Source of the DNA: Desulfosoma sp.
GTDB taxonomy: Bacteria; Desulfobacterota; Syntrophobacteria; Syntrophobacterales; DSM-9756
Assembly (NCBI GenBank): GCA_037481835.1
Contig: JBBFKW010000008.1
Span: forward strand, 64,001-128,000
Direction: 5' to 3'
Length of the DNA: 64,000 nt
The position numbers and the translations under genes were made by a program. Numbering within the stretch: the stretch's first letter is position 1; each line of letters begins with the position of its first letter. This document shows, piece after piece, positions 1 through 64,000 of the stretch. The notes under the pieces are model-generated. The model saw nothing but the letters and a program-made list of their open reading frames with translations, was not told where the DNA came from and ran no database searches.

Positions 1-1264
1 GGTTCAGCTCGAGCTCCTTCTGCATGGTGAACACACAGACCGCAATGGGCTTTTGGGCCTCGCCCATCAGGCGCCCGAGGCTTTGGACCAGTTGCCGGGA
101 TCCTTCCGCGTCGAAGATCCCTTGGTAGTTGTGGATGAAAAGCAGCCCGTCGATATCGGCTCGCGCCAGGGTTTGCCGGGCCAGCTTTTCGTAGAGCTCC
201 AGGTCGAACACATCGCCCAAGTCCATGGGGTTGTGAAACTGGATGACCCCGGCCCGGGCGTGGCTTTCCGCCATTTTGACGAGCTCTTCGGGAAAGGGGG
301 GCAGTTCGAAGCCGAACTCGTCCGCCGCATCGGCCGCCATGACCGCATGGCCTCCCGAACGGGAAATGACGGCAAGGCGGCCTCCGCGCATCCTGGGCAG
401 CAGAAAGCCCTTGATGGCTGTGAGGCCTTCGTTTTGGTCCGTGACGCGAAGAATGCCGCACTGGCGAAAGGCGGCATCGGTGACAGCATCGTCGGTTGCC
501 AGGGATGCGGAATGGGACCGGGCGATGACGGCTCCCGCTCCGCCTCGGTTGGACTTATGCACGACGATGGGTTTCGCCGCCCCGGCGGCGATTTCCATGA
601 GGCGCCGTCCCTGGGCAATGCCTTCCAGGTAGCCGAAGATGACGTCCGTTTGGGGGTCCTGGAGGTAATAGGCGAGAAGATCGTTTTCGTTCACATCGAG
701 CTTATTGCCGATGCTGGCGAATTTGGAAAAGCCGATCCCTTCGGCGGCGCAGTGGTTGATCATGGTGGCGCCCACGCCGCCGCTTTGGGAAAAGATGGAC
801 ACCCGCCCTGGAGGGGCTTCCGCCTTCATGGGCATGAACGGGACCGCGAGGCCCGTGTATCGGTTGATAATGCCGATGCAATTGGGACCGATCATGCGCA
901 TGCCGTAGCGGGCCAAGGCCTCCTGGATTTCTTTTTCCAGTTCGGCGCGGTCGTCCCCCAGTTCCCGAAACCCGGCCGATTCCACAACGATGCGCCGGAT
1001 GCCCTTCTCGCCGCACCGGCGGATGATGTCCGGAACCGCCCGCGCCGGCACCAGCACCGCGGCGAGATCAACCGTTTCGGGGAGATCCTCCACGGACCGG
1101 TAAATCCTGTGGCCCGCAAAGACTCCCCCCTTAGGCCCCACCAGGTCAATGACGCCCTGGTATTGGAATTCCATGAGGTTGAAAACAATGGCGCGCCCCA
1201 GATTCGTCGGCGAACTGGAAACCCCGATCACGGCCACACTCTTCGCATCGAAAAAGCGCTCCAT
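1..1264 (-). CDS. ADP-forming acetate/acyl-CoA ligase family protein (3' end outside the window)
   Basis: Hand translation from ATG at 1264: MERFFDAKSVAVIGVSSSPTNLGRAIVFNL…DLAAVLVPARAVP…IVVESAGFRELG, a typical CoA-binding domain. AAGGAGG RBS upstream. Missing from the ORF track because no stop lies in the window. Confidence 0.85.
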   Translation of the reverse strand, partial: MERFFDAKSVAVIGVSSSPTNLGRAIVFNLMEFQYQGVIDLVGPKGGVFAGHRIYRSVEDLPETVDLAAVLVPARAVPDIIRRCGEKGIRRIVVESAGFRELGDDRAELEKEIQEALARYGMRMIGPNCIGIINRYTGLAVPFMPMKAEAPPGRVSIFSQSGGVGATMINHCAAEGIGFSKFASIGNKLDVNENDLLAYYLQDPQTDVIFGYLEGIAQGRRLMEIAAGAAKPIVVHKSNRGGAGAVIARSHSASLATDDAVTDAAFRQCGILRVTDQNEGLTAIKGFLLPRMRGGRLAVISRSGGHAVMAADAADEFGFELPPFPEELVKMAESHARAGVIQFHNPMDLGDVFDLELYEKLARQTLARADIDGLLFIHNYQGIFDAEGSRQLVQSLGRLMGEAQKPIAVCVFTMQKELELN

Positions 1265-2072
1265 GCAGATCCCTCCTTGTCCACGCACCGTGGCGCAACC
1301 GCACCTCATCCGCAGCCTATCCGCTCCGCGTCCCGAAGCCCCCCTCCTCAAGCCCCGGGACGCCGCACCTCATTCGCCCCACACCATGCCACAAACCAGC
1401 CCGAACGGAAAGCCCCCCTCCGAGAACCAGCAAGGCCCATCGAAGTCTCTTTTGCCTTTAAAAACATCCCGCGGATTGAAATCCTTTAAAGTTCTTATTT
1501 TTGCGCGGACTCCGTGACGACTGCGGCGCCCCCTTGTGACGACAATCGGGCCCCGTGGTGAGCAAAAAAGGCACTCCAGTCGCTCCGGAGAGGCTCGTCC
1601 CCGCAGCCGTGACGGATCCGGTTTCTGATGACCTGGAATGGGTGAACGATTTCTACAGGCATATCATGATACGCCCCACTTGGCTGGCACCACAGAGGGA
1701 TTCCATGTTGGTGAATTATACGTGCGGAGGAGGGGCTGTATTTTCAAAGCAGCGCCGTTGGATCCGGCATCGACTGGCGGTAACCGTAACTGGGCGAACA
1801 TATGGGGGGAGGAATTCTCATTCCAGAGCGCACCGTGAGCCCGGCTTGCCGTAACAATCGGGAACCGATGCACGAAAGGAACGGATCCCCTCCGCCGCAC
1901 GGCTCTGCGCTCGAAGCGGGTCGATCAAGCTACAAGAGCGCCGCACCCACGGCAAGAATTTTTCCTTGCCCGAGGCTCGCCTCACGTGAGCGGGGTTGAA
2001 ATGAACCGATAATATGAACCATAATAAACAAAATGCGTTTCGACCCCTCGTCTTGATTCAAGGAGGAGAGCC

Positions 2073-3056
2073 ATGGCGAAGAAAATGCTTGTTGCCGCGA
2101 CGGTCTGGATCCTCGTGTTCGGCCTGTGTTCGATCGTGCAGGCGCAGGTCATGCCTCTCCCCACGGCCCAACAGGGTTTCAGTTATCCTCCCACCGCAAA
2201 TCCCGTGCTCAATGTCGATCCCTCCGTAGCCCGACCAATCGGCGTCGGGCCCGTTGCGGAAGGAGGCAGCGTCGTTCGGCTCCGGGTGGCCCTTCCCGCC
2301 TTCAGCGCCCCGGTGGACCTCTACTTTGGGGTCATGGCGCCGGCCTTGGATCCCATTCATTTGTACCTGTTGAAACCCGACGGGCAACTCGCTGTTTTCC
2401 AATCGGAACTCATCCCCTGGAAATCGGGGGTCACCCAGCCTGTAGATGAATTCCTTTTCGGGGACATCCCCACCTCGGCGCTCCCACCGGGTCAATACCA
2501 CTGCTATCTTCTGGCAAGCCCCGCGGGAAATCTTTCCCTCTATGACCTCTGGCATACCTATTTCGTGATTAAAGATGCCGCCGGGGGATGCGGAAGTTAC
2601 AACGGCCCCAGGTCCTTTTCCATGACCTTCGACCACTTGGCTCTGGTGAATCAGTATGCATATACGCAAGAAATTCGCATCACCGGCGTCGTTCCCTTTT
2701 CCCTTGGGGAGGACAATACATTGTCAGGGAGCGGCACCCTCCAAATCAGCACCCAGGGGGCATGGCCCGAGGCGACTTTCAGCGGCTCGGGAACCGTGGA
2801 CGAAAGGCTCGGCGGGAGACTCTTTTTCGACGAAAATTGCCAGGCGATCCTGGAAGTCGTTTTCGATGAGCAATTTCATCCATTCCCCGTGACCTATAAT
2901 ATCGGCGGAGTAGTGACTGTGGTCACGTATCCATTGGATTCTCATAACACATACACTCAATACTTCCATGTCATCGACGGGGCGACGGTTTCTGGGCCGC
3001 CGGTTTTCGGGGCCATGGAAGGCAGCTTTAATTATATTCTGCACATCGGCCCTTGA
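2073..3056 (+). CDS. Secreted hypothetical protein, probably two domains
   Basis: 327 aa, AGGAGGAG RBS, signal peptide MAKKMLVAATVWILVFGLCSIVQA. Confidence 0.75.
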   Translation: MAKKMLVAATVWILVFGLCSIVQAQVMPLPTAQQGFSYPPTANPVLNVDPSVARPIGVGPVAEGGSVVRLRVALPAFSAPVDLYFGVMAPALDPIHLYLLKPDGQLAVFQSELIPWKSGVTQPVDEFLFGDIPTSALPPGQYHCYLLASPAGNLSLYDLWHTYFVIKDAAGGCGSYNGPRSFSMTFDHLALVNQYAYTQEIRITGVVPFSLGEDNTLSGSGTLQISTQGAWPEATFSGSGTVDERLGGRLFFDENCQAILEVVFDEQFHPFPVTYNIGGVVTVVTYPLDSHNTYTQYFHVIDGATVSGPPVFGAMEGSFNYILHIGP

Positions 3057-3103
3057 ACCTGCGAAACGCCCATGGGCAATCCCCAAGTTCCCGCATCGGG
3101 TGC

Positions 3104-3132
3104 TTGACAACCAGAGGTCATGTGGATAAAAG
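3104..3132 (+). promoter_or_regulatory. Putative sigma70 promoter of fabD
   Basis: TTGACA-N17-TAAAAG about 50 bp upstream of the ATG. Confidence 0.4.
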
Positions 3133-3180
3133 CGGCGGCACGGATTCCAACCATCACCGTCACGAGAAAGAGCCGCCGCT

Positions 3181-4107
3181 ATGAAAAGATGGGTCTTTTT
3201 GTTTCCCGGCCAAGGGTCCCAGTATGTGGGCATGGGCAAGGACTTGTATGAGAACTATCCGAAAGTTCGGGAACTGTTCCACCGTGCCGACGATATTCTC
3301 GGCATGGGGATCACCAAGCTCTGCTTCGAAGGGCCCGAAGACGTCCTGACCCAGACGCAAAACGTCCAGCCGGCCATCACGGTGGCCAACCTGGCGTGCC
3401 TCACGGTCTTGGCCCATCACGAAATCTTCCCGGTGGCGGCCGCCGGGCACAGCCTGGGCGAATACAGCGCCCTGTACGCCGCCGGTGTCTTGTCGCTGGA
3501 AGACACTTTGAAACTCGTCCGATGGCGCGGGCTCTATATGCACGAGGCATCCTTGGAGACGCCCGGGGCCATGGCCGCCGTCATGGACATGCCGGAAGAG
3601 AGGCTTCAAAACATCTGCCGGCTGTGCGATGTGGAAATCGCCAACATTAACAGCCCGGACCAGGTCATCATCACGGGACCCGTGGACGCCGTCGACAGGG
3701 CTTTGGAAGCCAGCGCCGCCGAAGGGGCCAAGAAATGCGTGAAGCTTAATGTGAGTGGCCCGTGGCATAGTCGGTGCCTGGAATCGGCCCGACAGAAGTT
3801 CGAACCCCATGTGCGGGCCGCAGCTTTTTCCGACCCGAGAATCCCCATCGTCAACAATGTGGACGCCAAGCCCCTCAAAAACGCCGCCGAAGCCCCGGAA
3901 AAGCTTGTTCGGCAAATCTGCGGCGCCGTCTTGTGGAAGCAATCCATGGAGTGGTTTTTGGCCAACGGCTATGATCACTTTGTGGAAGTGGGACCCAAAA
4001 AGGTCCTCCGGGGGCTCATGCGGCGTATCGACCGGAAAGTCATCATCCACAACGTGGAAGATGCCGCAACCCTGGCCTCATTCCTCCAGGCCAACGGCTC
4101 CGACTAG
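3181..4107 (+). CDS. fabD: Malonyl-CoA:ACP transacylase
   Basis: FPGQGSQ, GHSLGEYSAL, NINSPDQVII, VSGPWHS and EVGP motifs. Confidence 0.95.
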   Translation: MKRWVFLFPGQGSQYVGMGKDLYENYPKVRELFHRADDILGMGITKLCFEGPEDVLTQTQNVQPAITVANLACLTVLAHHEIFPVAAAGHSLGEYSALYAAGVLSLEDTLKLVRWRGLYMHEASLETPGAMAAVMDMPEERLQNICRLCDVEIANINSPDQVIITGPVDAVDRALEASAAEGAKKCVKLNVSGPWHSRCLESARQKFEPHVRAAAFSDPRIPIVNNVDAKPLKNAAEAPEKLVRQICGAVLWKQSMEWFLANGYDHFVEVGPKKVLRGLMRRIDRKVIIHNVEDAATLASFLQANGSD

Positions 4108-4229
4108 GAGGCTGTCTAAGAACGAACCCGAAGGCCTCTTGTCCTGGGAGCGCGGGCCTCCGGCCCGCACGAGAAGCGGGCGAGACGCCCGCGCTCCCAG
4201 GAATATGCCATTCTCGGACAGCCTCCTAG
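4104..4229. mobile_element. MITE-like element (118 bp) flanked by CTAG, with an internal REP-like palindrome
   Basis: CTAG-gaggctgtctaagaa (4104-4122) and ttctcggacagcctc-CTAG (4211-4229), terminal inverted repeats 13/15 identical. Internal perfect 16-bp inverted repeat at 4142-4157/4187-4202. Confidence 0.7.
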
Positions 4230-4269
4230 GGCTTTCCCGTGGCTCCCTATGGTTTGCATCATCCGGCGT

Positions 4270-6429
4270 TCACTCATGGGTCTCTTGATACAGGACTTGT
4301 ACGGCTTGGTGGATGACGGTTTCCGGGACGGCGGTGCGTCTTTCGACGCGGCCGATACCCTGTGGGACGATCCACACGAGTCCTGAGGCGCCTTTCTTCT
4401 TGTCGTGGTGGATGTGGCGAAGCAGCCCTTGGGAATCGGCCGCAAGGGGCGTCGTCAGCGGCAGGTGATAGGCCCGCAGGACGCGATCCATCCGCGCCGC
4501 CAGTTCCGGATCCGTTACCCCCAAAAGGATCCCCATTCGGACGGCCACCCTCATCCCGAGGGCCACCGCATGACCGTGGGGAAGCGTGTAGCCGCTCAGG
4601 GCTTCCAGGCCGTGACCCGTAGTGTGCCCCAGATTCAGCAGTTGGCGCAGCCCGAAATCCTTTTCGTCGGCCGCCACGTAACGGCCTTTCAAGGCAAGGC
4701 TTCGAGAGACGAGATTCTGCGCCATGGAAAGCGGCAGCGGGAAGGACACCCCTTTCGGGCCGCAGGCATCGGCATGGGCTTCCAGGGTTTCCATGAGGCC
4801 GCCGTCGTCTAGGAGGGCGTACTTGATCACTTCGGCCATGCCGTTTTGCCATTCCGCATCGGGCAGTGTCTGGAGAAACACGGGATCCACCAGAACGGCC
4901 TGGGGGTGATGGAACGTGCCGATGAGGTTTTTCCCTTCCTCGAGATCCACCCCCGTTTTTCCTCCGAGGCAGCTGTCCACCTGGGCCAAAAGCGTTGTGG
5001 GCACCTGGACCAGGGGAACGCCCCGCATGAAGATGGAGGCGAGAAAACCGATGACATCCCCCGTGACCCCGCCTCCCACGGCGACAAAGACGCTGCCGCG
5101 GTCCGCGCCGTGCCTCAGGGCAATCCGGGCGAGTTCTTCCACCGTCTGGAGGCGCTTTTTGTCTTCACAGGCGTCCCATTCGATCCATGCCTCGGAAAAC
5201 TGCTCGCGGCCCAAGGTGTCCCCCCACAGGGACGCCACCTTCCGGTCCACGAAGAAGTAGGGGCGGCGTTCCGGGACATGGTCCCGCAGCCATGAGCGAA
5301 GGGACTTGGCCCCATGAGGTTCCAAGGTGACGGCAGGGGGAAGGCACAGAGCCCAAGAGGGCCCCTCGTGAATTTTCATTGTCGTCGCCTGGGAGACCGC
5401 AGCGTGCGGTGACCGGGGCGCGGCGTCCCCCGTCCCGACGGCGTCCTCCATCGAAGTTTCAGCGTGCCCTGACAAAGCAGAAGCCGGAGAATTATCCTCT
5501 TGGTGGGCCGGGGCTTCGCGGCCTTTACCGTCCCCGGCGTTCGGCAGACTGTGCCCGTGGTTGTTGGCGTTGTGGTGCCAAGTGAGGAGTCTGTTCGTTT
5601 CTTCCAGGGCCTGGAGGCAGAAGTCCCCGAAATGGGACCGGGTTTTTTCGAAGGCCTCAAGGAAGTCCTGCCACCGGCCGTGTTCCACGGCATCGGCGGT
5701 TTCGGAAAACACGCGGCGAAGCACCCGAAGCGCTTCATTCTTATAGGGGTTTTCCATGGCGATGGCCGCATAGAGGGCCGGATCCTGGGCGAACAGCCTT
5801 CCGATGAGGTCCAATTCCAACCGGTAGATGGGGCTCGTATACCGCAGGCTTTCCGCGGCGTCGATCCCCAGGTCCCTGAGACAATGCCCCAAGACCACCG
5901 TCGTCACGTGGGGGATAAGCTGGATGACGGTCATCATGCGGTCGTGTTCTTCCGCCGAACACACGTGAATCTTGAGACCCGCGCGGCGAAGCACATCCAT
6001 GAGCCATTCCCGGGGACCGTCGGCCACCCGGCCCGGGCACACGATCATGGTCTGGCCGACGAAATCCTTGACATAAGGCCCATACATGGGATGGAGGCCC
6101 ATGTACCATGCGGCGGATCCTTCCATGGCTTTCAGGGGCGGCACTTTCAAAGAGCAAATGTCCACGACCAACTGGCCCGATCGAAACCGCGGGGCCAGGC
6201 TTTCCAATATACGGAAAGCTTTGTGGAGCGGCACGCTGACGAGGACGGCATCCGACCGATCGATGACGTCTTCGTTGCTAAGCGGCGTGGCCACATCGGA
6301 TATAGCGACCGGGTATCCATGGTCCTCGAAGAACCGATGAAAGAGCTTGCCCATGGCGCCCAGGCCGCCGATGATCCCGATGCGGGGTTTGTCCTTCCAG
6401 TGACTAAAATCCGACACGCTTTCCGTCAT
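4270..6429 (-). CDS. tyrA-aroB: Fused prephenate dehydrogenase (TyrA) and 3-dehydroquinate synthase (AroB)
   Basis: N-terminal IGIIGGLGAMG, GLHPMYGP, EEHDRMM. C-terminal GGGVTGD, VPTTLLAQVDS, GGKTG, EVIKY, LNLGHTTGH, HGHAV. One continuous 719-aa ORF. Confidence 0.85.
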   Translation of the reverse strand: MTESVSDFSHWKDKPRIGIIGGLGAMGKLFHRFFEDHGYPVAISDVATPLSNEDVIDRSDAVLVSVPLHKAFRILESLAPRFRSGQLVVDICSLKVPPLKAMEGSAAWYMGLHPMYGPYVKDFVGQTMIVCPGRVADGPREWLMDVLRRAGLKIHVCSAEEHDRMMTVIQLIPHVTTVVLGHCLRDLGIDAAESLRYTSPIYRLELDLIGRLFAQDPALYAAIAMENPYKNEALRVLRRVFSETADAVEHGRWQDFLEAFEKTRSHFGDFCLQALEETNRLLTWHHNANNHGHSLPNAGDGKGREAPAHQEDNSPASALSGHAETSMEDAVGTGDAAPRSPHAAVSQATTMKIHEGPSWALCLPPAVTLEPHGAKSLRSWLRDHVPERRPYFFVDRKVASLWGDTLGREQFSEAWIEWDACEDKKRLQTVEELARIALRHGADRGSVFVAVGGGVTGDVIGFLASIFMRGVPLVQVPTTLLAQVDSCLGGKTGVDLEEGKNLIGTFHHPQAVLVDPVFLQTLPDAEWQNGMAEVIKYALLDDGGLMETLEAHADACGPKGVSFPLPLSMAQNLVSRSLALKGRYVAADEKDFGLRQLLNLGHTTGHGLEALSGYTLPHGHAVALGMRVAVRMGILLGVTDPELAARMDRVLRAYHLPLTTPLAADSQGLLRHIHHDKKKGASGLVWIVPQGIGRVERRTAVPETVIHQAVQVLYQETHE

Positions 6430-6489
6430 GGTTCCTCCATACGCCGTCGTTCCTCGCGCCTTCCGGTTTCAAGGCTTCTTGCCCCTCCT

Positions 6490-7563
6490 TCACGAGGCCC
6501 CGGCCGCCGCCTTGGCCGTATCGTCCCGGCCTTTGCGATGGGTCCTGAGGATGGTTCGCCCCACGGCTTGGGCCACGGGCTCGAGCCGATCCAGGAGGTT
6601 CGCCATGGCTTCGGGCGTCAGGGATTGGGATCCGTCACTCAGAGCCTCGTGGGGCCGCACATGCACTTCCAGCATGAGCCCGTCGGCGCCGGCGGCCACG
6701 GCCGCACAGGCCATGGCGGGAATGAGGTCCGTGCGACCCAGGGCGTGGCTGGGATCCACGATGACCGGCAGGTGGGTGAGTTTTTTCAGCAAAGGCACGG
6801 CGCTGAGGTCCAAAGTGTTTCGCGTTTCCGTCTCAAAGGTGCGGATGCCGCGTTCGCAGAGGATCACCTTCTCGTTGCCGTGGCTCACGATGTATTCGGC
6901 CGACATGAGGAACTCTTTGATGGTGGCCGACATGCCGCGTTTGAGGATCACCGGCTTGTCCACCTGCCCCACTTCGGTCAAGAGTTTGAAGTTTTGCATG
7001 TTGCGCGTGCCGATTTGGAGCACGTCGGCGTATTTGTAGACCAGAAGCAGGTCTCGGGCGTCCATGACCTCCGTGACCACCGGCATGCCGGTGCGGCTGC
7101 GCACGTCGCTCATGAATTTCAGGGCCAGTTCCCCAAGCCCCTGGAAGCTGTACGGGGATGTGCGGGGTTTGAAGGCGCCGCCCCGCAGCATGGGAATGCC
7201 CAGGGCGTGGAGAGCGTCCGCGATTTCATCAAGAACCTCCCTGCCCTCCACAGCGCACGGGCCGGCGATGATGGGAATGGAGCGACCGCCCAGTTCCACG
7301 TGGGCGCCGATGGAAATGGTCGTGTTTTCTTCCTTGAACTCGCGGCTCACGAGTTTGTACGGCTGCAGGATGGGATGTGCCGCTTCCACGCCCGGAAAGC
7401 TTGCAAAAGGAATCTCCTGGATGAGGTCCCTTTCGCCGATGATTCCCACGATGGTGCGGCGTTCGCCCCGGGAAAGATGGGTGCGCAACCCCATCTTTTC
7501 CACTCGAGCCACCAGTTGCCTCAGTTCTTCGTCCGTGTGTTCGGGTTTCATGACAACAATCAT
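6490..7563 (-). CDS. aroF: DAHP synthase, type I-beta, with N-terminal regulatory domain
   Basis: IAGPCAVE, GGAFKPRTSPYSFQG, QIGTRNMQN, CERGIR and DPSH motifs; MIVVMK N-terminal domain. Confidence 0.93.
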   Translation of the reverse strand: MIVVMKPEHTDEELRQLVARVEKMGLRTHLSRGERRTIVGIIGERDLIQEIPFASFPGVEAAHPILQPYKLVSREFKEENTTISIGAHVELGGRSIPIIAGPCAVEGREVLDEIADALHALGIPMLRGGAFKPRTSPYSFQGLGELALKFMSDVRSRTGMPVVTEVMDARDLLLVYKYADVLQIGTRNMQNFKLLTEVGQVDKPVILKRGMSATIKEFLMSAEYIVSHGNEKVILCERGIRTFETETRNTLDLSAVPLLKKLTHLPVIVDPSHALGRTDLIPAMACAAVAAGADGLMLEVHVRPHEALSDGSQSLTPEAMANLLDRLEPVAQAVGRTILRTHRKGRDDTAKAAAGAS

Positions 7564-7649
7564 GGCAGGTCCTCCTTGCCTTGTGTCTGAGGAAAACGCG
7601 CGTGTTTCCCTCTTTGTTTAAGTTATCGGCACGGTCGTGCCGAACCTCC

Positions 7650-7685
7650 AAAACACAAAAGGCCGTGAGCTTGTGCCCACGGCCT
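7650..7685 (-). terminator. Second (downstream) terminator-like hairpin of the aroF leader
   Basis: Minus strand AGGCCGTGGGC-acaa-GCTCACGGCCT followed by TTTGTGTTTT. Confidence 0.65.
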
Positions 7686-7697
7686 GGCAAGGTCCAT

Positions 7698-7735
7698 AAA
7701 AAAGGCCGTGGGCTTTTGGGGTCAGCCCACGGCCT
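7698..7735 (-). terminator. Attenuator terminator hairpin of the aroF leader
   Basis: Minus strand AGGCCGTGGGCT-gaccccaaa-AGCCCACGGCCT-TTTTT, a perfect 12-bp stem with a U tract. Confidence 0.85.
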
Positions 7736-7765
7736 CGGTGCCGGCGTCCAAGGACTTCGGACGGC

Positions 7766-7852
7766 TCAGCGCGGTGGTCGGCCGACCCCATCGGGGCCGT
7801 AATACCACCCATAATAAAAGTAAAAGCGCCGAGCCGTTCCCTTGATGCTCAT
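7766..7852 (-). CDS. Aromatic-amino-acid attenuation leader peptide MSIKGTARRFYFYYGWYYGPDGVGRPPR
   Basis: Hand translation, 28 aa. Eight of nine consecutive codons are aromatic (2 Phe, 5 Tyr, 1 Trp). GAAAGGA RBS. Lies between a promoter and the terminators upstream of aroF. Confidence 0.85.
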   Translation of the reverse strand: MSIKGTARRFYFYYGWYYGPDGVGRPPR

Positions 7853-7906
7853 CGTCCGTCCTTTCAGGTGGACCATCACGCCCTGCGTACTCTTGGCAGG
7901 TGATCC

Positions 7907-7936
7907 CTTATAGAGGAGCTCATCGGGGGATGTCAA
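7907..7936 (-). promoter_or_regulatory. Putative sigma70 promoter of the aroF leader/operon
   Basis: Minus strand TTGACA (7936-7931)-N18-TATAAG (7912-7907). Confidence 0.55.
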
Positions 7937-8006
7937 GAGCCTTGGTGCATTTTTTTCGGCACTGCGGGGAGGGGGTCGTCGTGCGCGCTCTCTTTAGAAC
8001 TTTTCC

Positions 8007-8035
8007 TTGACAAGCCGAGGGGGATTGCCTATAGG
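8007..8035 (+). promoter_or_regulatory. Putative sigma70 promoter of rplM-rpsI
   Basis: TTGACA-N17-TATAGG. Confidence 0.5.
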
Positions 8036-8083
8036 ACTGAGCTTCGAGTCGGTCACCAGTGGCGGTTTAATGGAGATATACGC

Positions 8084-8539
8084 ATGAAAACGACCAGTGC
8101 CAAGTTTGATGCCAACGGAAGAAAGTGGATCGTGGTGGACGCCGAAGGTCAGGTTCTCGGCCGGTTGGCCAGCGAAATCGCCGTGAGGCTTCGGGGCAAA
8201 CATCTGCCCACCTTTTCCCCCCATCTGGATACGGGCGATTTCGTAGTGGTCATCAACGCCGAAAAAGTTCGTCTCACCGGCCGCAAGTGGGACCAGAAAA
8301 AATACTATCGCCATTCGGGCTACCCCGGAGGGCTCAAGGTCACCACGGCGAAGAAACTCAATCAGGAACACCCCGAGCGGCTCATTGAATTCGCCGTGCG
8401 CGGCATGCTCCCCAAGAATCGACTGGGCCGCAAGCTCCTCAAGAAGCTCAAGGTCTACAGCGGGGCCGAGCATCCTCATGAAGCCCAGCAGCCCACCCCG
8501 TTGAAACTCGGCGGCCGGGCGCCGGTAAAGGAGTCGTAA
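8084..8539 (+). CDS. rplM: 50S ribosomal protein L13
   Basis: [47 protein letters not shown]. Confidence 0.98.
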
Positions 8540-8540
8540 C

Positions 8541-8933
8541 ATGGCGGAACAAAGCTTTTATGCCACGGGAAAGCGCAAGTCGGCGGTAGCCCGGGTATGG
8601 CTTAAGCCGGGCACGGGTCGCGTGATCATCAACAACAAGCCCATCGATGAATACATCGTTCGGGAAACGAGCAAAATGCTCATCCATCAGCCGCTCATGC
8701 TCACCGGCACTTTCGGCAAGCTGGACGTATACGTCAACGTGAGCGGCGGGGGGCTGAGCGGCCAAGCCGGCGCCATCAAGCACGGCATTTCCAAGGCCCT
8801 GATGGAATTCAACCCCGAGTTCCGCCAGGTTCTTAAGCGCGCCGGATTCATCACCCGAGATTCCCGCGTGAAGGAACGGAAAAAATACGGGCAGCGCGGC
8901 GCACGAGCTCGGTTCCAGTATTCCAAACGCTAG
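8541..8933 (+). CDS. rpsI: 30S ribosomal protein S9
   Basis: [36 protein letters not shown]…QYSKR. Confidence 0.98.
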
Positions 8934-9133
8934 GAGTTCATCCGGGAAAGGATGCGCCTCGGGAGCGTGCTCCTGCCGCACGGTATCGCTGGGCGGGTCG
9001 GAGGTTCAAGCTCCCGGGAAATCACGGACCGGCCGACCTTTTTCATACCGGGAAGGAAACCTTTCAGGGGCTCTCGCCGACGGCGCGGGCCCCTGAACTT
9101 TGTTCGGGCTGTGCCGTCGAAAGGAAGACTGTC

Positions 9134-10171
9134 ATGGTGCCTGTGTCCATCGCCGGAGCGTCCGGGTATACGGGTTTTGAACTGCTAAGGCTATTGAGCG
9201 GCCATCCGCGGGTGCGTGTCACCACGATCACCTCTCGCGCCAACCAGGGCGAAGCCCTCGCCGACGTCTATCCGGCCCTGCGCGGCCACGGCGATCTGCA
9301 CTTTGAGGATACGGACCCGGACGTCCTCACGCGAAACGCCCGACTCGTCTTTACCGCCCTGCCCCATCATGCGGCCATGGAAATCATCCCATCCCTCTTG
9401 GACCGTGGGGTCAAGGTGGTGGATCTGAGCGCCGATTTTCGATTCCGGGACGCCGCCGTCTACGAGGCCTGGTATGAAAAGCACACGGCGCCCCATCTTC
9501 TGGAAGAAGCCGTCTACGGCCTTCCGGAGCTGTATCGGGATCGGATCGCCGGTGCCCGCCTCGTGGGCAATCCGGGATGCTATCCCACAAGCATCATCCT
9601 GGCCTGCGCCCCGCTCGTAAAAGAAAAGCTCATCGTGCCGGAAACGATCCTGGCCGATTCCAAATCGGGGGTGACGGGAGCCGGCCGAGGCTTGGCGCTT
9701 ACGACCCATTACTGCGAAGTTAACGACGGCTTTCGGGCCTACAAGGTCGCCGAACATCGCCACACGCCCGAAGTGGAACAGGAATTGAGCCTCCTTGCGG
9801 GAAGGCCTGTGCGCATCACCTTTACGCCCCATCTGGTGCCCATGAGCCGCGGGATTTTGAGCACCGTGTATGCCCAGCTGGCACCCGGCGTGGATGCATC
9901 CAAAGTGACGGAGGCCTTCCGCAGCTTTTATGAATCGGCCCGATTCGTCCGCCTGTGCCCTCCTGGGCAATTCCCCACGACCTTGCAGGTGCGCGGCAGC
10001 AATTACTGCGATATCGCCTGGAAGACCGACCCGCGCACGGGCCGGGTGATCGTGGTTTCCGTCATTGATAACCTGACCCGGGGCGCTTCGGGCCAGGCCG
10101 TGTGCAACATGAACCTCATGCTCGGCTTTCCCGAAGACTGCGGGCTGGAAGCCGCACCGTGGCAGCCGTGA
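9134..10171 (+). CDS. argC: N-acetyl-gamma-glutamyl-phosphate reductase
   Basis: [40 protein letters not shown]. Confidence 0.95.
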
Positions 10172-11031
10172 GCGCTTCACCGGTTGAACCCTCAGCCGCC
10201 TCCCAGGGCCCGGGCGGGCCGTTTCGTGCCTCCCTGGATCCGCAAGCGAAAAGGAATTTCAAGCTCGTCCTGGAATACGACGGGTCCAACTATCACGGCT
10301 GGCAACGCCAAAAAGGGGTGCTCACCCTTCAGGAAGTGGTGGAATCGAAGCTGGGCATCATGCTGGGACGTCCCGTCACGGTGCGGGCTTCAGGGCGGAC
10401 CGATGCGGGAGTCCATGCCCTAGGGCAGGTGATTAATTTTTATGCCAAAACCCGCCTGGGCCCCCTGGATTTTCAAAGGGGTCTGAACGGCCTCCTGCCG
10501 CCGGACATCGTGGTGCGCCACGCGGAGGAAGTGCCCGATTCCTTTCACGCCTCTTATTCGGCGGTGAGCAAGATTTACGAATACCGCATCCTCAACCGCC
10601 CCCTCCCCTCCGCTCTGGAACGGCTCTACGCCTGGCATGTGCCCAAAACCCTGGACCTGGACCGCATCCGGGAATGCCTTCCCGTGCTCCTGGGCGAACA
10701 CGATTTCAGCGCCTTTATGGCCGCCGGATCTTCGGTGACCAACCCCGTGCGCGTCATGATGGAGGCCCAGGCCTGGCGCCCAGATCCGGATCATCTCTAT
10801 TTCCGCTTTCAAGCGACGGGGTTTTTGCGGCATATGGTGCGCAATCTCGTGGGCACTCTGGTCCAGGCGGGTCGCGGCACCATGACCCCTCGGGACCTGG
10901 CCGCCGTTTTGGAAAGTCGGGATCGGTCGCGGGCGGGCATCACGGCGCCGGCCCACGGGTTGTATCTCGTGTGCGTCTTTTACGGGAGGGGAGAACACAA
11001 CCGCGTTCCACACATAGGGGAAGAGACATGA
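10168..11031 (+). CDS. truA: tRNA pseudouridine(38-40) synthase
   Basis: [47 protein letters not shown]. Start uncertain; placed at the GTG overlapping the argC stop. Confidence 0.93.
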
Positions 11032-12227
11032 AACTTTCACAGCGAGTCAGCCAGGTGAAACCTTCGGCAACCCTTGCCATCAATTCCAAGGCCAGGCTTC
11101 TGCGCAGTCAAGGAGTGCGGGTCATCAGTTTCGGGGTCGGGGAACCGGATTTCGACACGCCCCATCATATCGGCCAGATGGCGATGCAGGCCGTTCTCAG
11201 GGGACAGACACGGTACACGCCCGTCCAGGGCATTCCGGAACTGAAGGACGCCGTGATCCAGACCGTGGAGGCGGACTACGGCCTTGCCTACGAGCCCGAC
11301 GAAGTGCTTGTCTCGTGCGGCGGCAAACACTGCCTTTACAACCTGTTTCAGGCGGTCTTGGATCCTGGAGACGCCGTAATCATCCCCAGCCCTTACTGGG
11401 TCTCCTATCCCGACATGGTGCGTCTGGCCGGAGCCGAACCCGTGTTTGTGCCGTGTGCCGAGGCGCGCGGCTTCAAAATGACTCCAGAAGATCTTCGCCG
11501 ATCCATCAGCCCGAGGACCCGGATGCTCATCCTCAACAGCCCGTCCAATCCCACGGGAACCCATTATCGACCGGAGGAACTCCGCGCCCTGGCCGAGGTG
11601 CTCCTGGAGCACGATCACGTGATCATCGTATCCGACGATATTTATTACCGAATCCTCTTCGACGATCTGGCCTGGGCCAATATCGCCATGGTGGAACCCC
11701 GGCTGAAGGAACGCACCTTCATCGTCAACGGTGTCAGTAAGACCTACGCCATGACGGGGTGGCGCATCGGCTATCTTCTGGGACATCGGGATGTGATCAA
11801 GGCCGCGGGAAAAATCCAGAGCCAATCGACGAGCAACCCGTCATCCGTGGCCCAGTGGGCGGCCGTGGCGGCGCTCAAAGGCGAACAAGAAACCTGCCGC
11901 ACGATGGTTGAGGTCTTTGCCGAACGGCGGGCCTATGTCATGGACCGGCTGGCACGGCTGCCCGGGGTGACCTGCCCCGTGCCCGATGGAGCCTTTTATG
12001 TTTTTCCCAACGTGAGCGCCTTCTATGGGGCAAAAGTGGGAGGACGGACCATCGACGGCTCGTCCACCCTGGCGGATTACCTCATGGAAGAAGTGCACCT
12101 GGCAGTGGTTCCCGGGGAAGCCTTCGGGGAAGACCGATGCATTCGGCTGTCTTTCGCCCTGTCCATGGAGGAGCTGCGGGAAGGGTTCGACCGCCTGGAA
12201 AAGGCCCTGCTGCGCCTTCGGGGGTGA
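11028..12227 (+). CDS. aspC: Class I PLP-dependent (aspartate) aminotransferase
   Basis: SFGVGEPDF, PYWVSY, NSPSNPTG, SDDIY, SKTYAMTGWRIG. ATGA overlap with truA. Confidence 0.85.
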   Translation: MKLSQRVSQVKPSATLAINSKARLLRSQGVRVISFGVGEPDFDTPHHIGQMAMQAVLRGQTRYTPVQGIPELKDAVIQTVEADYGLAYEPDEVLVSCGGKHCLYNLFQAVLDPGDAVIIPSPYWVSYPDMVRLAGAEPVFVPCAEARGFKMTPEDLRRSISPRTRMLILNSPSNPTGTHYRPEELRALAEVLLEHDHVIIVSDDIYYRILFDDLAWANIAMVEPRLKERTFIVNGVSKTYAMTGWRIGYLLGHRDVIKAAGKIQSQSTSNPSSVAQWAAVAALKGEQETCRTMVEVFAERRAYVMDRLARLPGVTCPVPDGAFYVFPNVSAFYGAKVGGRTIDGSSTLADYLMEEVHLAVVPGEAFGEDRCIRLSFALSMEELREGFDRLEKALLRLRG

Positions 12228-12244
12228 GTGCGGGGGGGTGCCCC

Positions 12245-12540
12245 CCTCACCCTACCCTCTCCCCCCAAAGGGGGGAGAGGGTTCGAGAAGCTTGCGTATT
12301 GCCAGGCCTCCACTTCCCACTTTATCCCCCAAGGGGGGGGAGGGGGCGTGAAGTTTTCGTATTGCCAGGCCCTTACTTTCCACCCTATCCCCCAAAGGGG
12401 GGAGAGGGGGCGTGAAGCTTGCATACTGCCAGGCCTCCACTTCCCACTTTATCTTAAAAGGGGGGAGAGGGTGCGCGAAGTTTTCGTATTGCCGGGCCCT
12501 TACTTTCCAGCCCATCCCCCAAGGGGGGGGAGAGGGGGCA
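12245..12540. repeat. Tandem array of ~63-64 bp units in ABAB order, with C-run/G-run hairpin ends
   Basis: Units start with gaag at 12287, 12350, 12414 and 12477. Units 1 and 3 share gcttgcRtaYtgccaggcctccacttcccactttatc; units 2 and 4 share gttttcgtattgccRggcccttactttcca. A perfect 12-bp hairpin (12255-12281) precedes them. Confidence 0.9.
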
Positions 12541-12599
12541 TGGTTGCGCCTTCGGTGCATTAAACGAGGCTATCCCCAAACCTCCGGGATGTCGGAAAT

Positions 12600-12630
12600 G
12601 TAGGTTGGGGTGAGCGCAGCGAACCCCAAC
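12600..12630 (+). repeat. GTAG-type REP copy
   Basis: gtaggttggggtgagcgcagcgaaccccaac, identical at 30037-30067 and 56417-56447; inverted copy with one mismatch at 56356-56386. Confidence 0.85.
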
Positions 12631-12671
12631 ACACTCCCCCCAACCTCCTATGGGATCTCTCTCACGGATCC

Positions 12672-14096
12672 CTAAACCACGCCCTTTTCTTTCAGCTGCT
12701 GGAGCCTGCCTTTACCCACGCCGAGGTATTTTTGGTAAATGAACTCGTTGTCCGCGCCCACGGGCCGGCAAATCCACTTGATGCGCCCGGGGGTTCGGCT
12801 CATGGCCTTGAACGACGAATTCTGGATGAGCACTTCTCCGTAGTAGGGGTCTTTGCGCTTGACGAAACTTTCCCGCACGCGCCAGTGCTCCCGGGTGAGC
12901 ACATCCGTGGGCGTTTCCAGACGGCCTGTTACCACAGTGCCCTTCTTGTCGGGACGGCGGCTGTATTCCGTGAGCATCTGCAGGATTTCCTCCGAGGTGT
13001 AGTTTTCCGTAAACTTTTCAATTTCGTGCTGGATCTTGGGCTGGTTTTCCGGCGTGAGCCGTTCCTTGATGGTCGGGAACATTTTCTGCAAATCGGGCCG
13101 ATTCATGATCTCGCACAAGGCCGCCCAATTGGGATCCGTAAAACCGGACATGAAGGTATAGCCGTCCTTGCACTTTACATAGGTGTAAGGGAAGACCGCG
13201 TAGTCATAATTGCCCGCCCGCGGCATTTCGTTTCCGGACATGTGGTAATATTGCATTACGTAATTGGAAATGGCCATGAGGCCTTCCGGAGGGGAACAAT
13301 CCACGAATTGTCCTTGGCCTGTACGGCGCTTGACCAACATGGCCGCCTGGATGCCGAATGCGGCCCAGGCGCCGCCCACGTACCAGCCCATCCAGTTGCC
13401 GTGCTTCAAGGGCCTCTTGTATTCGGGGGGAACTTCCGGGTCCAGATCGGGCTCACCGGTAATGGACATGATCACGCCGCGGGCTTGGGCCACGATGTCG
13501 TAGTCCGGCTGGTTGCTGAATTTTTCAGAATCCTCGCCGAACTGGCCGTAGCTGTGCATGGCACAGTAAATGAGACCCGGGTTGAGGGCCTTGAGTTGTT
13601 CGTAGCCGATGCCCAGCTTGTCCATGTACCCCGGTTTGAAGGCTTCAATGACCACATCGGCCCGGGACGCCAGGGTGCGGAACATGGCTTGGCCTTCCGC
13701 CGTTTCCAGATTGAGCGTGATATGGAATTTGTTTCGCGCCTCGGTCATGTAGGCCAGCCCGGTGTCCTTGATCATGATGCCGTAGGGCGTCATTTTCCGG
13801 GCCAAATCCCCCGCCGGAGGCTCGATGCGGATCACTTCCGCGCCGAATTCCGCAAGGATCGACGACGCGTACAGGGCACCGAAGTTGGCGTAGCTCACAT
13901 CCAGCACCAGCATGTCGTCCAGGGCTTCCGGCTTTCGGAAGCTATCCCTTGGATTGGTTTCCGCGTACGCCCACTTGGCGTACCCTTCGTTGATGGCAAG
14001 ACCGACGATGGTCTTGTCTTCTTTGAGCATGGCGGCCAGAGCGTCATCGTCGAACATATCGTCATAGACCGAAGGTCCCAATTTCTTGTCCGTCAT
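12672..14096 (-). CDS. Family III (CaiB/BaiF) CoA-transferase subunit
   Basis: [52 protein letters not shown]. Confidence 0.9.
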
Positions 14097-14135
14097 TCTC
14101 GTCCTCCCGAACCGAAAAGGTGATCGTCTGGTGTC

Positions 14136-15470
14136 TTAGGCCAGTTTCAACCCGCTCTTGCCGTCCCAGTCAGGCGGCGGGCAATGGGACGGCACGGCCG
14201 GGTTCCATTGGAAGATGACCTTTTCCGCTTTCAGCCGTTCCACTTCGTCGTGCGGCAGACCCAGGAGCTTGGTGAGCACGTATTCGTTGTCGAACCCCAG
14301 AGGCCGGCATCCCCACAAGAGTCGGCTCGGCGTTTCGCTCATGCGCGGCGGGTACACCTGCTGGACCATGGGACCGTACAGGGCGTCTTCGTATTCCTGC
14401 ACGGCGCCCCTTTGACGGAAATGGGGCCGATGATAGGCGTCCTTGGCCGTGATGACCCGCGAGGCGGCAAACCCGTACTGATTGCCCAACGCTTCCACCT
14501 CTTCCACTTTCTTCGTGCGCGTCCAGGCATCGATGATCTTCAAGAGTTCCCGGGCGTTTTCGTCCTTGAGCCTTTCCAGGGGGTCGGCGAACCGTTGGGC
14601 CAGTTCCGGTTTTCCCATGGCTTGGCACAAGCCTTGGAAAGACGCGTCATCGAAGGCGGCCAGAGCGATCCAGCCGTCCGAACAATCGAAAAGATCGGAC
14701 GGGCACACCGCCAGGTCTCGGTTTCCGGACCGGGGCCGGTCTTTCCCCGTAAGGTACGTGTATAGCCACGTCCAATCCAAGAAGCGGATGACGTTTTCCA
14801 CCTGCATGTAATCGATGAATTGGCCTTCCCCGGTGCGCTCACGGTAATTGAGAGCGGCCATGATGGCCACGGCGCACATCAAGGCCGTGATCCAGTCGGC
14901 AATCCACACTCCCGACTTGATGGGCCCTCGGCCTTCAAAGCCGGTGATGGGAGAAAGGGCGCCCATGCTCTGGGCCACGGCGTCATAGCTCGTGCGGCCG
15001 GTCCACGGCCCCCAGCTCCCATAGCCCGACACATGAAGCTGAATGATCCGGGGGTTCACTTCCCGGAGTTCCTTGTAGCTCAAGCCCCATTCCGCCATGC
15101 GGCCGGGAGTCAAATTGTCTGCTACCACATCGGCCTTCTTGACCAGTTCCAGGAACAATTCCTTCGCTTTGGGATGGCCCAAGTGCATTCCCACCCAGTA
15201 CTTATTGTGGTTTTCAATCTCCAGACCCGGCGACATGTTCTTCCAGAAGAAGGCGTAGGGGGTCACAAAACGCATCTGGTCGCCCTTTTGCCCCTCGAAC
15301 TTGATGACCTCGGCGCCGAATTCCGCCAGGTAGTCACAACACGCCGGGCCCAAAACCACGTAACAGACCTCCAGGACCCGAACCCCCTCCAGGGGCATGC
15401 GCTTTCCAAAAAGGTTTTCCACGTTGAACAATTCCTTCATGCGCTGCTGGTACGATTTGCCTTGGTCCAT
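14136..15470 (-). CDS. Family III (CaiB/BaiF) CoA-transferase subunit
   Basis: [44 protein letters not shown] (expected catalytic Asp). Confidence 0.9.
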
Positions 15471-15903
15471 TCAGATACCTCCTCTGGGTTGGCGAATCGT
15501 TCTTCGGGTCCGAACACTTCGGACCGGCCTCGGGTGGGATAAACAGAGATGACGGCTTCACGGACCGATCGGAACAAAGCACGGGGAAAGAACCCTGGGT
15601 GCGCTGAAGAGGTCGAGGAGGCCTGAAGGGGGAAAGGTGTCGCTGGATCCTGTGACGTCGCAGAAGATGAGCAAGATTCGCCGTCGCGCGCGTCCGAACG
15701 GTCTTTTTGTGAACCGAGTTTGCTTCTAGCAAAATCCTTCAGGTCGGGTCAAGGAAGATTTAGGGAAGATGCGGGATTTTGGGTTGACAGACAAGGGAGA
15801 GTCAAGTAGAGAGCAAGGGGCGTGTTTCAGTGAATAATCTTGAGATGTTGGACCTTGTTCGGGCATTTGGGGATCGTTAAAGACGCAGGCAAAGGAGGGT
15901 ACT

Positions 15904-17034
15904 ATGGGACGCAGAAGGTGGACGGTTCTTTTGGCTGGTTTGTGCTGTGCGGCCTTCGCTTTGGCGGGACCCGCAGCCGCCGAGGACACCATCAAGATCG
16001 GGGCCTATCTGCCCATGACCGGAGCGGTGGCGGCCTACGGCCAGATGGAATGGGACGGCATCCAGATCGCCAATGAGATCAAGCCCACGGTGTTGGGCAA
16101 AAAGATCGAGCTGGTCCTTGTGGACACCAAGAGCGACAAGATCGAGGCGGCCAACGCCGTGAGTCGCCTGGTGGAAAAGGAAAAGGTGGCGGGAATCATC
16201 GGGGAAGCCATCAGCGGCAACTCCATGGCCGGCAATCCCATTTCGGAAGCCGCCAAGATCGTCTCGGTCAGTCCCACAGCGACCAACCCGCTGGTGACGC
16301 AGGGCAAGCAGTACGCCTTCCGCGCCTGCTTCATCGACCCGTTCCAGGGGGAAGTGGCGGCCCGCTTTGCGGTCAATGAACTCAAGGCCAAAACCGCCGC
16401 CGTCATCATCGACATCGCTCAGGACTACTGCGTGGGGCTCGCCAATTTCTTCGTCAAGGAATTCGTGAAACTCGGCGGCAAGGTCGTCTCCACCACCTAC
16501 ATCCAGACCGGCGACCAGGACTTTTCGGCCCAGCTTTCCTCCGTGCAGGCCGCCAAGCCCGACATCATTTATGCGCCCAACTACTACACGGAAGACGCTC
16601 TGATGGCCAAACAAGCCCGGGATCTGGGCATCAACGCGCCCATCCTCACGGGTGACGGCGCCCAGGCCGAAGAACTCATCAAGATCGGCGGCAAGGCGGT
16701 GGAAGGCATGTACTTTACCGGTCATTTTCACAAAGAAGCCGCATCCACCGATCTGGCAAAGGAATACATCAAGCGGTTTGAAGACAAGAAAAAGAAGGAA
16801 GCCGACGCCTTCGGGGCTCTTGCGGCCGACGCTTACTTCCTGCTCATCGAAGCCATCGAAAAGGCCGGATCCACAGACGGCACCAAGGTCCGCGAAGCCA
16901 TGGTGGCCATCAAGAACTTCCCCGGCGTTTCGGGCATGATCACCATGCAGGATAACGGCAACCCGGTAAAGAGCATGGTCATCAACAAGGTCAAGGACGG
17001 CAAGTTCGTCTATGTGACGACCGTGAACCCGTAA
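15904..17034 (+). CDS. livK: Branched-chain amino acid ABC transporter substrate-binding protein
   Basis: Signal peptide, IKIGAYLPMTG, SPTATNP, FRACFIDPFQG, DQDFSAQL. Confidence 0.9.
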   Translation: MGRRRWTVLLAGLCCAAFALAGPAAAEDTIKIGAYLPMTGAVAAYGQMEWDGIQIANEIKPTVLGKKIELVLVDTKSDKIEAANAVSRLVEKEKVAGIIGEAISGNSMAGNPISEAAKIVSVSPTATNPLVTQGKQYAFRACFIDPFQGEVAARFAVNELKAKTAAVIIDIAQDYCVGLANFFVKEFVKLGGKVVSTTYIQTGDQDFSAQLSSVQAAKPDIIYAPNYYTEDALMAKQARDLGINAPILTGDGAQAEELIKIGGKAVEGMYFTGHFHKEAASTDLAKEYIKRFEDKKKKEADAFGALAADAYFLLIEAIEKAGSTDGTKVREAMVAIKNFPGVSGMITMQDNGNPVKSMVINKVKDGKFVYVTTVNP

Positions 17035-17220
17035 GGCTTCGGGACGGCCCATCCTCTTCACCCAGACGGAGGGACGAGGACCGGGCCGAGCGGAGGCGCC
17101 CGCGAGGCGCCATGCCCCGGGGCTTACTTGGAAACCCCTAAGCCATGGAGGAGCAGGGCCGAAGTCATACGCCCTGCTCTTTTTTGCGTCACGCCTCTTG
17201 GAATCGCTAAAGGACACATC

Positions 17221-18114
17221 GTGACGGCAACCAACTTCATGCAACAAATCATCAACGGGATCTCCCTGGGGAGTCTTTACGCCCTGGTGGCCATCGGCTA
17301 CACGATGGTCTACGGGATTCTTCGGCTGATCAATTTCGCCCACGGGGATCTCCTCATGGTGGCGGCCTATGCGGCCATCTACGCCGTGTCCCTCTTAAGC
17401 CTTCCCTGGCAGATCAGTTTTCCGCTGGTCATGGTCCTGACGGGCCTTTTCGGTATCCTTCTCGACCGCGTGGCTTACAAACCTCTGCGGGACGCCCCCC
17501 GCATCTCCTTGCTCATTTCGGCCATCGGCGCCTCATTCCTTCTGGAAAACCTGGCCATTGTCCTGATCGGCGGGGTTCCCAAGGGCTTCCCGCGTCCGGA
17601 GGCCTTCGCCAGGGTCATCGACCTTTGGGGCCTGCGCATCCAGGTGCTCACCGTCTACACCCCCGTCCTCACCCTGGTCCTCCTCATGGGCTTGCTCTAC
17701 ATTGTCCATCGCACCAAGGTGGGAAAGGCCATGAGGGCAGCCTCCAAGGATTTCGAAACGACCCGACTCATGGGCATCAATCTGGACCGGATCATTGCCG
17801 TGACGTTCTTTCTCGGATCGAGTCTCGCGGCGGCGGGCGGCATCATGTGGGCCATGAAGTACCCTCAGGTCAACCCGTTCATGGGGGTCATCCCAGGCCT
17901 GAAAGCCTTCATCGCCGCGGTCCTGGGCGGGATCGGCAACATTGTGGGCGCCGTGGTGGGCGGATTCGTCCTGGGCCTCGGGGAAATCCTCATCGTCGCC
18001 TTGTTTCCCCAAATGGCCCAGTATCGGGACGCCTTCGCCTTTACCGTGCTGATCCTGGTGCTTCTCTTCCGCCCCACGGGCATCATGGGCGAACCCATTA
18101 CGGATAAGACGTGA
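17221..18114 (+). CDS. livH: Branched-chain amino acid ABC transporter permease
   Basis: GSLYALVAIGYTMVYGILRLINFAHGD, KAFIAAVLGGIG. Confidence 0.92.
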   Translation: MTATNFMQQIINGISLGSLYALVAIGYTMVYGILRLINFAHGDLLMVAAYAAIYAVSLLSLPWQISFPLVMVLTGLFGILLDRVAYKPLRDAPRISLLISAIGASFLLENLAIVLIGGVPKGFPRPEAFARVIDLWGLRIQVLTVYTPVLTLVLLMGLLYIVHRTKVGKAMRAASKDFETTRLMGINLDRIIAVTFFLGSSLAAAGGIMWAMKYPQVNPFMGVIPGLKAFIAAVLGGIGNIVGAVVGGFVLGLGEILIVALFPQMAQYRDAFAFTVLILVLLFRPTGIMGEPITDKT

Positions 18115-18134
18115 GTCCCTCGAAGGATTCCATC

Positions 18135-19178
18135 ATGGAAACGTCCATACGAAACACCCTGTGCAATATTGCGCTCTTGGCCGTCTTGGCCGTGGTGCTC
18201 TATGTCTTCGAAAAGCACGGCACCGAATACCAGATCCGCATTCTCAACAACATGGCCATCTTCATCACGCTGGCGGTGAGCTACAACCTGGTGAACGGCT
18301 TCTGCGGCATCCTCCACCTGGGCCCCAACGCCTTCATTACCATCGGAGCCTACACGTCGGCACTGCTCACCATGAGCCCCGCGGAAAAGCAGTTGAGCTT
18401 CATCATCGAGCCGCTCATCTGGCCTTTGAGCGTCATCCAGGTGCCGTTTGCCGTCTCCTTGATCGCTGCAGGGGTTACGGCCACCGTTTTCGCCTTCCTG
18501 ATCAGTTTCCCCGTGTTCCGTGTGCGGGGCGACTATCTCGCCATCGTCACCCTGGGCTTCGGCGAAGTGATCCGCGTGCTCTGCAACGCCATGCAAAGCC
18601 TGACCAACGGCCCCCTGGGCCTGAAGGGCCTTACGCCGTACACCACCCTGTGGTGGTCGTGGGGGGTGGCCGTTTTCACCGTCGTGGTCATCACCAAGCT
18701 CGTCAACAGCAGCTACGGTCGGGCCATGAAGGCCATTCGCGAAGACGAAACGGCAGCCAAGGCCATGGGCGTGGATCCCTATCGGCATCTCCTGCTGGCC
18801 TTTCTTATCAGCGCTTTCTTTTCCGGTGTCGCCGGAGGACTCCTGGCTCACCTCATCACGACCATTTCCCCGACCCTGTTCACGTTCTTCTTGACCTTCA
18901 ATCTCCTCATCATCATCGTCGTCGGCGGTTTGGGCAGCACAAGCGGGGCCGTCATCGCGGCGGCGCTTTTCGCCTGGGGCGGGGAGGCCTTGCGGGTGGT
19001 GGAAAGCCCCATGAACCTGGGCTTCGTCACCCTTCCCGGCATCCCGGGAATGCGCATGGTCCTTTTCAGCATCATCCTCATGGTGGTCATCCTCTTTGCC
19101 CGGCGCGGCATCATGGGGCGAAGCGAACTGTCCTGGAACCGAGTGTTCGCCGCGCTCCGCCTTCAGACCAAGGCATAG
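18135..19178 (+). CDS. livM: Branched-chain amino acid ABC transporter permease
   Basis: RVRGDYLAIVTLGFGE, GRAMKAIREDE, VVGGLGS. Confidence 0.92.
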   Translation: METSIRNTLCNIALLAVLAVVLYVFEKHGTEYQIRILNNMAIFITLAVSYNLVNGFCGILHLGPNAFITIGAYTSALLTMSPAEKQLSFIIEPLIWPLSVIQVPFAVSLIAAGVTATVFAFLISFPVFRVRGDYLAIVTLGFGEVIRVLCNAMQSLTNGPLGLKGLTPYTTLWWSWGVAVFTVVVITKLVNSSYGRAMKAIREDETAAKAMGVDPYRHLLLAFLISAFFSGVAGGLLAHLITTISPTLFTFFLTFNLLIIIVVGGLGSTSGAVIAAALFAWGGEALRVVESPMNLGFVTLPGIPGMRMVLFSIILMVVILFARRGIMGRSELSWNRVFAALRLQTKA

Positions 19179-19188
19179 GGTAGTGGGC

Positions 19189-19962
19189 ATGAACGATTTC
19201 TTCCGACTTGACAACCTGGTCATGCAGTTCGGAGGCCTCACGGCCGTCAAGGATTTTTCCATCACCATCGACCCCGGGGAATTGGTGGGACTCATCGGCC
19301 CCAATGGAGCGGGCAAGACGACGGTGTTCAACATGATCACGGGCTTCCTGACCCCCACATCCGGCAAGGTCCTGTGGCAGGGACAGGATATCACCGGCCG
19401 GCCCCCCCACGCCGTCACCGCTCAAGGGATCGCCCGAACATTTCAGAACATCCGCCTCTTTTCGGACATGACCGTTTTGGAAAACGTCATGGTCTCCTTC
19501 CATCATACGATCCGTTCCCGGTTTTGGAAGGCCATGCTGGGGCTGCCATCCCACAAGAGGGAAGAGCGGCGGATCGAAAAAGAAGCGCGCGGCTTTTTGG
19601 AAGAACTCCACTTGGGACACCTTGCCGACGAAAAGGCCGGCTCCCTGCCCTACGGTCAGCAACGCCGCTTGGAAATCGCTCGGGCCCTGGCCGCCCGGCC
19701 GAAACTGCTCTTGCTGGACGAACCGGCCGCAGGCATGAACCCCCAGGAGACCATGGAGCTGGCCAAGCTCGTTCGGGAAATTCGAGATCGGCACCGGCTG
19801 ACCATTTTTCTCATCGAGCACGACATGAAATTCGTCATGGGCCTTTGCGAACGGATAAAGGTCCTGGATTATGGGATCACCATCGCCGAAGGCACGCCTG
19901 GGGAAATCCAGCGCCATCCCGACGTCATCAAGGCTTACCTGGGAGAGCCCAAGCATGCTTGA
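19189..19962 (+). CDS. livG: Branched-chain amino acid ABC transporter ATPase
   Basis: GPNGAGKTT, RTFQNIRLF, LPYGQQRRLEIARAL, LLLDEPAAG. Confidence 0.93.
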   Translation: MNDFFRLDNLVMQFGGLTAVKDFSITIDPGELVGLIGPNGAGKTTVFNMITGFLTPTSGKVLWQGQDITGRPPHAVTAQGIARTFQNIRLFSDMTVLENVMVSFHHTIRSRFWKAMLGLPSHKREERRIEKEARGFLEELHLGHLADEKAGSLPYGQQRRLEIARALAARPKLLLLDEPAAGMNPQETMELAKLVREIRDRHRLTIFLIEHDMKFVMGLCERIKVLDYGITIAEGTPGEIQRHPDVIKAYLGEPKHA

Positions 19963-20656
19963 AGTCAAGGATTTGCATGTCTACTACGGCGGCATTCACG
20001 CGCTCAAGGGCATCCACCTCACGGTGCCCCAAGGCCGCATCGTGACCCTCATCGGCGCCAACGGGGCCGGCAAGACCACGACGCTTCGGGCCATCTCCGG
20101 CCTTGTTCGGCCGAAGCAAGGCAGCATCACGTTTCTCGATCACGATCTCACGAAACTTCCCACCTACAAGATCATCCGCCTGGGGATCGGCGTGGCGCCC
20201 GAAGGCCGCCGCGTGTTTCCCAACCTGAGTGTCCTGGAAAACCTGGAATTGGGGGCCTACAACAGACCCGTCGGGGATTTTCAGAAAGACTTGGAGTGGA
20301 TCTACTCCCTTTTCCCGCGCCTCAAGGAACGGAGCAAACAGCTGGCAGGGACGCTGAGCGGCGGGGAACAGCAGATGCTGGCTTTGGGCCGTGCGCTCAT
20401 GAGCCGACCGAGCCTCGTCCTGCTGGACGAACCCAGCCTGGGTTTGGCTCCTTTGGTCGTGGAAGAAGTCTTCCAGACCATCCAGACCATCAACGCCCAA
20501 GGGGCGACCATTTTGCTCGTGGAACAAAACGCCATGGCGGCCCTCCATGTGGCCCACTATGCCTACGTGCTGGAAACCGGGCGCATCACCCTGGAAGGGA
20601 CCGGCGCGGAACTGCTTCAAGACGAACGCGTGCGCAAAGCCTACCTCGGCGAATAA
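19955..20656 (+). CDS. livF: Branched-chain amino acid ABC transporter ATPase
   Basis: GANGAGKTT, PEGRRVF, LSGGEQQML, DEPSLGLAP. Confidence 0.93.
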   Translation: MLEVKDLHVYYGGIHALKGIHLTVPQGRIVTLIGANGAGKTTTLRAISGLVRPKQGSITFLDHDLTKLPTYKIIRLGIGVAPEGRRVFPNLSVLENLELGAYNRPVGDFQKDLEWIYSLFPRLKERSKQLAGTLSGGEQQMLALGRALMSRPSLVLLDEPSLGLAPLVVEEVFQTIQTINAQGATILLVEQNAMAALHVAHYAYVLETGRITLEGTGAELLQDERVRKAYLGE

Positions 20657-21364
20657 TCAATACAACGCCGAAAAAGCCGCCCATGCGTTCCTGACGAAGG
20701 CGGCCACCTTGCGCGGGTCTTTGCGTCCCGAAGGATCTTCAAGACCCGTATGGGCATCGACCCCGAAGGGCCGCACCTTGCGCACGGCTTCGGCCACGTT
20801 TTCGGGGGTGAGGCCCCCCGCGAGAATCACCGGCTTGGGAGAAACTTCCACGATCCTTCGACTGACCTCCCAATCATGGGTCTTGCCGGTAGCCCCGCAG
20901 GCGCCGGTTTCGGGATCGAACGTGTCCGTGATCAGGGCATCCACATAAGGCGCAAAATCCATGACGGTTTGTTCCAGATCTTCCGAGGGCATTCCGGGGC
21001 GCACGATGACACTCTTGATCACTACAAGGCCAGGACGCGCGGCCTTGATCCGGCGGATGTCCTCAACGGGTGTTTCCCCGTGGAGCTGCACCGCCCGGGC
21101 GCCTAAAAAGGCACACAGATCCAGCACCTCTTTCCAATGAAAGGCGTAGGTGATGAGCACGGCGAAGACGTCTCGGGGAAGATTCTCAATAATGCGGGCC
21201 GCTTCCCGTTCAGTGAGATCCTCTCGGTGAACGCTCAGCCGCAAAGGAAAACCCAGCCAACGGATTCCCAGCCCGACGAGCATTCGAGCCTCATCCGCAT
21301 CCGCAATGCCGGCCACTTGAATGATTGGCTTTTGGAGCCTCACGGCCATCGGCTTTCCAGGCAC
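20657..21364 (-). CDS. trpF: Phosphoribosylanthranilate isomerase
   Basis: AVQLHG, GATGKTHDW, ILAGGLTPENV, GVDAHTGLE…KDP. Start uncertain. Confidence 0.85.
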   Translation of the reverse strand: MPGKPMAVRLQKPIIQVAGIADADEARMLVGLGIRWLGFPLRLSVHREDLTEREAARIIENLPRDVFAVLITYAFHWKEVLDLCAFLGARAVQLHGETPVEDIRRIKAARPGLVVIKSVIVRPGMPSEDLEQTVMDFAPYVDALITDTFDPETGACGATGKTHDWEVSRRIVEVSPKPVILAGGLTPENVAEAVRKVRPFGVDAHTGLEDPSGRKDPRKVAAFVRNAWAAFSALY

Positions 21365-21407
21365 CTCCCATGGCCCGCCGCCCCCTCCCGGCCCGTCGAC
21401 ACTGCTT

Positions 21408-22511
21408 TCAGGCTTCGCTCAGACTATCCTCGAGCGCCGAAGCCACACAGGAGATATCATCGTCTGTCATGGCGGGCCCCATGGGGAGGCTCAGCACCTC
21501 GGCGTGGATGCGTTCGGTCACGGGATAAGATCGCCCGGGCATTTCCCTGTAGGCGCCTTGCTTGTGGGGCGGAATGGGATAATGGATCAAGGTCTCGATC
21601 CCCCGCTCAGCCAAACGGCGCTGGAGGACATCCCTGTGCTTCGTGCGGATGACGAAAAGATGCCAGACCGGTTCGGCCCAGTGAGGCACGTGAGGAAGAA
21701 CGATTCCGGGAAGGGTGGCGAGTCTCTCGGCATACCGCGCCGCAACAAGGCGGCGGCGGTCGTTCCAGGCGTCGAGCCGTGTCAGTTTGACCCGCAGGAA
21801 AGCAGCCTGCAGTTCGTCCAAGCGGGAATTGAACCCTTTGTCTTCGTTCAAGTATTTTACGGAGGAGCCGTAATTGCGAAGAAGGCGCACCCGCTCGGCT
21901 AAAGAGTCGCAATTGGTCGTGACCGCCCCGCCGTCTCCGAAAGCCCCCAGGTTCTTTCCGGGATAAAAACTAAATCCCGCCGCATCTCCCAGGCTTCCCG
22001 TCCTTCGGCCCTTGTATCGCGCCCCGTGCGCTTGGGCCGCATCTTCGATGACCCTGAGGTTGTGTGCGCGGGCGATCTCCCGGATGGGATCCATGTCGGC
22101 CGGTTGCCCGTAGAGGTGCACGGCGATCACCGCCCGCGTGCGCGGCGTGATGGCTTCTTCGATGCGGGCGGGGTCCATGTTGTACGTGGATTCCAAAGGC
22201 TCGACGGGCACGGGAACCGCTCCGGCGTAAGAGACGGCAAGCCAGGTCGCAATGAAGGTGTTGGCCGGAACGATGACTTCATCCCCTGGGCCGATTTCCA
22301 TGGCCCGGAGGATGAGATGCAAGGCATCCAGGCCGTTACCCGTGCCGATGCAGTGCTTCACGCCGCAGTAGGCGGCGAATTCCGACTCGAAGGCCTGAAG
22401 TTCCCCACCGAGGATGTAGCGGCCGGAGGCCATGACCCGGCGGTAGGCCTCATCCAAGGCGTCTTCGAGTTCATGATACATGGCCTTCAGGTTAAGAAAC
22501 GGAACCCTCAC
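21408..22511 (-). CDS. DegT/DnrJ/EryC1/StrS sugar aminotransferase (FdtB/QdtB-like)
   Basis: [47 protein letters not shown]. Confidence 0.92.
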
Positions 22512-22921
22512 CCCGTCTTTTCCCGATGGAACGTTTCGTAGTCGCGGATGTAATCCTTTTCATCGTACGGCATGGATGCGAGCACGAGGCAGATCCCCCC
22601 GGACGAGAAATTTTCCAGCTCCCTCCAGATCATCTCGGGAACGTAGAGCCCGTAATAGGCCCGGTCCAGGTGGATGCGCCGACGTTCGCACCCGTCGTCC
22701 AAGACCACATCAAAGGCGCCCATGACTGAAACGATCAGTTGCTGCAATTGCCTGTGCGCATGCCCGCCGCGGCTTTCGCCTCCCGGAACGTCGTACAGGT
22801 AATAGACCCTCTCGATGCTGAACGGCAGGTGGACGCCGCCGTAAATAGGCGTGATGGCCCCCTGCCGATCGCTGATCTTGGGGAGATCGATGAGTTTGCA
22901 ATCATGAACGGTGGTTTTCAC
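22508..22921 (-). CDS. FdtA/QdtA family cupin, sugar 3,4-ketoisomerase
   Basis: [32 protein letters not shown]. Confidence 0.9.
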
Positions 22922-23358
22922 AGGCCTCGGTTCATCCTCTTGAAGGCTTCGTAGTCTCGAACGTAGTCTTCCAGGTCATAGGATTTGGAGGCGAGCACCA
23001 GAGCCACGGCATTGGTGGAAAAATGTTGCATGCGCCGCCAAATCATGTTGGGCACGTACAGGCCGTAATAGGCCCGGTTGAGCATGACCGTCTTTTGAGC
23101 CAGGCCGTCGTCCAGGAACACTTCGAAGCTTCCCGACAGGGCGATGATCACTTCGTGGAGCGTGCGGTAGGCGTGGCTGCCTCGGGATTCGCCGCCGGGG
23201 ACGTCGTAAATCCAATAAACCCGCGCGATGTCGAAGGGAATATGCCGATGGGCCTCAATAAAGGTGAGGTTTCCTCGATCGTCCAGGATCTTGGGAAACT
23301 GGATGATGGCCGTATCGTAGACGGATCGGGATGAGAGCGGTTCACTTCGGGACACCAC
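22918..23358 (-). CDS. FdtA/QdtA family cupin, second paralog
   Basis: DDRGNL, PFDIARVYWIYDVP, RGSHAY, LVLASKSYDLEDYVRDY. Confidence 0.88.
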   Translation of the reverse strand: MVSRSEPLSSRSVYDTAIIQFPKILDDRGNLTFIEAHRHIPFDIARVYWIYDVPGGESRGSHAYRTLHEVIIALSGSFEVFLDDGLAQKTVMLNRAYYGLYVPNMIWRRMQHFSTNAVALVLASKSYDLEDYVRDYEAFKRMNRGL

Positions 23359-23602
23359 GCCGTGCCTCCGAGGACAAAATGCCTTTCAATCGGTTGCGAA
23401 GCCTCCTTTTGAGGAGGCGCGGCACATGTTTCATGCAACACGGTGTTTGTCAAGCGACAAAAAAACGCTGATTTTTTTTTAATACGCCCTGTTGGAAACC
23501 CTTGGCAATTCCCGTATAAGATATCGTGACCGAAAAACATGCGAAAGGACGTTCGCTTTGTCCCAAAGCCCTTATCGCCCTGCATCTCCTGACGGCCCGA
23601 CC

Positions 23603-24898
23603 ATGAGCGCCCCATTGGCGGAAAGGATGCGCCCGCGGACACTCGAAGAATTCGTGGGACAGAGGCATCTTCTGGGGGAAGGCAAGATCCTCCATCGCCT
23701 CCTCAGTGGTTCTCTTTTTCAGTCCCTGATTCTGTGGGGCCCGCCCGGCTGTGGCAAGACGACCCTGGCCCGTCTCATCGCCGCCCGCACTCAGGGGCAC
23801 CTCATGGCTCTTTCCGCCGTCACGGCCGGGACGAAAGACATCCGCGAAGCCGTCGATGAGGCCCGTCGGGTCTTTGCCGCCTCTCGAAAGCGCTCTTGGC
23901 TCTTCATGGACGAAATCCATCGTCTGAACAAAGCCCAGCAAGACGTGCTCCTTCCCCACGTGGAAAAGGGAACCGTTTCCCTTCTGGGGGCGACGACGGA
24001 AAACCCGTCCTTCGAAATCATCCGCCCGTTGCTGAGCCGCTGTCACGTACTGGTTCTGGAATCGCTGACCCCGGAAGACCTAAAGACAGTCATCGAAAGA
24101 GCCTTGACGGATGCGGAGCGGGGGTTGGGGCCGCTCCGCCCCGTTGTGAGCGATGAGGCGCTGAGGCTTCTTGTGGAGGCGGCGGGAGGCGATGCCCGCG
24201 TAGCGCTCAATCTCTTGGAAACCGCCGTTTTGAGCACACCGCCCGATGCGAACGGCATCCGACGGGTCGAGGCGTCCACGGTGGTGGACGTCATGGAACG
24301 GCCGCCTCATTACGACAAGAGCGGCGAGGAACACTACAACCTCATTTCGGCGTTTCACAAAAGCCTTCGCGGCAGCGATCCCGACGCGGCGCTCTATTGG
24401 TATACGCGCATGCTCCAGGCCGGAGAGGACCCCCTTTACATCGGCCGCAGGCTGGTGGTGGCGGCATCGGAAGATGTGGGCCTGGCGGATCCGTTCGCCC
24501 TGGTTCTCGCCATGAACGCCGTTCGGGCTTACGAACTCCTGGGAAGCCCCGAAGGGGAACTCCATTTGGCCCAAGCCGTGGTGTACGTGAGCCTTGCGCC
24601 CAAAAGCAACAGCGTCTACAAGGCCTTGACGGCCGCGCGGGACACCGCCCGAAAGACGCCTTTCGACCCCGTGCCCTTCCATTTGCGGAACGCTCCGACG
24701 GCCCTTTTGAAAGAATTGGGGTACGGCAGAGCCTACCGGTACCCTCATGACGACCCGGAAGGGTGGGTTCCGGAAATGTATTTCCCGGAAGCGCTGGCGG
24801 GAACCGTGTTCTACGAGCCCACTCCGCGGGGCTGGGAGGGGAAATGGAGGGAGGCCCTGGCTCGGAGGCGCCGCCGGGCCGAAAGGGAAAGCCCTTAA
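23603..24898 (+). CDS. rarA: Replication-associated recombination protein A
   Basis: [52 protein letters not shown]. Start uncertain. Confidence 0.95.
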
Positions 24899-24908
24899 GG
24901 GACACAGA

Positions 24909-26462
24909 ATGAAAACGGATCGCGGAAACGTCGTGACCATGGACCGCTTTTATCCCTTGAAATCGTGGCGGCAAAACAAGATCGCCCCATCGGTTGCTGT
25001 GCAGGGCGCGGCATCCAAGGCGTCTGCTTCCGTCCCGCAGGGAAAACCCTTCCGGCTGGTGAAGTACGTGGCGGTCTCCAGCCTGGTGGTGATTCTGGTG
25101 AGCACCGTTTTTCTCTCCGGGTTCCTTTCCCATAGGGCGAAAAAGATCCTCGTGCAAAAAAGCGAAGAATACGCCTTCCTTACGGCGGAAAACCTGAACC
25201 ACCAAGTATTCTATCAATTTACGGCGCCGACTTTCATGATCGAAGGCGAAATTCGCCTGAGCCGAAAGGATCAGTACGATCGGCTGGATAAAGTGGTCAA
25301 GAGCGCCATCCACGGCCTTGCCATCGAACGGGTGGACATCTACACCACGGAAGGGATTCTCACTTACAGCACCGAAGAGGTCCCTTTGGGAGAAAAGAGA
25401 GACCTGGGCGAGCCGTTCCAGAAGGCGCTGGCGGGCGATGCCGTCTCCATCACGGAAGGACGCCGGCATTCCATCCTGGGCGTGTCTTGGGCCATCGGGC
25501 CTCAAAAAATGCGCACCTACTTGCCCATGTGGGTGGAAATGCCCCTGAGCTGGAAGCGGGGGCGCGTTATCGGCGTTTTTGAAATCACCCAAGATATCAC
25601 GGCGGACCAGGCGAACATCACGCGGTTTCAGATCATCATCTTTGCCAGCGTGGCCGCCTTCGTGGGCGTCTTGTTTGCGGCGCTGGTGGCCATCTTGCGG
25701 CGGGCTGAAAACATCCTGGAAGCGAGAGCCCGGGAACGGCAAAAACTGGAGGAGGAACTCAACCGGGCGGAAAGGCTGGCGGTCCTCGGGGAAATGATCG
25801 CCGGGGTGTCCCACGAGATCAAGAACCCCCTGGGCATCATCCGCAGCACGGCGGAACTGCTGGAAAAGCGCTTGGATGAACCCCGCCCGAAGAAGCTCGC
25901 CTCCATCTTGGTGGAAGAAGCCACGCGGCTGAACAACATCGTCACCGAATTTTTGGACTTTGCCAGGCCGAAGGACTTACGGGTGAGCCCGTGCCGGGTG
26001 GAAGACGTCTTGGAGCGCAACCTCACGGTCATCGAGGCGGAGTGCCAGAAGCGAAACATCCGGATCGAAAAGGACTACCAGACGGGGGATTATGTGTTGG
26101 ACGCAGACGCGAACCTCCTTTACCGCGCCTTCATGAACCTCATGGTCAACGCCGTCCAGGCCATGGACGAAGGCGGCACGCTGCGCATCGAAACGTCCCT
26201 GCGGTGCCTGGACAGTCGCCAAGATCCCGTGGTGGAGGTGCACATCGCCGACACCGGCCCTGGAATTCCGCAGGAGGTGTTGGGAAAGATCTTCAACCCG
26301 TTTTTCACCACCCGGGAAAAGGGAACGGGACTGGGGCTGTCCATCGTGCAGAGTATCGTCCAGAGCCACCACGGCACGGTGGATTTGGTGCCCCGGGCCG
26401 AAGGCGGCACGACCGCCGTCGTGCGTCTGCCGATGCGCCAACCGGAAACCTTAGAGGGCTGA
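24909..26462 (+). CDS. Membrane sensor histidine kinase (NtrB-like)
   Basis: Two transmembrane segments, H-box SHEIKNPL, NAVQA, DTGPGI, PFFTT, GTGLGL. Confidence 0.92.
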   Translation: MKTDRGNVVTMDRFYPLKSWRQNKIAPSVAVQGAASKASASVPQGKPFRLVKYVAVSSLVVILVSTVFLSGFLSHRAKKILVQKSEEYAFLTAENLNHQVFYQFTAPTFMIEGEIRLSRKDQYDRLDKVVKSAIHGLAIERVDIYTTEGILTYSTEEVPLGEKRDLGEPFQKALAGDAVSITEGRRHSILGVSWAIGPQKMRTYLPMWVEMPLSWKRGRVIGVFEITQDITADQANITRFQIIIFASVAAFVGVLFAALVAILRRAENILEARARERQKLEEELNRAERLAVLGEMIAGVSHEIKNPLGIIRSTAELLEKRLDEPRPKKLASILVEEATRLNNIVTEFLDFARPKDLRVSPCRVEDVLERNLTVIEAECQKRNIRIEKDYQTGDYVLDADANLLYRAFMNLMVNAVQAMDEGGTLRIETSLRCLDSRQDPVVEVHIADTGPGIPQEVLGKIFNPFFTTREKGTGLGLSIVQSIVQSHHGTVDLVPRAEGGTTAVVRLPMRQPETLEG

Positions 26463-26517
26463 AAGAGCATAGCTGTTCGGAGGGATAGGCAGTCCCGAGG
26501 CACCAATCGAGACACCC

Positions 26518-28008
26518 ATGGGAAACATCCTCATCATCGACGACGAAAAGAACTATCTCGTCATCTTGGAAGACCTCCTTTCCGAGGAAGGCCACCACGT
26601 CCTTACGGCCGAAAGCGGTCCGCAAGGACTGGATTTGGTGAAAAACAACGATCTGGACGTGGTCATCACGGATATGAAAATGCCGGGCATGGACGGCATG
26701 CAGGTCCTGGAAGAGGTCCGCGCCGTGGATGCCGACCTTCCGGTCATTATGATGACGGCTTACGGCACGGTGGAAAAGGCCGTGGAAGCCATGAAAAAAG
26801 GGGCGTTCCACTATATCTTGAAGCCCTTTGAAAACGAGGAACTCAAGGTCCTGGTCCAAAAGGCCGTGGAACACCACCTCATCGTCCGCCAAAACCGGCA
26901 GATGAAGGGAATCCTGGAAGAGCGCCATCACTTTCACAACATTGTGGGAAAAAGCGCCCCCATGCAGAAGGTCTACGACCTCATCCGCAAGGTGGCGCCC
27001 ACCAAGGCGACGGTGCTCATCACGGGGGAATCGGGCACGGGAAAGGAACTCATCGCCCGGGCGATCCATTTCAACAGCCCTCGGAAGGCTGGCCCCTTCA
27101 TATCCGTGAATTGCGGCGCCCTTCCGGAAAACCTTCTGGAAAGCGAACTCTTCGGCCACGAACGGGGCGCTTTCACGGGCGCCGTGGGGCTGCGCAAGGG
27201 TCGATTCGAACTGGCCCACGGCGGGACGCTTTTTTTGGACGAAATCAGTGAAATGTCTCCACCGCTTCAGGTCAAGCTCTTGAGGGCCTTGCAGGAAATG
27301 CGCTTCGAACGCGTCGGCGGCACGGAAACGCTCCATGTGGACGTGCGCGTCCTGGCTGCTTCAAACCGAAACCTCAAAGAAGAAGTGGCTGCCGGCCGAT
27401 TTCGATCCGATCTCTTCTTCCGTCTCAACGTGGTCCACATCCAGCTGCCGCCTCTTCGGGAGCGCACCGGGGACATTCCGCTCCTTGCGGCCTATTTTCT
27501 AAAAAAGTACGAAAAACAGACAGGGCGCGAGGAGATGAGCATCCGGCCGGACGCCTTGCGGACTCTCCTGGATTACCCATGGCCGGGAAACGTGCGGGAA
27601 CTGGAAAATGTCATCGAACGGGCCGTCATCCTGTGCCCAGGCAGAGAAATCACCCCTGACGATCTACCGAGCGAACTCCTACGACCTTCCTCCCCCTCCT
27701 TGGCTTCAGGAGGCGGACCGCCCCCTTCCCGTGGCGAAGATCTCGACCTTTCCCCAGAAAGCCCGTACCGGGCGGAAGCGGAACGGCGCCTTCCGCCGGG
27801 GCCGCAGCGCGTGCGCCAGCTTCGGGCTCTGGATTTCATCCACAGCCACGGCTACATCACCAACCGCGATTATGCGCGGCTGAACGAACTTTCGGAACGC
27901 CAGGCCCTTCGCGAACTGACCGAGATGGTGGATCGGGGCGTCCTGGTGCGCGTGGGAAAAGGCCGGGCCTGCCAATACGTTTTTCCGGAGCCCCCCCGGA
28001 TGCCGTAA
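26518..28008 (+). CDS. Sigma54-dependent response regulator (NtrC family)
   Basis: Receiver domain (IIDDE, TDMKMP), [22 protein letters not shown]. Atypical C-terminal HTH. Confidence 0.93.
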
Positions 28009-28118
28009 GGGCGGCCCCCTCACCCCGTGGGGCCCAATGCCGGCTCATGACGGCGGCACACGGCGGGCTTTTTCGGAAACGCCGGCAAACCGGCCCACCG
28101 GGTCCCCCTGGGCAAAGC

Positions 28119-28148
28119 GCTTGACATCGCAGGTCAAGCCAATAGAAT
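28119..28148 (+). promoter_or_regulatory. Putative sigma70 promoter with an overlapping palindrome
   Basis: TTGACA-N16-TAGAAT, and GCTTGAC-N7-GTCAAGC inverted repeat. Confidence 0.5.
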
Positions 28149-28218
28149 TGCGCGGAGACCCGAGACGGCTACGGCCCCTAACCCCTCCATGTGACCAGAA
28201 TCAATAGGAGAATCACTT

Positions 28219-29772
28219 ATGCAAACGGTGGCGGACAAGATCAGGGAACTGCGAGAGAGGGAAGCGAAGATCAAGGAGATGGGCGGCGAAAAGGCCGTCG
28301 CCGCGCAGCACGAACGGGGAAAGCTCACGGCGCGGGAGCGCTTGGAATATTTTTTTGATCCCGGCACGTTTCGGGAACTGGATATCTTCGTCAAACACCG
28401 GGGAACACTTTTCGGCTTGGACAAAATGGACATTCCCGCCGACGGCGTCATCACGGGCTACGGGTTGGTCAACGGCCGGCAAGTGTTCGCCTTTTCCCAA
28501 GATTTCACCGCCCGGGCCGGCACCCTGGGGGAGATGCATTCCCGAAAGATCTGCAAAGTCATGGACCTGGCCCTCAAGGCGGGTAAACCCTTCGTGGGTT
28601 TCAATGATTCCGGCGGCGCCCGCATCCAGGAAGGCGTGGACGCCCTTTCCGGATACGGCCAAATCTTCTACCGGAACGCCATCAGTTCCGGGGTTATTCC
28701 CCAGATTTCCGCCATCATGGGCCCGTGCGCCGGAGGGGCGGTCTATTCGCCGGCCATGACGGACTTCGTCTTCATGGTGAAAAACACGAGCTACATGTTC
28801 ATCACCGGCCCGGACGTCATCAAGTCCGTGCTCGGCGAAGAGATCACCCAGGAAGAACTGGGCGGCGCCATCGCCCACAGCACGAAGAGCGGGGTGGCGC
28901 ACTTCGCCTGCGAAAACGACCGTCACGCCATCGATGAAATCAAACGGCTGCTGAGTTTCCTGCCGGACAACAACATGGAAGATCCGCCCATCGTGGACAT
29001 GGGGGACGACCCTTACAGGCCGGCGCCCGAATTGGACACCATCCTTCCGGACAACCCCATGGGCGCCTATGACATGAAGGACGTCATTCGAGCCATCGTG
29101 GATCGCGGCGACTTTTTCGAAGTGCACGAAGGCTACGCCCAAAACATGGTGGTCGGCTTTGCGCGCCTGAACGGACGGCCCATCGGCATTATCGCCAACC
29201 AGCCCAAGGTCTTGGCCGGCTGCCTGGACGTGGACTCTTCCGACAAGGCCACCCGGTTCATCCGGTTTTGCGACGCCTTCAACATCCCGTTGCTCACCCT
29301 GGCCGACGTGCCCGGCTACCTTCCGGGAAAGCAGCAGGAATGGGGCGGCATCATCCGGCACGGCGCCAAGCTCCTGTGGTGCTACTCGGAAGCCACGGTC
29401 CCCAAAGTGACCCTCATCATCCGCAAGGACTACGGCGGATCTTACCTCGCCATGTGTTCCAAGGACCTGGGCGCGGACATCGCTCTGGCCTGGCCCACGG
29501 CGGAAATCGCCGTCATGGGCGCCGAAGGAGCGGCCAATATCATTTTTCGAAAAGACATTCAGACCGCACCGGATCCCGTGGCCAAGCGGAAGGAAAAAAT
29601 CGAGGAATACCGAAATCTCCTCTATAACCCCTACATTGCCGCATCCCGGGGATATATCGACGGGGTCATCGTCCCGAGCGAAACGCGGGCACGGCTCGTG
29701 GAAGCCTACGAACTCTTGGCGACCAAGCGCCAGGCCCTGCCGCCCAAAAAGCACGGAAACATCCCCATGTAA
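28219..29772 (+). CDS. Acyl-CoA carboxylase/decarboxylase carboxyltransferase subunit (PccB/MmdA-like)
   Basis: GKLTARER, DSGGARIQEG, GPCAGGAVYSPA, DVPGYLPG, PPKKHGNIP. Confidence 0.93.
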   Translation: MQTVADKIRELREREAKIKEMGGEKAVAAQHERGKLTARERLEYFFDPGTFRELDIFVKHRGTLFGLDKMDIPADGVITGYGLVNGRQVFAFSQDFTARAGTLGEMHSRKICKVMDLALKAGKPFVGFNDSGGARIQEGVDALSGYGQIFYRNAISSGVIPQISAIMGPCAGGAVYSPAMTDFVFMVKNTSYMFITGPDVIKSVLGEEITQEELGGAIAHSTKSGVAHFACENDRHAIDEIKRLLSFLPDNNMEDPPIVDMGDDPYRPAPELDTILPDNPMGAYDMKDVIRAIVDRGDFFEVHEGYAQNMVVGFARLNGRPIGIIANQPKVLAGCLDVDSSDKATRFIRFCDAFNIPLLTLADVPGYLPGKQQEWGGIIRHGAKLLWCYSEATVPKVTLIIRKDYGGSYLAMCSKDLGADIALAWPTAEIAVMGAEGAANIIFRKDIQTAPDPVAKRKEKIEEYRNLLYNPYIAASRGYIDGVIVPSETRARLVEAYELLATKRQALPPKKHGNIPM

Positions 29773-29940
29773 CCGCCTTTTTGCCCACCGGGGCGGGAGT
29801 TTTTCCCGCCCCGTGGGGTCCCCGACTTTTCATCCCGTCGGTTCGAGAACTTAATTCAAAAGAAAATAGCGCCGTGGCGCGAGGTAAAAAAAGGTCTCCC
29901 GCAAAGGCGCAAAGAAAGCGTTGTGAGCGGAAACGAGCGA

Positions 29941-30388
29941 GTTAGGACACCTTTGTGTGAAAGCCGCGGTCGGGATCCGGGAGGGCAGGACTTTCATGGT
30001 TCGTCGCCTCGCCGGCCACCATCCTTGAATAAACTCGTAGGTTGGGGTGAGCGCAGCGAACCCCAACAAAAAGTGGGGATACACCGGCACGTTGCGGTGT
30101 CACAACGAACGATGAAACTCGAACCCCCGGGAGCTTGTCCGAGAACCTTTTATATGGAAGTCTCTTTAACACACCCTAACAGTCATGGCTCCCCTTGCGC
30201 CACCCCGCACAGATGAAAGATGTCGTCAAGGGAGAGTCCTTTCTGTAGGAGCCGGCTTGCCGGCGATCCCAATCGCGGCCAAGGCCGCTCCTACAAGCGA
30301 CCGGAAACACAGTTCTTTCACCCTAACCACAAGACTTTCATCCTTCGTCGTCACGGGCTGCCCGTGATGGGGGCTAAGGAAACGCTTG
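29941..30388. repeat. Composite MITE/REP mosaic element, copy 1
   Basis: Module-by-module similarity to 56280-56755. Contains REP 30037-30067, terminal-repeat-like gagcttgtccgagaa 30131-30145 and a REP pair at 30244-30295. Confidence 0.8.
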
Positions 30389-30409
30389 ACCGTCGCTCCA
30401 GGGGAAGTG

Positions 30410-30877
30410 TCAGGCCTGAGACGCCAAGCGATAGGTTCGGCCGGAGACGGTGAGCTTGTAAGTTCGCGAGTCGGGATCCAGGCTCAAGCGGGATGCCAGT
30501 TCGTAATAGGCCGACTTGCCGAACCGGGCGAGGAGGTGCTTTCGCGTCGCCAGGCAATACAAGGCGTTGTCGCCCTTGACGGAAAGGGTCTCGGGCCGCA
30601 GCGGCTCCCTTCGCCCGTCTTCCAACTGGATGTCCACGGATCGGACCGTGCCGTCGGATTCTTCCTCGATGAAGACGTACCGGACCCACAGCGGAGCGTC
30701 GGCAGTCCGCACGGGATGGACCTCTCCTTCGCAGCGCAGGTAATACCGGCCGTCCTTTTCGAAAAGGGACCGGCTGAGCATCCTAAAGAGCTCGGGGTCG
30801 GTCACCGGGTTTCCTTCGCAGAACCAGTTGCCGTGCCCGTCGATGTAATAATCGTAAAGGTGTTTCTGTTCCGCCAC
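30410..30877 (-). CDS. DUF1285-like hypothetical protein
   Basis: IDGHGNWFCEG, V…DAPL, LYC…ARF pattern. AGGGGG RBS before the GTG start. Confidence 0.65.
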   Translation of the reverse strand: MAEQKHLYDYYIDGHGNWFCEGNPVTDPELFRMLSRSLFEKDGRYYLRCEGEVHPVRTADAPLWVRYVFIEEESDGTVRSVDIQLEDGRREPLRPETLSVKGDNALYCLATRKHLLARFGKSAYYELASRLSLDPDSRTYKLTVSGRTYRLASQA

Positions 30878-30904
30878 GCCTGAGCCCCCTCGGGGCCCTG
30901 AAAA

Positions 30905-31195
30905 TCAGAAGGTGAAGTCCACGGCGATGATCTGCTCGCACATGGCTCGGACCAATTCCAGGACTTTCACATGGTCCGGATGGCTTTGATAGCGCTTGAG
31001 GGCTTCCATGTCCTTGAAACTGGAAACCAACGCAAAGTCGAAGGACCGTTCCGAATGCACGATGTCACGGCCGAAATCGTAGGAAAGAATTTCCGGGATG
31101 GCCCCGGGGAGCCGATCCAGCCCTTGCTCCAGTTGGGTGATGTCCGATTCGCCGATGCCGGGCTTGAATTTCATCACGACCACATGCTTGATCAT
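30905..31195 (-). CDS. Dabb family stress-responsive A/B barrel protein
   Basis: MIKHVVVMKFK, FDFALVSSF, YQSHPDH, AVDF. Confidence 0.9.
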   Translation of the reverse strand: MIKHVVVMKFKPGIGESDITQLEQGLDRLPGAIPEILSYDFGRDIVHSERSFDFALVSSFKDMEALKRYQSHPDHVKVLELVRAMCEQIIAVDFTF

Positions 31196-31272
31196 GCCGT
31201 CCTCCGTTTTTTCGAGTGCTCAGATGATGGCAGAAGCGCCCCCTTGCCCCACCGACGGCGCGGATGCCGCCC

Positions 31273-33201
31273 TTAACCCATCGTTTTGCTCTCCCGCAAT
31301 CGCCTCACGTCACCGATGCGGATGGTGAGCCGCTGCCCGTCGAAGTATTCCAGAAGGGGGATGGTGTACTTGCGGCTGGCCTGAGTCATTTCCTTGAACT
31401 GGGCCGCTGAGATTTCTCCGTGCTCGTTTAAAAATGCCACGAGCCGTTCCTGCAAATCGGCGATGGCGTCCGCGTGAAAGAAAAGATCTTCCTTCACCTT
31501 GACCAGCCGCCCTTGATTGAGCATCCATTCCAGCACGTCCTTGTGTCGGCGCGCCGTTCCCGGAAGATCGGCAGCCACATCCTTGAAAAACGGTGGCTGC
31601 AGCCATGCCTTTCGATAAATCTCTTCAAGCCGCTCTCGGATCGCCTTCTCCTCGGGGCTCAAATCCCCCTTGTGTCCCTCCAGCCGCACCCATTCCTTTT
31701 CCATGACGACGATCCCGTCGTCCGCCAAACGCCGCAAGACGGAATGGAGCAGCTTGGGGTCCACGGGCCGATCCGTCTGGGCGGGGATTTCCTCCTTGGG
31801 CATGCCGGGCTTCAAAGGATTCTTGGCGTGGTAGGCTTCGAGGATGGCCGTCACGTTGGCCTGGAGCGTCCTTAAGGATTCGGGGTCGATAAACCGGCGG
31901 TTTTCGCGGTCGTAGAGCACGGCTTTCTTCTGGTTGAGGAGCATGTCCAAGGCGTCGGTAAAGGCCTTGCCGGAAAGGTTTGCCCGAATGTGCAGTTCCT
32001 TTTCTGAAACGCCCATCCAGCCCGCATCGCGAAGATGCCACTGGAGCACGGCCGGGGCGTCGCCGTCTTCGAGAAGCCGTAGGGCCTGAGCCGCCGCGGC
32101 TTTGTCCTTGCCCTTGTGCTTTTTCGGCACGGGATGCAGCACCGCGCCGCCTCCCAAGGTTCGGATAGGCGAGTAGGAGCGCAGCACGTAGCGATCGCCG
32201 CGAAGCACCGCGAGAGGCCGATCCAATCGGATCTGGGCGTAGGTCTTCTCCCCCGGAGCCAGCTGCTCCCGGTCCAAAAGCACCAAGGTCGCCACGGTCT
32301 CGGTCGTTCCCGTGTGGAACCGAATCTTTTGCCGATCCTTGAGCGGCTGCGGCGCATCGGCGAGAAGTTCCAGGGACACGTCCAGCATGTAGCTCGGCAG
32401 CAGGGAATCGGGTGTGGCCACCACTTCGCCCCGTTGCACCGCATCCCGATCCACCCCTTGGAGATTGATGGCCGTGCGTTGGCCCGGGAACGCTTCCTGG
32501 ACTTCCTGGTTGTGCACCTGCAGGCCGCGCACCTTGGTGGCGATCCCCGAGGGATAGACGGTGACCGGATCCCCCACGCGAAGCCGTCCTGAAAGGCTCG
32601 TGCCGGTCACCACCGTGCCGAACCCTTTCATGGTGAACACCCGATCGATGGACATGCGAAAAGGGCCCGACGTGTTTCGCGCCGGCACCTTGGGAACCAT
32701 TCCAAAAAGGACCTGCTTGAGGGTATCCAGCCCCTCGCCCGTCACGGCCGACACGCGCACGATGGGAGCATGTTCGAGAAAAGTGCCCTTGAGGAAATCG
32801 CGGATGTCCTCTTCCACCATGTCGACCCATTCCGGGTCGTCCACAAGGTCGATCTTGGTCAAGACCACCAGACCTTCCTTGACACGAAGGAGTTGGCAAA
32901 TTTCCAAGTGTTCCCGGGTTTGGGGCATGACGCCTTCATCGGCCGCAATGACCAGGGCCACCAAATCGATCCCCGTGGCTCCGGCCACCATGTGCTTGAC
33001 GAAACGTTCGTGTCCGGGCACGTCCACGATCCCCAATCGCGTCCCGTCAGGAAGATCCAGGTAGGCAAAACCCAGTTCGATGGTTATGCCCCGCTGCTTT
33101 TCCTCTTTGAGCCTATCCGTGTCGATGCCGGTCAGGGCGCGGATCAAGGAGGTCTTGCCGTGATCAATATGGCCGGCGGTGCCGAGCACGACCTGGTGCA
33201 T
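31273..33201 (-). CDS. selB: Selenocysteine-specific elongation factor
   Basis: [35 protein letters not shown]-terminal winged helix [13 protein letters not shown]. Confidence 0.96.
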
Positions 33202-33438
33202 GGTGCGCTTCCTCCTAAAACCTGGCGGCCGCAGATGCGTGCCGAAGAGGCGTAACCGGGCGTTCTCGCGGCCCTTCGCCCTGTGGCGAAGGGCGCTCGA
33301 TGCGGTCGACGGCATAGTGCCATATCCGGGGGCGCAATTCAACGCTCGGGGGGAGCTGCCGCAGAGCTCTTGAGAAACACGGGCTGCTGTGTTAGGAGCC
33401 TTGCGGTGTGAACGACAGAGGGCTCAGGGGAGATCGGA

Positions 33439-34527
33439 ATGAGTCGCACAGCGGGGGGCGGTTTTTGGGTCGCAGCGGTTGTGCTCTGGGGCGTTCTTGC
33501 TGCGCTCGCCCTCGCAACAACGGTTTCGATCCGATTGGCCCTCTTCGGGATCACGCCCGGGGACGGCCTTCGCCCGCCGGCGGCCGTGGTCCTTCCCTCC
33601 GGGATGAACGCGCACGCCGTGGCGTCCGTTTTGGAAAAGGAGGGCGTGGTTTCCGACGGGACCCTTTTTTACTGGTACGCCCGCATCCATGGGCTCGCCG
33701 ACAAGATGAAAGCCGGGGAATATCGATTCCCGCCGGGCGTTTCTCCGCGCGTCGTGCTCGACACCCTTGTGCAGGGCAAAGTGGTGGTCCACAAGGTGAC
33801 CATCCCCGAAGGGGCCACCCTCAAGGACGTGGCACGCCTTGTGGCCAAGACGGGTTTGGTCGACGCGAACCATATCGTGGATCTGGCCCAGGACCGACAT
33901 CTCATGATTTCTCTGGGCGTGCGGGATGCGGGATCCCTGGAAGGGTATCTCTTCCCGGAAACCTACCTCTTCCGGCGTACGGACCGGCCGCGGGACATGG
34001 TGCGCCGCATGGTGCTGGAATTTTGGCGGCGCTTCTCCCCGGAACGGCAAGCCCAGGCCCGGCAGATGGGTTTTACGGTCCATCAGGCGGTCACCTTGGC
34101 GTCCCTGGTGGAAAAGGAAGCGGTCGTGGATGCGGAACGGCCCGTCATCGCCGGCGTTTTCTTGAATCGACTCCAGCGCGATATGCCGCTCCAAAGCGAC
34201 CCCACGGCGGTCTACGACTTGGAAGATTTTGCCGGTCCCATCCGGCGCCGACACCTGGACCGGGAAAGTCCCTACAATACCTATCTCCACAAGGGGCTTC
34301 CGCCCGGGCCCATCTGCAACCCGGGAGAAAAGTCCCTGCGGGCTGTCTTGGATCCCAAAAAGAACGCCTATCTCTACTTTGTCAGTAACAACGACGGCAC
34401 TCATACCTTTTCCGCCACCTATGACGAACACCTCCAGGCGGTGGCTCGGTTCCGCGCCCTTAAGGAGGACAGCCGAAGCAGCGCCAAGACCCCGCTCGAC
34501 GAATCGGAGGCCTCGATCGTCCCGTGA
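33439..34527 (+). CDS. mltG: Endolytic transglycosylase
   Basis: VTIPEG, EGYLFPETY, LASLVEKE, LQSDPT, SPYNTY, GLPPGPICNPG. Confidence 0.95.
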   Translation: MSRTAGGGFWVAAVVLWGVLAALALATTVSIRLALFGITPGDGLRPPAAVVLPSGMNAHAVASVLEKEGVVSDGTLFYWYARIHGLADKMKAGEYRFPPGVSPRVVLDTLVQGKVVVHKVTIPEGATLKDVARLVAKTGLVDANHIVDLAQDRHLMISLGVRDAGSLEGYLFPETYLFRRTDRPRDMVRRMVLEFWRRFSPERQAQARQMGFTVHQAVTLASLVEKEAVVDAERPVIAGVFLNRLQRDMPLQSDPTAVYDLEDFAGPIRRRHLDRESPYNTYLHKGLPPGPICNPGEKSLRAVLDPKKNAYLYFVSNNDGTHTFSATYDEHLQAVARFRALKEDSRSSAKTPLDESEASIVP

Positions 34528-35345
34528 AAAAAGACGCCCAAAAGCCCCAAAGCGTGGCGAGCCTTGTGCTCGCCGCTGGAAAAGGCAGCCGCATGACGGG
34601 CTATGAGGGAAACAAGACCCTCCTTCCCCTGATCCCCTCAGGGGAAGAGCGCACCGTCGGGTCCCGCCCGCTTCTTGCCGAAGTGCTGGAAAACCTTCCC
34701 CCGGGCCCCAAGGCCGTGGTCGTCCACCATCGGGCCGAAGACGTGCGCCGCGAGACGGCGGCTTACGGCTGCACCTATATTTTCCAGCCTGAAACGGACG
34801 GCACGGGCGGAGCCGTGCTGGCCGCCCGCCCGTTTCTGGAAACCCTCACCGAAGACGCCGTGATCATCACCATGGGAGATGTGCCGCTCATCCGCCGCAG
34901 AACCTACGATCTTCTGCTCCAGGGACTGGCTGACGGGCAGATGACGGTTCTGGCCTTCCGTCCCGACGATCCCGCCCAGTACGGCAAGCTGGACGTGGAA
35001 GAAAATCGCGTGCGGCGCATCGTGGAATGGAAATACTGGAGCCGCATGCCCGGGCGGATGGACGGATGCCCGTGCAACGCAGGAGTCTACGCGCTGCGGC
35101 GAGAGGGGCTCCTTGGCTCCTTGGACGATTTGGCCGCCAAGGCCCACGAGGTGCACAAGGAACGCAATGGCCGCATGACGCTCATCCGGGAATACTTCCT
35201 CACAGACCTTGTGGAAATCCTGGTTAAACGAGGCCTCACGGTCACCTACACGACCGCCGAACCCTGGGAGGTCCTGGGTGTGGATACGCCTCAGGCTCTG
35301 GAACGCGTGCAGGAAATCTACCGTTTACGTCAGAGGAATAATTGA
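34524..35345 (+). CDS. Stand-alone GlmU N-terminal-like nucleotidyltransferase
   Basis: LAAGKGSRM, GTGGAV, GDVPLI, YGKL…IVE, NAGVY, EYFLTD. No left-handed beta-helix domain. Confidence 0.75.
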   Translation: MKKDAQKPQSVASLVLAAGKGSRMTGYEGNKTLLPLIPSGEERTVGSRPLLAEVLENLPPGPKAVVVHHRAEDVRRETAAYGCTYIFQPETDGTGGAVLAARPFLETLTEDAVIITMGDVPLIRRRTYDLLLQGLADGQMTVLAFRPDDPAQYGKLDVEENRVRRIVEWKYWSRMPGRMDGCPCNAGVYALRREGLLGSLDDLAAKAHEVHKERNGRMTLIREYFLTDLVEILVKRGLTVTYTTAEPWEVLGVDTPQALERVQEIYRLRQRNN

Positions 35346-35454
35346 CCTTTCCGGGAAAAATGTTCTATTGTGCTTTCCGTTACAAACCCGATCGGGAGGA
35401 TTCCCGGGAAGGCTGATGCCGCGTGTCGTTTTTCACCCATTCAAGGAGGGATCC

Positions 35455-37101
35455 ATGCCAGTGAAGCTCGTCGACCGAACCCCGTCCGCCTACGCTTACC
35501 CGCTGCTTATCAAACACCTGTTGCACAAGCCCATGCGCTGTACGCCCAATCAACACATCGTCTACAGGGATCTGTATCGCTTCACCTACGCGGACATGTT
35601 TCAAAGGGTCCACAAGGCCGCCACCATGCTCCGAGCCCTCGGGGTGCAAGAAGGCTCTACCGTGGGCGTCATGGACTGGGACAGCCACCGGTACCTGGAG
35701 CTGTTCTACGCCGTGCCCATGATGGGGGCGATCCTCCACACGGTGAACATCCGCCTGTCGCCGGAACAGATCCTCTACACCATAAACCACGCCGAAGACG
35801 ACGTCCTCTTCGTCCATACGGACTTCCTCCCCGTCGTCGAAGGCATCAAGGACCAGTTCCAGACGGTCAAGAAGATCGTGCTCCTGAAGGACGGCGGGGA
35901 CGCTCCGGCAACCGCCGTCCCTTTGGATGGCGAGTATGAGGACCTCCTTTCGCGGGCGTCCGACGATTACGAGTTCCCCGATTTCGACGAAAACGCCAAG
36001 GCGACCACTTTTTACACCACGGGAACGACCGGGCTCCCCAAAGGGGTCTACTTCAGCCACCGCCAGTTGGTGCTCCACACGCTGGCCACTCTGGCGGCCG
36101 CCGGGTCTTACCACACGGCGGCGACGTTCCGGTCCAACGACGTCTACATGCCGCTCACACCCATGTTTCACGTGCACGCGTGGGGAATCCCCTTCGTGGC
36201 CGGCCAGTTGGGTGTGAAACAGGTCTACCCGGGCCGTTACGACCCGGCCATGATCCTGAAGTTGATCGTCACCGAAAAAGTCACCTTCTCCCATTGCGTC
36301 CCCACGATCCTGCACATGATTCTCTCAAGCCCGGCGGCCAAGAACGTGGATCTTTCCGGATGGAAAGTGATCATCGGCGGATCGGCCTTGACCAAGGGAT
36401 TGTGCAAGGCCGCCATGGACCGAGGCATCGACCTCATCACGGGCTACGGCATGTCCGAAACATGCCCTATATTGACCTTGGCTCAACCCCAGCCCGACAT
36501 GATGGAGTGGCCTGCGGAGCAACAGATCCTCGTGCGGTGTCGAACGGGCCAGCCCATCCCGCTGGTCGACCTCAGGGTGGTCACCCCGGACGGCGTGCCC
36601 GTTCCCCACGACGGCAAGAGCACCGGAGAAGTGGTGGTCCGCTCCCCGTGGCTCACCCAGGGCTACTTCAAGGATCCCGACCGGGCCGAGGAACTCTGGC
36701 AAGGCGGCTGGCTCCATACGGGGGATGTGGGCTTTATCGATGAGCGCGGCTATCTCCAGATCACCGACCGCATCAAGGACGTCATCAAAACGGGCGGAGA
36801 GTGGATTTCCACGCTCATCCTGGAAGATATTCTCATGCAGCACCCGGCGGTGAGCGAAGCGGCGGCCATTGGGGTCCCCGACGAAAAGTGGGGCGAACGG
36901 CCCATGGCCTTGGTGGTGCTCAAGGAAGAATACAAGGGGAAGGTCACGGAGGAAGAGATCCGCAATCATTTCATGCGGTTTGTGGAAGAAGGGAGCATCA
37001 CCAAGTGGGCGGTGCCCGATAAGATCGGCTTTGTGGACATGCTGCCCAAGACCAGCGTGGGCAAGCTGGACAAGAAGGTCATGCGAAAGCAGTACCGATA
37101 G
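35455..37101 (+). CDS. Fatty-acid--CoA ligase (AMP-forming)
   Basis: [52 protein letters not shown]. Confidence 0.92.
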
Positions 37102-37140
37102 AAATCGAGGGTTTTTGCCGGATTCCTTTCCCGCCGCACC

Positions 37141-37178
37141 TCGGGTGGGGTGTGGCCCGCCGCGCCCCACCCACCCGA
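37141..37178. terminator. Hairpin between convergent genes (possible bidirectional terminator)
   Basis: tcgggtggggtgtgg…ccgcgccccacccacccga, imperfect stem with no clear U tract. Confidence 0.35.
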
Positions 37179-37185
37179 TGGCCCC

Positions 37186-38637
37186 TTACGGCCGCCAGAA
37201 TTCCGGAATGAGCAGCACGATCACCGTGTAGATTTCCAGGCGCCCCAAGAGCATGCTCAGGGACAGAAGCCATTTGGCCAGAAGGGGAAGTCCCGCGTAA
37301 TTTTCCGCCGGGCCCACGGCGCCGAAACCCGGACCGATGTTTCCTATGGTGGCCGCAACCGATGAAAAGGCGGTGACCATGTCCAGTCCCATGGCCGCCA
37401 TGAGCAAAGAAAAGACGACAAAAAGCGCCACATAGAGGATGAAAAAGCCCCAGACACTGTGGAGCACCTCAGCGGGCACAACCCGGCCGCCCAATTTCAC
37501 TTGGGATACGGCATGGGGATGAACGAGGCGCATCAGCTCACGATAGCCGTGCTTGATCAGCAGGATGATCCGCAAGCACTTGATGCCCCCGCCCGTGGAT
37601 CCCGCGGATCCTCCGAGAAACATGCACAAGAAGAGAATCACTTGGGTGAGCGGCGGCCATGTCTCGTAGTCCGCCGTGGCGAAGCCTGTGGTGGTGAGGA
37701 TGGAGACGACCTGGAAGGCGGCATATCGAAAGGCGCCGGCCACCGTGTGAAAGACCGTCCCGTAGAGACTGCCGGCACACAGGACGATGAACACGGCGGT
37801 GGCAAAGAGGAAAAACCGGCATTCGGGGTCGCGCCACAAAGCCAGTGGCTTTCCCGTAAGCCACTGGTAATGAAGCGAGAAATTGATGCCTGCGACGAGC
37901 ATGAAGAGAACGATCACCCCGTCCACGTAGGCGCTTTGATAATGCCCCACCGAAGCGTTTCGGGTGGAGAAGCCTCCGGTGGCCAAGGTGGCGAAGGTAT
38001 GGCATAAGGCGTCGAAAAGGTCCATGCCGCCCGTCATGAGGAGGGCGGTTTCCGCCACGGTGAATAGGAGGTAGACTTTCCAGAGGACCGATGCCGTGTC
38101 TTTGATGCGAGGGCGCAGCTTGTCGGGGACGGGGGACGGCACTTCGGCCTTGTATAATTGCATGCCACCCACACCCAAGAAAGGAAGAATGGCCAAAGAC
38201 AAGACGATGATGCCCATGCCGCCCAGCCAATGGGTCAGTCCCCGCCACAGGAGGAGTCCCCGAGGAACTTTCTCGATGTCTGTGAGTACGGAAGCACCGG
38301 TCGTGGTAAAGCCCGACATGGATTCGAAAAAGGCGTCGGTAAAGGTGGAAAACGTGCCCGCGAGGTAGAAAGGCAGAGCCCCCAAGACTGCCGCCCCGAT
38401 CCATCCCAGGGCGACGATAAGGATTCCTTCGCGATGACCGATGAGGGAAGATCCCCCTTTGCGTGAAGGCAGGAAAAGGACGGCCCCTGCGGCGGCCGCA
38501 ACCCCCATGGATTTGGCAATGGACCCATGGGCCCCGTCGCCGTAAGCCAGGGAAAAACCCAACGGCAGGATCATGGTGCCGCCGACGCACCATAGGAGGG
38601 CTCCGACGGCACGCCAGACGAAGCCCCACGGCATCAT
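37186..38637 (-). CDS. trkH: Trk potassium uptake membrane protein
   Basis: FESMSGFTTTG, WLGGMGII, ATGGFS, GSTGGGIK, GNIGPG, GRLE. Confidence 0.95.
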   Translation of the reverse strand: MMPWGFVWRAVGALLWCVGGTMILPLGFSLAYGDGAHGSIAKSMGVAAAAGAVLFLPSRKGGSSLIGHREGILIVALGWIGAAVLGALPFYLAGTFSTFTDAFFESMSGFTTTGASVLTDIEKVPRGLLLWRGLTHWLGGMGIIVLSLAILPFLGVGGMQLYKAEVPSPVPDKLRPRIKDTASVLWKVYLLFTVAETALLMTGGMDLFDALCHTFATLATGGFSTRNASVGHYQSAYVDGVIVLFMLVAGINFSLHYQWLTGKPLALWRDPECRFFLFATAVFIVLCAGSLYGTVFHTVAGAFRYAAFQVVSILTTTGFATADYETWPPLTQVILFLCMFLGGSAGSTGGGIKCLRIILLIKHGYRELMRLVHPHAVSQVKLGGRVVPAEVLHSVWGFFILYVALFVVFSLLMAAMGLDMVTAFSSVAATIGNIGPGFGAVGPAENYAGLPLLAKWLLSLSMLLGRLEIYTVIVLLIPEFWRP

Positions 38638-39998
38638 GGTCGCCTCACCGGCACCGAAAGGCGCTTTTCCACCTGGGGCACGGCCTTGCGGGCGCACAAG
38701 ACGACGACGCGGTCGCCGGGAAGAATCACCGTGTGCCCTGTGGCGATGGAGGGCTTTTCACCCCGCACCACCGCCAGGACCAAAGCGCCCTTGGGAAATC
38801 CGACGTCCTTCAAGGGCCGCCCGACGATGGGCGAATGGTCCATGGCTTCCGCCTCCAGGACTTCCGCTTCTTCGCCCCTGAGAGACACCGCCGAGAGAAT
38901 CTTTCCGCGCCTCACATACTGCAGGATGCTATTGATGGCGGATAGTCGGGGATTGACGACCCGACCCAGTCCAATCGCCTGGGCGATGGGCATGTAGGCG
39001 AACTTGCTGATGCGCGTAATCAGCCGGCGGGCTCCCAAGCGCTGCGCCAAAAGCGAACACAGGATGTTGGTCTCTTCGTCGCCGGTGAGCGAAACAACCA
39101 GGTCCATGTGGGCGATGTTTTCCTCCATGAGGATCGTTTGATCGGTTCCGTCGCCATGGAGCACGATGGTTCGGTGCAAAACTTCTGAAAGCCGGTCGCA
39201 CCGGGCCCGGTCCTTTTCCAGCATTCGCACATGCAAGGCTCGGTTTTCCAGACGGCGAGCCAGTCTCAGCCCAATGTCTCCCCCGCCGATGATAAAAATG
39301 TTTTCCGGCGATTTTTCTCGGCATCCGAAAAAAGCCAGCACCTTGTTCATGTGGTCTTTGTCGGAGACCACATAGAGCAGGTCCCCGGCGCGCAGGACGT
39401 CCTTGCCCGTGGGCACGATGAGGGTTTCGTTGCGAAAAACGGCGCCGATAATGTAAGGAAGGCCGTCGGCCATTCGGCCCAGATCGATGAGAGATTTCCC
39501 CTTGAGAGGCGACCCGGCGTGCAGCCGCACGGCCACAAGCTGAATGCGGCCCTCTGCCAGCTCCCGCACATCCTCCGCATCAGGCACGGCGATGAGCCTT
39601 TCGATGGTGTGGACCAATTCCTCGTCGGGGTTGATGATCTTGTCCAGGTTGAGGTGCTTTTCCAACAAGCCGGGCTGAAAATGCGTGTACGCCTCGTTGC
39701 GGATCCGGGCCAGTTTTTTGATGCGCGGCGCGAGGATATTGGCGTAGAAGGAAGCGATGAGGTTGGTTTCATCGGCATCGGTAACGGCAAGGAACGTCTG
39801 GGCTTCATGGATGCCCGCGGCTTGCAAAATGCGAGGGTCACTCCCCGACCCTTCCAGGGTTTGGACATCGCTGAATTCCATGAGGCGCCTGAGCGCTTCC
39901 GGGTTCTTGTCGACGACGACAACTTCCTTGTTTTCCTGGGATAGCCGGTGCGCAATGTGAAAACCCACTTCTCCGGCCCCCACGATGATGAGCTTCAA
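38634..39998 (-). CDS. trkA: Trk potassium uptake NAD-binding protein
   Basis: Two RCK domains (IIVGAGEVG, IIGGGDIG). TTG start after AAGGAGG. Confidence 0.93.
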   Translation of the reverse strand: MKLIIVGAGEVGFHIAHRLSQENKEVVVVDKNPEALRRLMEFSDVQTLEGSGSDPRILQAAGIHEAQTFLAVTDADETNLIASFYANILAPRIKKLARIRNEAYTHFQPGLLEKHLNLDKIINPDEELVHTIERLIAVPDAEDVRELAEGRIQLVAVRLHAGSPLKGKSLIDLGRMADGLPYIIGAVFRNETLIVPTGKDVLRAGDLLYVVSDKDHMNKVLAFFGCREKSPENIFIIGGGDIGLRLARRLENRALHVRMLEKDRARCDRLSEVLHRTIVLHGDGTDQTILMEENIAHMDLVVSLTGDEETNILCSLLAQRLGARRLITRISKFAYMPIAQAIGLGRVVNPRLSAINSILQYVRRGKILSAVSLRGEEAEVLEAEAMDHSPIVGRPLKDVGFPKGALVLAVVRGEKPSIATGHTVILPGDRVVVLCARKAVPQVEKRLSVPVRRP

Positions 39999-40159
39999 GG
40001 TCCGCCTCCTTGGTTCCATCCCGGCCGTTCATTGGGGTCCCATTCCTCTACCAGAGCCCCGTTCGGGATGCAACAAAACGGGTGCAGAATCTCTTGCGCA
40101 AAGACATGGAATCTGCTACACATGACCATTGTGAAATAAAGTGCGCGAAGGAGGCTTCT

Positions 40160-40351
40160 ATGTCGCAATGGGCATGGCGCATCGGCATGCTGGTGGTTGG
40201 CATTGTGCCGGCCATTATCGGCGGCGGGCTGTTCTGGCATTTTTTCGAAAAGTGGACGGCCGTCATCGTCTGGGAAATCGTGCTGCTTTTCCTCATGAGC
40301 CTCATCATCGCCAAGGGCGACAAGAGGGCGGGCCAGGAAGCCCATCATTGA
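40160..40351 (+). CDS. Small two-TM membrane protein (63 aa)
   Basis: AAGGAGG RBS and two hydrophobic helices. Confidence 0.7.
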   Translation: MSQWAWRIGMLVVGIVPAIIGGGLFWHFFEKWTAVIVWEIVLLFLMSLIIAKGDKRAGQEAHH

Positions 40352-40376
40352 TCGGTGTTGCCCGGAGGAAACCGCC

Positions 40377-40580
40377 ATGGAATGCCGGAAGGAAAAAAAT
40401 CTGGAAGTCTGCCTATGTTCCTATGAACCATGCGCCAAAAAGGGCCTGTGTTGCGAGTGCCTCCAGTATCATTTGAAAAGCCGGCAGCTGCCGGGCTGCT
40501 GCTTCCCCAAAGATGCGGAGCGGACCTATGACCGCTCCTTCGAACATTTCGCCCGCCTGGTCCAACAGAAAAAAATCTGA
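40377..40580 (+). CDS. Small Cys-rich protein (DUF6485-like)
   Basis: CxCSYEPC…GLCCEC…H…LPGCCF…YDRS, GGAGG RBS. Family name from recall. Confidence 0.7.
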   Translation: MECRKEKNLEVCLCSYEPCAKKGLCCECLQYHLKSRQLPGCCFPKDAERTYDRSFEHFARLVQQKKI

Positions 40581-40881
40581 TCCCGCCTCCGGCGGACACT
40601 CTTCCCTGCCGATCTTCTTGTGCTCTCACGGGATTCCCATTGACCCGCCTCACGGGCTCGTGTAGATATGGCGCCCGATCGCCCGGGTTTCTTGTAAAAC
40701 CTGCGGGCTGAGACGCGCTCGGGCCACGATGGCGCCTTTCGGGCCCGAAGCAGATCCGGCTTAAGGGCTCCGAAGCGGCGTGTCACGGCTTAGCCGGCGG
40801 GCCGCCATGAGCGCCGATGACAATACCGGATCGGCATAAGGGGCGAATGAGCAATTTCAGGCCGACGGGAGAGATCGTGCC

Positions 40882-41850
40882 ATGAGTTCTCAGAGGAGCA
40901 ACGCCTTTGTGGCGGATATCGTGGATCTCGTGGTTTCGTCTTGGAAGATCCTTGCGGTGTGCATCGCCGTCGCCGTAGGAGCCGCGGTGGTCTATGTCTG
41001 GCGGGCTACACCCCTTTACGCCGTCAAGATGCAGGTCCGCCCCGGAATCACGGCCTTCGACGAGACGGGAAAGGAAATCCGCAGCTGGAACGTGGGCGAT
41101 GTCATGGATTTTTTCCGGCAAGACGCCTACCGGGCTTTCCTTCCCAATGAGGGCGGGGCTGCGGGAAAAACGCTCACTCTCTATCCGGCTCAGGGCCGCA
41201 GCGCCACCACGGTGACTCTGACTCTCTATTATCCCGATCCCGACGAAGGGGTCCGCCTCCTTCAGCAGTTCTACGACAATGTGCTCCGCCACTATCAAAC
41301 CTCCGGGAAAGAACCGCTCATCGCCGTGTCCACGAAGAAGATCCAAGAAAGGATTCAGTCCGTGGAAGGGCTCCTGAACCACGTGGATGCGGTGGAACGG
41401 CCCACCTTGGACGGGGAAATCGAAGGGCGGCGGGCACAAATCGCGGCGAAAACCCGTGTCTTGGAAGCTGTTGAAAACCGCATTCGGGACATGGCAGGGA
41501 TGCGCCCCGATCCCCAGGTTTTCAGCGTCCTCCTGGAACATGAAAAGTCGGCGGAAGCCCTGCGAAGCGCCATCGCCGAAGAAAAGCGTTTGATCGATTC
41601 CCTGGTCCTGGCCCGGGACGCCCTGGCCATGAAGAAACGGCAGTTGGAAGCGGAAAGGGCTTTGGAACAGCAAAAACTCGCGGCCCTCGTCCCTCTGGAA
41701 CAGGTTGTCCCCCCCGCGGCCAGTGCCTTTCCCGTTCGCCCGAAAATGAAGTGGCACCTGATCGGTGCGGTTTTGGCAGGGGGATTCGCGGGGCTTCTTC
41801 TGGGTGTGATCCTGCGAGAGAGGCGGCTGAAGGGATCGGCGCTTCGGTAG
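40882..41850 (+). CDS. Wzz-like polysaccharide chain-length determinant
   Basis: N- and C-terminal TM helices, central coiled coil, P…PVRPK before the last TM. Confidence 0.7.
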
Positions 41851-41878
41851 GGCCGAAAAGAAAAACTGGAGGGACTTT

Positions 41879-42880
41879 ATGCATTTGCAAAAACGTGTGC
41901 TTGTCACAGGGGGGGCCGGCTTTCTCGGATCCCATCTGTGCGAAAAGCTTCTCGAAAAGGGCCACGATGTTTTGTGCGTGGACAATTTTTATACGGGCAC
42001 CAAGGGAAACATCGTCCACCTGCTGACCAATCCGTTCTTTGAAGTCCATCGGCACGACATCACGTTTCCTCTTTTCGTGGAAGTGGACGAAATTTACAAC
42101 ATGGCCTGCCCGGCTTCTCCCGTGCATTATCAGAACGACCCCGTGCAGACCACCAAGGTATGCGTCCACGGGTCCATCAACATGCTGGGGCTGGCCAAGA
42201 GGCTTAAAGCCCGCATTCTGCAGGCATCCACGTCGGAAGTGTACGGGGATCCCACGGTGCATCCCCAGACGGAAGACTATCGAGGCAACGTCAATCCCAT
42301 CGGGCCCCGGTCGTGCTACGACGAAGGCAAGCGGTGTGCCGAAACCCTGTTTTTCGACTACCGGCGCCAGCACAAGCTTTCCATCAAGGTGGCCCGAATT
42401 TTCAATACCTACGGGCCGCGCATGCATCCCAACGACGGACGGGTGGTGAGCAATTTCATCGTCCAGGCTCTTCTCAACAAGCCCTTGACGGTTTTCGGCG
42501 ACGGCTCCCAAACCCGATCCTTCTGCTACGTGGACGACATGGTGGAAGGCCTCATCCGGCTCATGGAATCCCCAGAAGACGTGACCGGGCCGATCAATTT
42601 GGGCAACCCCGACGAATTCACCATCATGGAACTGGCCGAGCTGGTCTTGGAATTGACCGGCTCCCGATCCCAGATCCGTTATGAACCACTGCCCAAGGAC
42701 GACCCCGTGCGGCGCCGCCCGGATATCACGCGAGCCCGGCAGATTCTCGGATGGGCGCCCACGGTGCCTTTGCGGGAAGGACTCCGAAAAACCATCGACT
42801 ATTTTGACGATTTCCTGCGCCAACGCGGGCTGACCGACGACGGGTCCCCGGCCGAACACAGGAATTCCGCCGGATTTTAA
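41879..42880 (+). CDS. UDP-glucuronate decarboxylase (UDP-xylose synthase) family protein
   Basis: [41 protein letters not shown]. Confidence 0.92.
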
Positions 42881-42995
42881 TCGACTCCCCGGTCGCGGCG
42901 CGCCCCTTCCGGGAAAGGGCGGATGCCGACGGGAAGGGTGGAGCGTGGGCGGGTTTTCGGGGCAACTTCCGGGATAAGAAAACGGATCGGGGTCG

Positions 42996-44252
42996 GTGAG
43001 GCAGCCTTTGGGAACGTCGGCGTCCGGATCGCTCATTCGAAACACGCTGTGGATGCTGGGCGGTTTCGGGTTTCGGCTCGGGGTCCAGTTCGCCACCTTC
43101 GTCGTCGTGGCTCGGGTGCTGAAACCGGAGGCCTTCGGAGTCTTTTCGGGCTGCCTGGCCGTGGTTTCCGTGCTCGTGCCGTTCGCCACCTGGGGCACGG
43201 GAAACATCCTGATCAAGCACACGGCGCGCACCCCATCCCTGTTTTCCGCCTATTGGGGCGCGGCGCTCCTGACGGCGCTGCTTTCCGGCCTGGCCCTCAT
43301 CGCCGGCGCCGTCGGCATCGGTTTTCTTCTGTTTTCCCCGCACCTCGCCTTGACGGTCATGGCCCCCATCGCCGTGGCCGACCTTTTGGGCACGCGCTGC
43401 GCCGATCTTGCCAGCCAGGCCTTCCAGGCTCAGCAGAAGCTTTCGGGAACGTCTGTGATTTGGAGCGCCGTCAGTCTGTTGCGCCTGGCGGGGGCCGTCG
43501 CCCTCTGGGGGCTTCCCTTGGAAAAAACGGCGGCTCTGTGGTCTTTCTTCTACATGCTGAGCGGGCTCGGATCGGGCCTTTTCGGCGTCTTCTGGGTGCG
43601 CGCCCTCTGGGGCCGCGCTCACTGGTCCCTAAAGCCCCTTCGCGGGCAGTGGCGCGAAGGTTTTTATTTCGCCATCAGCCTTTCCGCCCAAGGCGCCTAC
43701 AACGACATCGACAAAACGCTTCTGCTCCGCTTCGGCACGGGGGATACGGCCGGAGCCTACGCCGCCTGTTATCGCCTTGTGGACGCCGGCTTTACTCCCA
43801 TCAAGGCCCTGCTCGCTTCCACCTACCCCCGATTCTTCCAGGAAGGGGCCAAGGGACTGGGAGCGGCGTTGCGGTTTTCGAGAAAGCTTCTCCCATGGTC
43901 CTGCGGCTATGGTATCGTGGCCTGGTTGGGCCTGGCGGTCTGCGCGCCGCTCTTTCCCTTCATTCTGGGACGGGACTACGCCATGACGCCCGCCATGATC
44001 CCCTGGTTGGCACCCCTTCTGCTCATTCGGACCGTCCATTTCCTCGCCGCGGACGCGCTGACGGGCTCGGGCTACCAGGGACATCGGAGCGCCGCCCAGG
44101 TGGGCGTGGCCGCCTTGAATCTGGCTCTGAACCTCTGGTGGATCCCGCACTACGGGTGGCTTGGGGCCGCCTGGAGCAGTCTCGTGTCCGACGGCGCTTT
44201 GGCTGTCGGGTTGTGGGTTCTGGCTTGGTTTTTGAGAAAACGCCATGGTTAA
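42996..44252 (+). CDS. Wzx-type oligosaccharide flippase
   Basis: Multi-TM protein, RNTLW start, DKTLL…AGAY, LNLWWIPHYGWLGAAW. Confidence 0.8.
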   Translation: MRQPLGTSASGSLIRNTLWMLGGFGFRLGVQFATFVVVARVLKPEAFGVFSGCLAVVSVLVPFATWGTGNILIKHTARTPSLFSAYWGAALLTALLSGLALIAGAVGIGFLLFSPHLALTVMAPIAVADLLGTRCADLASQAFQAQQKLSGTSVIWSAVSLLRLAGAVALWGLPLEKTAALWSFFYMLSGLGSGLFGVFWVRALWGRAHWSLKPLRGQWREGFYFAISLSAQGAYNDIDKTLLLRFGTGDTAGAYAACYRLVDAGFTPIKALLASTYPRFFQEGAKGLGAALRFSRKLLPWSCGYGIVAWLGLAVCAPLFPFILGRDYAMTPAMIPWLAPLLLIRTVHFLAADALTGSGYQGHRSAAQVGVAALNLALNLWWIPHYGWLGAAWSSLVSDGALAVGLWVLAWFLRKRHG

Positions 44253-45465
44253 GCGCCTCGGTGAATCCGCCGAAAAAATCCTGCACATGGCCGTGCTCCT
44301 GCTCCTAATGGATTTCTTCCTTCCGCTGTGGAACGAAATGCACGGCGTGGAAGACGCTCCGGGCATGGAGCCGGAGCAGCTCTTCATGGTGGGTTTCGCG
44401 TTGGCTTTCACCGCTTACGTCATAATCACGGCTCCCGGGAAGTCCTTTCGGACGGCCCTGCGCACGCCTCTTCTATGGGCCCTTCTCCTCTGGGCGGCCT
44501 TGTCCTTTTTGTGGTCCGAAGCACCAGATATGACCCTTCGGCGGACGGTCGGCGTCGCTTTGACGGCCGTCTATGCCGTCGCCTTGCGCATCCGCTTTAC
44601 CGATGAAGATTTCCTGAAGCTCTTGGGATGGACCGCTTTGGTCGCCTTGGTGACGAGCCTTGTTTTAGTGCCGGTGGCGCCCCACTGGGCCGTCATGGAG
44701 TTTCCTCACGAAGGGGCATGGAACGGCGCCTTTCTCCACAAAAACGTGCTTGGTCGCATCGCCGCCTTGGGGATCCTCTTTTTCGCTTTTCTCCGCTGGA
44801 TCGATGACCGCCCCCCTTTGTGGAACGGGGCTCTGGCCCTTGCGGCCCTGTGCCTATGGCGTAGCGAATCCGCCACGTCACTGGTGCTTGTGTGCGCTTT
44901 GGCGGCAATGGGCGTCGCCCTTCGGGAACTGCGAAAAAGGACGAGGTGGAGCGGTTCCACGGTGCTCGTCGTCGCCTTGGGATTGGCCACGGCGGGGTAT
45001 TACGCCGTGTTAAATTTCGACCTCATCCTCCAACTCCTCAGGCGGGACGTCACCTTGACGGGACGCACCCCACTGTGGGCGGTGCTTTTGCCCATGCTCC
45101 GGGACCGATTCTGGACCGGGTACGGCTTTCGCGCTTTTTGGCTGGGCTGGGACGGGCCGTCCGCCGAAGTCTACAAGGTCATGACCTGGTTTCCGGAACA
45201 TGCCCACAACGGCTTCTTGGACTTGTGGCTTGAATTGGGATTTGTGGGAGTGATCCTGGGCTTGGGCCTTGTGCTCAGTCCCCTCGCCTTCCACGGGCGA
45301 GCCGCCGTGCAAGGGAAACCGTTGGCGATCTTCTGGGTGCTTCTCGGCTTGTTCGTTTTGTTCTATAACCTGCCGGAGTCCTATTTCATGAGACCGAACA
45401 GTATCCTCTGGCTTTTGGCCGTCGCCGCGGCCACGGCGCCGGAGACGCAGGAAAAGGGTTCGTGA
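44245..45465 (+). CDS. O-antigen ligase/Wzy polymerase family protein (ExoQ-like)
   Basis: HKNVLG, SATS, TLTGRTPLW, GYG, HAHNGFLD. Confidence 0.85.
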   Translation: MVKRLGESAEKILHMAVLLLLMDFFLPLWNEMHGVEDAPGMEPEQLFMVGFALAFTAYVIITAPGKSFRTALRTPLLWALLLWAALSFLWSEAPDMTLRRTVGVALTAVYAVALRIRFTDEDFLKLLGWTALVALVTSLVLVPVAPHWAVMEFPHEGAWNGAFLHKNVLGRIAALGILFFAFLRWIDDRPPLWNGALALAALCLWRSESATSLVLVCALAAMGVALRELRKRTRWSGSTVLVVALGLATAGYYAVLNFDLILQLLRRDVTLTGRTPLWAVLLPMLRDRFWTGYGFRAFWLGWDGPSAEVYKVMTWFPEHAHNGFLDLWLELGFVGVILGLGLVLSPLAFHGRAAVQGKPLAIFWVLLGLFVLFYNLPESYFMRPNSILWLLAVAAATAPETQEKGS

Positions 45466-46622
45466 TGCCTCGCCCCCGCATTTTGGTTTATAGGGACCAT
45501 CTGCTTCCCTTGAGTGAGACCTTTGTGGTGAACCAGACTCTGGGACTGGAAAGCTTCGAGGCCTTCCTGATCGGCTCCAAGCCCGGCCCGCCTCCCCGCA
45601 TTCCTCTTCCCGAATCTCGACGGCGCCTGATCAACCCGGGGGGGCGCCGCGGTTTCCTAAGGGAAGTCCTTTTCAAGTTCTTCGGCATCATTCCCAAGGA
45701 CATTTGGGAGTGGTGCCGATCCTTGAAGCCCGTTCTCGTCCATGCCCATTTCGGCCCGGACGGGACTTTGGCCATGCCCCTGGCGCAACGGCTCGGTGTG
45801 CCGCTCATCGTGAGTTACCACGGAAGCGACGCCACGGTGAAAGACGAGTACGCCTGGGGCTCTGTTGTGGGCCACCGGCTCTACAGGCTTCGCCGCAAGA
45901 AACTGGGGCGCACGGCACGGGCCTTCGTGACCCCGAGCCGCTTCGTCAAGACCATGGCCGTGGCGCGCCAAGGCATTCCCGAAGGAAAGATCGTCGTCAT
46001 CCCTCACGGCATCGACGTGGAGAACTTCCGACCAGGGCCTGAGCCGGAATACGGCCGGATTCTCTTCGTCGGGCGCCTCGTGGAACTCAAAGGGCTGCAC
46101 CATCTCATCGAAGCCGTCTCCCGGATCCGGTCCTCTTTTCCCCGAGCCCACCTGGTGGTCGTGGGGGACGGTCCGGAAAGAGCCTTCTACCAGAACCTGG
46201 CAGAACGAAAGCTCGGCCGGTCCTGCACCTTCGTCGGCGCGCAGCCGCATCACGTGGTCCGGGAACAGATGCAGAAGGCGTATGTGTTTGCCATGCCGAG
46301 CATCAGCATGCCCAACGGCGAAGCGGAAAGTTTCGGCATGGTGTTCCTGGAGGCTCAAGCCTGCGCGGTGCCCGTGGCGGCTTATGCTGTCGGGGGGATT
46401 CCGGAAGTGGTGGCCCACGGGAAAACAGGATTTCTTGCCGACGAAGGGGATGTGGCGGCCCTTTCGCAATACCTCAAGACTTTTCTCGAAAATCCCGATC
46501 TCAGGAATGCCATGGGCCGAGCGGGTCGGGAGTGGGTGGAAACCCGTTTCGACCGGAGACGGCAAAATCAGGAGTTGGAAAATCTGTACCGAAAGGTCTG
46601 CAGGGAAGGCGGATCGGCATGA
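45462..46622 (+). CDS. Glycosyltransferase, GT4
   Basis: HAHFG, FVGRLVELKG, ESFGMVFLEA, GGIPEVV. Confidence 0.9.
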   Translation: MMPRPRILVYRDHLLPLSETFVVNQTLGLESFEAFLIGSKPGPPPRIPLPESRRRLINPGGRRGFLREVLFKFFGIIPKDIWEWCRSLKPVLVHAHFGPDGTLAMPLAQRLGVPLIVSYHGSDATVKDEYAWGSVVGHRLYRLRRKKLGRTARAFVTPSRFVKTMAVARQGIPEGKIVVIPHGIDVENFRPGPEPEYGRILFVGRLVELKGLHHLIEAVSRIRSSFPRAHLVVVGDGPERAFYQNLAERKLGRSCTFVGAQPHHVVREQMQKAYVFAMPSISMPNGEAESFGMVFLEAQACAVPVAAYAVGGIPEVVAHGKTGFLADEGDVAALSQYLKTFLENPDLRNAMGRAGREWVETRFDRRRQNQELENLYRKVCREGGSA

Positions 46623-47812
46623 AACCAGGCACACTGGGTTATCTTTCGGGAGCTCCGCGCGTTTCCACCCGGCCGGAAGCGGAAGCGAGCGGCCCCAAGT
46701 CCCATATCCTTGGCTTTATCGGAGCCTTCCGGAAGCTTGGCTGGGAGGTTCGCCCGTTCATCGTGGGCGATCGCATGCCCGCCGGATGGGTCGGTTCGGG
46801 ATCGGAACGGAAACTGCGCCGCGGCGTTTTCCATCGCACCGCCGCCGATATGGTGCGCCTGGCTTTGGCATGGCGCAACCGGCAGGCCGCCTGGAAAGAA
46901 ATCGGCTCTGTGGACTGGGTCTATGAGCGCTTCGGGGTGTTTCAATCCTTGGGGCGCGCTTTTCAGCGCAGAGGGATCCCGTGGATTCTGGAAACCAACG
47001 GCCCGTTTTTCTATGAGGCCAAAACGGAGCGGCGAAGCATTGCCCTGAGCACCATAGCGCGCCGTCTGGAAATCCAGGCGTACCGCGACTGCGATGTGCT
47101 CGTGTGCATCACGAGCCCCCTTCGGGACATCATCGTGCGGGAAGCCGGTGTCCCGGAAGACAAGATCGTTCTCGTCCCCAACGGCGTGGACACCGAACGG
47201 TTCCATCCGTCCAAGGCCGATGGAGCCCGCTATTTTCCCATGCCGACCTTAGGCTTCGTGGGAAGCCTCATCGCCTGGCAGGGACTGGACCGGCTGATCA
47301 CGGCGCTTGCAGAACTCAGGGCGGAGGGGACGGACTGGGCGCTTGTCGTCGCCGGGGACGGCCCCGAGCGCGCCGCCTGGGAAAAGCTCGCTCGGAACCT
47401 GGGCTTGGAAGACCGGGTTCTCTTTCTGGGGAGCGTCCCGTGGGAGCAAGTGCCCTCGGTGCTCGGGCGCATCGATGTGGGCTACTCCGGGCAGGTCCCT
47501 CTCAAAATCGGCGCCATGTATCATTCCCCGCTGAAGCTTTACGAGTATCTCGCCATGGGTAAGCCGGTCATCGCCGCGGCTTACGAAGACGCCCTGCGCG
47601 TCGTCGAACCCCGCCAAACGGGGTACCTCTTCGCGCCGGACTCCATGGCCGAACTGAAGGCGGTGCTGAAGGAAGCCCTCCGAAACCGGGATCACTGGGA
47701 GGCCATGGGCGCCACGGCCCGGCAGCACGTGATGAGCCGGCACGGTTGGGAAGCGCGCGTCACCCATCTCGTCAAAGAGGTGGAACGCATCGTGGGTGGA
47801 AAAGGAACGTGA
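46619..47812 (+). CDS. Glycosyltransferase, GT4
   Basis: PNGVD, GFVGSL, SPLKLYEYLAMGKPV. Confidence 0.9.
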   Translation: MKPGTLGYLSGAPRVSTRPEAEASGPKSHILGFIGAFRKLGWEVRPFIVGDRMPAGWVGSGSERKLRRGVFHRTAADMVRLALAWRNRQAAWKEIGSVDWVYERFGVFQSLGRAFQRRGIPWILETNGPFFYEAKTERRSIALSTIARRLEIQAYRDCDVLVCITSPLRDIIVREAGVPEDKIVLVPNGVDTERFHPSKADGARYFPMPTLGFVGSLIAWQGLDRLITALAELRAEGTDWALVVAGDGPERAAWEKLARNLGLEDRVLFLGSVPWEQVPSVLGRIDVGYSGQVPLKIGAMYHSPLKLYEYLAMGKPVIAAAYEDALRVVEPRQTGYLFAPDSMAELKAVLKEALRNRDHWEAMGATARQHVMSRHGWEARVTHLVKEVERIVGGKGT

Positions 47813-48579
47813 TGGAATCCGTTCGTTTTTTGGGCGTTACGGTGCATCGGCTGACGACCGACGAACTCACGAGGTGCGTCGTGCAAGCGGTGGAAGACGG
47901 GCGAAAGATCGTGGTGGGAAACCACAACCTCCACAGCGTTTACCTCTACCACCACAACCCGCGCTTCCGCGCTTTTTGCGATGCCGCCCACATCATCCAC
48001 GTGGACGGCATGTCCTTGGTCATGCTGGCCAAAATCCTGGGCGTTCCCTTGAGCGGGGCCCATCGCACAACCTACGTGGATTGGGTTTTCCCGCTCATGC
48101 GCGAAGCCGCCCGCAGGCACTATCGGGTCTTTCACTTGGGCGGCCGCCCCGGTGTGGGCGAAAAGGCCGCGGCGGTGCTGCGCGAAGCGGCTCCGGGACT
48201 GGACATCCAAACCCACCACGGATACTTCGACGTGACCGGGCCGGACAATGACGCCGTGCTCCAAGTCATCACCCGCTATCGCCCCCACATCCTCATGGTC
48301 GGAATGGGCATGCCCCGGCAGGAATCCTGGATTTTGGACAACTTCCACGCCCTCCACACCCACGTGATCCTCAATTCGGGGGCGTGTTTTGATTTTGTGG
48401 CCGGCGTGGTTCCCATGCCCCCCAGATGGCTCGGCCGCGTGGGCCTGGAATGGCTTTACCGGCTCATGAGCGAGCCAAGACGCTTGTGGAAAAGGTATCT
48501 CGTGGAACCTTTCTACCTAACCGGGCTTGTGGCGGCCGAATTCGCGACCCGCCGAATTCTTCGCCGGCCCAACCATTGA
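47812..48579 (+). CDS. WecB/TagA/CpsF (GT26) glycosyltransferase
   Basis: VDGM, HHGYF, VGMGMPRQE, GLEWLYRL…EPRRLWKRY. Confidence 0.92.
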   Translation: MESVRFLGVTVHRLTTDELTRCVVQAVEDGRKIVVGNHNLHSVYLYHHNPRFRAFCDAAHIIHVDGMSLVMLAKILGVPLSGAHRTTYVDWVFPLMREAARRHYRVFHLGGRPGVGEKAAAVLREAAPGLDIQTHHGYFDVTGPDNDAVLQVITRYRPHILMVGMGMPRQESWILDNFHALHTHVILNSGACFDFVAGVVPMPPRWLGRVGLEWLYRLMSEPRRLWKRYLVEPFYLTGLVAAEFATRRILRRPNH

Positions 48580-48591
48580 GGACGAACCCCT

Positions 48592-49983
48592 ATGAGTGAG
48601 GGACGCCTTCGCTCTTACGAACCGCTGCTCATCTCCACCCATCGGGTTGTGGACCCGCTGGTCGCCGCTCTCGTGTTTCTGGCCTTGAGCGTCTTCTACG
48701 GCACGTACCATGAACCCCTGTATCCGGCGGCCGCCAGTGTCATCTTCCTTCAGGGCTTCGGGATCTTCCACCTCGCCGGCATTTATCGATCCTGGCGGGG
48801 CACCCCCTTGCGCCATGAGCTGTACCGCATGCTCCTGGGCTGCCTGATCCTTTTCAGCAGTTCCCTTATCCTCGCTTACGCCCTCAAACTGAGCACCATC
48901 TACGAACGCAACGTCGTCCTGTCCTGGATGATCTTCTTGCCGATCCTCCTGTGTTCCGAAAGGGTGGTGCTGCGCACCATCGTGCGCCGGTTGCGGGCCA
49001 AGGGGTGGAATTTGCGCAGCGCCGTCGTGGCGGGCCGGGGTCATCTGGCCGAGCAGCTCATCGCCTGGTTTCGGGAAAACCCGTGGATCGGTGCCCAGAT
49101 CGTCGGGTTTTTCGACGACAAGAGCGACACTCCCTTGGACAGTCTTCCCTACCTGGGGCCGCTCATGGATCTGCCTCAGTACGTCAAGGAAAAGAACATT
49201 CATCAGGTCTACCTCGCTCTGCCCACCAAGGCTTATGAAAAGACGGAATGGCTCGTGCGGGAACTGGCCGACACGACAGCTTCGGTCTTTGTGGTGCCTG
49301 ACGTCTTTCTCTTGGATGTTTTCCTCGGCGGTCACATCATCCGGCTGGACAATATGGCCTTCGTCGGTCTTTGGGACTCACCGCACATCGGGGTCAACAA
49401 CCTGCTCAAACGCACGGAAGACCTCATTCTGGGCAGCCTGGCCCTTCTCATGGCTGCGCCCGTCATGGCCGTGATCGCCGTCCTGGTCAAACTCACCTCC
49501 CCCGGCCCGATTCTTTTCAAGCAATGGCGATACGGCTTGGACGGCCAACCCATCAAGGTCTACAAGTTCCGGACGATGACCGTGTGCGAAGACGGGTATG
49601 CCTTCAAACAGGCCACGAAAGGAGATCCCCGCGTCACGCCGCTGGGCCGTTTCCTGCGGAAGAGCTCCTTGGACGAACTGCCCCAGCTCATCAACGTCAT
49701 TCAGGGGCGGTTGTCCCTCGTCGGCCCCAGGCCTCATCCCGTGGCCTTGAACGAAGAATTCCGCAAGAAAGTCTTCGGCTATATGCTTCGCCACAAGGTT
49801 CGACCCGGCATCACCGGGTTGGCGCAAATCAAGGGGTGGCGCGGGGAAACGGACACGCTGGAAAAGATGCAAAAGCGGGTGGAATTCGACCTGGAGTACC
49901 TGCGCTCCTGGTCTCTGTGGCTCGACATCAAGATCCTTTTCCTGACCGTCTTTCAAGTCTGGAAGAGCGAAAACGCCTACTGA
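48592..49983 (+). CDS. Undecaprenyl-phosphate glucose phosphotransferase (WcaJ-like)
   Basis: KFRTM, DPRVT, SLDELPQ, SLVGPRP, PGITGLAQ, WSLWLD. Confidence 0.92.
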   Translation: MSEGRLRSYEPLLISTHRVVDPLVAALVFLALSVFYGTYHEPLYPAAASVIFLQGFGIFHLAGIYRSWRGTPLRHELYRMLLGCLILFSSSLILAYALKLSTIYERNVVLSWMIFLPILLCSERVVLRTIVRRLRAKGWNLRSAVVAGRGHLAEQLIAWFRENPWIGAQIVGFFDDKSDTPLDSLPYLGPLMDLPQYVKEKNIHQVYLALPTKAYEKTEWLVRELADTTASVFVVPDVFLLDVFLGGHIIRLDNMAFVGLWDSPHIGVNNLLKRTEDLILGSLALLMAAPVMAVIAVLVKLTSPGPILFKQWRYGLDGQPIKVYKFRTMTVCEDGYAFKQATKGDPRVTPLGRFLRKSSLDELPQLINVIQGRLSLVGPRPHPVALNEEFRKKVFGYMLRHKVRPGITGLAQIKGWRGETDTLEKMQKRVEFDLEYLRSWSLWLDIKILFLTVFQVWKSENAY

Positions 49984-50031
49984 TCTCGTTGAAGGGCTTG
50001 ACGCGGCGGACGTCAGCCAAAGGAGAGCCTC

Positions 50032-51126
50032 ATGGCGCACAGGAATGGTCCCCGATGGTGGCTCGTTCCCCTTTTCCTCCTTGCCGGCGTGGCCTGGGCG
50101 ATGGCTTCGGCCCCTTCGGGAGGGGGTTCCAAGGAATCCTACCCGTGCCAAGATTGTCTGGCCACCCCCCAGTGGCTCTTGGAACACCAGGGTGATCCCC
50201 ACGTCGTGATCGTGGATGTCCGGGATGACAAAGATCTGGACGGGCGGTTCATCCCCGGAGCCGTCCGGCTCCCCTGGAAGAGCTTCCAGCGCCACGACAC
50301 GGTGCGGGGCGTGGGAGCGGTCTTCGTGGGTGCGGCCGAGGCCCAGGAGATCCTCGGCCGGGCGGGCATCTCGCGGACGGACACGGTCCTTCTCTATGAT
50401 TCCGTGGCCCAAGACGGCGGGGCCACGGCTTCCTATGTCTTCTGGGTGCTGGACTACCTGGGGCATCCGTCCAAGAGGATCCTGGAAAGGGGCATCGATG
50501 GCTGGGTGGAAGCCGGGGGCACCGTGGTGAAGGAGCCGGCTCGGCGCGAACCCGTCTTCTATCAGGCCCCAACCGAGGAAATTCAAGTGCTGCGCTTGGT
50601 GGACGGCTCCTTCGTTCAGAGTCGGCTGGGCGATCCCTATTACCAGATCCTGGATGTGCGATCCTCGGAAGAATACCTGGGAGCCAAACAAAATACCGGT
50701 TTGGACGGAAGCCCGCTGGCTCCCGGACATATCCCGGGTGCCTACAACGTGGACTACCGCTCCAACTGGCGGGACGCCGCCACCAAGGCCCTTCGTCCCT
50801 ACTCCGAACTTCAAAAACTCTACGCCGGACTCGACCCCAACCGGGCGGTCATCGTCTATTGCCATTCGGGACGGCGCGCCTCCTTCGGCTATTTCACGCT
50901 GCGCCTCATGGGCTTCCGGGACGTGCGCCTCTACGAAGCCTCGTGGAACGAATGGGGAAACAGCCGCTTTTACTATCCGGTGGAAACCAAGGCCAATGGG
51001 TTGGAAGGCGCCCTTCCCATGCCCACGGCCGCTCCCGCCGCCCCGGTGAAGACCCCGCAGCCCGCGGAAGAAAAGCGCGAAACCCGGCCCGCGTCGTCCA
51101 GCGGCTACGTTTCCTGCGGAGGGTGA
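50032..51126 (+). CDS. Exported tandem-domain rhodanese/sulfurtransferase
   Basis: Signal peptide, IVDVR, IPGA, ILDVRS, GHIPGA, YCHSGRRA, YEASWNEW. C-terminal linker ends in SCGG. Confidence 0.9.
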   Translation: MAHRNGPRWWLVPLFLLAGVAWAMASAPSGGGSKESYPCQDCLATPQWLLEHQGDPHVVIVDVRDDKDLDGRFIPGAVRLPWKSFQRHDTVRGVGAVFVGAAEAQEILGRAGISRTDTVLLYDSVAQDGGATASYVFWVLDYLGHPSKRILERGIDGWVEAGGTVVKEPARREPVFYQAPTEEIQVLRLVDGSFVQSRLGDPYYQILDVRSSEEYLGAKQNTGLDGSPLAPGHIPGAYNVDYRSNWRDAATKALRPYSELQKLYAGLDPNRAVIVYCHSGRRASFGYFTLRLMGFRDVRLYEASWNEWGNSRFYYPVETKANGLEGALPMPTAAPAAPVKTPQPAEEKRETRPASSSGYVSCGG

Positions 51127-51132
51127 AAAACG

Positions 51133-51687
51133 ATGGAGAAAAAGCCCATGATCCGAAACGCGGTCTCCGAGGAGACGGCGCACACCTGGCCGGTGATGCC
51201 GGCGGCTCTGGCCCTGGCGGGCATCATCGCCTTCATCTTCGCCACCTTCGGCCCCCCGGCCTCTTCCAGCGGGTTCGTAAGTCTCCTCAAGGGCTTTCTG
51301 GGGCCGATCCTTCCCGACTACATCGCCCAAAAGGAACATTACCGGATCATCCCGGGGCCGGGCTCGTGGCTCTTCGCCTTCGTCCTGGGCATGGCGGCGG
51401 GCGGATTTCTTGGCGGTCTCACCCTGGGAAAGCCCATTCAAAATGTTCCGGCCTTGTGGGAGCGGCGTTTCGGTGCGCGGCCGGCTCTTCGCTATGCCGT
51501 GTCCTTTTTGGGCGGCTTCCTCATCCTTTTCGGAGCGCGCCTGGCCGGCGGGTGCACCCTGGGGCTCTTCATTTCCGGATCCACCCAGCTCGCCGTAAGC
51601 GGCCTCTACTTCGGAGCGGTCATCTTCGTCGTCGCTATGATCACTGCCCGCCTGGTATACGGGTCTCCAAAGGGAGGAAAGAAATGA
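51133..51687 (+). CDS. YeeE/YedE sulfur-compound transporter family protein
   Basis: GGFLILFGARLAGGCTLG motif, multi-TM. Confidence 0.88.
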   Translation: MEKKPMIRNAVSEETAHTWPVMPAALALAGIIAFIFATFGPPASSSGFVSLLKGFLGPILPDYIAQKEHYRIIPGPGSWLFAFVLGMAAGGFLGGLTLGKPIQNVPALWERRFGARPALRYAVSFLGGFLILFGARLAGGCTLGLFISGSTQLAVSGLYFGAVIFVVAMITARLVYGSPKGGKK

Positions 51688-52226
51688 CGCAGGTCCTGCT
51701 GGGGCTCTTTTCAGGACTCGCCTTCGGGTTCGTCATCCAACGGATGGGGGCCACGGACCCCGACAAGATGGCCCGGGCGCACCTCATGATGGAGCCCCAA
51801 ATCCCCCAGTTCATGATGCTGGCGGTGGCCTTTTCCGCCCTGGGCCTGGCGGGCCTCCAGGCCGTGGGGGTGGGCCGAACGGTGATTCTGCCCACCAGTC
51901 TTGTCGCCACGGGAACCGCCGCGGTGCTCTTCGGCATCGGGTGGGGCCTGTGCGGGTATTGTCCCGGAACCTGCTGGGCCGCTGCGGGGGAAGGACGCCT
52001 GGACGCGGTCTTCGCCCTGCTGGGAGGACTCGCGGGAACGGCCGTCTTCGCCCATTTCCACGAACGGATCATCCCGGCGCTCTACCTTCCCACCAACAAG
52101 GGGCCGCTCGCCCTCACCGACTGGATGGGAAACCGCTTCGCCGCGGCGGGTCTTCTGGCTGCTGCCTTTGCAGCCGCCGCCTGGATCATCGGCCGGGTCT
52201 GGAAAGCGGAAAGCGACGAATCATAG
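51684..52226 (+). CDS. YeeE/YedE family protein, second subunit
   Basis: GLAFGFVIQR, LFGIGWGLCGYCPGT. ATGA overlap with the previous gene. Confidence 0.88.
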   Translation: MTQVLLGLFSGLAFGFVIQRMGATDPDKMARAHLMMEPQIPQFMMLAVAFSALGLAGLQAVGVGRTVILPTSLVATGTAAVLFGIGWGLCGYCPGTCWAAAGEGRLDAVFALLGGLAGTAVFAHFHERIIPALYLPTNKGPLALTDWMGNRFAAAGLLAAAFAAAAWIIGRVWKAESDES

Positions 52227-52367
52227 AGCGCGCGGGAAGATCCTCTGAAGCGTGGGGGCTCATCCGGCAACTTAAGATTCAACAATACCGAAACCTCATG
52301 GCACGGTTCATGACGTGGAGGGCGGCCGTGGGGGTCATTTGCCGGGTCTTGAATGCGCCAAGAGGCG

Positions 52368-52991
52368 ATGCGAAAGAAGAGATTGAACATCCGGTGTTTT
52401 TGGGGGCTGGTGCTGTGCCTCCTGTGGGGCTGCTCCGACGGAAGGGCGACGCAGGGTGCATCCCTTGAGGTGCCGAGGGGCTACGCGCCGGTTCTGGAAT
52501 TCGTCCACAATGGGCGGCTCTTTCGCTTCGGGCCCTTCGTGGGGTACTACTTCCGCCCGGACGTTCCGGGAGAGATGCGCCGCATCCGCCTGGTCTGCTT
52601 CAACGAACAAAAATTTTATTCATCGGACGCTCCCGAAAACGCCCTGCTCTACGAAGGCGACGGGGTTCTCACCGATCTCCCCCCCGCCGAAGCGCCCCTT
52701 CCCCGAGGAGAGGAGAGGATCCAACCCGTCTTTTTCCCGGACGCCCCCGCGGCGTGGCTCGAGTCGCGCCCTGAACCCCGCGACGCCTATGTGCACTTCC
52801 ATTCGTGCCACGACGCTTCGGGCCCGGTCTTCACCGGCTTTTGGATCCGGCACGTGGCTGTTCGTGATTTTACCTACGACATGGGCGGCCGCGTAGGGCC
52901 CGGAAGCCCTCTCTACCATCCGGTGCGCAAGGGAGAAGACAGGAACTTCGCCCGGATCATCGAGTTCGACCGCGGCAAGGAAAGACCGTAA
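52368..52991 (+). CDS. Hypothetical lipoprotein
   Basis: Basic N-terminus, hydrophobic stretch, lipobox-like LWGC. Confidence 0.65.
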   Translation: MRKKRLNIRCFWGLVLCLLWGCSDGRATQGASLEVPRGYAPVLEFVHNGRLFRFGPFVGYYFRPDVPGEMRRIRLVCFNEQKFYSSDAPENALLYEGDGVLTDLPPAEAPLPRGEERIQPVFFPDAPAAWLESRPEPRDAYVHFHSCHDASGPVFTGFWIRHVAVRDFTYDMGGRVGPGSPLYHPVRKGEDRNFARIIEFDRGKERP

Positions 52992-53041
52992 AGGGAGCCA
53001 TGGGAAGCTTGGCTGATCCTTCCCTTGAGGTAATCCTTTAG

Positions 53042-53191
53042 ACACTCTCGGAAATCTTCGGCGATCCACAACAGGGTCTCGAACTTCGAGAAGAGTTTGA
53101 AGTCGAACTTCGGCGAACTCTTGATGCGGATGACACACGCCAGACCAGACCCGCACAGGAAATTGCCGCGAGACTCGGACTCACGTGGTGA
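53042..53191 (+). pseudogene. 5'-truncated antitoxin remnant
   Basis: Reads TLSEIFGDPQQGLELREEFEVELRRTL…PAQEIAARLGLTW*, preceded by an in-frame TAG with no start codon. Ends 3 bp before the RelE-like ORF. Confidence 0.55.
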
Positions 53192-53194
53192 GAT

Positions 53195-53442
53195 ATGTTC
53201 CAGGTGGACTTCACCGCCGCGGCGGAAACCGATCCGGCGCGTCGAGACAAGCCGATTGCGCAACGGGCACTGAAAAAGTTGCGCTGGCTGGCCGAAAACT
53301 TTGACCTCATCACGCCAGAGACATTGACGGGTCCATGGACCGACGTGTTGAAGCTTCGCGTCGGCGATCACCGCGTGCTTTACACCCGCGATCGAGACAA
53401 ACGAAGGATTGTTTCGTAAGGCATCGGCGCGAAGTCTATAAG
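53195..53442 (+). pseudogene. RelE/ParE family toxin, frameshifted near the 3' end
   Basis: MFQVDFTAAA…KLRVGDHRVLY, stop at 53419. The conserved HRREVYK tail is in another frame (53422-53442). Confidence 0.7.
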
Positions 53443-53506
53443 GAGCGAACCAGCCTTCGAGCGTCCTCACACAGGAGCTCGGCGGGGATCCAAACGCGGC
53501 ATCGGC

Positions 53507-53731
53507 CTAATCGCCCTCTTTGTCGGCGTTGCACCGGTCGTGGCAGGCGTCCTCGATGGCCTCCCGGGTTTCCGGGTCCACCCGGTCCCGGAGGCTCCAG
53601 GCCATCTCCACCCATTCTTCCATGATCCGGTGGGCCTCCACCTCGTCGCCCGCATCGTCCAGATCGCTCACCAGGTCCATGGGATCGGTGAGGGCCTCCC
53701 GCACCGGCCGGGGCCCCTCGCTGGAAGCCAT
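53507..53731 (-). CDS. Small acidic hypothetical protein or remnant
   Basis: 74 codons, GGGAG RBS, helical acidic composition. No motif recognised. Confidence 0.4.
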   Translation of the reverse strand: MASSEGPRPVREALTDPMDLVSDLDDAGDEVEAHRIMEEWVEMAWSLRDRVDPETREAIEDACHDRCNADKEGD

Positions 53732-53859
53732 GGAGACTCCCGCTTTCACGTAGTCCCAGCCCAGAAGGCCCGTCTCCGGCTCCCAGAACTACACGATGCG
53801 CTTCTTGCGTCATCCCGCGCTCCCCTCTCCTTTCGAAAGGATCGCTCAGGCGCCTTCCG

Positions 53860-54276
53860 CAGCTCCTTGTTGTAGATGAGGGCCACGTATTCGATGCCGA
53901 AAATCTGGATCGTATCGTCCTGGCGGGTCCAGTCCGGATAGGCCTGGGCGGCCGGAGCCGCGTAGGACGTTAGGACGCCCTATTCCTTCAGATAGTTCAT
54001 GATGGGAAGGGGCGCCCGAAGGACGTCCGCCATGAGTTTTCCCGCCTGGAACTCGCTGAGCACCGTGGCCAGGTACTTGGAGGTGGACACCCGGGTGTAG
54101 AGCCCCTTCACGCCCGTATCCTGACTGAACGCCTCCACGATGGGCTCGATGGCCGTGATGTTGGCGTAGAAATTCACCTCCCCTTCCGCCTTGGCCTTTG
54201 CCGGCAAGGCCGGATCCTGGGCCAACGCCGTGGACGAAACAAGGAAAACCAACAAGAGGCAAAGGATCTTCTTCAT
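53860..54276 (-). pseudogene. ABC transporter extracellular solute-binding protein remnant
   Basis: Signal peptide, AKAEGEVNFY. In-frame TAG at 53982-53980, then GVLTSY…IYNKEL, then similarity is lost. Confidence 0.7.
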
Positions 54277-54652
54277 GGCCGAAACTCATTCCCAAGTTTT
54301 GAAAGATCTGGAGCCCTTTTTCCTGCACCCTAAAAAAACCCGGCGAACAAGAACAGCCGCGTCCCTGCGTTGATTTGGGAACCGACTGTACGGGAGTAAC
54401 GGCATTCCAACTCCCCACATGCGAAAAAAGACATTCCCGGTCAAGCGCCCAGCCGAAAGGCGACCCTGGGGCGCCGCACGCGTTGACACCGGACGGCTTT
54501 CGTTCCAAGGTAAGGGCTCGGGGTATCCGGTGAATGTTTCCCCTGTCTGCGTTTATTCGCGTTCGTTCGCGGTTCCCTTTGTCCCGACCGGCAGGGCGAT
54601 CCGTTCGCTCTCCCGGAAAAGCCTTTTGGCCCACCGAGGAGACGACCCGCCC

Positions 54653-55891
54653 ATGACGCTCTTTCAGATCATCTCCATCCTCATCACCGTTTCAGCGCTC
54701 TTCAGCTATATCAACCACCGGTTCATCCGCCTTCCCACCACCATCGGGGTCATGGCCATCTCGCTTCTGGGCTCCCTGGGGATCGTGGCAGCGGGCCCCT
54801 TTTCTTTCGGACTGCAGCAGGAAGCGATCCGGCTCGTTCGGAGTATCGATTTCGATGAAACCGTGCTCCACGGCATGCTCAGTTTTCTCCTCTTCGCCGG
54901 AGCCCTCCACATCGACCTGGAGGCCCTGGCCCGCCGAAAGTGGATCATCGCCGTCCTGGCCACCGTGGGAACGGCCTTGGCAACGGCCCTGAACGGCCTG
55001 GGCACCTGGGTCGTGTCCCAATGGCTCGATTTGCAGCTTCCCTTTCTCAGTTGCCTTCTTTTCGGGGCCCTTATCGCCCCGACGGACCCCATCGCGGTGC
55101 TGGGTATCCTGCGAAAGGCGGGCGTTCCCGAAAGCCTGGAGACCAAGATCTGCGGGGAGTCGCTCTTCAACGACGGGGTGGCCGTGGTGATCTTCATCAT
55201 CCTCTTGGAAACGACCCGGGATCCCGCGGCCGCCACCCTGTCCCACGTCCTGAGTCTCTTCGCCAAGGAAGCTTTGGGAGGCATCGCTTACGGCCTCGTG
55301 ATCGGATGGATCGCCTACCTCATGCTCAAGAGCATCGACGATTACCAGGTTGAAGTGCTCATCACCCTGGCGCTGGTGTCGGGAGGCTATGCGCTGGCCG
55401 ATGCGCTGCACATCTCCGGGCCCATCGCCATCGTGGTGGCGGGCCTCCTCATCGGAAACCCCGGCCGCATGCTGGCCATGTCGGAACGAACCCGCCGGCA
55501 CCTGGACACGTTCTGGGAACTGGTAGACGAGGTGCTGAACGTGGTGCTCTTCGTGCTCATCGGCCTGGAAGTGCTGGCTCTCGACTGGACCCGCCTCCAC
55601 CTGGCAACGGGGCTCCTGCTGATCCCTTTGGTCCTCGCCTCCCGGCTTGTGAGCGTGTCGGTCCCCGTGGCCCTGCTGCGGCCCTTCCGAAGGTTCAGCC
55701 CGGGGGTCATCCGAATCCTCACCTGGGGGGGACTTCGCGGCGGCATCTCAGTGGCCATGGCCCTCTCGCTGCCTCCGGCGGCCGCGCGGGACACCATCCT
55801 GGCGGCCACCTACGTGGTGGTGGTCTTTTCCATCCTCGTTCAAGGCCTCACGGTGGAAAAGGTGGTGCGCTCTGTGGAAGAGCGCGTCTAA
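54653..55891 (+). CDS. CPA1 family Na+/H+ antiporter (NhaP-like)
   Basis: LLFAGALH, PTDPIAV, GESLFNDG, WGGLRGGISVA. Confidence 0.92.
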   Translation: MTLFQIISILITVSALFSYINHRFIRLPTTIGVMAISLLGSLGIVAAGPFSFGLQQEAIRLVRSIDFDETVLHGMLSFLLFAGALHIDLEALARRKWIIAVLATVGTALATALNGLGTWVVSQWLDLQLPFLSCLLFGALIAPTDPIAVLGILRKAGVPESLETKICGESLFNDGVAVVIFIILLETTRDPAAATLSHVLSLFAKEALGGIAYGLVIGWIAYLMLKSIDDYQVEVLITLALVSGGYALADALHISGPIAIVVAGLLIGNPGRMLAMSERTRRHLDTFWELVDEVLNVVLFVLIGLEVLALDWTRLHLATGLLLIPLVLASRLVSVSVPVALLRPFRRFSPGVIRILTWGGLRGGISVAMALSLPPAAARDTILAATYVVVVFSILVQGLTVEKVVRSVEERV

Positions 55892-55928
55892 AAGACGATA
55901 AGGGGGTATTTTCATCGTAGCACTTATC

Positions 55929-56210
55929 GTAGCGCAGCCTCTCAGGGCTGCCAAAAGGGGCTTCGAATCATAAGGGTGACCCGTCCGCATGATCCGGGTA
56001 TTCCAAGGGAATCAGCAATCCCATTTCCGCTGGGCTGAAGCCCCGCGGCCACGGAATGGGCGATCAATCCTTGGCCATGTCTGACGGAAGACTGTTTTTT
56101 CTTAAATGAGACGATTCGTCCCAATCGCCGGGTTCCGGCGGGCGGGCATAAAGCCCGCCCCTACGAAGGCAGATGGACCTGTTCAGTAGGGGCGGGGTTG
56201 ATCCCCGCCC
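55929..56210. repeat. Cluster of GTAG-type REP-like palindromes
   Basis: gtagcgcagcctctcagggctgc (55929-55951); inverted pair gggcgggcataaagcccgcccctac (56140-56164) and gtaggggcggggttgatccccgccc (56186-56210). Confidence 0.65.
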
Positions 56211-56264
56211 ACTAATCGCGCGGAAGTAAGAAGTAAGAAGAATACGGCGAAGGATTCGCTCCAT

Positions 56265-56765
56265 TTAGGTCTTTACAAGTTAATGTGAAAGTCGCGGTTG
56301 GAATCCGGCAGGGCGGGACTTTCATGATTCGTTGTCTTGCCGGATATTGATCTGGGTTGGGGTTCGCTCCGCTCACCCCAACCTACGAGTTTATTGAACA
56401 TTTTGGGCCGCCGACTGTAGGTTGGGGTGAGCGCAGCGAACCCCAACAAAAACCGGGCATACGCTCGCACGTCTCGGTCTCACAACGAAGGATGAAACTC
56501 GAACCCCTGGAGCTTGTCCGAGAATCTTTTACATGAAAGTCTCTGTAACATACCGTAACTACAAGACTTTCATTCTTCGTTGTCACGGGCGGCCCGCCAT
56601 GGGGGTCAATGTAAAAGAATGGCGCTCTCGGCGTCTTGTAGGAGCGGCCTCGGCAGCGAACCGCATCGCCGGGGAGCCGGCTCCTACAGGGAAAACCTTC
56701 GCTTGTCCACATCTTTCATCGATGCGGCGTGGCGAGCCTCGCCATGACCGTTAGGTCTTTACAAG
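56265..56765. mobile_element. Composite MITE/REP mosaic element, copy 2, flanked by a 15-bp direct repeat
   Basis: ttaggtctttacaag at 56265-56279 and 56751-56765. Internal modules are homologous to 29956-30373. Confidence 0.75.
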
Positions 56766-56798
56766 CTTCGGGGCCACGGCTCGGCAAGGAGGAGTGGG

Positions 56799-58049
56799 GT
56801 GAGCGGTCGGGATCCAGGGGGTCTTTCCAAGGGGCGATGGAGCGTTTTCGGCCTGTCGTCACTTCTCTTTATCCTCTCCCAGTTCTACCGGGTCTCCAAC
56901 GCCATCATTGCCCCGGACCTGCAGAAGGACCTGGCGCTTTCCGCCGAGGAACTGGGGCTTCTGAGCGCCGCCTTTTTCTACGCCTTCGCTTTGGTTCAGG
57001 TCCCCCTGGGCATCGCCCTGGACCGGTTCGGCGGCCGCCGGACCATGACCCTTCTTTCTCTCGTCGGGGCGGGAGGCGCCCTTCTTTTCGCCACCGCCCA
57101 TTCCTTCGGAACCGCTTTTGCGGGGAGGGCTCTTCTGGGACTCGGCATGGCCGGAAACCTCATGGGCTCCATGAAGCTCCTCACCCGCTGGTTTTCGCCC
57201 CGGGAATTCGCCACCCTATCCGGCCTCATGCTGGCCCTGGGAACTTTGGGAAACATGCTGGCGGCCACTCCCCTGGCCGCCGCCAAGGCAAGGATCGGCT
57301 GGCGGGGATCCTTCTGGGGTTTGGGGCTCTTTACGGCCGCCGCGGCCCTCTGCTTTTTCGCCGTGGTCCGGGAAAGGCCATCCCAGACCTATCCCCAGGC
57401 CGCCGCGGGCCCCCAGTCCGGGCCATCCTGGAAGGACGCCTTAAAAACCCTGTGCGGAAACGCCGACTATTGGATCATCTCGGCGGGAACTTTTTTTCGC
57501 TACGGGACCTTCGTGGCCATTCAGGGCCTGTGGATCGGCCCCTACATGATCCAACAGCTTCGGATGTCGGCCATTGCCGCCGGCAATCTGCTGCTGCTTC
57601 TCAACGTGGGCCTCATCTTGGGATCGCCCTTGGGCGGCTGGCTTTCCGATCGCGTGTTTTGTTCGAGAAAAAAGGTCATCGTGCTGGGGCTCGCCATGAT
57701 GACGCTGGTGCTTTCGGCCCTGGCCGCCGGCTGGGGCGAAGCGGGCACGGCCGTCCTGGCGGTGCTTCTTTTCGCCTTCGGGCTTTTCGGGTCCTTCGGG
57801 ATCGTCATGTACGCCCACATCAAGGAACTCATGCCGTCGGACATGAGCGGAACGGCCCTCACGGGCATCAACCTCTTTACCATGCTGGGAGGAGCCGCCA
57901 TGATGCAGGGCTTGGGGTGGGTGCTGGACCACGTGGGTCCCGCCGGGGCGCATGCCGGCCCCGACTACCGGCTGGCTTTCTTTTTGTGTGCCGCCGGAGT
58001 GGCCGTCGCCCTCCTGGGCTACCTCTCGGCGACGGACAGCCGGCCTTGA
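56799..58049 (+). CDS. MFS transporter
   Basis: About 12 TM segments, GIALDRFGGRR and GWLSDR motif A copies. Confidence 0.9.
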   Translation: MSGRDPGGLSKGRWSVFGLSSLLFILSQFYRVSNAIIAPDLQKDLALSAEELGLLSAAFFYAFALVQVPLGIALDRFGGRRTMTLLSLVGAGGALLFATAHSFGTAFAGRALLGLGMAGNLMGSMKLLTRWFSPREFATLSGLMLALGTLGNMLAATPLAAAKARIGWRGSFWGLGLFTAAAALCFFAVVRERPSQTYPQAAAGPQSGPSWKDALKTLCGNADYWIISAGTFFRYGTFVAIQGLWIGPYMIQQLRMSAIAAGNLLLLLNVGLILGSPLGGWLSDRVFCSRKKVIVLGLAMMTLVLSALAAGWGEAGTAVLAVLLFAFGLFGSFGIVMYAHIKELMPSDMSGTALTGINLFTMLGGAAMMQGLGWVLDHVGPAGAHAGPDYRLAFFLCAAGVAVALLGYLSATDSRP

Positions 58050-58672
58050 CGGGGACGATGGGCAACGAGCCCGGCCTCTCTTTTGATCCTCAGCAGACCT
58101 GGGCTCTTGTGAAAATACATATGGGGCGAATCCACGCCTTTTGCCCGAAACAGCGCTTCCACGGTATCAAACAAGACGGGCCGGTCGGGATACGTGAACG
58201 CTTTTTCCGCATCCCGAAGGCGCTGCCAGGCCACGCTGATTTCGGGACCGGCAGTAAAGACCTTTTCTTTTACGGCATCACAATAAAAGAAGGCGCAGGA
58301 AATGGGGGGGAGAGCCCACACGCACCCCTTAGGGCCCAAGTACACGCAGCGATCGGACCGGTAGGGGTGAAGAAGCGCCCGGAAAATCCGATCCCTCTCT
58401 TCGGGACCGGAAATGAGGACCGTGATCGCCTGGTCCGCGAAAAAGGTGAAGATACTTTCGAAACCGCAGCAGGCGCTCTGCGCGGTTTCAAAACACAAGG
58501 CCTTGCAGTAAGGCGCAAAAAAGCCCTCATGGAACGCGCTCAATTCCCGGCGAAACGCAAGGTAGGGTTCTACGGCCGAACGCAAGGCGGCGATCTCGCC
58601 GTCCTTCATCTTTTCCAGGGCCGCCTTTAGAGCGCTAAAACTTTGCCATTGCTCCCGGTTGTATTCGCTCAT
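58019..58672 (-). CDS. Cys-rich hypothetical protein (YkgJ-like metal-binding pattern)
   Basis: CKALC…ACC, CVYLGPKGC…PISCAFFYC. Confidence 0.65.
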   Translation of the reverse strand: MSEYNREQWQSFSALKAALEKMKDGEIAALRSAVEPYLAFRRELSAFHEGFFAPYCKALCFETAQSACCGFESIFTFFADQAITVLISGPEERDRIFRALLHPYRSDRCVYLGPKGCVWALPPISCAFFYCDAVKEKVFTAGPEISVAWQRLRDAEKAFTYPDRPVLFDTVEALFRAKGVDSPHMYFHKSPGLLRIKREAGLVAHRPRQGRLSVAER

Positions 58673-58740
58673 GGGGTTCGCTATCGTGCACGAGAAGATT
58701 TCAGACTGTTGGAAAACCCTTTGCCCGAGGAGGTGCGAAC

Positions 58741-59073
58741 ATGGCGTCCGATATCTTGATCACTTTTATTACCGTGGGCAATCAAGACCAGGCTTTCCGC
58801 ATCGCCAAAGCGGTGGTTGAGGAAAACCTGGCCGCCTGCGTAAATATCATCCCCGCCGTCCGATCCCTCTACCGCTGGAAGGGGGAAATCTGCGACGATC
58901 CGGAATGCCTCCTTTTGGTTAAGACGACGCGTGATGTTTTCCCGCTCTTGGAAGCCCGCGTCAAGGCCCTGCACAGCTATGAAGTCCCCGAGATCATCGC
59001 CGTGCCGGTGGAATGCGGCTTCCAGCCGTACCTGGATTGGGTGAAGGAAAACACGCACACCCAGGCGGGCTGA
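58741..59073 (+). CDS. cutA: Divalent-cation tolerance protein
   Basis: LAACVNI, SLYRWKG, LHSYEVPEII, YLDWV. Confidence 0.93.
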   Translation: MASDILITFITVGNQDQAFRIAKAVVEENLAACVNIIPAVRSLYRWKGEICDDPECLLLVKTTRDVFPLLEARVKALHSYEVPEIIAVPVECGFQPYLDWVKENTHTQAG

Positions 59074-59106
59074 TGCCAACGGGGGCGCCTTGACGTCCCC
59101 CGGCTT

Positions 59107-59958
59107 TTAACGCGTGCCCAGTATCCCTTTCAGGGCGGCCGGCAGGTCCGCGGGAAGAGCCACAATTTTCGTGTTTTCCGACAGGGCCAGGCTCTTGACG
59201 GCATCCACGTAGCGTTCGCCGAGGATAAAAAGGAGAGGCAAGGGGTTGTCTTTGGCGGCTTCGATGACGAGCTGAATGGCTTTCTGGTTGGCTTGGGCAA
59301 GGACGATTTTGGCTTCGGCATCCCGCCGTGACGCTTCCAGGCGCCCCTCGGCCTGGAGAATCGCCGCCGTCTTCTCCCCTTCCGCACGGGTTACCGTGGC
59401 GCGCCGTTGCCTTTCCGCCGCGGCTTGTTCCTCCATTGCCTGCTGCATGGTCCCCGACGGGGCGATATCCTGAATTTCCACCGTCTTCACCATGATGCCC
59501 CAATCGGCGATGTCGTCGGAAATGGCGGTTTTGAGTTTGGTTTTAATGAGTTCCCTGGACGACAGAGCGTCGTCCAAATCCATTTCGCCGATAATGGAGC
59601 GCAGTGACGTTTGCACCAGGTTTTGGATGGCGAGCCGGTAGTCTTCGACGCCGTAAACGGCCTTCTCCGGAGAGATGATGTTGATGTAGGCCACGGCGTT
59701 GGCTTTGATGACCGCATTGTCCCTCGTGATGACTTCTTGGGTGGGAATATCCAAGACGAGATCTTTGGTGGGCACCTTGTAGGCCACGCTGTCCATGTAC
59801 GGGACGATGACGTTCAGGCCCGGGGAGAGGGTTCGGTGATATTTTCCGAGGCGCTGCACCACGTGCTTATACCCTTGGGGCACGATGCGGATGCCCATGA
59901 CGATGGTCACGAGCACCAGCACGAAAAAAACGACGACGAGAATCAATCCTGGACTCAT
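59107..59958 (-). CDS. SPFH/stomatin-like protein (QmcA-like)
   Basis: IVPQG…RLGKY, QEVITRDN, LRSIIG, AAAERQRRA. Confidence 0.92.
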   Translation of the reverse strand: MSPGLILVVVFFVLVLVTIVMGIRIVPQGYKHVVQRLGKYHRTLSPGLNVIVPYMDSVAYKVPTKDLVLDIPTQEVITRDNAVIKANAVAYINIISPEKAVYGVEDYRLAIQNLVQTSLRSIIGEMDLDDALSSRELIKTKLKTAISDDIADWGIMVKTVEIQDIAPSGTMQQAMEEQAAAERQRRATVTRAEGEKTAAILQAEGRLEASRRDAEAKIVLAQANQKAIQLVIEAAKDNPLPLLFILGERYVDAVKSLALSENTKIVALPADLPAALKGILGTR

Positions 59959-59973
59959 AAGGGCCTCCCTCTC

Positions 59974-60420
59974 TCACGCCTTGCGTTTGACGATCACAGT
60001 GTTTCCCACCAGTTCGGTCACCACGGCGCGATCTCCTACCGCGAGCCGCTTTTCCCCCTCGGCAATGCAGGGCCATTCGTCTGAGCCCAAGATCGGCGCC
60101 GGAAAACGAACTTTTCCGCGATGGGCTTCCCGCGGAGGGTCGATGATGGTGCCCACGGCGCCCACAATCGCTTCCCTGGCTTGTCCCGCCGTTGTCCGAT
60201 CCGCCATGCGCGGCTTCACCCAGAGAAACCATACCGTGACCCAAAAGGCGGATCCCAGGGCCCAGAGCAACAACTGGGCCGTCAGCGACAGGGGAAGCAG
60301 GAGCACAACGAGGCCGACGACCACGGCGGAAAGCCCGAACCAGATGATGACGAAGTTGGGGACGAAAATTTCCAGAATGGCCAGGATCATGCCGAAGGCG
60401 ATCCACATCCAGTATTTCAC
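59974..60420 (-). CDS. Short NfeD family protein (TM plus OB fold)
   Basis: WIAFG…LEIFVP…IWFG, G…W…GDRAVV…GNTVIV. GTG start after GAGGAGG. Confidence 0.85.
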   Translation of the reverse strand: MKYWMWIAFGMILAILEIFVPNFVIIWFGLSAVVVGLVVLLLPLSLTAQLLLWALGSAFWVTVWFLWVKPRMADRTTAGQAREAIVGAVGTIIDPPREAHRGKVRFPAPILGSDEWPCIAEGEKRLAVGDRAVVTELVGNTVIVKRKA

Positions 60421-60473
60421 CGGAAACCTCCTCTCCCCCAATCCCTGACGCCGTATGGGCCTGGGTTCTGCGG

Positions 60474-61109
60474 CTAGGCGCCGGAAGCCAGTTCGCGGAA
60501 GCCGTCCTTGGAAACAAGGGCGAAACGATAGGGCGGGCCCACCTCCTCTTTGTACCAGGTGAGAGATTCCATGGCGGAACGGACTTCTTTCAGCACCTCC
60601 TCGGCCGAAGCACCTCTTTCGGCCATCTTGCTCAGTCGATATTCCAAGGCCATGCGTCGAGGTACCGTGAAGGCGTTGAGAATCTCTTCACCGTCCAGTT
60701 GGGGCCGCTTCTTCTTGGTCCAGACGAGATAAAGCTTGTAGGGGTTTTCATGGTCCTGGCCCGAAACCCCTGCCAGGATGAAATGGACGGAGTGCATGGG
60801 ATCCAGGGGAACGCCCCCGCACATCGCCCGCATGAATTCGTTGAAGCGGGAGGAGAGAAAAGCCAAACCCGCCGAGTAAATCTCTTCGATGGTTTCCAGC
60901 TTTTCCTCGCCGACGAAACGGCTCAATGCCCGGGCCATCTCCACGCCCTCAGGAGCGCCTCCGACCGCCACGGCCGCCCGCGGTCCCAGTGTAAAAAGGC
61001 GCTCCACGACGAGGTGAATCACATGGCCCTGAGCATCCAGGTCCACGGCCTTGGCGTCGACCCCGAGGACGATCCCTTCCGTGCTTCGACAGGCGATAAG
61101 CTGCGACAT
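60474..61109 (-). CDS. Proteasome-beta/Ntn-hydrolase-fold hypothetical protein
   Basis: MSQLIA…GIVLGVD, RLFTLG…AVGG, FILAG, EVGPP…VSKDG. AAGGAGG RBS. Confidence 0.6.
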   Translation of the reverse strand: MSQLIACRSTEGIVLGVDAKAVDLDAQGHVIHLVVERLFTLGPRAAVAVGGAPEGVEMARALSRFVGEEKLETIEEIYSAGLAFLSSRFNEFMRAMCGGVPLDPMHSVHFILAGVSGQDHENPYKLYLVWTKKKRPQLDGEEILNAFTVPRRMALEYRLSKMAERGASAEEVLKEVRSAMESLTWYKEEVGPPYRFALVSKDGFRELASGA

Positions 61110-61223
61110 GAGTTCCTCCTTAAATGGGTTTGGTGTTTCTCCTGTTGCGTCCGATGCCTGTTTACGCTACAAATTTGAAACCCTCACAGACCTTTTTCCC
61201 TCGTGTCAAGTGGGAGCCCCTCA

Positions 61224-64000
61224 ATGCGGGAAAAACGCCTTGGCTGTGCCGTCACCATATGGTTCGTTCTTACAATGCTTTGCGGAATCTCGGAAGGCCA
61301 AATCGTCCGGGTTTGCACCTACGATGGATTCCCTCTGACCTTTCGCGACCCATCGGGCAAGCCGTCCGGTCTTTTCGTCGACATTCTGAATGAGATCGCT
61401 CAGAAAGAAAAGTGGTCGTTGGCATACCGCCACGACGCATGGCAAAATTGCCTAAATGCCGCTCGGGACAATGATGCGGATCTTTTGGTGGCTATTGCGG
61501 AAACCGAGGATCGGCGATCATATGTGCGATTCAGCCGTGAAACCATCCTCGTGAATTGGGGTGTTCTTTTTACAAGCAAAGATCATCCCATCGAAAGCAT
61601 CGTCCAGTTGCAGAATAAAAAGATCGCCGTCCTTCGCGGAGATGTCTATTTTCGACCGTTAGCCGATCTTCTGGATAGCTTCCGCATACCGGTGGACTAT
61701 GTGGAAGCCCCTTCTTACGACACCGTGATGACCATGCTGGAAGAGCATCAGGTGGACCTGGGCCTGGTGAACAGAATTTACGGGGCTTTCGCTCAAAACC
61801 GGTACCGAGTCCAAAGCACGCCCATTGTCGTGCACCCGGTGGAATTGAAATTCGCCGCTTCCCTGAACGCTTCTCCCATGCTGTGCGACATCATTGATCG
61901 GTACATAAAAGAATGGAAAAGACAAGAAAATTCCTTCTTGCAGGAGGTCTTTTCCCGTTGGCTTCAAATCCCTATGAAAACTCCAAGGGAAGCCCTTTTT
62001 CAGCGATATTTCTATGCGGCCTTGGGAGGGGCCTTTATCCTCGTCCTGCTTGCGGTTTTTTTGCGAAAACAGGTGGGCCATAAGGCACGTCTGATCCAAA
62101 AAGTCATCGGGCAGCTCACGGATGCCGAAGCGCAACGGCGAGCGGCCGAGGAAGCCCTGGCGGAAGCGGAGGACTGGTATCGTGCGGTATTCCAAAAAGC
62201 GGACGATGCTCTCTTGGTCCTCGATGAATCCGGGAAAATTATAGAATGCAATCCGGCTGCAACCCGCTTGTTCCAGCTCCGCTTGGAAGACTTCGTCGGC
62301 CGCACCCCCATGGATTTTTCTCCCGACCTGCAACCTGACGGCTCTGTTTCACGAGATCGTGGACGCTCACTTCTCGAGGCCACTATGGCCGGCTGTCCTC
62401 AGCGTTTCGGATGGCAGCATAAAACCCCTGATGGGAAACTTTTTGATGCCGAAGTGCAATTAAGCCTCTTGTTCCAAAAGGGACACGCCCGCGTTCTCGC
62501 CTCCGTCCGGGATGTCTCCCACCAAAAAGCTTTGGAAACAGAGCGAGAAAGACATCAGAAATACTTGGAAACCGTTCTCGACGGCATCCCTGTGGCCTTG
62601 TTTGTCATCGACCTGAAAGGCCATGTGGTTTTTTGGAACAGGATGTGTGAGACGATTACGGGCATGTCCAAGGAGGCGGTTCTCACTCGTCCCTTGGACC
62701 TCAGGCCGATTTTGGAAGGCAAAGACCTCCCCATCCCGGCTTTGCTTCTCTTGGAGATGACCCCGGAAGACTTTCTTCGAAGCCATCCTGAATGGAAAGC
62801 CCAGCCTCTTCCCTTCCATTCCGAAGGCATCCAGCTTACCGGCAAAATTCTGGTCCACGGCGAAAAGCGCTATGTCAGTGTCGTCGCAGCCCGTTTGCGT
62901 AACCAAAACGGGGAGTTGATGGGCGTCGTCCAGTGTGCTCGGGATATCACTCATGAAATCCAAATGCAAAAGCAGCTCTTACATTCTCAAAAAATGGAGG
63001 CCGTTGGGAAACTGTCCGGGGGGATCGCCCACGATTTCAACAACATTCTCACCATCATTTTGGGGTATTGCGACCTCATGCGAAAAAAGGCCGATCTGGA
63101 TCCCATGATCCTCAAGGGCGTTGACGAAATCGAAAAAACAGCCGAGAGGGCTTCCAACCTCACACGGCAGCTTCTGGCTTTCAGTCGCAAGCAGATCATG
63201 CAGCCCGTCGCCTTGGATCTCAATCGCCTCATTGAAGACCTAGCGAAAATGCTTGAGCGTCTCGTGGGAGAGGATATCCACATCGACCGACAGCTGGATG
63301 AAAATTTATGGGCTGTTTGGGCTGATCCAGTTTTTCTTGAACAAATCATTCTCAATCTCGTCATCAACGCCCGAGACGCTATGCCCTCGGGAGGTAAGCT
63401 GACCATTCAAACGAGCAATCTCGGCCTTACAAGAAGTCGGGATGCGGGGCTTTTTACCATTCGCCCCGGAGAATACGTGTGTTTGCGTGTGAGCGATACG
63501 GGACAAGGCATCGATCCCGAGGTGCAGCCTCGGATTTTTGAGCCGTTTTTTACGACAAAACCCGAAGGGCGTGGGACGGGCCTTGGTCTTGCCACGGTCT
63601 ACGGGATTGTGAAACAACTGGGCGGATACATCCTTTTGGAAAGCGAGCTGGGAAAAGGCACAACCTTTGATATCCTTCTTCCCAGGATTCTTATGAAACC
63701 CGATGAAACTCGACAGCCCCCTCCGTTGGAGACGCCTGTTGAAGGAAGGGGAAGCGAAACCATCCTCGTCGTTGAAGACGAAGAGGCATTGCGAAGCATG
63801 ATTGAAGAGGTTTTGGCCGGCAGCGGATATGGGATCCTCACGGCCTCCACAGGCGTGGAAGCTTTGGACATCTTACGCCGCGCGCCGGATGTTGACTTGG
63901 TGATCACGGATGTGGTCATGCCGGAAATGAACGGCGTCACTCTGAGCCGGGAAATCGCGCGGTACGCGCCCCATGTGCCCATTCTCTTCACATCCGGCTA
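61224..64000 (+). CDS. Hybrid sensor histidine kinase (periplasmic binding domain, PAS domains, kinase, receiver); runs off the window
   Basis: Hand translation of segments: MREKRLG…GLFVDILNEIA, QKMEAVGKLSGGIAHDFNN, NARDAMP, PFFTTK…GTGLGL, ILVVEDE, ITDVVMP, ILFTSG. Start and end segments are in the same frame. Confidence 0.9.
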   Translation, partial: MREKRLGCAVTIWFVLTMLCGISEGQIVRVCTYDGFPLTFRDPSGKPSGLFVDILNEIAQKEKWSLAYRHDAWQNCLNAARDNDADLLVAIAETEDRRSYVRFSRETILVNWGVLFTSKDHPIESIVQLQNKKIAVLRGDVYFRPLADLLDSFRIPVDYVEAPSYDTVMTMLEEHQVDLGLVNRIYGAFAQNRYRVQSTPIVVHPVELKFAASLNASPMLCDIIDRYIKEWKRQENSFLQEVFSRWLQIPMKTPREALFQRYFYAALGGAFILVLLAVFLRKQVGHKARLIQKVIGQLTDAEAQRRAAEEALAEAEDWYRAVFQKADDALLVLDESGKIIECNPAATRLFQLRLEDFVGRTPMDFSPDLQPDGSVSRDRGRSLLEATMAGCPQRFGWQHKTPDGKLFDAEVQLSLLFQKGHARVLASVRDVSHQKALETERERHQKYLETVLDGIPVALFVIDLKGHVVFWNRMCETITGMSKEAVLTRPLDLRPILEGKDLPIPALLLLEMTPEDFLRSHPEWKAQPLPFHSEGIQLTGKILVHGEKRYVSVVAARLRNQNGELMGVVQCARDITHEIQMQKQLLHSQKMEAVGKLSGGIAHDFNNILTIILGYCDLMRKKADLDPMILKGVDEIEKTAERASNLTRQLLAFSRKQIMQPVALDLNRLIEDLAKMLERLVGEDIHIDRQLDENLWAVWADPVFLEQIILNLVINARDAMPSGGKLTIQTSNLGLTRSRDAGLFTIRPGEYVCLRVSDTGQGIDPEVQPRIFEPFFTTKPEGRGTGLGLATVYGIVKQLGGYILLESELGKGTTFDILLPRILMKPDETRQPPPLETPVEGRGSETILVVEDEEALRSMIEEVLAGSGYGILTASTGVEALDILRRAPDVDLVITDVVMPEMNGVTLSREIARYAPHVPILFTSG

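Follow-up and report, generated by a model that had tools for sequence, protein, structure and literature searches.

The window, i.e. the whole stretch of 64,000 nucleotides that was analysed, includes an intergenic gap of 520 bp between a minus-strand gene coding for DAHP synthase and the divergent gene rplM (8084-8539). The features found in and next to this gap are collected in Table 1. The pair of hairpins considered here (terminators 1 and 2, T1 and T2) belongs to the minus strand, as the sequences given for it in the original prediction match the minus-strand letters. The reading of both hairpins as plus-strand terminators was rejected, since on that strand a T run follows neither of them.

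A genome scan using the DAHP synthase protein as query provided 80 loci, and a homologous leader was identified in three of them: L001 (a Desulfosoma MAG, 96% protein identity), L003 (a Desulfacinum MAG, 86%) and L002 (a Syntrophobacterales MAG, 68%). The window can hence be assigned to a Desulfosoma-like bacterium of the family Syntrophobacteraceae. Homologues of the leader ORF precede the DAHP synthase gene in these three genomes. The ORF includes eight aromatic codons within a run of nine, in which Phe, Tyr and Trp are mixed, and the core of this run (FYFYYGWY) is retained in L001 and L003. The list of open reading frames contains a longer version of the leader ORF, started by TTG and coding for 56 amino acids; the conserved start is the internal ATG. 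The boxes of the probable promoter have their counterparts in L001 (TTGACA / TATAAG) and L003 (TTGACC / TATAAA). This promoter was not listed by the automated promoter scan because its rule accepts a -10 box only if it ends in T.

Table 1. Features of the leader and of the genes downstream, in the direction of transcription
Feature	Position	Strand	Details
Probable leader promoter	7907..7936	-	TTGACA 7936-7931, 18-nt spacer, TATAAG 7912-7907; read by eye
Leader ORF, 28 codons	7766..7852	-	MSIKGTARRFYFYYGWYYGPDGVGRPPR; AAGGA 6 nt upstream of ATG
Regulatory codons	7799..7825	-	UUU UAC UUU UAU UAU GGG UGG UAU UAC (F Y F Y Y G W Y Y)
Protector (1:2-type) hairpin	7763..7835	-	three helices: 7835-7826/7772-7763; 7809-7804/7778-7773; 7799-7793/7789-7783
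Antiterminator	7717..7790	-	UGGGGUCGGCC.G.AC (7790-7777) with GU.G.GGCUGACCCCA (7730-7717); duplex -27.7 kcal/mol
T1 (putative terminator 1)	7696..7736	-	stem 12-13 bp, 9-nt loop, U6 tract; -26.8 kcal/mol; hairpin 7735-7703 with 5' arm AGGCCGUGGGCU 7735-7724, loop GACCCCAAA 7723-7715, 3' arm AGCCCACGGCCU 7714-7703; then UUUUUAU 7702-7696
Proposed relay helix X	7675..7713	-	7713-7703 with 7685-7675; 11 perfect pairs closing a 17-nt spacer
T2 (putative terminator 2)	7647..7685	-	stem 11 bp with one G.U, ACAA loop, UUUUGUGUUUU tail; -21.2 kcal/mol; hairpin 7685-7660 with 5' arm AGGCCGUGGGC 7685-7675, 3' arm GCUCACGGCCU 7670-7660; then UUUGUGUUUU
Additional leader hairpins	7564..7643	-	7643-7626; 7612-7589; GGCA/UGCC 7580-7564 with AGGAGG in the loop
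DAHP synthase, N-terminal ferredoxin-like domain (first controlled gene)	6490..7563	-	Pfam DAHP_synth_1 2.7e-78, DAHP_snth_FXD 1.4e-19
Fused prephenate dehydrogenase / 3-dehydroquinate synthase, tyrA-aroB (second gene)	4270..6429	-	Pfam PDH_N, PDH_C, DHQ_synthase, DHQS_C

The leader ORF is separated from the first gene by a region with two candidate intrinsic terminators, and termination is predicted for both. They are separated by 12 nt, counted from the U5 run of T1 to T2, or by 17 nt from stem to stem. The 3' arm of T1 (in the relevant part GCCCACGGCCU, 7713-7703) and the 5' arm of T2 are perfectly complementary over 11 nt, and their pairing produces helix X. This cross-complementarity is an automatic consequence of the fact that both hairpins share one stem sequence; nothing but the G.U pair, which weakens the own helix of T2, adds information to it. 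All the sequence details of the original prediction (two near-identical hairpins in tandem, the 12-nt gap, the single G.U in T2 and the complementarity between arms) proved to be correct.

The repetition of the stem is far from what would be expected by chance. The 11-mer, with one mismatch at most, matches 14 times in 64 kb against 3.0 expected, a number reached by 0/100 shuffles; all three exact matches and one of the matches with one mismatch are located at this leader, where four copies of the 10-11-mer fall inside 76 bp. The MFE of a piece of 106 nt is -56.4 kcal/mol (z = -4.63), and none of 200 shuffles was as good. A custom scan of both strands of the window for hairpins followed by a T run gave 13 matches, the longest stems being those of T1 (13 bp) and T2 (11 bp); no other tandem or attenuator-like terminators were found among them. 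The automated terminator scan listed T2 alone, as its loop limit is 3-8 nt and the T1 loop has 9 nt. An Rfam cmscan of positions 7300-8300, up to E = 10, did not reveal any leader family and gave two chance-level matches to unrelated families.

There is only one aromatic leader ORF at the locus, and the arrangement in which each terminator has its own sensor, characteristic of tandem attenuators and riboswitches, is not found here. A second leader ORF running across T2 (7697-7623, MDLARPWAQAHGLLCFGGSARPCR) was considered and rejected: it is not preceded by a Shine-Dalgarno sequence, and in L003 translation from the equivalent ATG would cross the T2 arm in a different frame and give an unrelated peptide.

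Ribosome position and the antiterminator

Constrained folding was carried out with the transcript as far as the T1 loop (3' end at 7715) and with varied ribosome masks, eight of which represent a stalled ribosome. Without ribosome, the MFE structure of this transcript is the protector hairpin. When the ribosome is stalled at an aromatic codon, the antiterminator is the MFE structure for 8/8 stall masks; when it stands at the stop codon, the 5' strand of the antiterminator is covered and neither protector nor antiterminator appears in the MFE structure. The same dependence on the mask was obtained in L001, and in L003 the result under stall was the same. The 3' strand of the antiterminator is made of the T1 loop together with the inner half of the T1 5' arm. 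The folding calculations hence predict an antiterminator that excludes T1 and that would form according to the position of the ribosome. Once the 3' arm of T1 has been transcribed, T1 is part of every MFE structure, and therefore the choice between antiterminator and T1 would be kinetic, as it is in classical attenuators.

The comparison of the three genomes provides further support for these elements. Of the changes in the antiterminator, one is compensatory (C-G to U-A) and the other one-sided (G.U to A-U); in the protector, the alternative pairing of the changed nucleotide is preserved as well (G-C to G.U). The two inner helices of the protector are retained in all three genomes, and the outer helix in the window and L001 only. 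The antiterminator able to open T1, on which the original prediction relied, is consequently present in the predicted structures and covaries in the relatives. T2, on the other hand, lacks a dedicated sensor and a dedicated antiterminator; its loop has no complement to the antiterminator, and the freed 3' arm of T1 is the only evident neutraliser of this second hairpin.

Taken as a whole, the locus is almost certainly a ribosome-mediated (leader-peptide) transcription attenuator of an aromatic operon, as modelled by folding, and expression of the operon would respond to aromatic amino acids.

Terminator 2 in related genomes

Both hairpins are present in L001 and L003 with identical arms and with the same G.U pair in T2. 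The identity of the T2 arms is 22/22 nt between the window and L001 and 20/20 nt between the window and L003, the T1 arms being identical too, and all 12 pairs of T1 are invariant in the three genomes. At four-fold degenerate sites of the adjacent gene, 125/192 positions are identical in the comparison with L001 (65%) and 87/167 in the comparison with L003 (52%). The loops and the spacer differ among the three genomes; between the window and L003, 6/9 positions of the T1 loop and 2/4 of the T2 loop are identical. By rough arithmetic, the probability that the 20-22 arm positions of T2 survived neutrally is about 1e-4 to 1e-6. Since the arms of T2 have remained unchanged at this divergence, T2 is kept by selection and does not represent a recent neutral copy, which was the circumstance named at the outset as contrary to a regulatory role; the conservation of the arms in two genera argues against it. 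The invariance of the arms has another consequence: no covariation was found in T1, T2 or helix X among the three genomes, and therefore the relay cannot be separated on these grounds from duplication plus selection on each hairpin.

L002 offers a different picture. Here an aromatic leader (MNCNSWQSFSFLYYYPYYHRREGAPGMR) is combined with only one T1-like terminator, whose loop is complementary to an upstream segment; T1 is hence the ancestral terminator, and T2 a downstream copy of the T1 stem without the loop that binds the antiterminator. The antiterminator pairing of L002 (GGUAUGC / GCAUACC) exists, and it is the MFE structure under only 1/6 stall masks; this ancestral version with one terminator is only loosely modelled. 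The stem core of L002 (9 nt) is the same as that of the window, at a four-fold identity of 28%. As this core is shared by a leader with one terminator, the frozen arms are not attributable to four-way pairing alone, and the stem sequence appears to have some additional cause of conservation.

In the whole set, the filter for aromatic ORFs was passed by 9/80 loci, six of them from Gemmatimonadaceae, and two more were similar by eye. T2 is absent from L002 and from all eight Gemmatimonadaceae leaders, each of which has a single terminator-like hairpin. Judging from this distribution, T2 is lineage-specific and would be dispensable for attenuation as such. The identity of arms in the relatives, on which the original prediction asked for information, is therefore confirmed for L001 and L003 but does not extend to L002, where T2 is missing.

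The U tracts of the two hairpins have not evolved in the same way. In the window and L001, T1 has an uninterrupted U6 and a stem longer than that of T2; in L003, the tract of T1 is interrupted (UUCGUUUUU) and T2 has U6. In L003, T2 looks the better terminator, and if it were unregulated it would throttle the operon.

Helix X against terminator 2

Helix X is more stable than T2 in the window (-23.1 against -21.2 kcal/mol), in L001 (-23.2 against -22.3) and in L003 (-23.0 against -19.6), in agreement with the earlier claim that the 5' arm of T2 finds a better match in T1 than in its own partner. When the antiterminator is enforced, the equilibrium at 37 C in the window is 0.31 for X and 0.69 for T2 with the 3' end at 7660, and 0.49 and 0.51, respectively, with the 3' end at 7650; in the L003 ensemble the values are 0.93 for X and 0.075 for T2. 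The barrier of the direct path from X to T2, calculated with findpath, is 12.7 kcal/mol, so whichever of both structures forms first should persist.

The order of formation was followed by stochastic Gillespie simulation, with single base-pair moves and chain growth, of the RNA from 7716 to 7656, in which the 5' arm of T1 was assumed to be held (Table 2). In these simulations X is predicted to beat T2 only if transcription is slow relative to folding, and this is clearest at 55 C. At fast growth, the earlier emergence of its strands was not enough for X to win; T2 wins there because of transient pairing of the spacer with either arm and of the quick nucleation of T2 on its tetraloop. The simulations of L003, although few runs were made, followed the same trend (X in 0/10, 1/10 and 2/7).

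Table 2. Outcome of the stochastic folding simulations (runs ending in X or in T2)
Temperature	Growth (units/nt)	X	T2
37 C	200	1/15	10/15
37 C	1,000	3/32	24/32
37 C	4,000	2/25	16/25
37 C	20,000	14/24	8/24
37 C	100,000	3/4	1/4
55 C	200	0/12	7/12
55 C	1,000	17/36	13/36
55 C	4,000	25/33	6/33
55 C	20,000	20/20	0/20

A control in which all the pairs of T2 were flipped, so that the hairpin is kept (-20.1 kcal/mol) and the cross-pairing is lost, gave T2 in 20/20 runs and X in 0/20 (37 C, 20,000 units/nt). This change, which the original prediction had proposed in order to separate the hairpins from the cross-pairing, restores T2 completely, and therefore the loss of T2 in the simulations is due to X. 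With a chain starting at 7736 and the 5' arm of T1 free, T1 was obtained in 13/20 runs, X in 4/20 and T2 in 13/20 under the same settings (37 C, 20,000 units/nt). For the off state of the full-length chain at base-pair resolution, both T1 and T2 were formed in the only two runs made (2/2).

A coarse master-equation model agrees in trend with the stochastic simulation but runs about 4-5 times fast. At 55 C and with a stalled ribosome its occupancies go from 0.54 to 1.00 for the antiterminator, from 0.23 to 0.00 for T1, from 0.21 to 1.00 for X and from 0.49 to 0.00 for T2; with the ribosome at the stop codon they are 0.90-1.00 for T1, 0.77-1.00 for T2 and 0.00 for X. The coarse model at 55 C hence predicts a clean switch. 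The full-chain version at 37 C is less clean, with a weak antiterminator (0.01-0.78) and X reaching only 0.11-0.64. It is important to note that all these folding models exclude RNA polymerase, Nus factors, pausing, pseudoknots and a moving ribosome.

A base-pair step takes approximately 0.1-5 microseconds and transcription proceeds at about 20 ms per nt. Physiological speed may then correspond to about 4,000-200,000 units/nt, the range in which X becomes dominant; it is uncertain, however, which regime is physiological. Related to this, PMC8539903 describes the known species of Desulfosoma as moderate thermophiles and those of Desulfacinum as thermophilic. The results at 55 C are therefore the more relevant ones if the source organism resembles the known species. 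The simulations predict that the relay would depend on the ratio between folding speed and transcription speed, and that it would work best in a thermophile.

Regarding the relay as it was originally proposed, X is at least as stable as T2 in three genomes, and co-transcriptional folding reproduces the strand capture when transcription is slow or the temperature is 55 C. Not in its favour are the results at fast simulated transcription, where T2 usually wins, and the equilibrium at 37 C with the antiterminator enforced, which is about even or favours T2.

Proposed mechanism and comparison with known attenuators

The mechanism that could be drawn from these elements is as follows. When charged Phe, Tyr and Trp tRNAs are available, the ribosome would reach the leader stop codon and cover the 5' strand of the antiterminator; T1 would then form and halt most of the polymerases. 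Under these conditions the 3' arm of T1 is locked within T1, so that T2 would form too and offer a second chance to stop the polymerases that have read through. A ribosome stalled on the FYFYYGWYY codons would break the protector, and the antiterminator would take the T1 loop and the inner half of the 5' arm. T1 could not form, and its free 3' arm would pair with the emerging 5' arm of T2 to give helix X, which would leave the 3' arm of T2 partnerless. A single stall would in this way disable both terminators.

The elements of this scheme, their energies, their conservation and the dependence of the antiterminator on ribosome position are supported in silico. T1 and T2 would have to act as terminators in the cell, and X would have to form in vivo ahead of T2. 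The relay is plausible and supported by conservation, by energetics and by simulations that depend on conditions, and it is unproven. Considered as one statement, an attenuator with a duplicated terminator and a relay via helix X is, in our opinion, probable by a modest degree. It is proposed more tentatively, and with some doubt, that two intrinsic terminators obey one and the same sensor through an exchange of strands and that T2 serves as a time gate as well. Copying the stem of a terminator would yield the anti-terminator of the copy free of cost, this being the 3' arm of the first terminator; repression would be multiplied over two barriers and induction would need one stall. As for the time gate, a ribosome that resumes translation and melts the antiterminator while the polymerase is still short of T2 would allow the arm to be reclaimed and T2 to fire, so that read-through would take place only under lasting starvation.

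The attenuator could also be real while T2 is just an independent backup or damping terminator, without any relay, which trims the leak of the off state and sets an upper limit to expression once the operon is on. This is rather unlikely in our view, although the nucleation of T2 on a tetraloop, its success in most of the fast simulations and an equilibrium with enforced antiterminator that, for the window at 37 C, is balanced or tilted towards T2 are what it would predict. No covariation links the 3' arm of T1 with the 5' arm of T2 either, and the relatives work with single-terminator versions. Nevertheless, an independent T2 is difficult to reconcile with the higher stability of X in three genomes, strong in L003, and with the takeover by X at slower simulated transcription and at 55 C, which is dependent on the cross-pairing. 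Besides, a constitutive strong terminator would waste most of the induced transcripts, and it is T2 that has the better U tract in L003.

That tract, together with the interrupted one that follows T1, would fit an inverse division of tasks, in which T2 is the effective terminator and T1 is mainly a relay element similar to C:D of the his leader, with minor termination, at least in Desulfacinum. The opposition of protector, T1 and T2 to antiterminator and X has indeed the logic of A:B, C:D and E:F against B:C and D:E, as far as the description in part of PMC4046918 goes. It is nonetheless an improbable reading, since in the window and L001 the hairpin with the longer stem and the uninterrupted U6 is T1, and the only terminator of L002 is T1-like. 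Less probable still is that the hairpins are not regulatory RNA at all, but a neutral local duplication, a REP-like dispersed palindrome or binding sites for a protein on DNA or RNA. The accumulation of four copies of one 10-11-mer in 76 bp and a stem core that is oddly invariant even in L002 could be understood in this manner; against it, not a single arm position has changed at a four-fold identity of 52-65%, in contrast to loops and spacer, the U tracts follow both hairpins on the minus strand only, and loops of 9 and 4 nt are ill-suited to an operator with fixed spacing. The exact motif is found nowhere else in the window, and a REP-like dispersed repeat was rejected because there are no further exact copies in these 64 kb. 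In L001 and L003 the motif occurs at the leader only, and one isolated copy was present at each of three other loci, the comparison covering the fetched loci and not whole genomes.

The duplicated-terminator attenuator with a relay shares its basis with well-known systems. The trpL, pheL and hisL attenuators also consist of a short ORF with cognate codons and of mutually exclusive protector, antiterminator and terminator, the position of the ribosome being decisive; leader-peptide attenuators are described in these general terms in sections of PMC11802643 and PMC4046918. The leader analysed here differs from trpL, pheL and hisL in having two terminators per leader ORF, in the mixed Phe, Tyr and Trp codons and in the control of DAHP synthase. 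An attenuator of this enzyme, that of aroR-aroF, was reportedly studied by Neshat et al. in 2014, work which is known to us via a review. In E. coli, DAHP synthase is controlled by repressors, whereas in Corynebacterium glutamicum a Phe-Tyr-Phe leader peptide (aroR) precedes the DAHP synthase operon and stalling raises read-through, as summarised in a section of that review (PMC11802643). Both cases, as far as that section describes aroR-aroF, have in common an aromatic leader peptide upstream of an operon that starts with DAHP synthase; the phylum is unrelated, and the comparison was made with the description of the review.

The middle hairpin deserves special attention. In the his leader, C:D is not known to be a terminator. 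The stall is relayed there along alternating hairpins (A:B, C:D and E:F against B:C and D:E) to a terminator out of direct reach of the sensor, according to the account in part of PMC4046918. Pairing with alternate neighbours was also found in silico in the present leader, where the chain is protector, T1 and T2 against antiterminator and X; the middle hairpin is here followed by a U tract and nearly repeats the last hairpin, and consequently there are two putative terminators in the chain. The original statement that the design is unlike classical attenuators is then too broad, because the his leader already relays a stall, but it remains valid in so far as a middle hairpin that acts as terminator is unusual. 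Tandem attenuators and riboswitches, such as the mgtCBR leader with its two short ORFs (PMC3641672, in the part describing this tandem attenuator), also take more than one decision on termination per leader. Each decision has its own sensor in those systems, as portrayed in that source, and there is one leader ORF and one antiterminator here.

The literature that was searched, mostly outside subscription journals, gave no example of a single leader ORF that controls a pair of sequence-identical terminators by means of the freed arm of the first, and a search on tandem terminators with antitermination gave nothing comparable by title, subscription journals being outside its scope. Leader-peptide attenuation belongs to the textbooks, and an aromatic leader peptide ahead of DAHP synthase has its precedent in Corynebacterium; what is new is the duplicated terminator architecture and the presence of the basic system in Syntrophobacterales and, apparently, in Gemmatimonadaceae. 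If the relay works, it would represent a simple evolutionary route to a wider dynamic range, in which a stem is copied with the regulating alternative pairing included. The same design would be a compact rule for synthetic attenuators, which are at present built by stacking whole units of sensor and terminator.

The leader does not end with T2. The additional hairpins located ahead of the DAHP synthase gene (7564-7643) are also found in L001, where the stems are retained and the loops are altered.

Conservation of the terminator stem

L002, a Syntrophobacterales MAG with a homologous leader, has a terminator (L002:2925-2965) whose stem shares an identical 9-nt core, GCCGUGGGC / GCCCACGGC, with the one at 7703-7735 of the window, despite the fact that only 28% of the four-fold sites are identical between the two genomes. 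The base of the stem differs by a G-C to A-U change, and T2 is absent from L002.

Other elements of the leader and the operon

Three additional hairpins are located between T2 and the start codon (see table below), and in the Desulfosoma MAG (L001) their stems are preserved whereas the loops are altered. An ORF covering T2 was also observed, which starts at an AUG within the U tract of T1, has no Shine-Dalgarno sequence and does not conserve its reading frame in the Desulfacinum MAG (L003). The second gene of the operon encodes a protein of 719 aa in which prephenate dehydrogenase and 3-dehydroquinate synthase domains are fused; the linker, of around 120 residues, gave no family match.

Features in and around the leader (window coordinates)
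Feature	Position	Strand	Remarks
Extra hairpin 1	7626-7643	minus	
Extra hairpin 2	7589-7612	minus	
Extra hairpin 3	7564-7580	minus	AGGAGG in loop; last before start codon
24-codon ORF	7623-7697	minus	
Fused second gene	4270-6429	minus	
Weak terminator-like hairpin, then T7	7921-7947	plus	overlaps leader -35 region; ~140 nt upstream of rplM

As for the plus-strand hairpin, it may be due to chance or be part of the rplM-rpsI leader.

Tyr-rich leaders in Gemmatimonadaceae

In six Gemmatimonadaceae loci (L011, L017, L018, L019, L039 and L049), the DAHP synthase gene has upstream of it, around 80-125 nt before its start, a short ORF containing a run rich in Tyr codons, such as MTRATAYRYYYYFATRLTGRGWSATR, and a similar ORF was recognised by eye in L040 and L047. 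Each Tyr-rich ORF is followed by one terminator-like hairpin. These leaders look like a separate family of aromatic leader-peptide attenuators, belonging to another phylum.

Follow-up and report, generated by a model that had tools for sequence, protein, structure and literature searches.

A probable tyrosine- and phenylalanine-codon leader-peptide attenuator upstream of the aroF / tyrA-aroB operon in Desulfosoma sp. and related Syntrophobacterales

The two-gene operon aroF / tyrA-aroB of Desulfosoma sp. is very probably preceded by a ribosome-mediated leader-peptide transcription attenuator of the classical ribosome-stalling type, a reading drawn from the sequence of the locus, its comparison with relatives and its predicted folds. 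The element lies on the minus strand of the window, a stretch of 64,000 nucleotides (contig JBBFKW010000008.1 of assembly GCA_037481835.1, positions 64,001 to 128,000) to which all positions given below refer. Its mechanism is already known, and the element itself is an unannotated attenuator that is conserved in Syntrophobacterales. Most likely, this leader reads tyrosine first and phenylalanine second, with tryptophan handled by a leader of its own.

Inspection of the minus strand revealed a -35 hexamer TTGACA (7936-7931) and a -10 hexamer TATAAG (7912-7907) separated by an 18-nucleotide spacer. When the eight loci of the window's family (f1) were compared by eye, TTGAC followed by A, C or G was found at the same spot in all of them, as was TATAA followed by A or G, and the 18-nucleotide spacing was maintained throughout. 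Downstream, a ribosome-binding site AAAGGA (7864-7859), represented in the relatives by a purine-rich stretch before the leader ATG, is followed by the leader ORF, which runs from the ATG at 7852 to the TGA at 7768-7766 and comprises 28 codons plus the stop (MSIKGTARRFYFYYGWYYGPDGVGRPPR); an alternative in-frame ATG at 7876 could give a leader of 36 amino acids. The putative regulatory codons 10-18 (7825-7799), UUU UAC UUU UAU UAU GGG UGG UAU UAC, read F Y F Y Y G W Y Y, with eight aromatic residues in nine (two Phe, five Tyr and one Trp). Both Phe codons and three of the five Tyr codons are the minor synonymous codon of the genome (TTT 33%, TAT 32%).

Two intrinsic terminators, T1 and then T2, are located between the leader ORF and aroF. 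T1 (7735-7698) has a 12-bp stem extending from A7735-U7703 up to U7724-A7714, a 9-nucleotide loop and six U residues at 7703-7698. T2 (7685-7650, hairpin 7685-7660), with an 11-bp stem, a 4-nucleotide loop and the tail UUUUGUGUUUU, is present in 8 of 8 f1 loci. About 90 nucleotides, containing two further small hairpins, separate T2 from the strong ribosome-binding site (7577-7570) of aroF. This gene (7563-6490) encodes a DAHP synthase of class I-beta with an N-terminal ferredoxin-like domain (Pfam DAHP_synth_1 and DAHP_snth_FXD), and it is followed by the last gene of the operon (6429-4270), assigned by domain search to a TyrA-AroB fusion of prephenate dehydrogenase and 3-dehydroquinate synthase, so that the entry enzyme and a Tyr-branch enzyme are encoded together. 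A convergent acyltransferase gene on the plus strand (3181-4107) closes the operon, and the upstream neighbour of the leader, rplM, has the opposite orientation. The preliminary description of this DNA had listed the same promoter, ribosome-binding site, 28-amino-acid ORF, 12-bp terminator with its U tract and aroF in this order, all of which we confirmed on the minus strand; T2 is an addition to that anatomy. A scan for consensus promoters and terminators, which requires a T at the last -10 position and a loop of at most 8 nucleotides, lists neither the leader promoter nor T1.

A total of 41 related genomes were searched for an aroF orthologue (at least 65% identity, tblastn), which was found in 29. 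In 28 of these 29 loci, an ATG-started ORF with at least five aromatic residues in nine is located 90-320 nucleotides upstream of the orthologue. At the remaining locus, L015, a contig end leaves 217 nucleotides of upstream sequence, which starts with the tail of an aromatic-rich ORF. The conserved loci belong to 12 genera and three families (f1, f2 and f3) of a single order, Syntrophobacterales. The same element was also found in public records of a Desulfacinum MAG and of Syntrophobacterales and Syntrophobacteraceae MAGs, several of which duplicate genomes already counted. Among 75 distant AroF loci from other phyla (L036-L110), no comparable ORF was detected except in L062 (Anaerolineales) and in L086 (Chloroflexota), where the candidate, an automatic pick with eight aromatic residues in nine, lies 285 nucleotides upstream; in L041 of this set, the upstream sequence was too short for an ORF call. 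Within the orthologous leaders the N-terminal codons vary freely, unlike the aromatic run and the segments engaged in RNA pairing, which are conserved. In L017 and L025 the leader stops earlier and the downstream RNA motif is retained, which indicates that the 3' part of the ORF is constrained as RNA and not as peptide.

Folding of the leader region gave a free energy of -168.6 kcal/mol (z = -8.6 compared to shuffled sequences). In the minimum-free-energy fold without a ribosome, the leader forms a long hairpin (7840-7759), a candidate anti-antiterminator, which is built from an outer helix (7840-7826 with 7772-7759), a mid helix (7809-7804 with 7778-7773) and an inner helix (7799-7793 with 7789-7783); an internal loop of this hairpin holds the aromatic codons, which are AU-rich, and T1 and T2 form downstream. 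In 30 of 33 loci, a hairpin scan detected T1 at 19-38 nucleotides past the leader stop, and in the other three it was discernible by eye, with mismatches. In the eight f1 sequences, 97% of the cells were paired for T1, 98% for T2, 91% for the inner helix, 90% for the mid helix and only 71% for the outer helix. Since the T1 and T2 helices are near-invariant in f1, they are uninformative for covariation.

The 5' strand of the candidate antiterminator (7790-7773), supported by complementarity, folds and covariation, lies within the leader ORF, and its 3' strand (7734-7717) is formed by the 5' arm of T1 and its loop. As stated in the preliminary description, UGGGGUCGGCC (7790-7780) can pair with GGCUGACCCCA (7727-7717) over 11 positions with one G-U, and this pairing was exact. 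The duplex of leader and T1 has a free energy of -27.4 kcal/mol, compared to -15.4 +/- 2.75 kcal/mol for dinucleotide shuffles of the leader segment, of which 1 in 2000 was as low. Of the 10 G/C-rich pairs of the T1 stem, the contiguous 11-bp helix covers only 3 (4 of 12 stem positions when U7724 is included); full coverage of the stem requires a helix of 15 pairs with two internal mismatches, in which the 11 pairs are joined by 7778/7777 with 7729/7730 and by 7774/7773 with 7733/7734.

In the eight f1 sequences the 11-pair antiterminator was paired in 96.5% of cells, and two pairs showed changes on both sides. The f1 alignment was then enlarged by a pattern scan of metagenome contigs, which yielded seven f1-type copies; five were added and two, which duplicated existing rows, were omitted. 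In the resulting 13 f1-type sequences, 97.9% of the 188 cells of the 15-pair helix were paired, compared to a maximum of 53% in slid controls. Three pairs carried double-sided and five single-sided changes, and 1 of 500 shuffles was as good. For instance, the column pair 89:151 is U-A in eight sequences, C-G in three and U-G in two. All 13 sequences are close relatives from one family, and the covariation is therefore real but shallow. Across the order, where the T1 loop varies among lineages and the leader 3' strand varies along with it, cognate duplexes of leader and T1 loop had a mean of -17.1 kcal/mol versus -13.9 kcal/mol for non-cognate ones, a difference reached in 0 of 10,000 permutations, which ignore relatedness. 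Most of this signal comes from f1, and the f2 loci L013, L014 and L018 were no better than average. RNAalifold applied to 27 sequences from leader to T1 returned zero consensus pairs.

The comparison of aroF upstream regions proposed in the preliminary description thus yielded both an aromatic-rich upstream ORF and covarying stems, and its reading of the locus as a leader-peptide attenuator is borne out by a conserved ORF, a conserved terminator and a conserved antiterminator that covaries. These same observations make it scarcely credible that the ORF is a chance occurrence and that the terminators are leftovers, or serve to end an upstream transcript, with no regulation taking place. Such an explanation would have to accommodate the near-complete conservation of the ORF together with a promoter and a ribosome-binding site that have been kept, and the covariation; the upstream neighbour rplM is transcribed the other way, and the same design is repeated before two other aromatic-related operons (see below).

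Under the attenuator reading, when charged tRNA-Tyr and tRNA-Phe are available the ribosome would pass through the leader. It would then either cover 7790-7773 while T1 is made, given that codons 21-26 hold the antiterminator strand, or be released, upon which the long hairpin would refold. Either way the segment would be unavailable, T1 would form and transcription would terminate at 7703-7698, where T2 would provide a backup downstream. When charged tRNA-Tyr is scarce (and, to a lesser degree, tRNA-Phe), the ribosome would stall within codons 10-18 and open the leader hairpin, and the freed segment 7790-7773 would pair with 7734-7717 before the 3' arm of T1 is made, so that T1 would be blocked. 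The freed 3' arm of T1 might in turn, with weaker grounds, pair with the 5' arm of T2 and disarm the second terminator too.

We also analyzed the fold of the leader with a ribosome at defined positions, an approach suggested in the preliminary description, and the outcome was mixed. When the full T1 was included, T1 won at equilibrium in all ribosome states (probability of 0.96-0.98 in L001, the element described here), which implies that any switch must be kinetic. The textbook trp attenuator switch is also kinetic. In a truncated model, in which the transcript stops where the T1 loop ends and 28 nucleotides around the A site are masked, the expected number of leader-to-T1 pairs in L001 was 0.2 in the ribosome-free state and rose to 8.7-15.0 when a ribosome occupied any one of the eight aromatic codons. 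With the ribosome at the stop codon, 11.3 leader-to-T1 pairs were still predicted, and the off state would consequently depend on timing or on refolding after release. A ribosome-dependent switch like that of L001 was predicted for L002-L004 and L008. In L005-L007 and L031 the antiterminator was predicted even without a ribosome, and seven f2 and f3 loci (L009, L013, L014, L018, L019, L023 and L033) showed almost no leader-to-T1 pairing in any ribosome state. When the mean pairing over the entire 5' arm of T1 was taken as the measure, the ribosome states were not discriminated. This crude model of ribosome position fits the element of the Desulfosoma type, the genus of the window, and is not general across loci.

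T1 and T2 have the same stem sequence, and as a result the 3' arm of T1 is perfectly complementary to the 5' arm of T2. A possible relay helix, with 10 perfect pairs between 7713-7704 and 7684-7675 (7713-7675 overall), could therefore form on the minus-strand transcript. In the f1 loci L001-L007, the relay duplex (-24.0 to -25.5 kcal/mol) exceeds the own stem of T2 (-20.8 to -23.4 kcal/mol) in strength, and it is the stronger of the two in 13 of 22 two-terminator loci. With a ribosome at Tyr17 and a transcript reaching the T2 loop, the unconstrained minimum-energy fold combines the antiterminator and the relay (-75.5 kcal/mol). When the antiterminator was enforced, the relay survived to the end of T2, at -81.7 kcal/mol versus -91.0 kcal/mol for the global fold with T1 and T2. 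In L016 and L129 the T1 stem has diverged and the 5' arm of T2 is altered in parallel. These modelled folds make a relay from T1 to T2 plausible and, if real, it would explain why the two stems have been kept alike, a likeness that could equally have arisen by duplication or gene conversion.

Genome-wide, 76,722 short ORFs (8-45 amino acids) were screened, and 19 entries contained at least six aromatic residues in nine, corresponding to 11 distinct ORFs when those with a shared stop codon were merged. Three distinct aromatic-rich ORFs had a terminator-like hairpin within 150 nucleotides, and two of these lie directly before DAHP synthase genes. The third was rejected as spurious, being located inside a membrane-protein gene; C1 and C14, two other aromatic-rich short ORFs, were discarded for want of a target gene or for their position within another gene. 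Besides the aroF leader, this genome carries the Trp-rich leader MQQSRNLHFWWCWWWCVAHGCADGGASL, with a FWWCWWWC run, before a paralogous DAHP synthase gene (51% identity) that heads trpEGDCFBA. It is followed by two tandem terminators, whose stem type is shared with the aroF leader. A third leader, the Tyr-rich MNGRVYSGDSFYYGYGYLRRSARR, precedes a Liv-type ABC transporter operon and also has T1 and T2. In both the Trp and the ABC transporter leaders the T1 loop differs, and each loop is matched by the 3' strand of its own leader. Among ten loci of the trp-type paralogue, a Trp-rich leader was picked automatically in eight and recognized by eye in a ninth, and none was found in the tenth. The families f2 and f3 possess a third DAHP synthase, which is joined to prephenate dehydratase and an ACT domain in one fusion protein, and a Phe-rich leader precedes it in 10 of 10 sampled loci; f1 is without this Phe-type gene. 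As a side observation, pheA in the genome of the window lies at the start of contig C3.

The stem GCCGUGGGC / GCCCACGGC is unusually constant over the three families and over three different operons of this genome, and genome-wide the hairpin with a CCGUGGG stem is confined to the three attenuators, 6 of the 10 matches being both strands of three sites. This pattern would also suit a protein or another trans factor that binds these hairpins and decides on termination, with the ORF playing at most a supporting part. We consider such a factor quite improbable, given that the hairpins remain constant and the codon runs switch between Y, W and F according to the branch of the pathway, which indicates the codons as the sensor, and that the relay between T1 and T2 would account for the constancy of the stems equally well.

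With the codons as the sensor, one leader per DAHP synthase isoenzyme would represent a division of labour that replaces integration by a single leader. It can be proposed, tentatively and at somewhat less than even probability, that aromatic biosynthesis is governed by a regulon based on leader peptides only, in which each DAHP synthase paralogue is grouped with its branch genes and a dedicated leader, of the Tyr/Phe type for TyrA-AroB, the Trp type for TrpEGDCFBA and, in the sister families, the Phe type for the fused prephenate dehydratase; an ABC importer of aromatic type would have a fourth leader of the same build, and all would share the two-terminator relay.

The preliminary description had proposed that a single leader integrates Phe, Tyr and Trp. 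In the 28 orthologous leaders, Tyr is the most frequent aromatic codon in all three families (35 Y, 24 F and 7 W in f1; 35 Y, 6 F and 5 W in f2; 80 Y, 23 F and 7 W in f3). The share of Phe among the aromatic leader codons is 32% in genomes without the Phe-specific gene and 17% in those with it (13 versus 15 genomes, phylogeny being ignored), which makes Phe sensing plausible. About equal sensing of all three amino acids, with every end product integrated at the pathway entry, is nevertheless unlikely, even though the leader does hold two Phe, five Tyr and one Trp codon, the Trp codon is conserved in 12 of 13 f1-type sequences and a ribosome modelled at W16 is just as effective in freeing the antiterminator as one placed at a Tyr codon. 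Trp is represented by one codon versus five for Tyr, and this UGG sits in the 5' strand of the mid helix, so RNA structure can explain its conservation; L007 has GGG at this position. In f2 and f3, the leader is without a Trp codon in 10 of 20 loci and, where one is present, it is often outside the aromatic run. The genome has, moreover, the separate Trp-rich leader before its second DAHP synthase gene and trp operon, and the operon under the aroF leader carries the Tyr-branch enzyme TyrA-AroB. A further argument comes from aroR of Corynebacterium glutamicum, a leader with Phe-Tyr-Phe located before aroF (cg1129), from which transcription is increased under limitation of Phe and reportedly not of Tyr (Neshat et al., 2014, as reported in PMC11802643; PMC4046766). 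Of the two codon types in this leader, one reportedly elicits no response (according to the account in PMC11802643), so that the presence of a codon is no proof of sensing. Hence, the proposed three-way integration holds only in part, with Tyr codons dominant and Phe sensing plausible, whereas the Trp part is weak, with a single codon embedded in a helix and a separate Trp leader. For the aroF leader, a Tyr-first, Phe-second readout remains the preferred interpretation.

Rfam contains leader families named Trp_leader and Phe_leader. A cmscan search of positions 7400-8200 against Rfam with E values up to 10 gave three chance-level matches (best E of 3.2) and no leader or T-box family. Searches with the leader peptide gave no match in the NCBIfam profiles at E values up to 10, and only a chance-level match in Pfam (E of 0.22).

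Among described systems, aroR of C. glutamicum, as far as it is described in the sources cited above, resembles the present element in having a short mixed Phe/Tyr leader before a DAHP synthase operon in which stalling raises transcription, as would be the case here. The likeness is one of description and, unlike the three-codon Phe-Tyr-Phe of aroR, the Desulfosoma leader has eight aromatic residues in nine, is dominated by Tyr, is followed by two tandem terminators, has tyrA-aroB as partner and occurs in another phylum. Within the literature searched, leader-peptide control of the shikimate entry step has been shown experimentally only in Corynebacterium. Like the arrangement predicted here, E. 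coli trpL and pheL, as summarized in PMC11802643, combine a leader ORF carrying regulatory codons with mutually alternative antiterminator and terminator hairpins, and a further hairpin upstream masks the antiterminator strand. The present element differs from the trpL and pheL described there in its Tyr/Phe codons, in an antiterminator that pairs mainly with the loop and upper arm of T1, and in its second terminator.

Other predictions have also been published. In Acholeplasma, the uORFC-13-1 motif (Brewer et al., 2021, PMC8632094) places a predicted ORF containing Phe codons immediately ahead of a terminator and aroF, an arrangement like ours. As described there, that motif differs in being restricted to Acholeplasma and environmental sequences and in containing one or more Phe codons but no run of Tyr codons, and both elements are predictions. 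Song et al. (2005; PMC1173090, Table 7) list putative attenuators of unspecified type in front of operons combining a DAHP synthase gene and tyrA. The literature searched, which left most subscription journals outside its coverage, contained no account of a Tyr-rich leader from Syntrophobacterales. Regarding the isoenzymes, the summary in PMC11802643 describes three DAHP synthases in E. coli that are end-product-specific via TyrR and TrpR, and the layout proposed here would be similar to that scheme in that each paralogue answers to one aromatic end product. In contrast to the TyrR and TrpR repressor proteins, the sensor would here be a leader peptide encoded in cis for each paralogue (Tyr/Phe and Trp, and Phe in the sister families).

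As the mechanism is a textbook one, the gain is incremental, and only the tandem-terminator relay and the layout with one leader per isoenzyme would go beyond it. For the annotation of this genome, three so far unannotated regulatory ORFs can be added together with their terminators. If true, the occurrence of Tyr-, Trp- and Phe-type leaders on one scaffold would provide a natural series for how codon choice sets specificity, and control by one leader per paralogue would correspond, in cis-encoded form, to the isoenzyme logic that TyrR and TrpR provide in E. coli. Collectively, leader control of shikimate entry, with a codon-specific leader for each DAHP synthase paralogue, appears to be in use throughout an order of syntrophic and sulfate-reducing bacteria.

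Between the second terminator, T2, of the predicted attenuator and the aroF ribosome-binding site, two further small hairpins are located (window 7627-7642 and about 7588-7611), both of which are conserved in the window's closest relatives (L001-L004). The partner gene of aroF encodes a single protein of 719 amino acids (window 4270-6429), a fusion of prephenate dehydrogenase and 3-dehydroquinate synthase with a low-complexity linker, some 80 residues long, between the two parts.

Inspection of the leader peptides revealed proline-rich motifs immediately before the stop codons, namely RPPR, RPPC and PPPC in the window's own family, f1 (window 7766-7783), and PPG at the C-terminal end, just ahead of the stop codon, of many Phe-type leaders (L113-L122). 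Such ends could make the ribosome pause while it covers the antiterminator strand, although the same bases are also under RNA-pairing constraint.

In the Syntrophobacterales families f2 and f3, Phe-rich leaders with 4-7 Phe per run were found upstream of genes for DAHP synthase-prephenate dehydratase-ACT fusions in all ten sampled loci (L113-L122), followed on the 3' side, again in 10 of 10, by a conserved CCCCGGG hairpin and a terminator with a CCCCGAGG stem; fusion genes of this type were represented by loci L133 and L134. Phe-rich leader and fusion gene together constitute a Phe-specific module of f2 and f3, and f1 is without it. The window's genome carries a pheA cluster (L112, G000:C3:93-3068) in the order upstream ORF, pheA (with the prephenate dehydratase domain PF00800) and an ORF of 295 amino acids, the first of which may resemble an archaeal-type dehydroquinate synthase II. 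This cluster begins at the contig edge, and its upstream control region is absent from the assembly.

Among distant loci, an Anaerolineales MAG (L062) contains the ORF MDQATNSKKYFFYYYFWWEEVPPLLRVD about 209-122 nt upstream of DAHP synthase. Within a stretch of 9 residues of this ORF all 9 are aromatic, and in Chloroflexota it probably represents an independent aromatic leader. In several Gallionellaceae and Nitrosomonadales loci (L066, L070, L080, L087, L092, L096 and L108), the DAHP synthase gene is repeatedly preceded by a very short upstream ORF containing Trp (e.g., MFTAACWNWA), and these ORFs may be Trp leaders.

Two more attenuators were located in the window's genome. At L111 (G000:C6:79800-92200), the Trp-rich leader FWWCWWWC and two tandem terminators, both of the same stem type as at the aroF attenuator, occupy about 518-720; downstream, a DAHP synthase paralogue (51% identity) is the first gene of an operon continuing with trpE-G-D-C-F-B-A to about 10240. 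The third attenuator (L135, G000:C21:20300-25700), with the leader SFYYGYGY at about 285-359 and terminators T1 and T2 extending to about 470, is built as in the window and has a CCGTGGG stem in both terminators. It precedes a Liv-type ABC transporter operon (one binding protein, two permeases and two ATPases), and this transporter may be an aromatic amino-acid importer.
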